Shown in pieces: positions 1 through 45,469 of a stretch of 45,469 nucleotides of DNA. The position numbers and the translations under genes were made by a program. The notes beneath the pieces were generated by a model that was not told the DNA's origin, did no database searches, and saw nothing but the letters and a program-made list of their open reading frames with translations. Numbering within the stretch: the first letter of the stretch is position 1; every line of letters starts with the position of its first letter. Source of the stretch: Pedosphaera sp. (GTDB lineage Bacteria > Verrucomicrobiota > Verrucomicrobiia > Limisphaerales > SIBH01); assembly GCA_031414955.1 (NCBI GenBank), contig JANOQV010000003.1, forward strand, positions 1-45,469, in the 5' to 3' direction.

Positions 1-109
1 CGGAGTGCGCCCGTCCTCGGGCGCAGCAGCGTGCGAACGTCAGCGGGTATGTTTTTTTCGACGCGCTCCAAGTCATTACGTTGCTGCGCCCGAGGACGGG
101 CGCACTCCG
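1..109. repeat. REP-like long inverted repeat (hairpin element)
   Basis: cggagtgcgcccgtcctcgggcgcagcagcgt (1-32) is a near-perfect reverse complement of acgttgctgcgcccgaggacgggcgcactccg (78-109); intergenic. Confidence 0.8.
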
Positions 110-430
110 GGGCTGAATTTTCAGACAGGCTCCAAGTTCTCAACGACCCACCTGCGACGGTGCTGCTGCCGTCGTCGAGGGCATCGATCGTGTTCAGATC
201 GCGAACTTCCACGATCTCAGAGCGCTCCTCCACGCCCGTGTAGCCCGTGTCGGCGTGGACTTGCTTCTCCTGCCCATGAGCTAAGGAAGCACCTGCTTCG
301 CCGTCGCTTCCAAATCGATGTCAGGCGGAGTAAATCAGCGTTTCCCTTGGTCAAGCGGTGCTCAAGCGCCCGTCGGCTCCAATTGCGCGCTTGCACGCTT
401 GGTAGCCCCTCCGTATTCCTTTTCAACTTT

Positions 431-1600
431 ATGAATTACAGAATTTCGCAACGCGCCGCCTCGCTCGCGCCCTCGCTCACGCTGGCCATCGATTCCAAGG
501 CCAAGCAGATGAAAGCCGAGGGCCAGGACGTGGTCGGCTTCGGCGCGGGCGAGCCGGATTTCGACACGCCGCCGCACATCAAGGATGCCGCCATCAAAGC
601 CATCAACGACGGCTTCACCAAGTACACCCCGAGCAGCGGCATCCCCGAGTTGCGCCAGGCCATCGCGGACAAGTTCAAGCGTGAGAACGGGCTGACCTAC
701 AAGCCGTCGCAAATCATCGTCTCCTGCGGCGGCAAGCATTCTTGCTTCAACGTCATCCTCGCCACCTGCCAGGAAGGCGATGAGGTCATCATCCCGGCGC
801 CCTACTGGCTGAGCTATCCCGAGATGGTGAAGCTGGCCGGAGCCACGCCGGTGATCATCCACACCAGTGATCAGACGGAGTTCAAGGTGACGCCCGAGCA
901 GTTGCGCGCCGCCATCACGCCGCGCACACGGCTCTTCATCCTGAATTCACCGAGCAATCCCACCGGCACGGTTTACACGCCGGCCGAGATCAAGGCGCTG
1001 GGCGACATCTGCGTGGAGAAGGGCGTGCTCATCATGAGCGACGAGATTTACGAACACCTGCTCTATGATGGCGCGAAGCATCAAAGCGTGGCCGCGCTGT
1101 CCCAGGCGCATTACGACCATACGATTGTCGTCCACGGTTTTGCCAAGGCGTGGAGCATGACGGGCTGGCGGCTGGGATTCCTGGCCGCGCCTGAACCGAT
1201 CGCCAAGGCCATCGACGCCGTGCAGTCGCACAGCACGAGCAACCCGACGAGCTTTGCCCAGAAGGGCGCGGTGGCCGCATTGACCGGATCGCAGGAGCAT
1301 CTCAAGAGATGGCTGGTGGAATACGACCAGCGCCGCAAGTTCGCCCACGAGAAGCTCAACGCCATGCCTGGCATCTCCTGTGTGAACTCGAAGGGCGCGT
1401 TCTATCTCTTCCCCAACATTTCCAAGACGGGGCTGAAGTCAGCGGATTTTTGCGCCCGCTTGCTGGAGCAGGAAAAGGTGGCGGCGGTGCCCGGCATCGC
1501 GTTCGGCGCGGATGACTACCTTCGCATCAGCTACGCGACGAGCCTGGCCAACATCGAGAAGGGACTGGCGCGGATGGATCAGTTTGTGCGCGGACTCTGA
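431..1600 (+). CDS. aspC: PLP-dependent class I/II aminotransferase (aspartate aminotransferase-like)
   Basis: Motifs GAGEPDFDTP, YWLSYPEM, LNSPSNPTG, SDEIYE, AKAWSMTGWRLG (PLP lysine). Start moved to ATG 431 (MNYRISQRA); the ORF-track extension upstream runs through a repeat. Confidence 0.92.
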   Translation: MNYRISQRAASLAPSLTLAIDSKAKQMKAEGQDVVGFGAGEPDFDTPPHIKDAAIKAINDGFTKYTPSSGIPELRQAIADKFKRENGLTYKPSQIIVSCGGKHSCFNVILATCQEGDEVIIPAPYWLSYPEMVKLAGATPVIIHTSDQTEFKVTPEQLRAAITPRTRLFILNSPSNPTGTVYTPAEIKALGDICVEKGVLIMSDEIYEHLLYDGAKHQSVAALSQAHYDHTIVVHGFAKAWSMTGWRLGFLAAPEPIAKAIDAVQSHSTSNPTSFAQKGAVAALTGSQEHLKRWLVEYDQRRKFAHEKLNAMPGISCVNSKGAFYLFPNISKTGLKSADFCARLLEQEKVAAVPGIAFGADDYLRISYATSLANIEKGLARMDQFVRGL

Positions 1601-1638
1601 GTCAGGTCACCTTTTGGAAAAGCGCCCGGCCCGCTGGG

Positions 1639-2541
1639 TCAGTCGTTTGTGGTCAGGAGCGACGCAGGCGTCCGGACCTGGTTGAGCGGGGCCGTGGGCA
1701 GCGGGAGGCGGGCGGGCGGGCGTTGCAGCGCCGCCGCCATCTTGCGCCAGACCTCGCGGTCCTTCTCGCTCATGGTCCGCCACTGCTCGGCGGAATTCAG
1801 GAAGGCTTCGCGTTCGGCAGCGGAAAGCTCGGCGAACTTTTTGAAGCCGACCCGCGCTTGAGCGCGCTCTTCGCTGGTAAGTTTTCCGAACTTGCTGAGC
1901 GCCAGTTCCATGCTGGCCCGATCTGCGGCGGTGAGCTTGTCCAGGGGTTTGGCCCGGGCGGACGGCGGCAGTTCCAGCAGCTTCTTCCACACGGGATAAA
2001 CCTGTTCCGCGAGCCGCCGCCGATCCGGCGAAACCTGCGTCAGCGTGTTGCTGCCGCTCTGCTCTCGGGCGTCGATCATGACCAGCAATCTTTGATTCGT
2101 AACGATCTGGTTGAGCATGGTCGGTGGTAGAATGGTGAGTTGAGCGAGCCGCATCTCGATCGCTTTGCGGTCCTCCTCCGGAATTACCGCGAGCACGGCG
2201 GCGCGATTGGTGGCGGGCATCCTGATCAGCGGCGGGAGATACCAACTGAGCTGGGACGCGCGCAGCTTCTGCGCGCGCTGTTCCTGGGTCAGGGCATCAT
2301 ACTCACGCAGCTTGGCTTCGATGGCCGCGCGTGAGGCGACCGGTTTCACGGCCAGCCAGGCCTCGCGCCCGTCGGCATTCGTGGCCAGCAACGTGCGGAA
2401 CAACTCGACCGGCGAGGGCGTCAACCGCGGGGACGGATTGACCGGCGGGGTGGGAACTGCGGCCCCTTGGGCAAAAACGCCGCTCGCCACCAGGCACAGC
2501 ACGCCCACCGCGCCGCGTTGCATGAGAGCCGCCTTGCTCAT
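1639..2541 (-). CDS. Periplasmic helical protein, DUF3106-like, third gene of the ECF operon
   Basis: Signal peptide; repeated 'L(T/S)xEER…W/F' helical units; 4-bp overlap with the anti-sigma gene. Confidence 0.7.
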   Translation of the reverse strand: MSKAALMQRGAVGVLCLVASGVFAQGAAVPTPPVNPSPRLTPSPVELFRTLLATNADGREAWLAVKPVASRAAIEAKLREYDALTQEQRAQKLRASQLSWYLPPLIRMPATNRAAVLAVIPEEDRKAIEMRLAQLTILPPTMLNQIVTNQRLLVMIDAREQSGSNTLTQVSPDRRRLAEQVYPVWKKLLELPPSARAKPLDKLTAADRASMELALSKFGKLTSEERAQARVGFKKFAELSAAEREAFLNSAEQWRTMSEKDREVWRKMAAALQRPPARLPLPTAPLNQVRTPASLLTTND

Positions 2542-3047
2542 TGGAAAGCCTTCAGCAGATCATCGTCGGAGGTCGCCGCCACAGCACCGGATGCAGACTG
2601 GCGCATGTGGTTGATGGCGTCGAAATCCTCCAGAGCCTCCGGAGCCGGCAACGAGGCCAGATCGCCGGAGACATTTTTCACCGCCTCGGCGAAATGGCCG
2701 CCTTGGATGGCCTGGTACTGGTAAAAAAGTCCGGCCCACGCGAGCAGCCCAGCAGCCAGGCCCCAGCTCACCCGCGGCCAGGGCAGGCGCAGCCAGGAAC
2801 GCTTGGCCGCGTGTCGGTCTCTCCGTTGTTCCAACTCCACGGCTTCCAAAACGCGCGCGGTGAAATTGCTGGAGACCGGCACGTCCGGGAGAAGGTGCAG
2901 CGCGCGGCCCAGGGCGCGGTCATCATTCCAGCCGGCCCGCGCTTTCGGATTTGCCGCCAGCCAGGCCTCCAGGCGCGATTCCTCTTCCGGCGTCAGCTCG
3001 CGTTGCAAGCTCAACCGCATCAGTTCTTCATGGCGCATGTCGTTCAT
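2538..3047 (-). CDS. Putative transmembrane anti-sigma factor
   Basis: N-terminal 'ELTPEEESRLEAWL…LPDVPVSSNFTARVL', one TM segment, directly downstream of the ECF sigma. Confidence 0.75.
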   Translation of the reverse strand: MNDMRHEELMRLSLQRELTPEEESRLEAWLAANPKARAGWNDDRALGRALHLLPDVPVSSNFTARVLEAVELEQRRDRHAAKRSWLRLPWPRVSWGLAAGLLAWAGLFYQYQAIQGGHFAEAVKNVSGDLASLPAPEALEDFDAINHMRQSASGAVAATSDDDLLKAFQ

Positions 3048-3089
3048 CAGGATCCTTTCAATTCAAAACCGTTCTTCCGGCAAAGTTTC

Positions 3090-3701
3090 TCACTCGTCAG
3101 GCTCGCCCCATGCTCCCGAGCGCAGGTAGGGCTTCAATCGCTCCTTTAATGTTTCCCGCGCGCGATGGATCAACGACTTCGTGGCCGAGAGCGAGCAGCC
3201 CACCACGCGCGCAATTTCCTCGTAGGAAAATTCCTCATGCCGGCACATCAGCAAGGCGGTGCGCTGTTTCTCCGGCAAGGCGGCGATGGCCTCCTCGACC
3301 TTCGCCTCCAGTTCTCCCTGCAACAGTTTCTCCGTCGGACCGGCGGTCCGCGTGTCCGGCGCCTGGCGAATGGGATGGTCGTCGTCATCCGCGTAGGTCT
3401 CGTCCAGGGAACTGGCCGGATGCCGTGAGCGCCGGCGGATTTCATTCAGCGAAAGATTGCGCGCAATGGTGAACAGCCAGGTGGAAAACTTGGCCGTGAC
3501 TTCGTAGCGGTGCGCCGACTTGAAAACCTGCACGAAGACATGCTGGGCGATGTCCTCGGCCTCGGTGAGGTCGTTGATGGTACGGGCCACGAGGTTGACC
3601 ACCGGCTGCTTGTACTTGTCCACCAGCGTCTCGAAGGCAGCACGATCCCCCTCACGCACCTGCAGCATAAGGGCGGCATCCGGGTCAATCTCTACGGACA
3701 T
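3090..3701 (-). CDS. ECF (sigma-70 family) RNA polymerase sigma factor
   Basis: Region 2 'AEDIAQHVF…KFSTWLFTIARN' and region 4 'LPEKQRTALL…SYEEIARVVGCSLSATKSLIHRAR'; ATG at 3701. Confidence 0.93.
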   Translation of the reverse strand: MSVEIDPDAALMLQVREGDRAAFETLVDKYKQPVVNLVARTINDLTEAEDIAQHVFVQVFKSAHRYEVTAKFSTWLFTIARNLSLNEIRRRSRHPASSLDETYADDDDHPIRQAPDTRTAGPTEKLLQGELEAKVEEAIAALPEKQRTALLMCRHEEFSYEEIARVVGCSLSATKSLIHRARETLKERLKPYLRSGAWGEPDE

Positions 3702-3761
3702 CGTGCGCAACACCGTAGCAAACACCAACTGCGGCTCAAGGTTTCGCCGGCCCGGGCACTT

Positions 3762-6440
3762 TCAATTCACGAGCACGATCCGGTAGAAGCGCTGGCTCGA
3801 TCCCGGGACGTTCGTAAGGGAAACAGAAAAACTGGTGGAAGTGATATTGAGGCCGAGATCCGTCCACCCAGCGGGCGGCAGGTTGGTGGCGAACTCGACC
3901 CGATACTGTTTTCCAGGATAACTGGCCCAATGCAGCACCACGGCGTCGCCCGCCCGCTGAATGCCCGCGAAGGGTGGAGTGAGGAAACCTTTGAGCTCCA
4001 GGTTGAAGCCCAGATCCCCGCTGTTCGCCGCGCGTTGATGAACCTCCGCCGCCACGATGTTGTCCCCGGGCACCAGCAGCGCGGTGCTGATCGGAGGCTT
4101 GGTAAAGAAGGTGTTCTCGTCCGCACCTCCCACGTTGGAAGACGCCAGTGTGAGGTAGTTGAAGACATTGGTCGGCATCACATCGCGCAACACCTCGATG
4201 CCGTTCAGGTAAACCACCACGCCGTCGTCCCGCAGCACGGAGAACTGGAGCGAGGCAAATAGCGCTGGGTCACTCAGGGAAAAGTGGTGACGGAAATAAG
4301 TCGTGATGTGCCGGGCGCTGGAGTTGCCGCCATCGCTGACCGTGGTGACTTCGCCGTTCCCGTAGCCGAGTTGCGCCGGCCCGCTGGCCCAGGCGGTGTC
4401 GTTGAACGCGATGGTCCGCCATGCGGTGCCAAGGTTGGTGCCGGTGTCGAGATACTTCCACACGGAGTTGCTCGGAATGAGAAAGGCGAAGGCCGAGCCG
4501 CCAACCGCCGGCGGCAGCGGGGTGCCCGAGGGCACATTCGAAAGGGGGCTGACGTTCGTCGCCTCGTCCTCGGTTCGCAGCGCAAAAAAGTAGAGGCGGC
4601 CAGCGAGCAAACCCGTCACGGTGAAAGACTGAGCGCCGCCGGCCAGCAAGGGCAGCGGCTCGCCCAAGGTCTGCGTTGACGTCGCCCAATTCCCCGTCGT
4701 GATCAGATTCGTCCGGAAACGCACGTCGTAACTGGCCGCCGTCCCATTGGCACCGTCGTCGCCGGGCGCGTTCCAGGTGAGCGTCACGCTGTTGGAAGTG
4801 GCATCGCTGACGAAAAGATTGGTCACGGCCGCAGGAGCATTGGTGTCGGCCGGTGGCGGCGCCACCGGCGTGGTCGCCTGCGCCATCTCCGAGTAGGCCG
4901 AGACACCGGCCGCATTGTGAGCGCGTGCGCGATAGTGATAAGTCCGGAGCGGCGCGAGGCCGGTGTCGGCGCGGATGGTGACGTTGGCTCCGACGGCGGC
5001 GAACTGGGCAAAGTCCACCCCGTTGGTCGAGCGCTCCAGATAGAATCCTTGCTCATCGATCGCCTGATCCGTCCACGAAAGATTGATCTGGCTGCTGGAG
5101 ATGGCGACCGCCACGAGATTGGAGGGCGCAGCCGGCGGGTTGGTGGACGCCTCCTCCTTGAGCATCGTGAAGTTGTCCCCCGCCGTCCCGTCCGTGCGAA
5201 GGAAGATCAAGTCGAGCCGGTTGCTCAGCACATCGATCACGACCGACCCGATCAGGTTGAGCGAGACTTCCATGACTGGATGGTCGTGTGATCCTCCGCC
5301 GATCTGGCCGGACGATCCGGCTGTGGTGTAAACGGTGCCTTGGTTCGGGTTGATGCCAAAGGGCTTCCGATACGCCCCATCGCCCGATTCTCGTCCATCG
5401 CCCGCATCCTTCTTCATGGAGGCCGTGAGCGTACTGGAGAGACCGTAGTGTCCGTCGATCAGCACCGAGCGTTCGTAGCTGTGACTGTGTCCGCAGAGCA
5501 CCAGATCGACGCCGTGGCTTTCCAGGATGGGCAGCATCTGCTGCCGCATTTCGATGAGACCGCTTTCCGCGTCCGAGTTGTGGCTGCCCTTGGTGTAGGG
5601 CGGGTAATGCCAGAAGGCTATGATCCAATCCTGCGAGGTGTTTTCGAGATCGGATTCCAGCCAGAGCGCCATCGGTCCGCCGCTGGTCTTGTCGGAGGTC
5701 ACTGAGTCCAGGCAGATGAAATGAATGTTGGCGTAGTCGAACGAGTAGTAACGCTCCGTGCCGCTGGCGAGGCCGCCTGCTTCGCCATTCTGCGGTAGGC
5801 TGAACATGGCCAGGTAGGGTGAAGCCGACGCGGTGATGGCGTCGTGATTGCCAATGGTCGGCCACAAGACGGTGTTGCGCAGAATCGTCGGATAAAAATT
5901 GAAAACAGCGGCCTGGTACTCAGCGTCCGTGCCAGAGTTGTAAGCGTTGTCCCCCAGCATCAGCCACACGTCGGTCGGTCTATCGCCGTTATGGGAATAG
6001 TAGGAATCGCGCGAGGCGGCCTGGTTGGCGTTGGCCGTGCCCGGATCACCCAGCGCCCAGATGCGCGTCGGCTTCCTGGTGCCGACTGGCGGGGCCGTGA
6101 TGACGTATTGGTTCGTGGTGGTGGCAAACCAATTCGTGCCGCTGCCAACCTGGTAAAAGTACTTCGTGTCCGGGAGGAGATTGGTCATCGCGACGATGTG
6201 CTCCGTGAGCGATGTGGCGCTACCGTTTGTTTGCACCCAGGCGGCGAAATCAGTGCCGAAACGGACGAAGCTGCCTTCGCTCGCGCTCGTGCGCCATCGC
6301 GCCGTCACGCCACTGGGGGTGCCCTGCTGAAGGTACGGGCCGCGCGTCAGCGTCGCCGCTGTGACCGCGGTTGCTCCAGCCAGGACTGAAGTCAGCACCG
6401 CAATTCCCATCCGTACTGCCCGCCGGAAGTCTGAATTCAT
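3762..6440 (-). CDS. Secreted metallophosphoesterase (purple acid phosphatase-like) with FN3 domains and a C-terminal RFYR domain
   Basis: Motifs GDPG, LGDNAY, IGNHD, GHSHSYERS; two FN3 repeats (APSNL…LSW, AVTNL…LTW); signal peptide. Start uncertain (6452, 6440 or slightly downstream). Confidence 0.88.
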   Translation of the reverse strand: MNSDFRRAVRMGIAVLTSVLAGATAVTAATLTRGPYLQQGTPSGVTARWRTSASEGSFVRFGTDFAAWVQTNGSATSLTEHIVAMTNLLPDTKYFYQVGSGTNWFATTTNQYVITAPPVGTRKPTRIWALGDPGTANANQAASRDSYYSHNGDRPTDVWLMLGDNAYNSGTDAEYQAAVFNFYPTILRNTVLWPTIGNHDAITASASPYLAMFSLPQNGEAGGLASGTERYYSFDYANIHFICLDSVTSDKTSGGPMALWLESDLENTSQDWIIAFWHYPPYTKGSHNSDAESGLIEMRQQMLPILESHGVDLVLCGHSHSYERSVLIDGHYGLSSTLTASMKKDAGDGRESGDGAYRKPFGINPNQGTVYTTAGSSGQIGGGSHDHPVMEVSLNLIGSVVIDVLSNRLDLIFLRTDGTAGDNFTMLKEEASTNPPAAPSNLVAVAISSSQINLSWTDQAIDEQGFYLERSTNGVDFAQFAAVGANVTIRADTGLAPLRTYHYRARAHNAAGVSAYSEMAQATTPVAPPPADTNAPAAVTNLFVSDATSNSVTLTWNAPGDDGANGTAASYDVRFRTNLITTGNWATSTQTLGEPLPLLAGGAQSFTVTGLLAGRLYFFALRTEDEATNVSPLSNVPSGTPLPPAVGGSAFAFLIPSNSVWKYLDTGTNLGTAWRTIAFNDTAWASGPAQLGYGNGEVTTVSDGGNSSARHITTYFRHHFSLSDPALFASLQFSVLRDDGVVVYLNGIEVLRDVMPTNVFNYLTLASSNVGGADENTFFTKPPISTALLVPGDNIVAAEVHQRAANSGDLGFNLELKGFLTPPFAGIQRAGDAVVLHWASYPGKQYRVEFATNLPPAGWTDLGLNITSTSFSVSLTNVPGSSQRFYRIVLVN

Positions 6441-6591
6441 TAGACGATTCATGACACCGCTTGCCCCGCGCCCCAGACCAACTTCTCGTCGAGCGGCATC
6501 AAGGTCGGAGTATAATCCGCCGCGTCGGACACGCGAACACAAACTGCCGGCGACCGGGCTGATTTTTCGGCCGGCGCCGATTTCGCCACCG

Positions 6592-9500
6592 TCACTTCTT
6601 CGTCGCAGTCTTCATCAGCAGGAAGGCAATCAAATTGTTGAATTCGGCCGGAGTCAGGGCCTCGGCCAGATTCTCGGGCATGAGCGACAGCTCGGAGGGG
6701 CTGCGGCTCTTGACGTTCTTCTTGGGCAGAGACAGTTCCTGGCCCGTGGTCTCGGCATAGATGATTAACTCGCCTTCCTCCCGGCGGAAGAGGCCGGACA
6801 CGATGTCGCCATCGTTCAGCTCGAAGAGGGTGGCGCGGAACGCGGTGTCCACATTGCGATTGGGATCGAGGAGGTCTTCCATGATGCGCTCCGCGCCGCG
6901 CGCACCCACGCCATCGAGCTGCGGGCCGACGAGCGCGCCCTTGCCCTCGAGCTGATGACAGATGGCACAGTTCTTTTCAAACACGGCCTCGCCATTCGCC
7001 GCCGAAGCTTTGGCCGCGAGGAAGGCCTTGGCGCGCTGGTCGATGACTTTCTGGAGTTGGTCGTTCAGCGGCGTGAGGTTTTTGGTCAGCGTCGCGAGGC
7101 GCTCCTTCACCTTGTCGGCCTTCGAGGCGGTGAGCTTCTCCTTCAAATTCTGGTTCTGGAGTAACCGGGCCGAGACGCGGCCGGACTCGACTTCCGTGAG
7201 CAAGGCCTCGGTGCCGGGCTTGGTGGTGCCAAGGGCGAGCGCGAATTTCACCTGCGCGCGTTCCGGCGAGCGGAGCAGCGCATTGATGACCAGCGCGCGG
7301 CCCTCGGCGCTGTTCGACTCGGCGATGGCTTGCGCGATCTTCTGTCGCAAGCCGTCCGGCGCGCTGGCGTCGTTCATGATTTCGCCGCAGGCGGCGAGAT
7401 GCTGCTTCGTGTCTAAGGCCAGCAAGGTCGTGGCCACGGCCGCCCGAGCATCCGCGCCCGCAGTTGTCTTCAGCGCCGCGACAAGCGGCGGCTCCAACGA
7501 GGCGTCACGCGTGGCGAGCGCGATTTGCGCCGCGCCGCTCAGGCGCTCATCGATCAGCTTGGGCGTCGTCTTCGGCATCGACACCACCGCCGGATCGAAC
7601 CGCCCGACGGCGAGCCACGCGTAAGCGCCCGCCGTGTCGCCATCCACAAGTTCGAGGAAGACCTGCTGGCCGGCGTGCGCGCTCAAGTCCCACGAGGTGG
7701 GCTTGGCGATGTCGTTGCGCGGTGCGGGCGCAGTCCGCAGTACGTCCGAGGAGTTGGCGTCACGCAGCCGGACAAGATTTTTCTTCTGCAACGGCTGGGT
7801 GGGCTGGCCGTCATGGCCGGCCATCCAAAACGTGAGCTTTGCGGGCGCGGTGAAATTCTTGGAGCGCAGCACGCCGGTCAGCGTCTCGCCCGCCGGGAGC
7901 GTGCAAAGGAAGTCGGCGTCCCGGCCGTCGCTGCTCTTGCGGTTCTGTACAGCCCACGGATTCGCACTGCCCGGATTGGATTCCACCGGCAGCGAAGTCC
8001 AACCGTTCTCGGTGCGTCGTACGGAGGCGAGCAAGTCACCCGCGAGCGCCGTGCCCCAGTCTTTCATGTTTGGACTGAGCGCGACGCCGCGTTGCGCCAG
8101 TCCATCCTGCACGGACTTGAAGAGCGCCGATTGTAGATCGACATCATCGCTGAACTTGCTGCTTGCGAGCGTGGCGATGCCATCGATGCCATCGGCCGGC
8201 AGGAAGCGTGCGGCATGGCGCAGTTGCTTCGCCGCCGTGGCGCGCGCCTCGGAGTACTTCTGCAAGTGCGCGACGAGGAACGATGCGGCCGCAGCGTTGG
8301 TGATGGCTGGGGCGATGCCGGCGAGCGCACGGGCGTTTTGCTCACTCCAATTCTCGGCCAGGATTATCTCGAACACGCGCTCGTTCTGGAGCTGGTCACG
8401 AATGGCTCCGCGCACGGCGTAATTCAAGTGGTTGTCGGCGGCAGGCACGCGCGCCAGCAATTCCAGCAACAATGCCACCGGGTTGCTGGACACGACGCGA
8501 GATCGGGCCAGCGCTTCCGCGGCGCACCGTTGCACCAGTGCGTCGCGATCCTTCAGTCCCTCCGTGGCCGTGGCCTGCGCGGCGGCGATCAGACTGGTGT
8601 CCACGGTGGGGCCGCCCCGCGCGTTCCGGTCGAAAACGTCCATGGCGATGCGAGCCGCCTGGACACGCACCAGCACATCCGGAGCGTGCGCCGCTGCCAC
8701 CAGTTCACTGGCGGGCAAGGCCTCGAAGCGGTGCAGAAGCCAGAGAGCATGAGTGCGTTGCATCGCATTCTCTGGCTGCTTGACCGTTCGCAGCAACGCA
8801 GCCGTGCTCGAGTTGCCGAAGCGATCGCTCAGCATGTTCATGGCGAGGGTCCGGCGCGGGCGATTGGGGGAGGCGAGTTCGGTGATAAGCGATTCCACCG
8901 AATCACTCTTGATGGTCAGCTTCGCAAGATCGGCGCCCTTCGGCGGCACAATGCGCCAGATGCGCCCGCGCTCGCGGTCCCGGCCCGGATGCACGAGCGG
9001 TACCTCATAGTGGCCGATGATGCGGTTGTAGAAGTCCGCGACCCAGAGCGCGCCGTCGGGCCCGAGTTGCAGATCGACCGGGCGAAACCACGGGTCGGTG
9101 ACGCTGACGAGATCGGGCATCTCGTGACCCACGCTGCTGCTTCCACGCCACTCGATTTGGTCGCGGTTGATGCGGCTGGGCATGACGTTGCCGATGATGA
9201 GGTTGCCGAGAAACTCTTCCGGCCAGGACGGGTCGTCGAGCATGGTGATGCCGCAAATGGCGGTGCTGCCGTGAGTGTGTTGGATGGCGGTGGGCGCGAA
9301 GCCGAGTCCGTCGTCAGGTGCACCGAAGCTCGGATACCAGCCGTTGCGCAGGAGTTGGTAGATGGGCGAACTGTGGCAGTCCGCCGAGTAAAGGTTGCCC
9401 ATGGCGTCGAAGGTCAGCCCAAAAGGATTCACCTGGCCGTGGGTCCAATGCTCGATGCGCGAGCCATCCATGCGAAAGCGGTAGGTGTTGCCGCTGGGGA

Positions 9501-10134
9501 AGAACACTTCGTGACCATCCTTGCCCGCAACGCGCGAACGGTTGTTGAAGCCGTGCGTGGCGTAAATCCAGCCGTCGTTTCCGCGGCGGAAGCTGGCTTG
9601 ATTGCCGTGCGTGTCGCGCGTGTGGTCGAACGGGCCGAGGATGATTTCCTGCTTGTCCGCGACGTTGTCGCCATCGAGATCCTCGAAAAGCCAGATGTTC
9701 GGAATGGACCATCCGAGGCACTTCCAAGTTTGTTTTCCGCTCCCGTCACTCGCCGCGCTCTGAAAGGGATAAAGGCCAATCGGAATGTTTAGGTTGGTGG
9801 CGAAAGTGGTGACCTTTTGCGCGCGGCCATTCGCATCGAAGTCGGACAGGATGCGGATGGTGTCGCGCGGATGTGCGTTCGTCGGCCAGGGATATTCACG
9901 AGACTCGCTAAACCAGAGACGCCCCGCGCCATCGAAGGCCATGTTCATCGGCTTGCGCAGTTGGGGTTCGGCGGCCACAAGCTGCACCGTGAAGCCGGGC
10001 GGGAGCTTGAAGGTCTTCTGCTGCGCTTCCGCCGGGAGCGGGTCGGTGGTGCGGACGCCTTCCTCGAAAGGATCATTGGCGGCGAGGGCGACCGTGGTGG
10101 TGAACAAGAGCGAGAGGAGCGCGGCGAATTTCAT
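6592..10134 (-). CDS. PVC-type membrane-bound dehydrogenase-domain protein with HEAT-like repeats and C-terminal cytochrome c
   Basis: 'FKLPPGFTVQLVAAEP', 'WFRPVDLQLGPDGALWVADFYNRIIGHYE', C-terminal CAICH haem motif, 'GPQLDG', 'SLMPE'. Confidence 0.88.
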   Translation of the reverse strand: MKFAALLSLLFTTTVALAANDPFEEGVRTTDPLPAEAQQKTFKLPPGFTVQLVAAEPQLRKPMNMAFDGAGRLWFSESREYPWPTNAHPRDTIRILSDFDANGRAQKVTTFATNLNIPIGLYPFQSAASDGSGKQTWKCLGWSIPNIWLFEDLDGDNVADKQEIILGPFDHTRDTHGNQASFRRGNDGWIYATHGFNNRSRVAGKDGHEVFFPSGNTYRFRMDGSRIEHWTHGQVNPFGLTFDAMGNLYSADCHSSPIYQLLRNGWYPSFGAPDDGLGFAPTAIQHTHGSTAICGITMLDDPSWPEEFLGNLIIGNVMPSRINRDQIEWRGSSSVGHEMPDLVSVTDPWFRPVDLQLGPDGALWVADFYNRIIGHYEVPLVHPGRDRERGRIWRIVPPKGADLAKLTIKSDSVESLITELASPNRPRRTLAMNMLSDRFGNSSTAALLRTVKQPENAMQRTHALWLLHRFEALPASELVAAAHAPDVLVRVQAARIAMDVFDRNARGGPTVDTSLIAAAQATATEGLKDRDALVQRCAAEALARSRVVSSNPVALLLELLARVPAADNHLNYAVRGAIRDQLQNERVFEIILAENWSEQNARALAGIAPAITNAAAASFLVAHLQKYSEARATAAKQLRHAARFLPADGIDGIATLASSKFSDDVDLQSALFKSVQDGLAQRGVALSPNMKDWGTALAGDLLASVRRTENGWTSLPVESNPGSANPWAVQNRKSSDGRDADFLCTLPAGETLTGVLRSKNFTAPAKLTFWMAGHDGQPTQPLQKKNLVRLRDANSSDVLRTAPAPRNDIAKPTSWDLSAHAGQQVFLELVDGDTAGAYAWLAVGRFDPAVVSMPKTTPKLIDERLSGAAQIALATRDASLEPPLVAALKTTAGADARAAVATTLLALDTKQHLAACGEIMNDASAPDGLRQKIAQAIAESNSAEGRALVINALLRSPERAQVKFALALGTTKPGTEALLTEVESGRVSARLLQNQNLKEKLTASKADKVKERLATLTKNLTPLNDQLQKVIDQRAKAFLAAKASAANGEAVFEKNCAICHQLEGKGALVGPQLDGVGARGAERIMEDLLDPNRNVDTAFRATLFELNDGDIVSGLFRREEGELIIYAETTGQELSLPKKNVKSRSPSELSLMPENLAEALTPAEFNNLIAFLLMKTATKK

Positions 10135-10169
10135 TCAGCTTTGTTTGATTTTCAGGATTATTCCCAGCT

Positions 10170-11216
10170 ATGGACGCCCAATGGAACGCGAATCATTCAA
10201 CCTCGCTGCCGATCGATGCCCATGTGCATATCGTGGGCAACGGCCTGCGCGGCAGCGGGTGCTGGATGAAGATCGGGATGTGGCACCGCCCGCTCGCAGC
10301 CTTCATGCTGCGGCACATTGGCGTCGGGGTCAGCACGAGCGCGGCGGAATTCGACGAGGCTTACGCAAATCACCTGGCGAAGCTGGTGCGGGAATCGTCC
10401 TTGGGTGCGGCCGTAATTCTAGCCCAAGATGAGGTGTATGACGTTCACGGGCGCAAGCTGGAGTTCGGATCGTTCCATGTGCCGAACGATTATGTTTTGC
10501 AACTGGCGCACGAACACCCGGAGTTTCTGCCCGCCGTTTCCATCCATCCCGCCCGGGCCGACGCGTTGGATGAACTGGAACGTTGCCTCGAAGCGGGCGC
10601 GGTCATGCTGAAACTGCTGCCCAACTGCCACAATGTTGATGGCCACGATGTGCGCTACAAAAAGTTCTGGGAGCGAATGGCGGCGGCGAAACTGCCGCTC
10701 CTGGCTCATACCGGGGGCGAACACACGGTGCCGGTGTTTGACAAGAAACTTTCCGACCCGCGAACCCTGCGGCTGCCGCTGGAGTGCGGCGTCACGGTCA
10801 TCGCGGCGCATTGCGCGACCAAGAGTGGTCTGGGCGACCCGGAATACTTTCATGTCCTGGGCGAAATGTTCTCCCGGCATCCGAATCTTTACGGAGATAC
10901 CAGCGCGTTTAACGTGCCGATTCGCGGGCGCCATGTGCGCGCCTGCCTGGTCGAACCGTTCGCCTCGCGGTTGGTGCATGGCAGTGATTATCCAGTGCCG
11001 GTGTTCGGACACTGGGCGTGGATGCAGCGGTTCGTCGATTGGGCGCAATTCCGTCGTTGCGAGCGCATCCCGAACGTGCTGGAGAAGGACTATCAATTGA
11101 AGGTCGCGATGGGCTTTCCCGCCGGGCATTTCACGAGGATTGACTCTTTACTGCGGCCTTCACCGGCTCTGGAACGCATTCGTACAAAAAAACCGGACCC
11201 GGCAGTCAGGGGATGA
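10170..11216 (+). CDS. Amidohydrolase family (amidohydrolase_2) protein
   Basis: IDAHVH metal motif, 'LLAHTGGE', 'IAAH', 'HGSDYP'. Confidence 0.85.
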   Translation: MDAQWNANHSTSLPIDAHVHIVGNGLRGSGCWMKIGMWHRPLAAFMLRHIGVGVSTSAAEFDEAYANHLAKLVRESSLGAAVILAQDEVYDVHGRKLEFGSFHVPNDYVLQLAHEHPEFLPAVSIHPARADALDELERCLEAGAVMLKLLPNCHNVDGHDVRYKKFWERMAAAKLPLLAHTGGEHTVPVFDKKLSDPRTLRLPLECGVTVIAAHCATKSGLGDPEYFHVLGEMFSRHPNLYGDTSAFNVPIRGRHVRACLVEPFASRLVHGSDYPVPVFGHWAWMQRFVDWAQFRRCERIPNVLEKDYQLKVAMGFPAGHFTRIDSLLRPSPALERIRTKKPDPAVRG

Positions 11217-11230
11217 CCGTCCGGGTCCGG
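11186..11230 (-). terminator. Intrinsic terminator on the minus strand
   Basis: ccggacccgg (11193-11202) pairs with ccgggtccgg (11221-11230), with an inner gtca/tgac pair, followed by 7 U on the minus strand. Confidence 0.75.
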
Positions 11231-11370
11231 GGAATTTCGATTTAATACAAGTAGGACTAGGTGGTAATCCGGTCTGGCTCTGTATTTGAAAGCCGAACCG
11301 AAATCTGTTTAGCGACTCTCTTCAAAGAACAATTTTCCAGTCGCTCTGAAAATCTGATGCCCTAATCCGC
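11186..11370 (-). ncRNA. Candidate structured small RNA, family unassigned
   Basis: TTGACA-17-TTCACT promoter upstream, three nested stems, own terminator, no credible ORF. Confidence 0.5.
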
Positions 11371-11374
11371 GCGT

Positions 11375-11403
11375 AGTGAACCATTGGGCCGCAGGGATGT
11401 CAA
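11375..11403 (-). promoter_or_regulatory. Sigma-70-type promoter for the candidate sRNA
   Basis: Perfect -35 TTGACA (11403-11398), 17-bp spacer, TGn-extended but imperfect -10 TTCACT (11380-11375). Confidence 0.5.
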
Positions 11404-11459
11404 TAGCCCCGTTACGTATCCCACGCCTCAACCCGGCGCGTTGAGGACAGCGGCGGCGC

Positions 11460-11700
11460 CCTACCCGTCGTTGTCGGGCTTGGAAGGCCGTTCCCTTTCG
11501 CGACGGGTTCGATACCGCCGCTTCCGGTAGCCCTACCATTGGTCGCGGGGTCCATACCGCCGCTCATGGTAGCCATACCGCGCCGTTTGGGATGCCATCC
11601 CATTGGCCGTGGTAGGCCTACCATTCCGGGCGGGACCCATACCGCTGCGCCCGGTAGGCCTACAATGGGGCGCGGGATGGCCCTTCCGTGACCGAAAACC
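11460..11700. repeat. Degenerate 21-bp tandem repeat array (about 9-11 units)
   Basis: Units such as gataccgccgcttccggtagc / cctaccattggtcgcggggtc / cataccgccgctcatggtagc / ccataccgctgcgcccggtag recur with a 21-bp period and one 1-bp slip near 11580. Confidence 0.65.
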
Positions 11701-11867
11701 CCTGATTTTGGCCGAAAACGGCCTCCCGCAGGGCAAAACTGGCCTCCCGGCAGCCGAAGGTGGTCATTTTGGGCCACCCACCCGCCGGGCGACAACCTGG
11801 GTAGCCCTGGTCGCGCTGCGACTGCTCCGCCCGCATCCAGCGGACGGTCCGGAAGGTCCATCGCCGT

Positions 11868-11934
11868 CTCCTCTCCCGTCCTTCGGACACCCTCTCCTCC
11901 ACCCCGAGTGGCGGAGAGTGACGTGGAGAGGAGG
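11868..11934. repeat. REP-like 'cctctcc…ggagagg' hairpin element
   Basis: ctcctctccc…caccctctcctcc…ggagagtg…ggagaggag; same family as 13809-13841. Confidence 0.55.
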
Positions 11935-11948
11935 CGGCGAGGCGAGTC

Positions 11949-12020
11949 GTGACCTATCTGGACACCGGCTGCCTCGTCAAACTTTACTACCCGGAGCCGG
12001 ACAGTCCCCAAGTCATCGCG
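11949..12020 (+). pseudogene. vapC: Truncated VapC/PIN toxin (5' fragment)
   Basis: GTG-start frame MTYLDTGCLVKLYYPEPDSPQVIA matches the PIN N-terminus (YLDTS.LVKLY..E..S). It then runs into a palindromic repeat and stops at 12128. The preceding 'cga ggc gag tcg tga' looks like an antitoxin end with a GTGA overlap. Confidence 0.7.
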
Positions 12021-12041
12021 CCGCAGAGTTGGGATTTTTTT

Positions 12042-12272
12042 ATCCCAACGGGATTCCGTCCCTCAGCCCAAGGGTTGCGAGGCACGAGCTACCCTTGGAA
12101 ACGGCCCGCGATTTTTTCGCAACCCTGAAGGGGTTGCAGCCCACCGGACACGGACGCGCCTGACCGAAGGCTGCAACCCTTTCAGGGTTGAGGAACTTTT
12201 CGGAACGCAACCCAGGGTAGCTCGCCGGGCCTCGCAACCCTTGGGCTGAGGGATGCAACACCTTTGGTGTTG
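12042..12272. repeat. Large palindromic REP/REPIN-like element (about 230 bp)
   Basis: Nested arms: tccctcagcccaagggttgcgaggc / gcctcgcaacccttgggctgaggga; cgagctaccct / agggtagctcg; caaccctgaaggggttgcagcc / ggctgcaaccctttcagggttg. Confidence 0.85.
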
Positions 12273-12296
12273 AGCCGCACGCCGCGGCGGCGGAGC

Positions 12297-12500
12297 GCAG
12301 CCCGTGAGGAGTTCGCCAGGCGCGCGACGGCGAGCCGGAAGTTCGTTGGCCGGCCCCGAACTACACCGGTCCGATTTGCCAGCATCACGAATACGAGCTG
12401 GGCGATAACGACTCGATGCGCGCGCACTTCAAAAAAACCTGGCCACGCTGCGGGAATGGTCGAAGGGGGCTGACCACGGGGAAGTCGCGCGACGGGGGCA
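12297..12500 (+). repeat. Gene-tail direct repeat, copy 1 (3' end of a probable sugar-phosphate isomerase/epimerase; frameshifted)
   Basis: Reads NYTGPICQHHEYELGDNDSMRAHFKK-(1-nt deletion)-DLATLREW…TGA at 12471-12473; aligns to copies 2 and 3. Confidence 0.85.
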
Positions 12501-12518
12501 CTCGAAGGAGTCGAGTGC

Positions 12519-12547
12519 TTGCCAGTGCAGGGCGTGTACCCTAGTTT
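12519..12547 (+). promoter_or_regulatory. Promoter of TA module 1 (leaderless-type)
   Basis: TTGCCA-17-TAGTTT, 6 nt before ATG 12554; no Shine-Dalgarno. Confidence 0.55.
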
Positions 12548-12553
12548 CGCCCC

Positions 12554-12757
12554 ATGACAACGACCGTGGATGCGATCTACGAAAACGGCAAACTCCTGTT
12601 GCCGCGCCCGCTGTCCCTACCGGAAAACTCCCACGTCCGCGTGACCATCGAATCCGATTCAGAGCGTGAGGCGTGGCTGAAGCTCTCCGAGGAATCGCTC
12701 CACAAGGTCTGGGACAACGACGCGGATGATGTCTTCAGTGCACTGCTCAAGAAATGA
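12554..12757 (+). CDS. Antitoxin, DUF104/AF2212-like family
   Basis: 'TVDAIYENGKLLLPRPLSLPENSHVRVTI' is the typical N-terminus; acidic tail 'WDNDADDVF'; overlaps the toxin gene. Confidence 0.8.
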   Translation: MTTTVDAIYENGKLLLPRPLSLPENSHVRVTIESDSEREAWLKLSEESLHKVWDNDADDVFSALLKK

Positions 12758-13049
12758 GGTCGTGCTCCTGCCGATTCCGTTCACGGATTTGAACAGCCGC
12801 AAGGTTCGCCCCGCCGTCGTCATCGGGCGCAATGGTGCCGACCTTTTCCTCGTGCCCATCTCGTCGGTTCTGGCCAACACGGATTTCCCGCTCCAGGACT
12901 GGCGTGCGGCGGTCTTGAACGTCCCTTGCGGAATCAAATCGCAAGTCGCCACCGTCGAGGAAAGGTTGGTCGTGAAATCCGTCGGCTTCCTGGCTGCGGC
13001 TGACTGTCAGACGTTAGACGCTCGCTTACGAACCTGGCTGCAACTCTGA
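12738..13049 (+). CDS. mazF: PemK/MazF family toxin (endoribonuclease)
   Basis: 'EVVLLPIPFTD…KVRPAVVI…LVPISS' PemK signature; probable GTG start at 12738. Confidence 0.85.
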   Translation: MHCSRNEVVLLPIPFTDLNSRKVRPAVVIGRNGADLFLVPISSVLANTDFPLQDWRAAVLNVPCGIKSQVATVEERLVVKSVGFLAAADCQTLDARLRTWLQL

Positions 13050-13091
13050 TGCGGCCCGGCGTGACACGGCGAGGAGCACACGCGCCCCAAG

Positions 13092-13231
13092 CACCGGCGC
13101 GATTTGCCAGCACCACGAATACGAGCTGGGCGAGAACGACGCCAGGCGTGCGCACTTTAAAAATGACCTGGCCATGCTGCGGGAATGGCTGAACGGGGGC
13201 TGACCACGGGGAGTTCGCGGGACGGGCGGCA
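13092..13231 (+). repeat. Gene-tail direct repeat, copy 2
   Basis: In-frame TGAICQHHEYELGENDARRAHFKNDLAMLREWLNGG-TGA (13093-13203), plus about 28 bp after the stop shared with copy 1. Confidence 0.85.
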
Positions 13232-13270
13232 GCGTGGCGGGTTTAACAGCGTGGCGCTCGTGAATTTGCA

Positions 13271-13299
13271 TTGGCAAATACGGCCAGGGCGCCCAAATT
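13271..13299 (+). promoter_or_regulatory. Promoter of TA module 2 (leaderless-type)
   Basis: TTGGCA-17-CAAATT, 6 nt before ATG 13306. Confidence 0.5.
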
Positions 13300-13305
13300 C
13301 CCCGC

Positions 13306-13518
13306 ATGAGTCCGAGCTTTGAAACTTTGGTTGAGGAAGTGCGAACCCGCTCCGTTGAAGAGAAGGAGGAACTGAAATTCCTGCTCGAACGCGCGCTCAT
13401 CGAAGAGCGCCGCCGTGAAATCCGCACCAACCACCGCCGCAGCCGGGACGAGGTGAAGCGCGGCAAGCTCAAGTTTTCCAGTTCCATCCCTGACCTAAAG
13501 AAGTCACTCGCCGCGTGA
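13306..13518 (+). CDS. Putative antitoxin
   Basis: 70-aa charged helical protein, C-terminal 'GKLKFSSSIPDLKKSL', TGATG coupling to the RelE-family toxin. Confidence 0.75.
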   Translation: MSPSFETLVEEVRTRSVEEKEELKFLLERALIEERRREIRTNHRRSRDEVKRGKLKFSSSIPDLKKSLAA

Positions 13519-13787
13519 TGACGCAGGTTGCCTTCAGTTCATCCTTCAAGCGCGCCTTCAAGAAACGCATCGAGGTCAGGAGGGATTTGGAACAGAAGTT
13601 CTGGCGACGGGTGGAAATCTTCACCGCCAACCCGCACGATCCCCGGCTCCGCACCCACAAGCTGTCGGGCGAACTGCGTGAGCAGTGGAGTTTCACCGTC
13701 GAGTACGACGTGCGCGTGGTGTTTTCGTTTCTGCCGAAGAGCCGCGCCGTGTTCGAGGACATTGGTAGCCATGACGAAGTTTATTAG
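13518..13787 (+). CDS. RelE/YafQ-family mRNA interferase toxin
   Basis: 'FSSSFKRAFKK…NPHDPRLRTHKLSG…WSFTVEYDVRVVF…DIGSHDEVY'. Confidence 0.9.
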   Translation: MTQVAFSSSFKRAFKKRIEVRRDLEQKFWRRVEIFTANPHDPRLRTHKLSGELREQWSFTVEYDVRVVFSFLPKSRAVFEDIGSHDEVY

Positions 13788-13808
13788 CGCGGGTGCCGCC
13801 GCCCGATT

Positions 13809-13841
13809 CCCTCTCCTTGCGAGGCACGAGTGAGGAGAGGG
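13809..13841. repeat. REP-like hairpin
   Basis: ccctctcct…aggagaggg; its loop (ttgcgaggcacgag) also occurs in the element at 12042-12272. Confidence 0.6.
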
Positions 13842-13853
13842 CCAGGGAGACGA

Positions 13854-14032
13854 GCAGCCCATGAGGTGTTCGCCAGGCGCGCGGCTGCGAGACGGAAGTT
13901 CGTTCGCCAGCCACGAACTACACCGGCGCGATTTGCCAGCATCACGAATACGAGCTGGGCGAGAACGACGCCAGGCGCGCGCACTTCAAAAGAGACCTGG
14001 CCACGCTGCGGGAATGGCTGAACGGGGTCTGA
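13854..14032 (+). repeat. Gene-tail direct repeat, copy 3
   Basis: gcagcccatgaggtgttcgccaggcgcgcg… aligns with copy 1; reads NYTGAICQHHEYELGENDARRAHFKRDLATLREWLNGV-TGA (stop 14030-14032). Confidence 0.85.
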
Positions 14033-14103
14033 CAGGGTCGCCCTCAATAAACTTTCCTGCTCGCCCTGTCTTCGAACGGCTGTTAATTCCAAACGCGAGT
14101 CGA

Positions 14104-16563
14104 ATGGCGAAAAACTTTTCCAGCTTCAGCAAAGCGCTGCTCAAAGCGAAGACCGAAGAAGAAGTCAAGCATGCCTACGCCGAGCACTTCGGCTTGGATT
14201 ATGATACGGAGTTTCATCACGACCTTTATTCGCCGGAAATTTTTTTTGAATTCAAATCCTCCCGCAGCTTGCAGAAGCGGGACGCGCGCGCCGCTGTTCT
14301 GGCCCAGGTGATTTACTACGTCCGTCGGTTGCGCCTCGGCTATGCGGACAAAGTTGTTCCGCCGGTGCTTTGTGTGGCGGATTCACGGCAGGCGTTTTTC
14401 ACCGAAACAAAGAAGTGGCAGAAGTTTTTTAACAACGAGAGCAGGTATGACTGGGAACTCGCACCCAGCCAACCCGACGAGAAACTGGTCTCCGATCTCA
14501 CCGCATTCGCCGAGACCAATGCCATCAAGGTTTTTGATGTTCTTGAGGAAGCTGAGTATGAACTGTTCAGCCAGAGCCTGACGCACCATCGCGCGACTCA
14601 GACCGAGTTTGATTTCCGTGTCAAAAAGCTAATCACCGAGGAAAATTTCGAGGAGGTTTTTGATTATTGGAACCAGTGCTTCGGTGACTCCGTGCGCAAT
14701 GGGACCAAGTCTTCCCGCTATTTTCTGTGCGACATCCAGCAGGACCGTTCGGAGTACGACAGAAAGGAGAACAAGGTCGTCTTTCTCGTCGGGCCGGAAG
14801 AACGCCGGGCGAAAAAAATTCTGCCGAAAGAATACGAATGGTTCTGGTCGAACTACGAAAAAGTCACCGACCCCGCCACGGTCAGGAACATTCTGGCGAA
14901 GGTGGACCGGCTGACCGACGAACCCATCCGCCGGTTCACCGGGGAGTTCTTTACGCCCGTGGCCTTCGCGCGTAAGGCGCACAGTTACCTGGAGCGGGTC
15001 ATCGGGCCGAAGTGGTGGACGAAAAATTACCGCCTGTGGGACATGGCCGCAGGCACGGGGAACCTGGAGTGGTTTCTTCCGGCAGACGCCTATCCGAGCA
15101 TCTATCTCTCGTCGCTCCACCACGAGGACGTGCAGCACTGCAAGCGCGTGTTCCCTGGCGCGACGGTTTTTCAATACGACTATCTCAACGATGACGTAGA
15201 GAGTGTTTTTGACGACCAGTCACTTTTTGACCGACAACGCAAACGCCCGGACAACCTCCTGCGCGACCTGATGAACCCGGACATCAAGTGGATCATCTTC
15301 ATCAACCCGCCCTTCGCCACCTCGCAAAAGGCGGGCTACTCCGGCGAGAGCAAGAAGAGCGTGAGCGACACGAAGATTCGTCCGCTCATGCACGACCAGG
15401 GGCTGGGCGAAGTCTCGCGGGAACTGTTCGCACAGTTCCTGTTCCGTATCCGGCAGGAGTTCGCCGACAAACAGGCGCATCTCGGGCTTTTTTCCACGCT
15501 CAAATACGTCAACTCGAACAATGACCAGAAGTTTCGCGACCAAGTGTTCCAGTTCACCTTCAAGGATGGCTTCGTGTTTTCATCCGCAAATTTTTCTGGC
15601 ACGCAGGCGTCGAATCCGTTCCCAGTCGGCTTTCTCGTCTGGGATTTGGCGAAACTGAAAAAGCTCGAAGCACAAAAGCTGGAAGTGACCGTGCTGGACG
15701 ACGACACGAGCAAGATTGGACGCAAACTGATCGTGTCCGAACATCGCGACCGTTTCTTGAGCAAGTGGATTGACCGGGTGCCGGCCACGGAAGTTTTTCC
15801 GCCGTTGGGTGGCGCCATTTCCGTCAAAGCTGGCAATGAAGATGTCCGCGACCGCGTGGCCAAAGATTTTCTGGCCTCGCTCATGTGCAAGGGCAACGAC
15901 GTGCAGAACTACAACAACGTGGCGTTGCTCTCGGGGCCGTATGTCAGCGCGGGCGCGTTGTCTATCGTGCCGGAGAACTTTGACCGGGCGGTGATCGTCC
16001 ACGCGGTGCGAAAAAACGTCCGCAAGAGCTGGATCAATGACCGCGACCAATTCCTCCAGCCGGAAGGAAAGCCCGGGGTGGAGTTTGTCCGCCGGTGCGC
16101 GGTGTGGAGCTTGTTCGCGGATTCCAACCAGACGGCCTCGCTGCGGAACGTGGCTTACAAGGGAAAGATTTTTCAGATCACGAATCAATTTTTCCCGTTC
16201 AAGGTTGCGGCGGTCAAGAAGTGGGAGGTTTCTGATTCCGAGATCGCGCGCTCGTTCAAGGCCGACAGCGAAGATCGCTTCGTGACGAAGTGGCTGGATC
16301 AACAAAAACTGGAGGCCGACTGCGACGAGCTTTTGCAAACCGGCGGCGAAATTTACCGGGTCTTCTTCAAAAGTTTCAAGGAGTTGCCCACCGCAAAGTT
16401 CAAGGTGGAGCATTGGGACGCGGGCTGGTGGCAGGTGAAAAAATGTCTCGTCGAAGCCGGGCTGGAGGGTGAGCGGTTCAAACAGGTCGAGATTCTTAAA
16501 AGAGAAATCGGCTCGAAGATCAACAGCGAGGCAATGGATTTGAGAATCATCTCCGCTGGTTGA
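14104..16563 (+). CDS. Fused endonuclease-N6-adenine methyltransferase (Type IIG/IIL-like restriction-modification enzyme)
   Basis: N-terminal 'TEEEVK…DLY…IFFEFK' (PD-(D/E)xK-like), 'GEFFTP', SAM motif 'WDMAAGTGNL', catalytic 'INPPF'; more AT-rich than flanking core genes. Start at ATG 14104; the ORF-track extension covers the repeat. Confidence 0.75.
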   Translation: MAKNFSSFSKALLKAKTEEEVKHAYAEHFGLDYDTEFHHDLYSPEIFFEFKSSRSLQKRDARAAVLAQVIYYVRRLRLGYADKVVPPVLCVADSRQAFFTETKKWQKFFNNESRYDWELAPSQPDEKLVSDLTAFAETNAIKVFDVLEEAEYELFSQSLTHHRATQTEFDFRVKKLITEENFEEVFDYWNQCFGDSVRNGTKSSRYFLCDIQQDRSEYDRKENKVVFLVGPEERRAKKILPKEYEWFWSNYEKVTDPATVRNILAKVDRLTDEPIRRFTGEFFTPVAFARKAHSYLERVIGPKWWTKNYRLWDMAAGTGNLEWFLPADAYPSIYLSSLHHEDVQHCKRVFPGATVFQYDYLNDDVESVFDDQSLFDRQRKRPDNLLRDLMNPDIKWIIFINPPFATSQKAGYSGESKKSVSDTKIRPLMHDQGLGEVSRELFAQFLFRIRQEFADKQAHLGLFSTLKYVNSNNDQKFRDQVFQFTFKDGFVFSSANFSGTQASNPFPVGFLVWDLAKLKKLEAQKLEVTVLDDDTSKIGRKLIVSEHRDRFLSKWIDRVPATEVFPPLGGAISVKAGNEDVRDRVAKDFLASLMCKGNDVQNYNNVALLSGPYVSAGALSIVPENFDRAVIVHAVRKNVRKSWINDRDQFLQPEGKPGVEFVRRCAVWSLFADSNQTASLRNVAYKGKIFQITNQFFPFKVAAVKKWEVSDSEIARSFKADSEDRFVTKWLDQQKLEADCDELLQTGGEIYRVFFKSFKELPTAKFKVEHWDAGWWQVKKCLVEAGLEGERFKQVEILKREIGSKINSEAMDLRIISAG

Positions 16564-16570
16564 ATGGCAC

Positions 16571-17031
16571 CTCATCGCCAAAGTGGTGAAGGTGGATGCA
16601 GCCAATGACCTCGCGTTGCTCAAGGCAGAGGGCCGGTCTGCGGCGTTGCCGGTGGTGGCGAGCCCCGACCCTTGTCGGGGCTGGGGAGCACGGTGGCCAC
16701 GGTCGGTTTCCCCAACGCGGGTTTGCAAGGGTTCGCGCCCAAGCTGGCCCGGGGCGAAATCGCCGCGCTGTCCGGCGCGCAGGATGACGCGCGGTATTTT
16801 CAAATCAGCGTGCCGGTGCAGCCGAGCAATTCGGGCGGCGCGCTGGTGGACGAGCGCGGGGCCTTGCCGGAGAACGTGAACTAAGCGGTGAAGAGCAGCT
16901 TCCTGCTCAGCTTCCTCGAAGCCGTGCCAGAGGTTTCTGCGAAACTCAAGGACGCGAAGACGAAAGAGCGGAAGTTCGAGGACGTGGTGAAGTCCGCCGA
17001 GCAGTCGGCGGTGCTGGTGTTGGTGTATTGA
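16571..17031 (+). pseudogene. 3' fragment of a trypsin-like serine protease
   Basis: AKVVKVDAANDLALLK…(frameshift near 16670)…GFPNAGLQG…FQISVPVQPSNSGGALVDERG…ENVN-TAA-AVKSSFLL…AVLVLVY-TGA. It has no 5' half, one frameshift and one premature stop. Confidence 0.85.
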
Positions 17032-17045
17032 GGGGAGGGTTTTAG

Positions 17046-17117
17046 CCACGGATTACACGGATGGCACGGATGGGGAGAAAGAATTCCACCCGCCTTTCTT
17101 CATCCGTGTCATTCGTG
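17046..17117. repeat. 'cacggat' short-repeat palindromic element
   Basis: cacggattacacggatggcacggatg … catccgtgtcattcgtg. Confidence 0.7.
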
Positions 17118-17118
17118 A

Positions 17119-17256
17119 AAACTGGTAGAAGATCTCCTCGATCTCGCGCGGGTAAACATTGATGCCGTGGACCAGCAGCATGTCCTTCTTGCGGTCAGTG
17201 ATGAAGAAGCAGCCGTCGGTGTCGTGGTGCCCCACGTCGCCGCTCAGCAGCCAGCC
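17119..17256 (-). pseudogene. Internal fragment of an acyl-CoA synthetase (AMP-binding enzyme)
   Basis: GWLLSGDVG…[27 protein letters not shown] matches the adenylate-forming enzyme hinge motifs; only about 46 codons remain. Confidence 0.8.
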
Positions 17257-17362
17257 GTAAGCCGGACAATACTCGGCGTTCCTTGGCGCCTAAAGCCCGG
17301 TTCCACTTTGGGGGCGACCAAGATTTGACGCAGCCTCGGCTCCTTCCTTACGTTCCTGACGC

Positions 17363-18076
17363 ATGATTATTGCCCCTTCCCTGCTGGCTGCGAATTTCGG
17401 ACGCTGCGCCTCCGAGGCGAAGCGCGTCGAGACCTCCGGCGCGGAGTGGCTGCATCTCGACATCATGGACGGCCACTTCGTGCCGAACATTTCCTTCGGG
17501 CCGGAGGTCGTGCGCACCTTGCGCCCGGTGGCCCGCAAACTGGAGTTCGACGTCCATCTGATGTGCTCGAAGCCGGAGATTTTGCTCGAGCCCTTCGCCA
17601 AGGCCGGCGCGGATCGCATCACCATTCACGCTGAGTTGGGTGTGGCGGTGAGTGACCTGATCTGGAAAATCAGAAAGCTGGGCAAGAAGGTCGGCCTGGC
17701 CATCAATCCGCCCACGCAAATCGGGCTGGTGGAGCCGTTCCTCAAGCAAGTTGATCTGGTGCTGATCATGACGGTGAATCCTGGTTTCGGCGGGCAGCCG
17801 TTCATCCATGAGGCTCTGCCCAAGATTCAGCAGGTCGCCGAGTGGCGGCGCGAATTGAACCTGCACTACCGCATTGAGGTGGACGGCGGGATTAATTTCC
17901 AGACGGCGGTGGAATGCGCGCGAGCGGGTGCGGACACGTTTGTGAGCGGCACCGGACTGTTCGGGCGGCCCAACCTCAAGACGGCCGTGGAGAAAATGCG
18001 CCGCCTCGTGACGGCGGCCGCGCCGTCCGGACACTTCAAGTTCGAATCCCCCATCGAGGCCGCGATCACGCGCTGA
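17363..18076 (+). CDS. rpe: Ribulose-phosphate 3-epimerase
   Basis: IAPSLL, HLDIMDGHFVPNISFG, DVHLM, MTVNPGFGGQ, IEVDGGIN. Confidence 0.96.
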   Translation: MIIAPSLLAANFGRCASEAKRVETSGAEWLHLDIMDGHFVPNISFGPEVVRTLRPVARKLEFDVHLMCSKPEILLEPFAKAGADRITIHAELGVAVSDLIWKIRKLGKKVGLAINPPTQIGLVEPFLKQVDLVLIMTVNPGFGGQPFIHEALPKIQQVAEWRRELNLHYRIEVDGGINFQTAVECARAGADTFVSGTGLFGRPNLKTAVEKMRRLVTAAAPSGHFKFESPIEAAITR

Positions 18077-18101
18077 CTCCGATCGCGCGAGAAGTTTTCC
18101 C

Positions 18102-19562
18102 TCAGTGCTCCGATTCCTGCGTCGGCTCCACAAGCCAGCGCGTGAGCACGGCCCCGATGAGCGCGTAGGCGCCCGCGACGCACGCGCCGACGACGGCGAT
18201 GCGCGCCGGGTCAGGTTTTTCGGAGGCTGCGAGAGTGAGCGTGATCCACGCTGCTGCCGTGCCGAGCACGCGGCCGCCGATGTTGGCGGCGAAACTTTCG
18301 CCCGTGCCGCGCAAGTGCAGCGGGAAGACGCGCGGGATGTAATTGCCCCAAAAACTGAACTGCGCCACGACGAAGAAGCCGGCCATGAAAATGCCAACCT
18401 TGATCCAGATGAGGCTGTCCGCATTGGCAAGCTGCTTCGGAATCCACCAGAAGAACAGCGGCACAAAAATCAGCGAGGGTATCAGGAACACGCGGAGCAG
18501 CGCGCGGCGGCTGACAATCCACACGGCCAGCGCCGCGAGCACGAGGCGTCCGGTCATGCCGCCGATTTCCTGCCAGAACGTAACCTGCGCCACGGCCTTG
18601 TCGCTGGCGTTGCCGCCGATCTGCCGGCGTTGCGGGGGCGTGAGGGTTTTGCCCTCGGCGGCGGCTTTGGCCACGGCGTCCTTGGCGGTGGCGATCATCG
18701 CGGCGTGACCGGCCTGGTTCGGCGTGCCGACGGCCTGCGCGCCGAGGATTTGCGGCAACTGTTGAATGGCCCCGAAGGCCAGCCCATAGCTCGCGGCAAA
18801 GATCAGCGTGGTGATGATGGTCGTCTGAATCAGTTCCGGCGCGAACAGTTCGCGAATGCTCGGTCGCTTGAGCGAACCGGCGGCGCGTTTGCGTTCCCAG
18901 TCCGGCGATTCCGGCAGGAAGGGACGGATCAAAATCAACGGCAGCGCGGGAATCACGCCGGAGATCAGCGTGTAGCGCCACGCCTCGTGTCCGCCGTGAA
19001 TTGCGGGCAGGCTCAACGCCCATTTCGCCGCCAGCACATTCGCCGCCGCGACCAGCAGACCGCCCACGGAGGAAAACGCCTGCGTGTAGCCGAGCACTTT
19101 TTCCCGCTGCTCGCGGTCTTTGAACAACTCGGCGAGCCACGCCACGGCGGCGACGAATTCCACGCACACGCCGATGAACACGAGGCAGCGGAAGAAGAGC
19201 AGTTGCCAGAGATTCGTCGAGAAGCCCGCCGCGCAGGCGGCAAATGCGTAGAGCAAAATGCTGTAGGTCAGTACGCGCCGCCGCCCGAGCCGGTCGGTGA
19301 GATAGCCGCCGAGCAGTCCGAATACGCCGCCCGCCAGGGCCGGGACAAAGAACAGCGTGCGCGCCCAGTTCGTGAATTCCTTCGAGCCGGGCAGCAGCAG
19401 CGGCACGCCGTCCGCGCCCACGCCACCGAGCGCGGCCAGCGCGGGCTTGACGATGAGCGGCAGCATGAGCAGTTCGTAAATGTCGAACGCGAACCCGATG
19501 GACGCGATGATGCAGATGAGCCAGTGCGTGCTCGTGAACTTGGATGGCGCCGAGGAATTCAT
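18102..19562 (-). CDS. MFS transporter
   Basis: Motif A 'GYLTDRLGRRRVL', many TM segments, 'FPLHLRGTG'. Confidence 0.92.
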   Translation of the reverse strand: MNSSAPSKFTSTHWLICIIASIGFAFDIYELLMLPLIVKPALAALGGVGADGVPLLLPGSKEFTNWARTLFFVPALAGGVFGLLGGYLTDRLGRRRVLTYSILLYAFAACAAGFSTNLWQLLFFRCLVFIGVCVEFVAAVAWLAELFKDREQREKVLGYTQAFSSVGGLLVAAANVLAAKWALSLPAIHGGHEAWRYTLISGVIPALPLILIRPFLPESPDWERKRAAGSLKRPSIRELFAPELIQTTIITTLIFAASYGLAFGAIQQLPQILGAQAVGTPNQAGHAAMIATAKDAVAKAAAEGKTLTPPQRRQIGGNASDKAVAQVTFWQEIGGMTGRLVLAALAVWIVSRRALLRVFLIPSLIFVPLFFWWIPKQLANADSLIWIKVGIFMAGFFVVAQFSFWGNYIPRVFPLHLRGTGESFAANIGGRVLGTAAAWITLTLAASEKPDPARIAVVGACVAGAYALIGAVLTRWLVEPTQESEH

Positions 19563-19689
19563 CGCGCGAATTTATGGCGGGGCAGGACGGAGGCGACAAG
19601 GTTTTTGTCCGCACACGGACGATGGAGAGGCGGGCCACGCCGGTTAATTTTCCTTTTGCCCCGTTCCCATTTGCCGCTTAAATCGCGGC

Positions 19690-20724
19690 ATGACTCGTTG
19701 GTCCGTGCGTTGGTTTCTCGTCGTGGTGTGCGTGGTGGCTTTCCCCTACCGCTCGCCCGCGCCGCTCATCTACAAGCCGGGCGAAGGCTGGGTTTATGAG
19801 AAGCCGGGTGAGATCGGGAGCTGGCAGAAGACGCGCGCGAAGGATCAGCTCGAAGTCGCGCAACAAGCCTTCGACGCCCACGACATTGGTCTCGCCATGA
19901 AGGCGGCCCAACGCACCGTGCGGGTGTGGCCGCTCTCCGACTATGCCTCACAGTCTCAATACCTGATCGGCCGCTGCTACGAGGCCCAGGGCTTTGAGCA
20001 GAAAGCCTTCAAGCACTACCAGGAACTGCTTCAGAAATATCCCAAGACCGACAAGTACGAGGAGGTGCTCAAGCGCCAGCTTGCCATTGCCCATCGCAAA
20101 CTCGGGGCCGAGCACGTCTATGGCAGCTTGGGCGTCGAGACGAGCAGCAAGGTTCCGGGCTTCACGCTCCCGCCGCTCTCGCTCTCCACCATTTTCTTCA
20201 AGCGTCTCAGCACGGTGGAGATGTACGAGAACATCGTGAAGAACGGCCCCTACAGCGAGGTCGGTGCGACCGCGCAGATGAACGTCGGCGCGGCCCACGA
20301 GAAGAAGAAAGATTACCCTTACGCGGTGCGCGCCTACCAACGGGCGGCGGATCGTTACGCCGACCGGCCCGCCATCCTGGGCGATGCCACGTATAAAACC
20401 GGCATTGCCTATCTCAAGCAGGCCCGCACCGCGGATTATGATCAGACCATCGCCTCCAAGGCCATTGAGACCTTCAGTGACTTCACCACCCTGCATCCCG
20501 ACGACCAGCGCGCGCCCGACGCCCTGAAGCGCATCGAGACGTTGCGCACGGAGCAGTCGCGCGGCGCGTTCGAGACGGCCAAGTTTTACGAGCAGCGGAA
20601 CAAGCCCCTGGCCGCGAAGATTTATTACAACGAGGCACTGAACAAGGACCCCGGCTCGGTCTACGCCGAGATCGCGCGGCTGCGCATTGAGGAGCTGAAC
20701 CGGCGCTCCGGGACCAACCAGTGA
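19690..20724 (+). CDS. bamD: Outer membrane assembly factor BamD-like TPR protein
   Basis: TPR repeats, 'DYDQ…AIETFSDF…HPDD', 'AKFYE…AAKIYY'; upstream of an LptE-like gene. Confidence 0.78.
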   Translation: MTRWSVRWFLVVVCVVAFPYRSPAPLIYKPGEGWVYEKPGEIGSWQKTRAKDQLEVAQQAFDAHDIGLAMKAAQRTVRVWPLSDYASQSQYLIGRCYEAQGFEQKAFKHYQELLQKYPKTDKYEEVLKRQLAIAHRKLGAEHVYGSLGVETSSKVPGFTLPPLSLSTIFFKRLSTVEMYENIVKNGPYSEVGATAQMNVGAAHEKKKDYPYAVRAYQRAADRYADRPAILGDATYKTGIAYLKQARTADYDQTIASKAIETFSDFTTLHPDDQRAPDALKRIETLRTEQSRGAFETAKFYEQRNKPLAAKIYYNEALNKDPGSVYAEIARLRIEELNRRSGTNQ

Positions 20725-21233
20725 AGCCGCCTCCTCCACTGCTCGCGCTCGCGGCGGTCCTGCTTCTGGGCGGTTGCGCCGGCTATCAGTTGGGGCCGAG
20801 CAACGGTCTGGAGGCCGGGGCGCGCACCGTCCAGATTCTTCCGCCGGTCAACAAGACCTTCGAGCCTCGCGCCGCCGAGGTTTTGAACCACCAATTGCGC
20901 CGGCAACTACAGCGCGACGGCACCTACCGCCTCAGCACCCGCGAGGAGGGCGACGTGATTGTGACCACGACCATTCTCAAGTACCAGCGCTTCGGTGAAA
21001 CTTTCCAGCCGCGCGACACCCTGACCGTCCGGGATTATCGCGTGCAAATGGTCGCCATGGTCACGGCCTACGATCGCGTGAGCGGGAAGAACTTGGTCAA
21101 CCGCGAATTTCTCGGCCACACCTCCGTGCGCATTGGGGCCGACCAGTCGAGCGCCGAGCGGCAGGCACTGCCGCTCCTGGCCGAGGATCTGGCGCGCAAC
21201 ATCACGGCCGCCATCGTGGATGGGGAATGGTGA
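20721..21233 (+). CDS. lptE: LptE-like lipoprotein
   Basis: Lipobox LGGC-AGYQLG, 'VNKTFEP', C-terminal 'LAEDLARNI…W'. Confidence 0.78.
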   Translation: MKPPPPLLALAAVLLLGGCAGYQLGPSNGLEAGARTVQILPPVNKTFEPRAAEVLNHQLRRQLQRDGTYRLSTREEGDVIVTTTILKYQRFGETFQPRDTLTVRDYRVQMVAMVTAYDRVSGKNLVNREFLGHTSVRIGADQSSAERQALPLLAEDLARNITAAIVDGEW

Positions 21234-21265
21234 AGAAAACGGTGCCCACAAAAGTCCATCCACCC

Positions 21266-22540
21266 ATGCGCACTCCGACCAAAATCAATTTCGTGGCCTG
21301 TCTGGTGGCGGCTCTAGGGGTCAGCGCGCTGCCCGCCGCGGACTGGCCGCAATGGCGCGGCGCGAACCGCGATGGACATGCCGCTGGCAGCGTGGTTTCC
21401 CTGCCCAAGGAATCGAAGCCGGTTTGGAAGCGGCCTATCGGCCCGGGCTTCTCCTCGCCCATCATGGCCGGCGGCCAGCTCATTTATCTCGATGAGCAGG
21501 AAGGCAAGGAAGTCGCGCACTGCCTCAACGCCGCCACCGGTCAGGAAGTCTGGCGCACACCCTACGCGCCCAGTGAAGGCGATGAGTGGGGCCGCGGTCC
21601 CCGCACCACGCCCTTCATGGATGGCGCGCATGTTTATTTCCAGTCCATGAACGGCGGCTTTCGCTGCCTCAAGCTGGCTGATGGCCAGCCCGTCTGGGAC
21701 TTCGACTTCCGACATTACGGCATCAGCTTCAGCACCAAGTCCTCCGAAGGCACGGCCTCCCGCCGGGGCAACAACGGCAGCGGCGCGGTGGAAGGCAACT
21801 TCGTTTACGTGCCGGTCGGCGCGAAGGGCGCGAGCATCGTTTGCTTCGACAAACTCCAGGGGAAGGAAATCTGGAAGAGCGGCGATGATGAGGCGGCCTA
21901 TTCGTCGTTCGTCGTCGCCACGCTCGCGGGAACCCGGCAGCTCGTCGCCTTCACCGCCGAGGCGCTCACCGGGCTGGATTTGAAAACCGGCGCCACTCTC
22001 TGGCGCCTTCCCCTCAGAACGGGAGCCAAGCGCCACGCCGCCACACCCGTCATCGACGGCGACACCGTGACGGTGACTTCGCAGACGCTCGGCCTGGTGC
22101 GGGTGAAGATCAGCCAGAGTGCAAGCGGGCTGGTGGCCGCGCCGCAATGGGTGAACAAACCGCTGGCCATCAACCTCGCCACGCCTGTGCTCTCGGGCGG
22201 CCACCTCTACTGCTACGGCCCGATCCGCACCAAAGATTACGTCTGCGTGGATGCCGCCACCGGCGTCACGAAGTGGACGGAAACGGGCTTCGGCCTCGGC
22301 AAGGATCAGACCGATTACGCCTCGACCATCGCGGTGGGAAAGAATCTTCTCCTGCTCACCTACGACGGACAATTGGTGTTGATCTCGGCCAATCCCGAGA
22401 AGTTCACCGAACTGGGACGTTTGCAAGTCTGCGGCAAGACTTGGTGTTCCCCAGCCTTCGCCGAGGGCAAACTCTACGTCCGCGACGGACGCGATCTCCT
22501 ATGTCTCGACCTCAGCAACCCATCTCGGGCGGCGCGCTGA
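21266..22540 (+). CDS. PQQ-like beta-propeller repeat protein
   Basis: 'ADWPQWRGANRDG', 'GFSSP', 'AYSS', 'WCSPAFAEGKLYVRD'. Start 21266 or 21227. Confidence 0.85.
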   Translation: MRTPTKINFVACLVAALGVSALPAADWPQWRGANRDGHAAGSVVSLPKESKPVWKRPIGPGFSSPIMAGGQLIYLDEQEGKEVAHCLNAATGQEVWRTPYAPSEGDEWGRGPRTTPFMDGAHVYFQSMNGGFRCLKLADGQPVWDFDFRHYGISFSTKSSEGTASRRGNNGSGAVEGNFVYVPVGAKGASIVCFDKLQGKEIWKSGDDEAAYSSFVVATLAGTRQLVAFTAEALTGLDLKTGATLWRLPLRTGAKRHAATPVIDGDTVTVTSQTLGLVRVKISQSASGLVAAPQWVNKPLAINLATPVLSGGHLYCYGPIRTKDYVCVDAATGVTKWTETGFGLGKDQTDYASTIAVGKNLLLLTYDGQLVLISANPEKFTELGRLQVCGKTWCSPAFAEGKLYVRDGRDLLCLDLSNPSRAAR

Positions 22541-23031
22541 CCGTTGTGGTCATCGACACCCCGGCGGGCGCGTTCACCGCGCGATTCTCCGAGCGCGGCC
22601 TGGCGCAGTTGGATTTTCCAGGCGGCCCACGTCTTGGGACTGACGGGGCGGCGGAAGCGCGTCCGGCCGGTTCGATGGCGCGGTGGATTGGACTTACGCA
22701 GGCCGTGCTGCTTGCGATTCTGGCCGGCGAACGTCCGGCAGAGTTTCCTCCTCTGGATGTCAGTGTCGGTACCGCGTTCCAACGGCGGGTCTGGTCGGCT
22801 TTGCGGAAAATTGTTCCAGGCCGGACGCGCAGCTACGGCGCTCTGGCGGCCGCCTTGGGTTCGCCCCGGGCCGCCCGGGCCGTCGGCAGCGCGTGCGGCG
22901 CAAATCCCATCCCGCTGTTGATTCCCTGCCATCGTGTGCTGGCAGCCAACGGCCATCTGGGTGGATTTTCCGGCGGACTGGAGTGGAAGCGTCGGTTGCT
23001 GAAGGCTGAAGGGTGGGTTGGTTCCAAGTGA
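22501..23031 (+). CDS. ogt: Methylated-DNA-protein-cysteine methyltransferase
   Basis: 'GTAFQRRVW…SYG…ARAVGSACGANP…IPCHRV'; ATG 22501 overlaps the end of the upstream gene. Confidence 0.92.
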   Translation: MSRPQQPISGGALTVVVIDTPAGAFTARFSERGLAQLDFPGGPRLGTDGAAEARPAGSMARWIGLTQAVLLAILAGERPAEFPPLDVSVGTAFQRRVWSALRKIVPGRTRSYGALAAALGSPRAARAVGSACGANPIPLLIPCHRVLAANGHLGGFSGGLEWKRRLLKAEGWVGSK

Positions 23032-23072
23032 CTCACGAGCGTCTGTTTCGCTCGGTCACGGACGGTCGTTGA

Positions 23073-24236
23073 CTACCTGTCCCCCGGCCCAGCCCGCCGC
23101 CTCACCCGGCCCAACTCCGCTTTCACGAGTTCGTGCTGCTTCACGATTTGCCGACGCAGGTTCAACTCTTCCCCCCTGATTAGATCGGCGAACTTCCGAT
23201 CCGGCGCGGCGGTGATGAGTTTCGCGGCGGCGGCGCGGACACGGTTGGTGAGCGTCTCCACCCGCCAGAATTTTTCCGTCAGTTCGCCGAGACGGGCGTG
23301 ATACTGGCTTTGAAATTCCGGCAGCTCCCACAACGCCTTGACCACCAGGCTTCCGGTGGGCGGTTGGAAGCCCGCGCTGCCAAACGTCGCTTCCAACCCG
23401 TGGGGCAGGAACCGCAGCTTATCCGTTTTCGGGTCGTGATAGATGCGATAGTTGTTGTGCATGTAAGCATAGCCATTGATGCCGGCCGTGAGCATCTCCA
23501 GGGCGAGGAAAGTGGTGAACTCATCCACGTCGAGCACCGGGCCAAGCTTTTGCAGGCGCACGCCGGAGGGCGTTTTCAGCAGCTCCAGGAGCGCCTTCAA
23601 ATCGCGTTGCGAGGTGTCCTCACCGTTCTCTTGATCCAGCTTCTGATCGATGTCGCGGGACTCACCTTCGTAGAGATTGCCGCTGGCCGAGCCAAACTCG
23701 CGCTTGAGAAACCCTTTGTTGATCGGCTCCACCAACAGGTAGAAGCCAAGCTCGCGCCCGTTCAATTCCACCCGCGCGTGCGTGACCATGGGAGCCGGGA
23801 GTCCGGCGTCGCGGTACAGTTGCACGGCCACGATCTCCCGCATCAGACCCGGATCCTCGGCGGAGTTGTTGAGCACGAGCTTGTTCAAGCCGCGATACTC
23901 CTGGCCGGTGACAAACTCGTTCAGCTTCAAACTGAAGTTCGGGCGGCGGTCGATGTCCTGAAAGGAGCTGTGGCCCTTGAGCCGGAGCCCTACGTCGCGC
24001 AAGACCGTGTCGCCTTCACGAAGCGTGGCGCGCACATAATCGCGAGTGCCGATTCGGTTGCCTATCTTGAGGGCCAGGAGGCTGGCTTCGGGAAGCTCAA
24101 GGCGGAAGGTCCGGATGTTGCCTTCGCGGAACAACGCCTCCGCTCCGCTGCTCTTGTTCTTCTTGAAGTCAGCCGCCGGGACATTTCCGCACGCCCCCCA
24201 CAGCGCCAGAACCAGAATGAATCGTTTCCCCCACAT
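23073..24236 (-). CDS. CotH kinase family protein
   Basis: 'VGLRLKG', 'LNN…DP..MRE', 'GFYLLVE', 'GNLYEG', 'HNNYRIY'. Confidence 0.85.
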   Translation of the reverse strand: MWGKRFILVLALWGACGNVPAADFKKNKSSGAEALFREGNIRTFRLELPEASLLALKIGNRIGTRDYVRATLREGDTVLRDVGLRLKGHSSFQDIDRRPNFSLKLNEFVTGQEYRGLNKLVLNNSAEDPGLMREIVAVQLYRDAGLPAPMVTHARVELNGRELGFYLLVEPINKGFLKREFGSASGNLYEGESRDIDQKLDQENGEDTSQRDLKALLELLKTPSGVRLQKLGPVLDVDEFTTFLALEMLTAGINGYAYMHNNYRIYHDPKTDKLRFLPHGLEATFGSAGFQPPTGSLVVKALWELPEFQSQYHARLGELTEKFWRVETLTNRVRAAAAKLITAAPDRKFADLIRGEELNLRRQIVKQHELVKAELGRVRRRAGPGDR

Positions 24237-24306
24237 GCAATTCTCTCGACGGCAGGGACGGGAAGAAATTCGCAAAACTCCCGGCGTCACCGGGATTTTA
24301 CATTGG

Positions 24307-24672
24307 CTACTCGCCCCGCGCCTCGTCCCCGTCCTCGGCCGTGCCCGCAGTGATATCGCCCACGGTCAGATTTTCCTGAGCCGGCCCGGTGACACGAACC
24401 TCACCGACTTTGGATCCGGCGTGGAAAATGGCCAGGCGGGTGTCGTTCGTCGGCAGTTGGCCCACCGGATAGCTCAACACGACAAATTTCCCCGGCAGAT
24501 TCACGGAGGCCACCCGGCCCACGGCCGAAGCGGCGGGCCGGATCACAAGGTTGGGGCTGGTGGTCGGCTTGACCGAGAATTCGGCCGGAACGCCGGCCTT
24601 TTTCTCCCCACGCCAGCTACAACCGGTCGTGGTGCTGAAGACCGCGAGCACCAAAGCGGCGGCGACATTCAT
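24307..24672 (-). CDS. Hypothetical lipoprotein
   Basis: Hydrophobic N-terminus with TTGC lipobox; beta-rich domain 'GRVASVN…FVVL…KVGEVRVTGP…GDEAR'. Confidence 0.65.
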   Translation of the reverse strand: MNVAAALVLAVFSTTTGCSWRGEKKAGVPAEFSVKPTTSPNLVIRPAASAVGRVASVNLPGKFVVLSYPVGQLPTNDTRLAIFHAGSKVGEVRVTGPAQENLTVGDITAGTAEDGDEARGE

Positions 24673-24836
24673 TCCAGAGCAAACACGCTTGTCACTTTTC
24701 ACGTCCAAGAATTTAGCGAGCCACCGCCCGGCTGTCACTGGAGTTTTCGGATTGGGGGCCGGCGCAGGGGAGCTTGGGTGTTCACCTTCACAGTTGAGAA
24801 TCCGCCTCGCGAATGGCAGCTTGCGGGGCAATCCGA

Positions 24837-27800
24837 ATGACTCTCACTCACGTTCTCAAACGATGGCCGGTCGCGCTCGCGCTTTGCGCCGGCTGCCTGC
24901 TCATGCCACGCTCGGCCCGCGCGGATGCGATGCTCCAGCTTTTCAACGTCAACTACGAGGAACTGATCGCGAAGATGCCGGAGATTGCCGAGGCCGGTTA
25001 CACCTCGCTCTGGCTGCCACCGCCGACCAAGGGCGGCTCCATCTTTTCCGTGGGCTACGATGTGTTCGACCCGTTCGACCTCGGCGACAAGGATCAGCAG
25101 GGCACGGTGCGCACGCGCTATGGGACCAAGGCGCAGTTGCAACGCGTGGTCGAGATGGCGCATCGCTTCGGGCTGCGGGTGTATTTCGACAACATCATGA
25201 ACCATCGCGGCTTCACGGTGCCGGGCTACGACGCGAACACGTCCACGAATTATTATCCGGGCATGGTGCCGGGGGATTTTCATTTGCGGGTCATCGCCGG
25301 GCCGTTCTACCGGAGCTGGGATAACATCGGGAACTGGAACAACACCTTCGAGATTCAGAACAACCCGCTCTCGGGCCTCGTGGACATCGCGCAGGAAAAT
25401 CCGAACATCAACTTCGGCGCGAGCTACGGGAACACGGCGGGCAGCCCATTCTTCATCCGGCATCCGAACAATCGCGATTACTACATGGACACAGCGCTGA
25501 CGTCGTTGCCGGGCGGACTGCATGGCTTCAACGGCACGAACGGCGATCCGGTCGCGGAGAACACGAGCGCGTATCTGATTCGCGCGGTGACTTGGCTGCT
25601 GGCCGAGACCAAGTGCGATGGCTTCCGGCTCGACGCGGTGAAGCATACGCCGGGCTATTTTTTCGGAGACTACGGCAGCGCCTCAGCCAACGGCTACTGC
25701 GGCGCGATCCAGACCATGTTCGATTACGTCCACGGCTACGGGAACAATCTGCTCGGCAACGGCTACGTGGAGGGCGACGACAACCGCAACAGCAACTACG
25801 ACGCGGAAGCCACGCGCAATGACGCGCTCATCTTCGGCGAACATCTGGGGGAGCCGCCGAGCTATGATGATTATCTCGGGCGCGGCATGAGGCTGCTCGA
25901 CAATCCGCTGCGCAACAACCTGAACAACATCCTCGGTAATCCCGGCGCGTCGCTCGCCGGCTACGAGACGCGCGATGGCGGCGGGTTCAGCGCGCCCAAT
26001 CGCATCATGCACGCGTCGAGTCACGACAACGGCTACTCGAATCATCGCGAGTTGCAGAATGCCTACTACTTCCTGCGCGAGGGCATCCCGCTGATTTACA
26101 CGGACGGCTACAACCAGGAGAGCAGCGGGGGCGGCGATCCGTTCCCGCGCATTGCCTACGCGCCGTATCTCGGCCAGTTCAGCGACCACAAGATGCCCGA
26201 CCTGGCCTGGCTGCATGGACAACTCGCGCGCGGCGGCACCCGCGCGCGCTGGGGCGACTCGGATGTGGTGGCCTTCGAGCGCTACGACTATCGCGAAGGC
26301 GGTAGTGCGGCGGATCAGACCGTGGTGCTCTTTGCGATGAACGACAACTTTGGCAATCCGGGCGATGTGAGTTTCGACGATGGGGTGAACAACATGACGG
26401 GCGGCACCTTCTACGAATGCTTTCCAGCGCAGAATCCGCGCGGCCAGGGCGTCGTCGTGGGCTTCCCGCCCGGCTCGGTGCTGGTGCAGCTTGCGGACTC
26501 GCCCGGCAAGGATCGCGCCTGCTCGAAGCTGCTCGTGCGCCTGGCGACCAACATCAAATCCGACGCGGAAAGCTCGAAGGATGACCCGAACCCGGTGAAC
26601 CGAAAAGTCTATGTCGGCACGCAGGCGCTCGCCTCCGGTGGCGGCGCGATTGAATTCAAGATTCCCAGCGGCGGCTACGTGGCCTACGCCTACCAATGGC
26701 CCGAGGCCAGCCGCGCCAGCGGGCGCGACGTGATCACCTTCCGTCACAACAACATCGAAGTGCCCCGCATGTTCGTGACCCGCACCGATGGCCGCGACGG
26801 CGACAGTGGGTTCAATCCCAAGTATCCGTTCAAGAATCGCGGCAGCGTGGACACGGGCGGCAGCACGGTGCGCGGTACGAACACTGGCCCGCGCCAGTAT
26901 TCCATCGACATCCCCATCGTGACCAACGCCGTCTTCGACATCGTGGTGCGGCCGGATGCGAGCGTGAACAACGTGCTCGTGAAGCTGGACGGCGGCATGG
27001 ATTTGAACTTCCACATGGGGCTGGGCTCGACGAACAGCGACCGGCGCGACAACCGGCCCGGCGCGGCCACGGATGTTTTCCTCGGCTACGAGCAGGCGCT
27101 CTTCCGCTACCGGCGCGGGCCGGAGAAATTTGCCGCCACCAACGTGGCGAACAACAACGTCTTCTCGGCGGGTGCGGAAACGTATCACTACACCGTGGGC
27201 ACGGCGAACTCGCTCGTGGTCGTCGGTTCAGGCGGCGGCGCGAGTATCGACACGCAGACGGCCGACTGGGTGTATCACAGTCCGGCGCGGCCTGTGACGG
27301 GTGGCGTGAGTCCGCCCGCGACCCAGCGCGTGCCGTTGCAACCCATCGGCGGGCAGGCCTGCGAGCTGTGGATCAAGGTCGGCTACCAGTTCGACATCGA
27401 CACGGGCAGCCTCTACTACACGACCGACGGCTCGAAGCCCGAAGGCGCGTTTGGCACCGGGCGCGGCTCGACGCAGGTGGTCGGCCTGAGCTTCGATCAC
27501 AACGAAACCGAACCGGGCGGCGTGGTGGACTGGTGGAAGGGAATCATTCCCGCGCAGGCGACGAACACCGTCGTGAAGTATAAAATCGCCTTCTACGACA
27601 ACATTGGATCGCCCATCTCGGACTCGGACGAGGCCAAGGAATACGGCGTGACGCAGTTCGCAATCACGAACTTCAACCCCGTGACCGCGTTCGTGTATCT
27701 GCACAACAACCGCAACACGAACTCGTCGCACTTCGGGCTGGAGGAAGGCTTCCACATCGCGCGCGCGCGGGCCTTCCTACCGCGCTCCGGCAAGTCGAGT

Positions 27801-29111
27801 GTGTTCAACACTTTCGCGCAGACCTTCTACTACGACGCCGCGCCGCCCGACGGGGTGATCGCCTTCCCGGCGACGAACAGCACGCTCACCAGTCAGCAGT
27901 ATGGCGTGGTGGTACGGGCTGATTCATCCGTCACGACTGTTGAATACAACCTCCTCGACAGCAATCCGGCCAACGACGACGCGCTGACCGGCCTGACCAA
28001 CGGCAATGGCTCGAACGCCTGGGCGTTGGCGACGAAGGTTTCCCCGAGTGGTTCGCTCACTACGCAGTATCCGAGTTTCCCGCAGGAGTTCCGCTTCAAC
28101 TACTACGCCGTGCCTTCGAGTAGCAACGCCACCATCAGCGTGCGCTTGAAGGAGGCCACTTCCAGCGTGCTGACCAATCGCGTGAAATTGCTGACCCGCA
28201 CCGTGGCCACCCTCGCGCTGTCGCAGACGCTTGATGTGGCGTTCCCCAGCACGGACGGCCAGACGCTCGCGCTGAATCCCAACGACTCTTACACGCTGGT
28301 CTTCCGGTTCAGCGATGTGCTCACCGCGAACGTGACCAACTTCGTCCTCCGCATCGACGACGCGGTGCAGCCGCGCTTCTCGCCGAGCAACACACCGCTC
28401 TACGTGTTTCAGGACCAGACGCCGGGCGACCAGAAGAACGAGCTGCGCTGCACCTGGACGAGCATCATCCCCGGTCAACACCTCATCGAAGTGAGTTTCA
28501 ACGGTGACGGACTGGCGCTCGAAGCCGCGCGTTTCGTGAACGTGAGCATCGGCGGCGCGAGCGTGAACATTGTGCAGCCGCCGGCCGCCGACGCGCAGGG
28601 CCGCTCGCCGTATCAGATCATTTTTCCGTCCGAAAACGGCGTGCCGCTGATCCCCCGGTTTACCATCACCACCGAGACCACGCTGACCCCCACCAACGTG
28701 ATGATCAGCTTCAGTCCGAACTTGTTCGCCAGCGGCCCGGCGGCGCGCGACACGAACTTCATCGGCAATGCGAAGCGCTGGGATTTCGTCTGGAGCAACC
28801 TGGTCGAAGGGACGTTTACGATCCGCGCGGATGCGCTGGGCGGCGGCACGAACTCGACGACGCGAGTGACGCAGGTGATTTTCGCGCCCATCGATCAGTT
28901 CCGCCTGCTCACGCCAGCGAAGGTGGGAGACACCTTCAGCTTCGCCATCCAGACCCTCGACGGCCGGACTTACGTGATCGAATACGCCGACGACCTCGCC
29001 GCCCCGAGCTGGCAGCCGTTGCCCAACGTGAACGGCGACGGCACGGTGAAGGTCGTGAACAACACGGCCCCGGGCGTGCCGCAAAGATACTTCCGCTTCC
29101 GGACGCTTTAG
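24837..29111 (+). CDS. Large secreted GH13 alpha-amylase-domain protein
   Basis: 'GYTSLWLPPP', 'GYDVFD', 'DNIMNH', 'DGFRLDAVKH', 'GEH', 'SHDN'; signal peptide; long beta-rich C-terminal region. Confidence 0.88.
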   Translation: MTLTHVLKRWPVALALCAGCLLMPRSARADAMLQLFNVNYEELIAKMPEIAEAGYTSLWLPPPTKGGSIFSVGYDVFDPFDLGDKDQQGTVRTRYGTKAQLQRVVEMAHRFGLRVYFDNIMNHRGFTVPGYDANTSTNYYPGMVPGDFHLRVIAGPFYRSWDNIGNWNNTFEIQNNPLSGLVDIAQENPNINFGASYGNTAGSPFFIRHPNNRDYYMDTALTSLPGGLHGFNGTNGDPVAENTSAYLIRAVTWLLAETKCDGFRLDAVKHTPGYFFGDYGSASANGYCGAIQTMFDYVHGYGNNLLGNGYVEGDDNRNSNYDAEATRNDALIFGEHLGEPPSYDDYLGRGMRLLDNPLRNNLNNILGNPGASLAGYETRDGGGFSAPNRIMHASSHDNGYSNHRELQNAYYFLREGIPLIYTDGYNQESSGGGDPFPRIAYAPYLGQFSDHKMPDLAWLHGQLARGGTRARWGDSDVVAFERYDYREGGSAADQTVVLFAMNDNFGNPGDVSFDDGVNNMTGGTFYECFPAQNPRGQGVVVGFPPGSVLVQLADSPGKDRACSKLLVRLATNIKSDAESSKDDPNPVNRKVYVGTQALASGGGAIEFKIPSGGYVAYAYQWPEASRASGRDVITFRHNNIEVPRMFVTRTDGRDGDSGFNPKYPFKNRGSVDTGGSTVRGTNTGPRQYSIDIPIVTNAVFDIVVRPDASVNNVLVKLDGGMDLNFHMGLGSTNSDRRDNRPGAATDVFLGYEQALFRYRRGPEKFAATNVANNNVFSAGAETYHYTVGTANSLVVVGSGGGASIDTQTADWVYHSPARPVTGGVSPPATQRVPLQPIGGQACELWIKVGYQFDIDTGSLYYTTDGSKPEGAFGTGRGSTQVVGLSFDHNETEPGGVVDWWKGIIPAQATNTVVKYKIAFYDNIGSPISDSDEAKEYGVTQFAITNFNPVTAFVYLHNNRNTNSSHFGLEEGFHIARARAFLPRSGKSSVFNTFAQTFYYDAAPPDGVIAFPATNSTLTSQQYGVVVRADSSVTTVEYNLLDSNPANDDALTGLTNGNGSNAWALATKVSPSGSLTTQYPSFPQEFRFNYYAVPSSSNATISVRLKEATSSVLTNRVKLLTRTVATLALSQTLDVAFPSTDGQTLALNPNDSYTLVFRFSDVLTANVTNFVLRIDDAVQPRFSPSNTPLYVFQDQTPGDQKNELRCTWTSIIPGQHLIEVSFNGDGLALEAARFVNVSIGGASVNIVQPPAADAQGRSPYQIIFPSENGVPLIPRFTITTETTLTPTNVMISFSPNLFASGPAARDTNFIGNAKRWDFVWSNLVEGTFTIRADALGGGTNSTTRVTQVIFAPIDQFRLLTPAKVGDTFSFAIQTLDGRTYVIEYADDLAAPSWQPLPNVNGDGTVKVVNNTAPGVPQRYFRFRTL

Positions 29112-29183
29112 CGCCAGAGGCGCGGCAGAGCGTAGCCCACGGCTCACGCCGTGGGCTATTCTCTGCCGCCGTTCCGCGGCTGG
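29112..29183. repeat. REP-like hairpin between genes
   Basis: gcggcagag…tagcccacggc/gccgtgggcta…ctctgccgc nested inverted repeat. Confidence 0.7.
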
Positions 29184-29277
29184 ATCATGGCGCACCTTCC
29201 TGCCACAGAGTCGGATGCGCGCACCTGAACTGCACAAGCGGCTTGTCTCCCTCCCGGCCACTGCCATGCTGCGGCCC

Positions 29278-30828
29278 ATGCAATTTGCCTTACGCAATCC
29301 GTTTTCCGTCACAGCGTTTTGTCTGCTGCTCGCCGCCGCGCTGGCCGCGTCCGAGACCAGGGTGAACGCCGCCGCGCCCGCGGTGGAGAATTCTGTCGTG
29401 AAGGTTTTTTCTTCCGTGCGCTATCCGGATTTCTTCCGTCCTTGGGCCAAGCAACCACCGTCCGAGGCTACGGGCAGCGGTGTGGTCATCGAAGGCAAAC
29501 GCATTCTCTCCAACGCCCATGTCGTGCAACACGCCGGCCAGATTCAGATTCAGGCCAACCAGGCCGGCGACAAAATTTCTGCCACCGTGGTGGCCGTCGC
29601 GCCCGGCATGGACCTGGCCCTGCTCAAGCTGGATGACGAATCGTTCTTCGACACGCATCCGCCGTTGCCGCGCGAAAAAGTGCTGCCGGCCATCAAGGAC
29701 GCGGTCATGGCCTACGGCTATCCGCAGGGCGGCAACAGCCTCTCCATCACCAAGGGGATCGTGTCCCGCATTGAGTTTGCGCCCTACACTTATCCCGTCT
29801 CGGGCCTGTGGATTCAGATCGACGCCGCCATCAATCCTGGCAACAGCGGCGGCCCGGTGGTCGCGGGGGACAAGATGATCGGCCTCGTCTTCAGCCGCCT
29901 CGGGATGGCCGACAACATCGGCTACATCATCCCGTGCGAGGAGGTGGAGTTGTTTCTCAACGATGTGCGCGACGGCCGTTACGACGGCAAGCCGGCGATG
30001 TATGACGATTTGCAGACGCTGGAAAATCCGGCCTTACGTTCCTGGCTTAAGTTGCCCAAGTCCGCCGAGGGCATTCTTGTCCACCGGCCCGAAAGCACCA
30101 ACACGGCCTATCCGTTGAAGGAGTGGGATCTCATCACCCGCATCGGTGAGACGCCGGTGGATGATCAGGGGATGATCAAATTGGGATCGAACCTTCGGGT
30201 GCGTTTCCAGTACCTCATCCAGAAGACCGCGAAGAACGGCCAGACACCGCTGACCATCATCCGCGCGGGCCGGACACTTCAGATAGAACTGCCTGTGCCG
30301 TCCAACCGCGACATGCTGATCTCGTCGCTGGGCGGTGTGTATCCCTCTTACTTCATCTATGGTCCGCTGGTTTTCTCGGGAGCCACCTCGGAATTTGTCG
30401 GCGGGCTGACGCGCAGCGAGTACGGCGGCGGCTGGTCGGGCATGTTGAGCTACGTGGGCAGCCCGCTGGCGCGGCGGCTCGGGGACAAGCCGGCGTTTCC
30501 CGGCGAAGCGCTCGTGATTGTTTCCTCGCCCTTCTTTCCCCACAAGCTGGCCCAGGGTTACTCGAACCCCATGGGCCAGGTGGTCAAGACCATCAATGGC
30601 ACGCCGATCAAGAACCTCAACCATCTCGTGGCCGTGCTGCGCGATCTGAAGGATGAGTTCGTCACCATCCACTTCGACCAGCGCGGCGCGGAAGCCATTG
30701 TCTTTCCCCGGCAGCAGATGGTGGCGGCGACCGAGGAATTGTTGAGCGACAACGGAGTGCGCAGCCAGGGATCACCCGACGCGCTGGCCGTGTGGAATGG
30801 GAAGCCTGCCCAGGCCGGAGCGAACTAA
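29278..30828 (+). CDS. HtrA/Deg-family trypsin-like serine protease with PDZ-like domains
   Basis: Catalytic triad 'SNAHVV', 'DLALL', 'IDAAINPGNSGGP'. Confidence 0.9.
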   Translation: MQFALRNPFSVTAFCLLLAAALAASETRVNAAAPAVENSVVKVFSSVRYPDFFRPWAKQPPSEATGSGVVIEGKRILSNAHVVQHAGQIQIQANQAGDKISATVVAVAPGMDLALLKLDDESFFDTHPPLPREKVLPAIKDAVMAYGYPQGGNSLSITKGIVSRIEFAPYTYPVSGLWIQIDAAINPGNSGGPVVAGDKMIGLVFSRLGMADNIGYIIPCEEVELFLNDVRDGRYDGKPAMYDDLQTLENPALRSWLKLPKSAEGILVHRPESTNTAYPLKEWDLITRIGETPVDDQGMIKLGSNLRVRFQYLIQKTAKNGQTPLTIIRAGRTLQIELPVPSNRDMLISSLGGVYPSYFIYGPLVFSGATSEFVGGLTRSEYGGGWSGMLSYVGSPLARRLGDKPAFPGEALVIVSSPFFPHKLAQGYSNPMGQVVKTINGTPIKNLNHLVAVLRDLKDEFVTIHFDQRGAEAIVFPRQQMVAATEELLSDNGVRSQGSPDALAVWNGKPAQAGAN

Positions 30829-30833
30829 GCCGG

Positions 30834-31418
30834 TCAGTGCGTCTTGGTTTCGCCCCGGAACGTGAGTCGATCAATCCAGGCCAGCGCGATGGCGGAGGCG
30901 ACGAAGGTGGTGTGGATTATCACCTGCCAGAACACCTCGCCCATCACCAAGTTGGTGTCCTTCACCGTGATGAAGGTTTTGAGCAAATGGATGGACGAGA
31001 TGCCGATGAGCGCCGTGGCCAGTTTAACTTTGAGCACACCCGCATTGACGTGCGAGAGCCACTCGGGTTGGTCGGGGTGCCCCTTCAAGTTCAGGCGCGA
31101 GACAAATGTCTCGTAGCCGCCCACGATGACCATGATGAGCAGGTTCGCGATCATCACCACGTCGATCAGTCCCAGCACGATGAGCATGATGGCCTGCTCG
31201 GGGTCTTTAACCGTGACAGGGACAGAGGCAGGCATCGCTCCGCCCATCAGTCCGAAATCAATCAGGTGCCACAACTCTAGAATGAAGCGATAGACATAAA
31301 CGGCCTGTGTCACGATCAGGCCGAAGTAGAGCGGAGCCTGCAGCCAGCGGCTGAGGAAAATAAAGCTGGCCAGGGTGGCCTTGGACTGCGGGCTTTTGGA
31401 ATTCGGCATCTCGTTCAT
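30834..31418 (-). CDS. UPF0114 / YqhA (TIGR00645) membrane protein
   Basis: 'SRWLQAPLY.GL', 'IDVVMIANLLIMVIVGGYETFVSRL', 'LKVKL…ISSIHLL'. Confidence 0.88.
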   Translation of the reverse strand: MNEMPNSKSPQSKATLASFIFLSRWLQAPLYFGLIVTQAVYVYRFILELWHLIDFGLMGGAMPASVPVTVKDPEQAIMLIVLGLIDVVMIANLLIMVIVGGYETFVSRLNLKGHPDQPEWLSHVNAGVLKVKLATALIGISSIHLLKTFITVKDTNLVMGEVFWQVIIHTTFVASAIALAWIDRLTFRGETKTH

Positions 31419-31955
31419 CGTTGGGCGCTACTTCAAACGGAGGCGCGGGCGCGGTCAACTCCTGAGCGACGGACTTTGGTCCTGGTCCATCAGCGGGGTT
31501 CCACCGGCCAGGGTGCTCGATCATCGAATCCATCGCTTCCTGTGCGCGCCGATGGCGCGTTCGCCGCTGCTGGGCTCGGGGCCGGGACCGCAGCTTGGCC
31601 AGCGCGACGTGGACGTGATCGAGAAACCCTTCTACGAGTGAAACCTGTCCACCACGATTTTCAGGACGCCGGGTCTCAACCCTTGCGCGCATTCGGACGT
31701 GAAGGACGCCGTGAACTGCCGACATTTCATCGCGTGGAGAACGAAGCCGCGCTGACCCGAGGGTGTTGGCGGGAGGGAGCGATTCGGATGGTGCTGGCCG
31801 AGGGGCATGGCTGTTCGCAATACGCCGTCGGGTGAGGTGCAAAGCGGTTTAAGTGCGCTGCGGATCGCGAAGCCCGTCCGCTTCACTCCTGGGCGCGACG
31901 CCGATCAATCAGTCCTTTACAGCCGGCACGGTTGCACCTTCGATTCGGGCGAATC

Positions 31956-34109
31956 ATGAAAGCCGCCACATTTTCCCATCTCGCGCTGGTCACCTTGCTC
32001 GGCAGCCTCGTCCTCACGCGCGCGGCCGAGGATATTGTGGTCGCCAACTTTGAGGGCCCCAACTACGGCGCGTGGAAAGCCGTTGGCCAGGCTTTCGGCC
32101 CAGCCCCGGCGCGCGGGGCGTTGCCTGGGCAGATGGCGGTGGATGGTTTCGAGGGCCGGGGGCTGGTGAATTCATTTGTGGGCGGAGACCAGAGCACGGG
32201 CACGCTCACCTCGGCCACGTTCCAGATCGCCCGGCCTTACTTTCGTTTTCTCATTGGCGGAGGTGGTTATCCAAACGAGACCTGCTTGAACCTGCGGGTG
32301 GATGGGAAAATTGTCCGCACGGCGGGCGGTCCGAACCTCCAATCGGGTGGGAGCGAGCGGTTGCAGCCGGGCGGTTGGGAAGTGATCGAGTTCCTCGGGC
32401 GCGAGGCCGTCCTCGAGATCGTGGACCGACGCACGGGCGGTTGGGGGCACATCAATGTCGATCAAATCGTGCAGACGGAGCGCAAACCGCCGGTCGAGCG
32501 CCGCAACGCCACGCGGGAGCTGGTCATCCGCAAGCGCTACCTGCATTTCCCGGTGAAGAATGGAGCGGCCAAGAAAATCGTGGAAGTGCTCGAAGCGGGC
32601 CGGGTAGAGCGTTTCTTTGACCTGGAGCTGGCCGATGGCGACGCGGACTGGTGGGCCTTCCTAGACGTGTCGGCGTGGCAAGGGCGGAAGCTGACGGTGA
32701 AAGTGAACAAGCTGGGCGAGGATTCAAGCGCGCTGGAATCCATCTCGCAGGAAGATGCAATCAAGGGCGCGGAGAATCTTTATCGCGAGCCGCTGCGCCC
32801 GCAATTGCACTTCAGCGCGCGGCGCGGCTGGCTGAATGATCCAAACGGGCTGGTGTTCTACCGAGGCGAATACCACCTGTTCTTCCAGCATAATCCTTAC
32901 GGTTGGGGTTGGGGCAACATGCACTGGGGCCACGCCAAAAGCCGCGACCTTTTGCACTGGCAGGAACAGCCCGAGGCGCTTTACCCGGACGCGATGGGCC
33001 CGATGTTCAGCGGTTCGGCGGTGGTGGATTGGAAGAACACGAGCGGCTTCGGCACGAACAACGAGCCACCGTTGGTGCTGATTTACACGGCGGCGGGAAA
33101 TCCGGCCGTGCAGTGTCTCGCCTACAGCACGGACGGGGGAAAAACTTTTGCCAAGCACGGTGGCAATCCGGTCGTGCCACAGATCACCAGCGGCAATCGT
33201 GACCCAAAGGTCATCTGGCACGAGCCAACGCAACGCTGGGTCATGACGCTCTACGTGGGCTTCGATGAAACCAAGGACGGCAAAAAGACCACGCGCCACA
33301 CGATCCACTTCCTCACCTCGCCCAACCTCAAGGACTGGAAAGTCGTGAGCCAGACCGATGGTTTTTTCGAGTGCCCGGACTTCTTCGAACTGTCCATCGA
33401 CGGCAAGATCAAGAACAAGAAGTGGATTCTGACCGGGGCGAGCAGCGAGTACATGATTGGGACGTTCGACGGGCAGAAATTCACGTCCGAAACCCCGAAA
33501 CTGCCCGGCCATCGGGGCCAGAGCTTTTACGCTGCGCAAACCTTCAGCGACATCCCGGCCAAAGATGGCCGCCGCATCCAGATCGGCTGGCTGCAGGCAC
33601 CATCGCCGGGCATGCCCTTTAATCAGGCGATGAGCCTGCCTCTCGAACTGAAGCTTCTCAGCACGCCTGAAGGCCCGCGGCTCTCCTGGCAGCCGATTAT
33701 GCCCGAGGCGATGTCTCGACATGGACGGGTCCAGGTCAAACCCGGCGACACGAAAGCCCTGACGAAGCAATCGACCGGTCTCATGGCCATGGAGGCGGAA
33801 TTCGAGCCGGGTGCCGACAGTGAATTGAAGTTCACGGTGAACAACATGCCCGTGTCGTATAGCGCCGCGAAACAGGAACTCACGGTCAATGGCCACCGTG
33901 TTACTGCTCCGATGCGCGGCGGGAAACAGCGTCTCACCATCATCTCCGACCGCACGGTTTTGGAAGTTTTCGCCAGCGACGGATTGGTGTATGTGCCCAT
34001 GCCGGTGCTAGCCAAGGGCAGGCAGGGCGAGGCCACGGTGGCCTTGACCGGGGCCGCGCTCCGATCTCAACGCTTCAGCGCCACCGATCTGCGCTCCATC
34101 TGGAAATAG
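31956..34109 (+). CDS. GH32 beta-fructosidase/levanase with N-terminal accessory modules
   Basis: WLNDPNG, FSGS, RDP and ECP catalytic motifs; signal peptide. Confidence 0.92.
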   Translation: MKAATFSHLALVTLLGSLVLTRAAEDIVVANFEGPNYGAWKAVGQAFGPAPARGALPGQMAVDGFEGRGLVNSFVGGDQSTGTLTSATFQIARPYFRFLIGGGGYPNETCLNLRVDGKIVRTAGGPNLQSGGSERLQPGGWEVIEFLGREAVLEIVDRRTGGWGHINVDQIVQTERKPPVERRNATRELVIRKRYLHFPVKNGAAKKIVEVLEAGRVERFFDLELADGDADWWAFLDVSAWQGRKLTVKVNKLGEDSSALESISQEDAIKGAENLYREPLRPQLHFSARRGWLNDPNGLVFYRGEYHLFFQHNPYGWGWGNMHWGHAKSRDLLHWQEQPEALYPDAMGPMFSGSAVVDWKNTSGFGTNNEPPLVLIYTAAGNPAVQCLAYSTDGGKTFAKHGGNPVVPQITSGNRDPKVIWHEPTQRWVMTLYVGFDETKDGKKTTRHTIHFLTSPNLKDWKVVSQTDGFFECPDFFELSIDGKIKNKKWILTGASSEYMIGTFDGQKFTSETPKLPGHRGQSFYAAQTFSDIPAKDGRRIQIGWLQAPSPGMPFNQAMSLPLELKLLSTPEGPRLSWQPIMPEAMSRHGRVQVKPGDTKALTKQSTGLMAMEAEFEPGADSELKFTVNNMPVSYSAAKQELTVNGHRVTAPMRGGKQRLTIISDRTVLEVFASDGLVYVPMPVLAKGRQGEATVALTGAALRSQRFSATDLRSIWK

Positions 34110-34288
34110 CTGTCCAGACTGTAGCCCGGCTTCGACCGATGCGGAGGGATCGGTTCCGCAGATGGAATGGCGGCCCAGACTGGCGGACAAGGCAGACCGC
34201 GTGAGCCTCGCTCTTAATGCGTGAAAACCACGCTATAAAACATCGTTTAAGTCCCGTTTGACGGTGTGTTTGAGGGGGTGGGCACTGC

Positions 34289-34304
34289 TGGTACCGCGAG
34301 TGCT
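34289..34304 (+). promoter_or_regulatory. Possible sigma-54 (-24/-12) promoter
   Basis: TGGTACcgcgaGTGCT gives GG-N10-GC upstream of the first prepilin-like gene. A TTGACA-16-TAAAGT sigma-70 candidate also lies at 34324-34351. Confidence 0.35.
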
Positions 34305-34386
34305 ATGCAAACCGTGAAAGCTGTTGACAGCATCGACTAAAAACATAAAGTGCGCGGGCTGTTACCCAAACAATTGCAGAAAAATT

Positions 34387-35103
34387 ATGACACAAATTCG
34401 TAAAACCAAGTCGTCCGGCTTCACTCTCATTGAGTTGCTGGTCGTCATCGCCATTATCGCCATTCTGGCCAGCTTGCTTTTGCCCGCCCTCGCGCGCGCC
34501 AAGGCCCGTGCCCAGCGCATCGGCTGCACGAGCAATTTGAAGCAGGTAGGCTTGTCCTATCGCATGTGGTCTGGCGATCATAGTGACAAATTTCCATTTG
34601 ATGTTCTTGTTGCAGAAGGTGGTGCTCAAGGTGGCACGTCGGTGGAAATTTACCGCTCAATGTCCAACGAGTTGGTTTCCCCGAAAGTGCTGACCTGTAA
34701 CAGCGATGGCAGTTCAGTGAAAGCCAGCGATTTCAGGAACGATACTGCAATCAGTTTTAGTCAGCAGACAGTCGTCACGCCGGGAATCTATCCTGGCCTT
34801 TCCTACTTCGCCGGTACCGACGGCGACGAAAGTAAGCCGCAGACTATCATCTCTGGAGATCGTAATGTCACTGGAGGCGTTGGTGGTTTTCCAGGGACCA
34901 GATCTTGGAATGCAACGGTTTACACGCCCGGCACGCCCGGCACGCCCGACGCGGACTGGTTCACTGACATTCATGTACGTAACGGCAATATCGGCTTGGG
35001 TGATGGCAGCGCACAGCAAGTGACACCCATTCTCCTGAAGAAGCAGATTGTTAACGCCAACGGATCCACCACGGCCAACACTACTCGGTTTGTTTATCCT
35101 TGA
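34387..35103 (+). CDS. Prepilin-type N-terminal cleavage/methylation protein (H-x9-DG type)
   Basis: [25 protein letters not shown], 'C.SNLKQ', C-terminal 'H…GNIGLGDGS'. Confidence 0.92.
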
Positions 35104-35121
35104 TTTCAATTGAACGCGATC

Positions 35122-35147
35122 AAAGGCACCCGCAAGGGTGCCTTTTT
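35122..35147 (+). terminator. Intrinsic terminator
   Basis: aaaggcaccc-gcaa-gggtgccttttt: GNRA loop and U-tract after the pilin-like gene. Confidence 0.85.
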
Positions 35148-35643
35148 CGTTGCCAGGAACCCTCCATGCCTCTTTCAACGGATTGGCTTTTTAGCGGGCG
35201 CGATCCAACGGCTGTCAGATTGCGAAGCAACGCTGGATGGGATCGTCTGGAGTTCTTGCCCAAACCCTTTCCAGCGGCATCGCTCCACCGTGAGCCGATG
35301 GCTCCAAAAGGCGTCTTGCCTCAAGCATGAAACCAGAGTGAAGGGTCTCGTGGGAAAAGGAAAAATGGTCTGGAGGGCTTGAAAGTGCGAGCGATTTCAC
35401 AGTGACGGGTTTAGGATGAAACGACCGGAGGAATTGGCAGTTCAGAGTCCCAATCGTGGAGTTGGATGGTGGTCCAAGATGTTGCGACGAGCCGGTTCAT
35501 CGCATCAACGATGCTGATTATACGTGCCAAGTCAGGAATTATTCCCGGAGATTCATCAAATGATGCAGTTTTTTCTCGGTAGGGCAGTTGACAAGCCCAA
35601 CCCTGCGCCGTCATATTTCGAGCGGAACCCAACACCAAATAGT

Positions 35644-36393
35644 ATGATCGAAAATCAAAAAAGAACGCGTGCTTTCACGCTGATTGAACTCCTCGTCGTC
35701 ATCGCGATCATCGCGATTCTAGCTGCTCTTTTGCTTCCGGCCCTAGCCAGAGCCAAGGCGCGTGCCACGCGGATCAGCTGTGTGAGCAACCTCAAGCAGA
35801 TGGCCCTGGCTGAATTGGTCTGGGTCAATGACAGCGAAAAAAACAACTTGCACTGGCGCGTTGGCACTAATGATGGCGGCACCTATGCACCAGCGAAAAC
35901 GGGTGCAGCTTGGTATGAGTATGCTTGGCTTTCAAACGAGTTGGTGACCCCCAAGGTCTTGACCTGTGCCGGGGACAAGGGAGTCAATGTGTCTTCTGAA
36001 TTCAATGGGCTTGGCAGCTACACGCAATCACCCACTCTGGGCCGCGCGACTGCCACCAGCTTCAGCCTTGGGCTGGACGCAGGCTCCATTCGTGATGCTG
36101 CTGGCAATTCGGTTCTGTCTTTGGAGAGTTCCCAGGATCACGTTATTTTTCTGGATCGAAACACGAGTTTTAGTGACGTGGCCACGGGGTGCAGTTCTGG
36201 GGTGAATAATGCCGATCGGATGAATATTACAGGCGGCTTCGTTCCTTCATGGACCAACGCCGTTCATGGGGTGGGAGCCGGTAACGTGGTGCTCCTCGAC
36301 GGTAGTGTCAGCCAGACGAGTTCAACCCTGATGTACGACTTCATGAAGCGCGCGGATGATAATGGGAATGTTCATTTCCTTCGGGCTAGGTAG
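35644..36393 (+). CDS. Second prepilin-type N-terminal cleavage/methylation protein (H-x9-DG type)
   Basis: [25 protein letters not shown], 'CVSNLKQ', '[13 protein letters not shown]', 'H…GNVVLLDGS'. Confidence 0.92.
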
Positions 36394-36455
36394 TCCTCTG
36401 TGCTCTGGAGAGGCCAGGTTGATTTAGGCGCTTCCGGTTTCCGGAAGCGTCTTTT

Positions 36456-37628
36456 CTATTTGATTGCCTCGGCCACGGCCTGCGCCAGCGTTTCGCGGTG
36501 GGCGGCGGAGTAAATATTTGCCGCCTCGCGGGCGTTGGAAAGAAACCCGCCCTCGACCAGCACGGCCGGTCGGTTCTGATAGCGCAGCACGCCCATGAAG
36601 CGCGCCCGTTTTACCCCATCGTCGTGGGCGCGCGCCGCCTTCACCACGGACCGGTGGATGCGGAAGGCCCATTCCAGATTGGCGGCATCGAAGGCGTTGT
36701 TCGGGTACGCCACTCGCTCGTCGTCGCTGTAACCCCGGATCAGCGTCGAGGGCATGCCCTTCGGAGTGAGGCAATAGGTCTCGATGCCGGAAGGCTGCGT
36801 CTGCGGAAAGGTGGAATTAAAATGCAGGCTCAGAAAGAGGTCGGCCCGCACGCGATCGGCAAAGGCCACTCGTTCGGTGAGGGATACATCCACATCGGTG
36901 CGTCGGGTGAGAAAAACTTTCCAGCCTGCATTGGTCAGCCGGCGCTCTGTGCGTAAGGCCCAGTCCAGAGTGTATTCCTTCTCCAATTGATTGCGTGCTC
37001 CGCGAGTGCCGCCGTCTGTGCCGCCATGGCCTGGATCGAGCACGATGATCCTTATGGGCGTCGGTGCCTGCGCCCGTTCCTTGTTGAGCGGTTCCAAAGT
37101 CTTCTCCGCGTCCAAGGCGTGAATGTGGGGCTGGCCGCCGACCAACTGCGGCGCAAAGCCCAGCCAGATCGACGTCCCATTCCACTGGGCCAACCGGCTG
37201 CCGATGGTCAGGACGCAGGTTCCCGAACGAGTTGGCACGCGGTAGAGGATGGCGCCGCCGGAGGCCGAACGCTCCGGCTGGGCGGTGGACCAACGCGAAC
37301 TCCACGCGGTCAGCGGAATCCAGCCGCGCCCAAAACTCATGGTGGACAAGGGGGGCGGAAGCGCCAGGTTCGTCGTCGCCGTATGGGTGAAAATCGGCGG
37401 AGGGCCAACCTCAATGTTATCCAGTCCGACCACCGGCACTGGCTCGTTGGGCAGCACTACGACTTCCGCCTCCGGAGGGGCGGCCAGCACCGACCTCGCT
37501 TCCGGTGGGGGACTCAACGGGTTATAGGCCGGGCCACCGCATCCGGCCAGCAACCCCCCGAGCACGAAGGGGAGCGCCGCTCGAAGTCGGCGTGATTTTT
37601 TTGGGCCGATCACAGCATGGCGGCTCAA
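36456..37628 (-). CDS. N-acetylmuramoyl-L-alanine amidase (Amidase_3), probable lipoprotein
   Basis: 'LDPGHGG', 'EK', 'LSLHFN', 'PAVLVEGGFLSN'; lipobox LAGC. Confidence 0.9.
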   Translation of the reverse strand: MSRHAVIGPKKSRRLRAALPFVLGGLLAGCGGPAYNPLSPPPEARSVLAAPPEAEVVVLPNEPVPVVGLDNIEVGPPPIFTHTATTNLALPPPLSTMSFGRGWIPLTAWSSRWSTAQPERSASGGAILYRVPTRSGTCVLTIGSRLAQWNGTSIWLGFAPQLVGGQPHIHALDAEKTLEPLNKERAQAPTPIRIIVLDPGHGGTDGGTRGARNQLEKEYTLDWALRTERRLTNAGWKVFLTRRTDVDVSLTERVAFADRVRADLFLSLHFNSTFPQTQPSGIETYCLTPKGMPSTLIRGYSDDERVAYPNNAFDAANLEWAFRIHRSVVKAARAHDDGVKRARFMGVLRYQNRPAVLVEGGFLSNAREAANIYSAAHRETLAQAVAEAIK

Positions 37629-38257
37629 CCTTGAATGAAGTAGCTGAGGTTTTCGAGTTCCATGGCGAGGTTGACGTTGCTCACCATCACTTCCTCCGGC
37701 ACCACCAGTACGATGGGGGCAAAGTTGAGAATGCCTGTGATGCCCGCTTGAACCAGGGAGTTCGCCACTTCCTGCGCAGCTACGGCCGGCACCGAGATAA
37801 TGGCCATTTTGACGTGGTGAGACTGAAGAACTCCTGGCAGTTCATCCATGCCATGCACCGGCACGGGCAGCTTCCGATCCTTCGACCGCCGGGCGTCGGC
37901 ATCGAAGGCCGCGACCACTTCAAAGCCCTGCTCCTGAAAACCCTTGTAGGAAAGCAGCGCGGTGCCGAGATTGCCGATGCCGACCAGCACCACCGGTTGC
38001 AGGCTGCTCGTGCCCAGCAGATCAGTGATCATGTGCGCGAGTTGATCCACGTCGTAGCCCAGGCCGCGCGTGCCGAACTGGCCGAAGTAAGTGAGGTCTT
38101 TGCGCAACTGAGTGGACTTGACCCCGGCGACCTTGGAAAGCCCCTCGCTGGACACCGTGCGGATGCCATTGGTCTTGAGCCGCTGGAGACAGCGCAAATA
38201 AATCGAGAGACGATAAATCGTCTTGCGCGGAATCTCGGGGCGGTTCGGTTTCTTCAA
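37625..38257 (-). CDS. rex: Redox-sensing transcriptional repressor Rex
   Basis: 'RLSIYLR', 'QLRKDLTYFGQFGTRGLGYDV', 'GIGNLG.AL', 'GILNFAP'. Confidence 0.95.
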   Translation of the reverse strand: MKKPNRPEIPRKTIYRLSIYLRCLQRLKTNGIRTVSSEGLSKVAGVKSTQLRKDLTYFGQFGTRGLGYDVDQLAHMITDLLGTSSLQPVVLVGIGNLGTALLSYKGFQEQGFEVVAAFDADARRSKDRKLPVPVHGMDELPGVLQSHHVKMAIISVPAVAAQEVANSLVQAGITGILNFAPIVLVVPEEVMVSNVNLAMELENLSYFIQG

Positions 38258-38303
38258 AGCGGCGGGACAATTACTTCAAAGCAGGCGGGCAAGCAAGCGC
38301 GGC

Positions 38304-41300
38304 TCAGTCTATGAACATCAATTCGTTCGAGAGCAGCAGCACCTGGGCGTATTTCTCCCACGCGGTCAGCACGCGGTGCTGCTTGGGCGGGCCGCCGAAA
38401 TCCGTCTTTGCATTCCACGCCCCGCCTTTGCCGCCGGACGCGTCGAGGTAGCGGACCTTCGGTGCCCAGGTAAACGAATCCGAATCCACGCTCTTTCGCA
38501 AATCGACGCTGAAGTCGATGGTGTCGCCACGCTTCACCTCCACGCGCTCGACGTTCGTGGTCGCCTTGCTGTTGTGGATGGTCCACTCGCCCAACTTGCC
38601 GGCGGCACTGCTGACCACACGCCCGCGCACGCCGTCGCCATTGGCGGTCTCGTGCCTCAATTGTCCGGAAATCTTGATCGCGCCATCGTGCGGCGCGCGC
38701 CAGCGGCGAATGGCCGCGTGCTGAGAATCATTTCCGACGTGCCCACCCTCGGCGGTCAGCATCACCCAGCCGAACTTGGCGTCGGGCAGTTTCTCCCCGC
38801 CCTGCCAGGTCGATCCGATGAAGCGCGGCAGCGCGGTGAAGCCCTTGGTGCGCGCGGCCTGCTCGTCGAATCCACCGAAGCCATACTGCCACACCGGCGT
38901 CTCCATCAGCGCCGGAGCCACGCCCGCCGATGTCGCTAGAAATTGTTTGGCGAAGGCGACTTCCTCGCGGTCGGCCGCACGCTGGAAAGCGAGGCGATGC
39001 AACCGTTCGATCTTTTCCGCATCAGTCCGCGCTGCCTTCACCGCCGGCCGCGCCAGCAGACTCTCCGCCTGCTGCACCACGAACGGACTGTTCAAGAGGA
39101 AGAGCGCCTGCTGCGGCACCGTGGTGTAGAACCGCTGTGGACTGGTCGCATCCGGGCTGGCGAAATCGAAGGTGCGAAAAATCCCAGGCAGGTTCTGTCG
39201 CTCGACGAACGCATACACCGTCCGGCGCGAAGTGAACGGCTCGGTGGTGATGTCACTCGCGTGCCCGCCCATCGTCTGGTCCAGGCGAGCCGAAACGGCC
39301 AGCAGCGTATCGCGCATGGCCTCGAAATTCAGGCGCTGGCGGTTCATGCGCCACCAGAGATCATTGGCCGGATCGATTTTCAAGCCCGCCGCATTCTCGT
39401 CGCTGGACTGCTGGTAAGTGCTCGAGAGCAGGATCAGCTTGTGCAACTTCTTGAGCGACCAGCCCTCGGCCATGAAGCGCGCGGCCAGGTGATCGAGCAG
39501 CCCTGGATTCACCGGCGGATCCGTGCGCAGCCCGAAGTCGCTTGGCGTGCGCACCAGCGGAGCGCCGAAATGATGGAGCCAGACGCGATTGACCATGACC
39601 CGCGCGGTGAGCGGATTGTTCGTGCTCGCGATCTGCCGGGCCAACTCCAGACGGCCGCTGCCTTTCTTGAACGGCTCGCGTTTGCCTTCCGTCAGGATTT
39701 CGAGGAACTGCCGGGGAACTTTGGGACCGTGGTTGCCGGCATTGCCGCGCACGAAGACCACCGGCTCGACCGGCGTCGCGCGATCCTTCAGCACCATGGC
39801 CCGGGGCGGGGCGCCGGCGTGCGTGGCATCGAGTTCGTCAATTTTCCGCCGGAGCGCACGCACCTTCTGCTGCGCAGGCGTGTCGAAGAGGCGATACATC
39901 TCCTCCGATTCCATGCTGAACGGCGAGTCGTCCGCATAGAGCACCTGACGCAAGGCCTCGCGGTTCTTGTCGGCAAAGGCCGTCGGCGCGTTCGCCTTCG
40001 CGGCTAGCTCGCGCCATTGCTTGTCGGTCGCCTCGAACAGCTTGTCGTAACGGTCGGCCACTTCTTTGAGCGAAGCGGGCGCGTTCGTGAACAACGCCGC
40101 CACCAGCGGGTTCAACTGGTTCGTCGCGCCGTCGTTCATGGCAAATCTCTCCGCCAGCGGTTTGGCCGCCTCGGCAAAATTGGTCTTCGCCAGTGCGGTG
40201 AACGCGAGCCACGGACCGAAGATGGCGTCCGACTGCTTCGCCAGCCGCTCGTTCCACTTGCCCACGACCCGCGACGTCAGCTTGCGCTCGCGGGCGACGG
40301 AGTCCTTCTTCTCCTTGTCCATCCCTTTGGTGTCCGCGGCCGCGAGCAGATACTCTCCGACTTGTGAACGCAGCTTGGTCAGCAGTTCGGCCTCTTTCTC
40401 CGCGCGATACTTTTTTGCCTCGTCCTCGCGCTTCTGTTTCTCCAGGAGGTAATCCGGATAATCCTTGGGCAGCGCCTTGTCGCCCAGCAACGGCTTCTCC
40501 GCCGGCTCCTCGCTGCTCGCGAACACGCCGTAGATTGAGTAGTAATCCTTGGTCGGAACCGGGTCGAACTTGTGGTCGTGGCAGCGCGCGCAACTGACCG
40601 TCAACCCCATCAGGCCGCGCGACACCACGTCGATCCGGTCGTCGATGATGTCCGGTTGGTTGTTCAGGAAGCGCCGGCCCAGCGTGAGAAAACCGAGCGC
40701 GGCCAGCGGACGCTTGTCTTCGCCCAGCGGCAGCAAGTCCGCCGCGATCTGCTGCACGATGAACTGGTCGTAGGGCAAATCTTCGTTCAGCGCACGAATG
40801 ACATAGTCGCGATAAGTGTATGAAAAAGCGTAGCGCCGTTCTTCCTCGAAGACGTAGCCCTTGGTGTCCGCGTAGCGCGCCACATCCAGCCAGTGCCGGC
40901 CCCAGCGTTCACCGTAGTGCGGCGAAGCCAGCAGGCGATCCACGACTTTGGCAAAGGCGTCCGGCGTCCTATCGGCGAGGAAAGCCTCGACCTCCTCCGG
41001 CGTGGGCGGCAGGCCGATCAAGTCGTAGCTCGCGCGGCGGATGAGTGTGCGCTGGTCGGCGCGCGGCGAAGGCCTCAGCGACTTCGACTCCAGTTTCGCC
41101 AGCACAAATCGGTCGACAGTGGTCTGCGCCCACTTGGTGTTCTTGACCGCAGGCACGACGGGCGGACGAACGGGCTGATAGGCCCAATGTTTCCTGGCCT
41201 GGTCCGTGACCAGACTGGTCACCGCCGCCGCCGCGTTGGTGCGGGGATCAGGCGCGCCCATTTTCACCCAGGCCTCGAAGTCGGCAATTTGTTCCGCCGA

Positions 41301-41618
41301 GAGCTTCTTGTCCTTGGGCGGCATCTTGAGTTCCTCGTCCGTGTAACGGATCGCTTTGATGAGGAGGCTTTTCTCCGGATCGCCCGGGACAATCGACGGT
41401 CCGGTGTCGCCGCCCTTGAGCGTGGCGGCGCGGGTGTCGAGCAGTAGTCCGCCCTTGACCTTATCCGAGGTCGAGGCATGGCACTTGTAGCATTGGTCCG
41501 CGAGCACCGGCCGGATCTTCTTTTCGAAGAACTCAATGCCCGCCGCGCCGTCGGCGGCGCGTGCGCTGGCGGTCGCGCTGAGGACCGCCACGACCATGAC
41601 TGCGATGATTCGATTCAC
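38304..41618 (-). CDS. Planctomycete cytochrome c + DUF1549 + DUF1553 (PSD1) protein
   Basis: 'FFEKKIRPVL..CYKCH', 'HYGERWGRHWLDVARYADT', 'CARCHDHKFDP', 'NPLTARVMVNRVW'. Start uncertain. Confidence 0.9.
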   Translation of the reverse strand: MNRIIAVMVVAVLSATASARAADGAAGIEFFEKKIRPVLADQCYKCHASTSDKVKGGLLLDTRAATLKGGDTGPSIVPGDPEKSLLIKAIRYTDEELKMPPKDKKLSAEQIADFEAWVKMGAPDPRTNAAAAVTSLVTDQARKHWAYQPVRPPVVPAVKNTKWAQTTVDRFVLAKLESKSLRPSPRADQRTLIRRASYDLIGLPPTPEEVEAFLADRTPDAFAKVVDRLLASPHYGERWGRHWLDVARYADTKGYVFEEERRYAFSYTYRDYVIRALNEDLPYDQFIVQQIAADLLPLGEDKRPLAALGFLTLGRRFLNNQPDIIDDRIDVVSRGLMGLTVSCARCHDHKFDPVPTKDYYSIYGVFASSEEPAEKPLLGDKALPKDYPDYLLEKQKREDEAKKYRAEKEAELLTKLRSQVGEYLLAAADTKGMDKEKKDSVARERKLTSRVVGKWNERLAKQSDAIFGPWLAFTALAKTNFAEAAKPLAERFAMNDGATNQLNPLVAALFTNAPASLKEVADRYDKLFEATDKQWRELAAKANAPTAFADKNREALRQVLYADDSPFSMESEEMYRLFDTPAQQKVRALRRKIDELDATHAGAPPRAMVLKDRATPVEPVVFVRGNAGNHGPKVPRQFLEILTEGKREPFKKGSGRLELARQIASTNNPLTARVMVNRVWLHHFGAPLVRTPSDFGLRTDPPVNPGLLDHLAARFMAEGWSLKKLHKLILLSSTYQQSSDENAAGLKIDPANDLWWRMNRQRLNFEAMRDTLLAVSARLDQTMGGHASDITTEPFTSRRTVYAFVERQNLPGIFRTFDFASPDATSPQRFYTTVPQQALFLLNSPFVVQQAESLLARPAVKAARTDAEKIERLHRLAFQRAADREEVAFAKQFLATSAGVAPALMETPVWQYGFGGFDEQAARTKGFTALPRFIGSTWQGGEKLPDAKFGWVMLTAEGGHVGNDSQHAAIRRWRAPHDGAIKISGQLRHETANGDGVRGRVVSSAAGKLGEWTIHNSKATTNVERVEVKRGDTIDFSVDLRKSVDSDSFTWAPKVRYLDASGGKGGAWNAKTDFGGPPKQHRVLTAWEKYAQVLLLSNELMFID

Positions 41619-41665
41619 TTGATTCTGAAGATGCCTCGGAAATTTCGCCGGCAACAGGGCGCAAT

Positions 41666-42811
41666 TCAGGGCCCAAACAAACCCAGGATTTGCTCCGCCG
41701 CGCGCCCCGCCGCGCCCGGCTCCCCGAGCGAGGCCGCGATGCGGTCGAGTCGCGATTTGACCCTACTGCGACGCGTCTGGTCGCGGAGTAATTCAAGCGC
41801 CGCGCCCGCCACCCGCTCCGCCGTCGCCTGTTCCTGGACAAACTCCGGGAACACTTCCTCGTCGGCCAGGATGTTCGGCATGGCGATCCACTTCACCCGC
41901 ACGATGGACTTGGCAATCAGATAGGTCAGCGCCGACGTCTTGTACATCACCACCGACGGCACGCGGAAGAACGCGCATTCCAGCGTCACCGTGCCGCTCT
42001 TGGCCACGGCCAGATCGGCGTGCGCGAGTTCCTCCGCCAGCGCGGAGCGCAGCTCGAACTCTGGCGGCAAGCCAATTTCCCGCGCAATTTCGACCAACCG
42101 ATCCGAGAGCACCATCACCGCGCACGCGCCGGGAAATTCAGCGCGGATGCGGCGCAGCACCTCGCTCATCACCGGCAGGTGCCGCTGCAACTCCGAGCGC
42201 CGGCTGCCGGGCAGGAACACGATTCGCGGCGCGGTGCGGAAGTCGCGGTCGCCCGGCGCGACCTTCGCCCCAAAGCGATCCACCATCGGATGCCCCACAA
42301 ACTCGACCCGCAACTGCGGCGTGCGCTTCGCGTACCAGGCCTTCTCGAAGGGAAAAATCGCCAGCAGCAAATCGATGTCTCGGGCCAGCTTGTCCGCGCG
42401 GCTCGGACGCGAGGCCCAGACTTGCGGGGAAACGTATTGCACAATTTTCGGATTCCAGCCGCCCGCCCCGTGGCCGCGAACATGTTCCTTCACCGCGTGG
42501 GCAAAGCGCCGGTTGAATCCCGCGAAATCGACGCAGACGATCACGTCCGGGCGCCGCTCGATGGCCAGATGAAGAAGATGTTTGAAGCGGCGGTGGAATT
42601 CCCAGAAGTGGGTCAATGCCTCCAGGCCAAAGACGGCGTTACGGGTGAAATCGAAGATCAATTCCATCCCCGCCGCCTGCATCCGAGGCCCGCCCACGCC
42701 GAAAAATCCAGCCTGGCGGTCACACGGCTCGCGCAACGCCTGGATCAATTCCGAGCCGAGCGTGTCTCCGCTGGCTTCGCCGGCGATGAGCATGAACTGC
42801 GATGGCTTCAC
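41666..42811 (-). CDS. lpxB: Lipid-A-disaccharide synthase
   Basis: 'IAGEASGD', 'YVSPQVWA', 'FVGHP', 'LPGSRRSE', 'SGTVTLE', 'PNIL'. Start at GTG 42811 or ATG 42793. Confidence 0.93.
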   Translation of the reverse strand: MKPSQFMLIAGEASGDTLGSELIQALREPCDRQAGFFGVGGPRMQAAGMELIFDFTRNAVFGLEALTHFWEFHRRFKHLLHLAIERRPDVIVCVDFAGFNRRFAHAVKEHVRGHGAGGWNPKIVQYVSPQVWASRPSRADKLARDIDLLLAIFPFEKAWYAKRTPQLRVEFVGHPMVDRFGAKVAPGDRDFRTAPRIVFLPGSRRSELQRHLPVMSEVLRRIRAEFPGACAVMVLSDRLVEIAREIGLPPEFELRSALAEELAHADLAVAKSGTVTLECAFFRVPSVVMYKTSALTYLIAKSIVRVKWIAMPNILADEEVFPEFVQEQATAERVAGAALELLRDQTRRSRVKSRLDRIAASLGEPGAAGRAAEQILGLFGP

Positions 42812-42854
42812 ACTGGTCACATGGTTGAGGAATGGCACGTCCGGGCTGCGGAGT

Positions 42855-43910
42855 TCAACTGGGGATGGCGGAGTCGACCCGGCCCGCGTTTTCGATCTGG
42901 CGCGTAATATTGAAGGCCAGGTCGAGCGCGCGCATGGCCGACTCGCCATCGACCAGCGGCCTTTGCTTTTCGCGCACGCAATCGACGAAGTGTTGCAGTT
43001 CGAGCTTGAGCGGTTCTTCCTTGGTGATGGGCACCGGTTCGCGGGTGATTTTCTTGCCGCCAAATTCGCTGACAATCGTGGTCTCGCTGGCGTGCAGCAG
43101 TTTCTTCAACAACGAACTCTCCGGCTCGCCGTCCGGGGCCAGCCGGAACACAAATCCCTCCTGCGCGCGGTAATCGAGCGAGATGTAGCTCGGCTCCGGG
43201 CCGCCGCTGAAGACGCGAATCTTTCGCATCCGCTCCGTGCTCACGCGGCTCACGGTCAGGTTGGCAATGCAGCCGTTGGCGAATTTCAGCCGGGCGTTGG
43301 CGATGTCCTCCGACTGGCTCAAGACCGGAATGCCCACCGCGTCCACGCTCACCACCGGCGACTTCACGAAGGCCAGCACGATGTCGAGATCGTGAATCAT
43401 CAGGTCCAGCACCACTCCCACATCCGTGCTACGCGCGGGATAAGGCGAGAGCCGGTGCGACTCGATGAAGCGCGGGGCCGTGACGACGGACTCGAGATAC
43501 TTGAAGACCGGATTGAAACGCTCAATATGGCCGACCTGGATCAGGCAATTCTTCTCGCGGGCCAGCCGAACCAGTTCGCCCGCCGTGGCCAGGTCATTGG
43601 TCATGGGCTTCTCGATCAGCACATGGCGGCCGCGTTCCAGCAACTGCTTCGCGATCTCGTAGTGCGTCGTGGTCGGTGTGACAATGCTGAGCGCGTCGCT
43701 GTGCTCGGCGGCCTCTTCCACGGAATGAAAGGGGCGGGTCTGGAACTTCTCGGCGTAGGCGCGCGTGGTCTCCGGCTTGGAATCGAAGACGCCGGTGAAC
43801 TCCACCGCGCCCGCCGCCGCCATCGCGGCGTAAAGGCGGGCGTGTTCCTTGCCGAGCGAGCCGGTGCCGATGACGGCCACGCGGACGGGATGTAATTTTT
43901 TCACTGACAC
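42855..43910 (-). CDS. Gfo/Idh/MocA oxidoreductase (GnnA-like)
   Basis: 'VIGTGSLG', 'IEKPM', 'QVGHIERFNP', 'DLMIHDLD'; directly upstream of lpxB. Confidence 0.88.
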   Translation of the reverse strand: MSVKKLHPVRVAVIGTGSLGKEHARLYAAMAAAGAVEFTGVFDSKPETTRAYAEKFQTRPFHSVEEAAEHSDALSIVTPTTTHYEIAKQLLERGRHVLIEKPMTNDLATAGELVRLAREKNCLIQVGHIERFNPVFKYLESVVTAPRFIESHRLSPYPARSTDVGVVLDLMIHDLDIVLAFVKSPVVSVDAVGIPVLSQSEDIANARLKFANGCIANLTVSRVSTERMRKIRVFSGGPEPSYISLDYRAQEGFVFRLAPDGEPESSLLKKLLHASETTIVSEFGGKKITREPVPITKEEPLKLELQHFVDCVREKQRPLVDGESAMRALDLAFNITRQIENAGRVDSAIPS

Positions 43911-44061
43911 GCGCGGGAGTTTGCCAGCCCGCCGGAAAGACCCAACACCAAAAACCTCGGGCGCACCAGTCCGGTGCCATCGCCGGGCCAAGCGCAGGCG
44001 TTCGGTTGCCTGGCGGTGGTCCCGGTGCCGGCCCACCGCCGTCACCCCGATCCCTTGTCCC

Positions 44062-44742
44062 TCAGCGCACCGGGCTGGCCGCCGGGTGGCTCATGACCGG
44101 CCGGGTTTCGCGGACCAGGCGGACAAATTCTCCGGCCAGCCGGGTCAGCTCCGTCCAATTCTTCGTCTTCAGGATTTCCGCCGAGACCAGCGACGAGCCA
44201 ACGCCCAGCGCGGCGCAACCCGCCCTGAGAAATTCCGGCGCGGTCGCCAAATCCACGCCCCCCGTCGGCACGAGGCGCAAATGCGGCAGCGGCGCGCGCA
44301 GATTCTTGATGTAGCCCGGCCCGAGCTTGTCTGCCGGGAAAATCTTGATGAAGTCCGCACCCGCCTCATGCGCGAGTTGCGCCTCCGTGGGCGTGTAGGC
44401 TCCAAGCATCACCGGCTTCCCCCGTTGATGAGCGGCTTCGATGATTTCCAACTTCGTGATCGGGCTGATGACGTATTGCGCTCCGGCATCAATGGCCGCA
44501 TGGCACTGGGTGGCATTCAGAATGGTGCCGGCACCGAGCAACACCGCGCCACCGAACTTCGCCTGCACCTCTCGCAACGCCCGGAGCGCGTCCGGCACCG
44601 TCATAGTGACTTCGAGGGCCAGGATCCCGCCAGCCGCGAGCGCCTCGCACACGGGCGCGACCAGTTCGCAGGTGGGCGTGCGAATGACCGCCACCAGGCC
44701 GAGTTCCGCGATGCGGGCGCTGATTTCAGAACGGGACAACAT
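44062..44742 (-). CDS. eda: KHG/KDPG aldolase
   Basis: 'VAVIR', 'LEVT', 'GAGT', 'TPTE', 'KIFPA', 'PTGGV'. Confidence 0.92.
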   Translation of the reverse strand: MLSRSEISARIAELGLVAVIRTPTCELVAPVCEALAAGGILALEVTMTVPDALRALREVQAKFGGAVLLGAGTILNATQCHAAIDAGAQYVISPITKLEIIEAAHQRGKPVMLGAYTPTEAQLAHEAGADFIKIFPADKLGPGYIKNLRAPLPHLRLVPTGGVDLATAPEFLRAGCAALGVGSSLVSAEILKTKNWTELTRLAGEFVRLVRETRPVMSHPAASPVR

Positions 44743-45092
44743 TCGGCCATTGCAAGGAGAGTCGCGGGCGGGGGCAAGACAAAGTTCGCCCCAGGTGAGG
44801 CGCGGAGAGGCGTGTCTTGAAGTGGGGGCGCCATAAAGCCGGCCTGGGCGCGGCCCTTGCACGCCCCGCCGGTGAAGATGTTCTGGTCAAGCTCGTGCGC
44901 CAGTTCCAGGGAGTCGCTTGGCCGGAGGGTGGGGTAATTCGATCTGATAACTGGAGCTGGGGAGGGAATTTCTTTGGCCTTGCTCCTCCCTGCTCTGCGC
45001 ATCGAAGGGTCGAAACCACGGCCAGACGAGATCGCGAGCTGCCACCGGACGGAGTGGGAGGTCTCAACGAGGAAGTGAATGAGAAGGAAAAA

Positions 45093-45170
45093 TGGTCGGG
45101 GCGGAGAGATTTGAACTCTCGACCTCTTGCACCCCAAGCAAGCGCGCTAGCCAGGCTACGCTACGCCCCG
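45093..45170 (-). tRNA. tRNA-Pro(GGG)
   Basis: Reverse complement CGGGGCGTAGCGTAGCCTGG…CTTGC-TT-GGG-GT-GCAAG…GTTCAAATC…CGCCCCGACCA; encoded CCA. Confidence 0.97.
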
Positions 45171-45469
45171 AACCACGCCCGTCCGAAAACGGGCGGCGCG
45201 CAATATCGCGAAGCCCCACCGGCACTTCAATCTTCTTTTCGGCCCGAGAGTGAAGGCGAGCACAGCTAGAAGGTGCTGCCGGGAGAGTGGGCCTGGCCCG
45301 ACGGCTTCCTGCCCGTCACTTTCAACCGCACGGGTGCATCCGTACACCGTTCTTAATTAGGCGGGTTGCCAGAGTTGATCCCAATGGTGGTTGCGGCGGG
45401 CTTCGTCGAGGGCGAGCAGAGCGCGCAAGCCGGGCCGCGTCCAAAATTGTCCGGCCCGCTTGAAGCGGC

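What the first reader, a model, noticed from the sequence alone, without database searches (positions are those of the whole stretch)
11949..17031. Integrase-free toxin-antitoxin/defence cassette array delimited by duplicated gene 3' ends
Seen: three direct copies of one sequence (12297-12500, 13092-13231, 13854-14032; stops 730 and 829 bp apart) alternate with small, same-strand cargo: vapC remnant | R1 | DUF104-MazF | R2 | antitoxin-RelE/YafQ | R3 | fused RM gene | protease tail. The repeat is not attC-like or CRISPR-like. It translates to a protein C-terminus with its stop codon (YTG(P/A)ICQHHEYELG…HFKxDLATLREWLNG*), which I recognise by eye as the end of a xylose-isomerase-like TIM-barrel sugar-phosphate isomerase/epimerase. 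Neither the intact parent gene nor any recombinase is in the window. Established: integrative elements that insert into the 3' ends of protein-coding genes duplicate the gene tail, but they are normally multi-kb and carry an integrase. Inference: these are roughly 0.7-0.8 kb minimal cassettes (gene tail + promoter + TA) stacked in tandem, either by a recombinase acting in trans or by homologous recombination using the gene tail as a landing pad. That would be an integron-like capture system with coding-derived sites.
Basis: partly seen in the sequence, partly recalled or inferred. Interest (0 to 1): 0.85.

Follow-up and report, generated by a model that had tools for sequence, protein, structure and literature searches.

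The report
Orphan gene tails bordering toxin-antitoxin cassettes
Three dead copies of the end of a sugar-metabolism gene separate small toxin-antitoxin modules in this bacterium; they look like scars of ordinary recombination that left their parent gene and now travel with swappable defence cassettes between several places in the genome, not like target sites of a dedicated integration enzyme.

Summary
The three repeats are real and are 3' ends of a xylose-isomerase-like gene. A metagenome contig (L103) shows the intact 306-aa parent, a ParDE pair, then a stranded tail copy; the same ParDE+tail unit (90% identical) sits parent-less on another contig of this genome. This genome holds ten tail copies on five contigs and no intact parent; each locus has a Sel1/trypsin gene or remnant 0.8-2.5 kb downstream. 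Each cargo (MazF pair, YafQ pair, RM-like gene, vapC) occurs separately at other gene ends in relatives, so the modules do move. The tails are not att sites: seven different 5' starts, no attC-like hairpin, mosaic sequences, and cassettes move without them. Fifteen other genes here have a stranded own tail downstream, and a second orphan tail (uxaA-like) behaves alike in three species. Best reading: one-sided homologous plus illegitimate recombination strands gene ends; stranded ends, palindromes and the trypsin module then serve as portable anchors among paralogous islands. Stranded tails are a known kind (long target duplication, HFIR), and this scan noted them before in other genomes; the dispersed, parent-less anchor network is the new part. 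No excision joint was seen. Interest moderate.

The parts
11939..12023 (+). End of an antitoxin gene and first 25 codons of a vapC (PIN) gene, truncated
   Evidence: 94% identical to intact antitoxin-vapC in G009, where that pair directly precedes the RM-like gene; the G009 protein hits PIN
12045..12267 (.). Dispersed inverted-repeat (REP/MITE-like) element
   Evidence: 42-nt and 27-nt arms; 27 loci in G000, next to 3 of 12 Y1-transposase matches
12297..12343 (+). Non-coding leader of R1, a degenerate copy of the post-stop motif M; shared only with R3
12344..12496 (+). R1: last 132 nt of the TIM-barrel gene plus 23 nt past the stop; two 1-nt deletions
   Evidence: 88% to the L103 parent; alignment
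12506..13049 (+). Cassette: upstream region, AF2212-like antitoxin (12554-12757), MazF/PemK toxin (12726-13049)
   Evidence: Pfam; the same block, 87%, lies behind an intact uxaA-like gene in G008 and 81% behind a clpX-like gene in G258 (gene names by eye except uxaA-like)
13092..13226 (+). R2: last 112 nt of the TIM-barrel gene plus motif M
13228..13787 (+). Cassette: upstream region, putative antitoxin (13306-13518), YafQ/RelE-like toxin (13515-13787)
   Evidence: the same block at other sites in G001 (86%), G003 (79%), G218 (72%); antitoxin part in G007
13796..13900 (+). Short palindrome (9-bp stem) plus degenerate-M leader of R3
   Evidence: The same palindrome precedes tail copies at C213 (2), C119 and L103; its folding is not beyond shuffles, z -0.94
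13901..14033 (+). R3: last 132 nt of the TIM-barrel gene with stop
   Evidence: 91% to the L103 parent
14104..16563 (+). 819-aa RM-like protein (methyltransferase-like motifs by eye; function untested), 55% G+C
   Evidence: 76-84% DNA matches at other sites in at least 12 genomes of the order
16570..17032 (+). Broken 3' part of a Sel1-repeat/trypsin-like gene: the right-hand anchor shared by the island family
   Evidence: 92% to intact copies at C174, C213, C98; 85-94% DNA matches in several genus members
17042..17116 (.). REP-like palindrome closing the island
   Evidence: 11 BLASTN hits in G000
17118..17235 (-). Stray internal piece of an acyl-CoA-ligase-like gene (name by eye)
   Evidence: 96% over 98 nt to a long reading frame on C100

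Best explanation
Step 1 (pattern shown, mechanism inferred): small self-contained TA/defence cassettes collect at 3' ends of ordinary genes. Incoming DNA from a relative recombines by homology inside the gene and is joined illegitimately at its other end to a point just before the resident stop, so the gene gets a new allelic end, the cassette follows it, and the old end is stranded behind the cassette. L103 is this state for the TIM-barrel gene. Step 2 (pattern shown, mechanism inferred): stranded tails stay attached to palindromes and cassettes and are carried to unlinked sites by recombination anchored on other shared blocks (the Sel1/trypsin module, TA genes, REPs), each time with a new left-hand break. 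Step 3 (inferred): tail, motif M, palindrome and trypsin module then act as short homology and microhomology anchors through which cargo is swapped among at least six paralogous islands. No dedicated recombinase is needed. TA addiction may keep the stacked cassettes from being lost by recombination between the direct repeats (inference).
For: Parent | ParDE | palindrome+tail in L103, and the same unit at 90% over 634 nt without parent at G000 C119. Seven 5' starts among ten copies: 525, 165 (x3), 132 (x2), 112, 96, 58, 37 nt before the end of the stop. R1 is nearer C213_b (7 differences) than R2 or R3; R3 is nearest C213_c; 24 of 36 site pairs are four-gamete incompatible. 6 of 6 loci with the tail or its post-stop piece have a Sel1/trypsin block 0.8-2.5 kb downstream, against 0.27% of genome positions and strands (loci not independent). 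15 genes have a 3'-end copy downstream against 2 upstream; parent-versus-stranded differences are 42:21:126 at codon positions 1:2:3, so both ends were functional alleles. 10 of 12 such intervals scanned hold a TA- or methylase-family gene (ORFs picked by eye). A REP+uxaA-like tail with one shared junction is orphaned in G007, G009 (x2) and G000 (x2) with the parent elsewhere in each genome; G007 C154 has the same plan, TA/REP array, orphan tail, low-G+C cargo, trypsin. comEC and dprA families are present.
Against: No event was caught between two near-identical strains; no empty allele of this window locus was found. The palindrome+tail junction is identical in four copies and the REP+uxaA junction in five, which shows copying of a preformed module and would also fit transposase-assisted movement. 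110-165 nt at ~90% identity is short for RecA-type exchange (general knowledge). PMC3240628 reports HFIR as 100- to 10^6-fold rarer than homologous recombination. comEC and dprA ring in 10 and 11 of 14 control genomes, so they do not show competence. Four-gamete conflicts can also come from repeated mutation. Microhomologies were judged by eye only. G000 is a 313-contig assembly with 5.84% contamination, so an intact parent may be unassembled and some loci may come from a co-binned strain.
Confidence: 0.62

Rival explanations
1. REP-driven mobilisation: the palindromic elements beside the tails are moved by a Y1 (RAYT-like) transposase acting in trans and drag neighbouring DNA (gene tails, TA cassettes) with them; the tails are captured passengers.
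For: 12 Y1_Tnp matches in G000, 3 of them within 600 nt of the element family found at 12045-12267. Fixed palindrome+tail and REP+uxaA-tail junctions recur at unlinked sites. REPs separate the TA units in G007 C154, G009 C58 and G001 C412.
Against: R2, C174, C119_a, C213_a and C215 copies have no such palindrome directly before them. Most gene-plus-stranded-tail cases printed show the cassette joined straight to the tail. Third-position bias points to allele replacement. No Y1 match lies on any of the six contigs.
Confidence: 0.17
2. Integron-like system: a recombinase in trans (IntI on C17 or XerC/D) uses the tail or the post-stop motif M as a site and stacks fixed cassettes.
For: G000 encodes an integron integrase above the TIGR02249 cut-off on C17. 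Motif M marks cassette borders: 8 of 12 pattern hits in G000 lie in these islands, and it occurs without TIM coding DNA in G001 (5) and G005 (1). Three cassettes begin within 10 nt of the end of M.
Against: No attC-like site in eight island loci (the heuristic also found none on C17, so its sensitivity is unproven). The repeats and M fold no better than shuffles (z +0.2 to +2.2). Seven 5' starts. M is in 3 of 401 genomes of the order while the cassettes are far more widespread. R3, C213_b and C215 lack M after the stop. No excision joint listed.
Confidence: 0.08
3. Local tandem duplication of one tail+cassette unit followed by cargo replacement and decay, or the eroded remains of integrative elements that once carried an integrase into the TIM gene.
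For: R1 and R3 share a 51-nt leader found nowhere else in G000; C213_b and C213_c are an adjacent 315-nt direct repeat at 90%. Tail duplication is what site-specific integration into a gene end leaves (general knowledge).
Against: Adjacent copies are not closest relatives; the cargos are unrelated families found separately elsewhere; L103 shows a complete insert of about 0.76 kb with no integrase between parent and tail; starts vary.
Confidence: 0.13

Closest known systems
Insertion with long target duplication (Furuta et al. 2010, PMC2853133; passages and Discussion read)
   Same: Defence genes under 20 kb between direct repeats over 30 bp of variable length, with no other mobile element.
   Different: There the repeats are near-identical (43-47 of 46-47 bp in the rows seen) and copy a site present once in the empty strain; here they are 86-94% alike, are coding tails, have left the parent locus, occur on five contigs, and the cargo is mostly TA.
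Homology-facilitated illegitimate recombination, HFIR (PMC3240628; abstract and Introduction read)
   Same: One homologous anchor plus one illegitimate join gives insertion with deletion and variable breakpoints; about 1-kb inserts.
   Different: Shown experimentally in naturally competent model species and in E. coli conjugation; not tested here, and the paper does not describe serial arrays or anchors that spread to new loci.
Integrons and CALINs
   Same: Tandem, mostly co-oriented small cargo rich in TA; an IntI gene exists elsewhere in the genome.
   Different: No attC-like site or hairpin; borders vary; cassettes keep their own conserved upstream regions.
Additive flexible genomic islands (PMC5217437; passages read)
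   Same: Islands vary by addition or loss of cassettes and gather TA genes.
   Different: Described as sitting at equivalent positions and varying largely by site-directed recombination; these islands sit at different positions within one genome and between species.
Integrative elements that enter 3' ends of protein-coding genes (recalled, e.g. e14 in icd)
   Same: Gene end replaced, old end stranded downstream.
   Different: No integrase in the insert and no fixed crossover point.

Membership tests
Xylose-isomerase-like TIM barrel (parent of the repeat) | PF01261 match of a full-length gene that ends in the repeat | tested here: met
   L103 306-aa ORF, E 1.5e-24; repeats 88-91% identical to its end; C174 fragment also hits PF01261 with one internal stop
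Integron / CALIN | attC sites with core and inverse core and a bottom-strand hairpin | tested here: not met
   0 hits in 8 island loci with my heuristic (not IntegronFinder, no positive control); repeats fold no better than shuffles
Integron / CALIN | IntI gene next to the array | tested here: not met
   The only IntI-type match is on C17; none of 8 tyrosine-recombinase matches lies on the six island contigs; C213 and C119 islands reach contig ends
Integron / CALIN | Excision as circles by IntI | not testable with these tools
   Contigs of four runs listed no R1-R2 or R2-R3 joint, but contigs drop rare forms and 31 joints were not shown
Site-specific integrative element in a gene end | One fixed crossover point, so all stranded tails start alike | tested here: not met
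   7 starts among 10 copies
Site-specific integrative element in a gene end | Integrase or serine recombinase in the element | tested here: not met
   (0 resolvase matches); L103 insert holds only ParDE
Insertion with long target duplication | Direct repeats over 30 bp, variable length, insert under 20 kb, no mobility gene | tested here: met
Insertion with long target duplication | Empty allele with one copy of the repeat and the same flanks | tested here: inconclusive
   L101 has the parent end with no cassette but other downstream DNA than L103; no empty allele of the window locus
Insertion with long target duplication | R and M genes inside the insert | tested here: inconclusive
   Between the repeats the cargo is TA; the RM-like gene follows R3 and its function is unproven
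HFIR product | Allele replaced on the anchor side, variable break with loss of resident DNA on the other | tested here: met
   Third-position bias 126 of 189; variable starts; vapC truncated relative to G009
HFIR product | 3-10 bp microhomology at the illegitimate join | tested here: inconclusive
   G+C-rich overlaps seen by eye at the M/YafQ-cassette join; no control
HFIR product | RecA dependence and DNA uptake | not testable with these tools
   comEC and dprA families present but common
REP / MITE | The repeat itself is palindromic or has terminal inverted repeats and is non-coding in origin | tested here: not met
   Coding origin; no stable fold

The most novel reading that the evidence does not exclude
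This lineage runs an undescribed cassette-shuffling system in which a short non-coding junction motif (M) or the neighbouring palindromes are true recombination sites, served in trans by the genome's IntI or Y1 transposases, capturing host gene ends and feeding TA/defence cassettes into a family of dispersed platforms that end in a Sel1-trypsin gene: an integron analogue spread over many loci.
Probability: 0.15. Interest if true: 0.8.

Novelty: new variant of a known kind. Interest (0 to 1): 0.47.

Why it matters
It gives a concrete, three-stage example (parent end without cassette, parent with cassette and stranded tail, same unit parent-less elsewhere) of how TA and defence genes can spread and stack with no integrase or transposase in cis. 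Islands of this kind are invisible to tools that look for att sites or mobility genes. The defined anchors make a long-open question testable: how small chromosomal TA modules move. If an enzyme in trans proved to act on the junction motif, it would be a new cassette system; on present evidence it is recombination scar tissue reused as anchors.

Tried and rejected
attC heuristic: none in the islands, none on C17, 79 scattered hits genome-wide. Rfam on 10900-17500: two miRNA-family matches far below gathering score. Promoter scan 11150-14200: 0 sites, so 'own promoter' rests only on the conserved upstream block. Plasmid search with R3: no match. Tail pattern in genome contigs: 0; M pattern in viral contigs: 0; RM-like protein in viral contigs: 0. 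Stranded TIM tails in distant relatives: none in 15 loci with up to 5-kb flanks or 22 shorter loci. Single-sequence structure of the RM-like protein failed (pLDDT 35) and was not searched. The X6 joint 12335-16639 (side 21 nt) was rejected as too short; runs with a 0.10 share gave no empty allele. Gene order around the amidohydrolase is not kept in the genus, so no empty site could be defined. The synonymous count at the end was out of frame and is discarded; redone (14 of 35 changes synonymous, 21.6% expected, p 0.011, plus frameshifts): a weak inherited coding signal, so a functional tail peptide was rejected. The first fragment census was swamped by REPs in over-long ORF calls and was replaced (47 of 52 rows kept after a copy-number filter; some rows, e.g. 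C11, may be paralogues). Paper searches that found no description of parent-less dispersed tail anchors or Sel1-trypsin islands: (listings only). CRISPR rejected from repeat length and coding spacers.
Full report
1. Observation. The three direct copies are in the sequence at the stated places, 86-94% alike, with stops 730 and 829 bp apart. The cargo is as described, with qualifications: AF2212-like antitoxin and PemK/MazF toxin pass Pfam cut-offs, the YafQ-like toxin is just under, and its partner has no family. The 819-aa gene has no hit in Pfam, NCBIfam, PADLOC or PDB sequences; its nearest named ESM cluster is N6_Mtase/Eco57I, so 'RM' is a lead. R1 is frameshifted. A dispersed inverted-repeat element sits between the vapC stub and R1. 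Error-free contigs of run X2 and contigs of run X3 from a second study support the gene order.

2. The parent. The tail matches the end of single ~300-aa genes in 17 of 60 relatives. In G000 the longest piece is a 173-codon 3' part on C174 with an internal stop; no intact copy was found. A pattern scan of metagenomes returned three loci. L103 holds the intact 306-aa gene (PF01261), then a ParD/ParE pair, then a short palindrome and a second copy of the last 165 nt. L101 holds the gene end followed by a REP-like palindrome and an unrelated gene, with no cassette. L102 holds a tail at a contig end, uninformative for its 5' side. The ParDE+palindrome+tail unit of L103 is present at 90% over 634 nt on G000 C119, behind a short tail copy and with no parent.

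3. A family of islands. G000 has ten coding-tail copies: C3 (3), C213 (3), C119 (2), C174, C215; C98 has only the post-stop piece. All six loci have different flanking genes and a Sel1/trypsin gene or remnant 0.8-2.5 kb downstream, where 0.27% of positions would (shared ancestry makes the loci non-independent). Between tail and trypsin module lies a different, lower-G+C cargo each time. The trypsin module is found at 77-94% DNA identity, often as truncated pieces behind unrelated cargo, in many genus members (11 of 13 family genomes have some match, several only short).

4. The tails are not att sites. They begin 525, 165 (three), 132 (two), 112, 96, 58 and 37 nt before the end of the stop. 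R1 differs from C213_b at 7 sites but from R2 and R3 at 12 and 11; R3 is closest to C213_c; 24 of 36 pairs of informative sites conflict. The repeats fold no better than shuffles and my attC heuristic found nothing in eight loci (no positive control). G000 does encode an integron integrase on C17, but none of the eight tyrosine-recombinase or twelve Y1 matches is on an island contig, and no resolvase was found. No R1-R2 or R2-R3 joint was among those listed for four runs (contigs drop rare forms).

5. The cargo is modular, and moves without this tail. In a search of 301 genomes of the order the MazF block from 12506, the YafQ block from 13228 and the RM-like gene were found separately. Of 15 such regions examined, none carried the TIM tail. 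The MazF block follows an intact uxaA-like gene in G008; the YafQ block lies between two stranded pieces of a moeB-like gene in G218 (name by eye); in G009 the RM-like gene directly follows the intact antitoxin-vapC pair whose stub opens the window's island. The palindrome+tail module has one junction in C213_b, C213_c, C119_b and L103 but follows ParDE, a DUF559 region or another tail; the R3 variant follows YafQ.

6. A general habit. Among 3138 called genes, 15 have a copy of their own 3' end downstream within 20 kb against 2 upstream, and 7 have a 5'-end copy upstream against 3 downstream. Several have two or three tails with different starts. Differences between gene end and stranded tail fall 42:21:126 on codon positions 1:2:3, so both were working alleles: replacement from a relative, not duplication and decay. 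Of 12 intervals whose ORFs I picked by eye and scanned, 10 hold a TA- or methylase-family gene. A second orphan family exists: a REP joined to the last ~60 nt around the stop of a uxaA-like gene, at G007 C154, twice at G009 C58 and twice at G000 C257, with the parent elsewhere in each genome. G007 C154 repeats the window's plan with these other anchors. The post-stop motif M also occurs without TIM coding DNA, at cassette and REP borders in G001 and G005, but in only 3 of 401 genomes of the order.

7. Mechanism. Shown: three states of the parent locus, variable left breaks, allele replacement, mosaic copies, separate occurrence of each cargo, shared right anchor. Inferred: one-sided homologous recombination with an illegitimate second join strands gene ends behind incoming cassettes; stranded ends, M, palindromes and the trypsin module then serve as anchors that carry and swap cargo among unlinked islands (0.62). 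Rivals: REP/Y1-driven capture (0.17), local duplication or eroded integrative elements (0.13), a recombinase in trans (0.08). The fixed palindrome+tail and REP+uxaA junctions are the strongest point against a purely homology-driven account. Whether the window's array was built in place or at the parent locus and then moved cannot be told.

8. What is known. [quoted passage not shown] PMC3240628 (abstract and Introduction read) describes HFIR: one homologous end, one illegitimate end, about 1-kb insertions with deletions, 3-10 bp microhomology. PMC5217437 (passages read) describes additive islands. Supplements were not read. Searches (listings only) gave no paper on parent-less, dispersed gene-tail anchors or Sel1-trypsin islands; the library lacks most subscription journals. 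Earlier notes of this scan report stranded tails in many other genomes, including serial ones; I took the HFIR and long-target-duplication leads from them and checked the papers. None matched this locus or its parent.

9. Verdict. Real feature, partly right interpretation. It works like a cassette platform but fails the membership tests for integrons and site-specific elements. New variant of a known kind; interest 0.47.

Noticed in passing
window 11180-11375: Non-coding block about 80% conserved behind the amidohydrolase gene in six genus members, ending on the minus strand in a hairpin and T run; no Rfam family. Candidate structured RNA.
   Followed up: partly
G000 C17:1217-2083 (L078): Integron integrase above the TIGR02249 cut-off, beside dnaN-like DNA (by eye), with an attI-like core and a low-G+C ORF on the other strand; a short palindrome is inserted in frame near its N-terminus.
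   Followed up: partly
window 17118-17235: Isolated internal piece, 96% identical to a long gene on C100, joined to a REP at the island's right edge.
   Followed up: partly
window 11440-11800: G+C-rich region of degenerate 21-nt-spaced repeats, single copy in G000; similar low-complexity tracts open the C213, C119 and C215 islands next to remnants of a repeated unknown gene.
   Followed up: partly
G000 C83:1-11169: lysS-like and thrS-like genes converge on a region with several stranded tails of both and at least three TA pairs (gene names by eye).
   Followed up: partly
L163 (G018 C308): At least five decayed copies of an unidentified ~170-nt repeat separate TA pairs, one of them the window's MazF pair; origin of the repeat not found.
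   Followed up: no
L152 (G007 C168): The RM-like gene is followed by a second, 557-codon 3' copy of itself at 82% identity.
   Followed up: no
window 14104-16563: Member of a large protein family with no common Pfam annotation (30 of 30 top ESM clusters unnamed) that moves among gene ends in this order; worth testing as a defence gene.
   Followed up: partly
   Followed up: no
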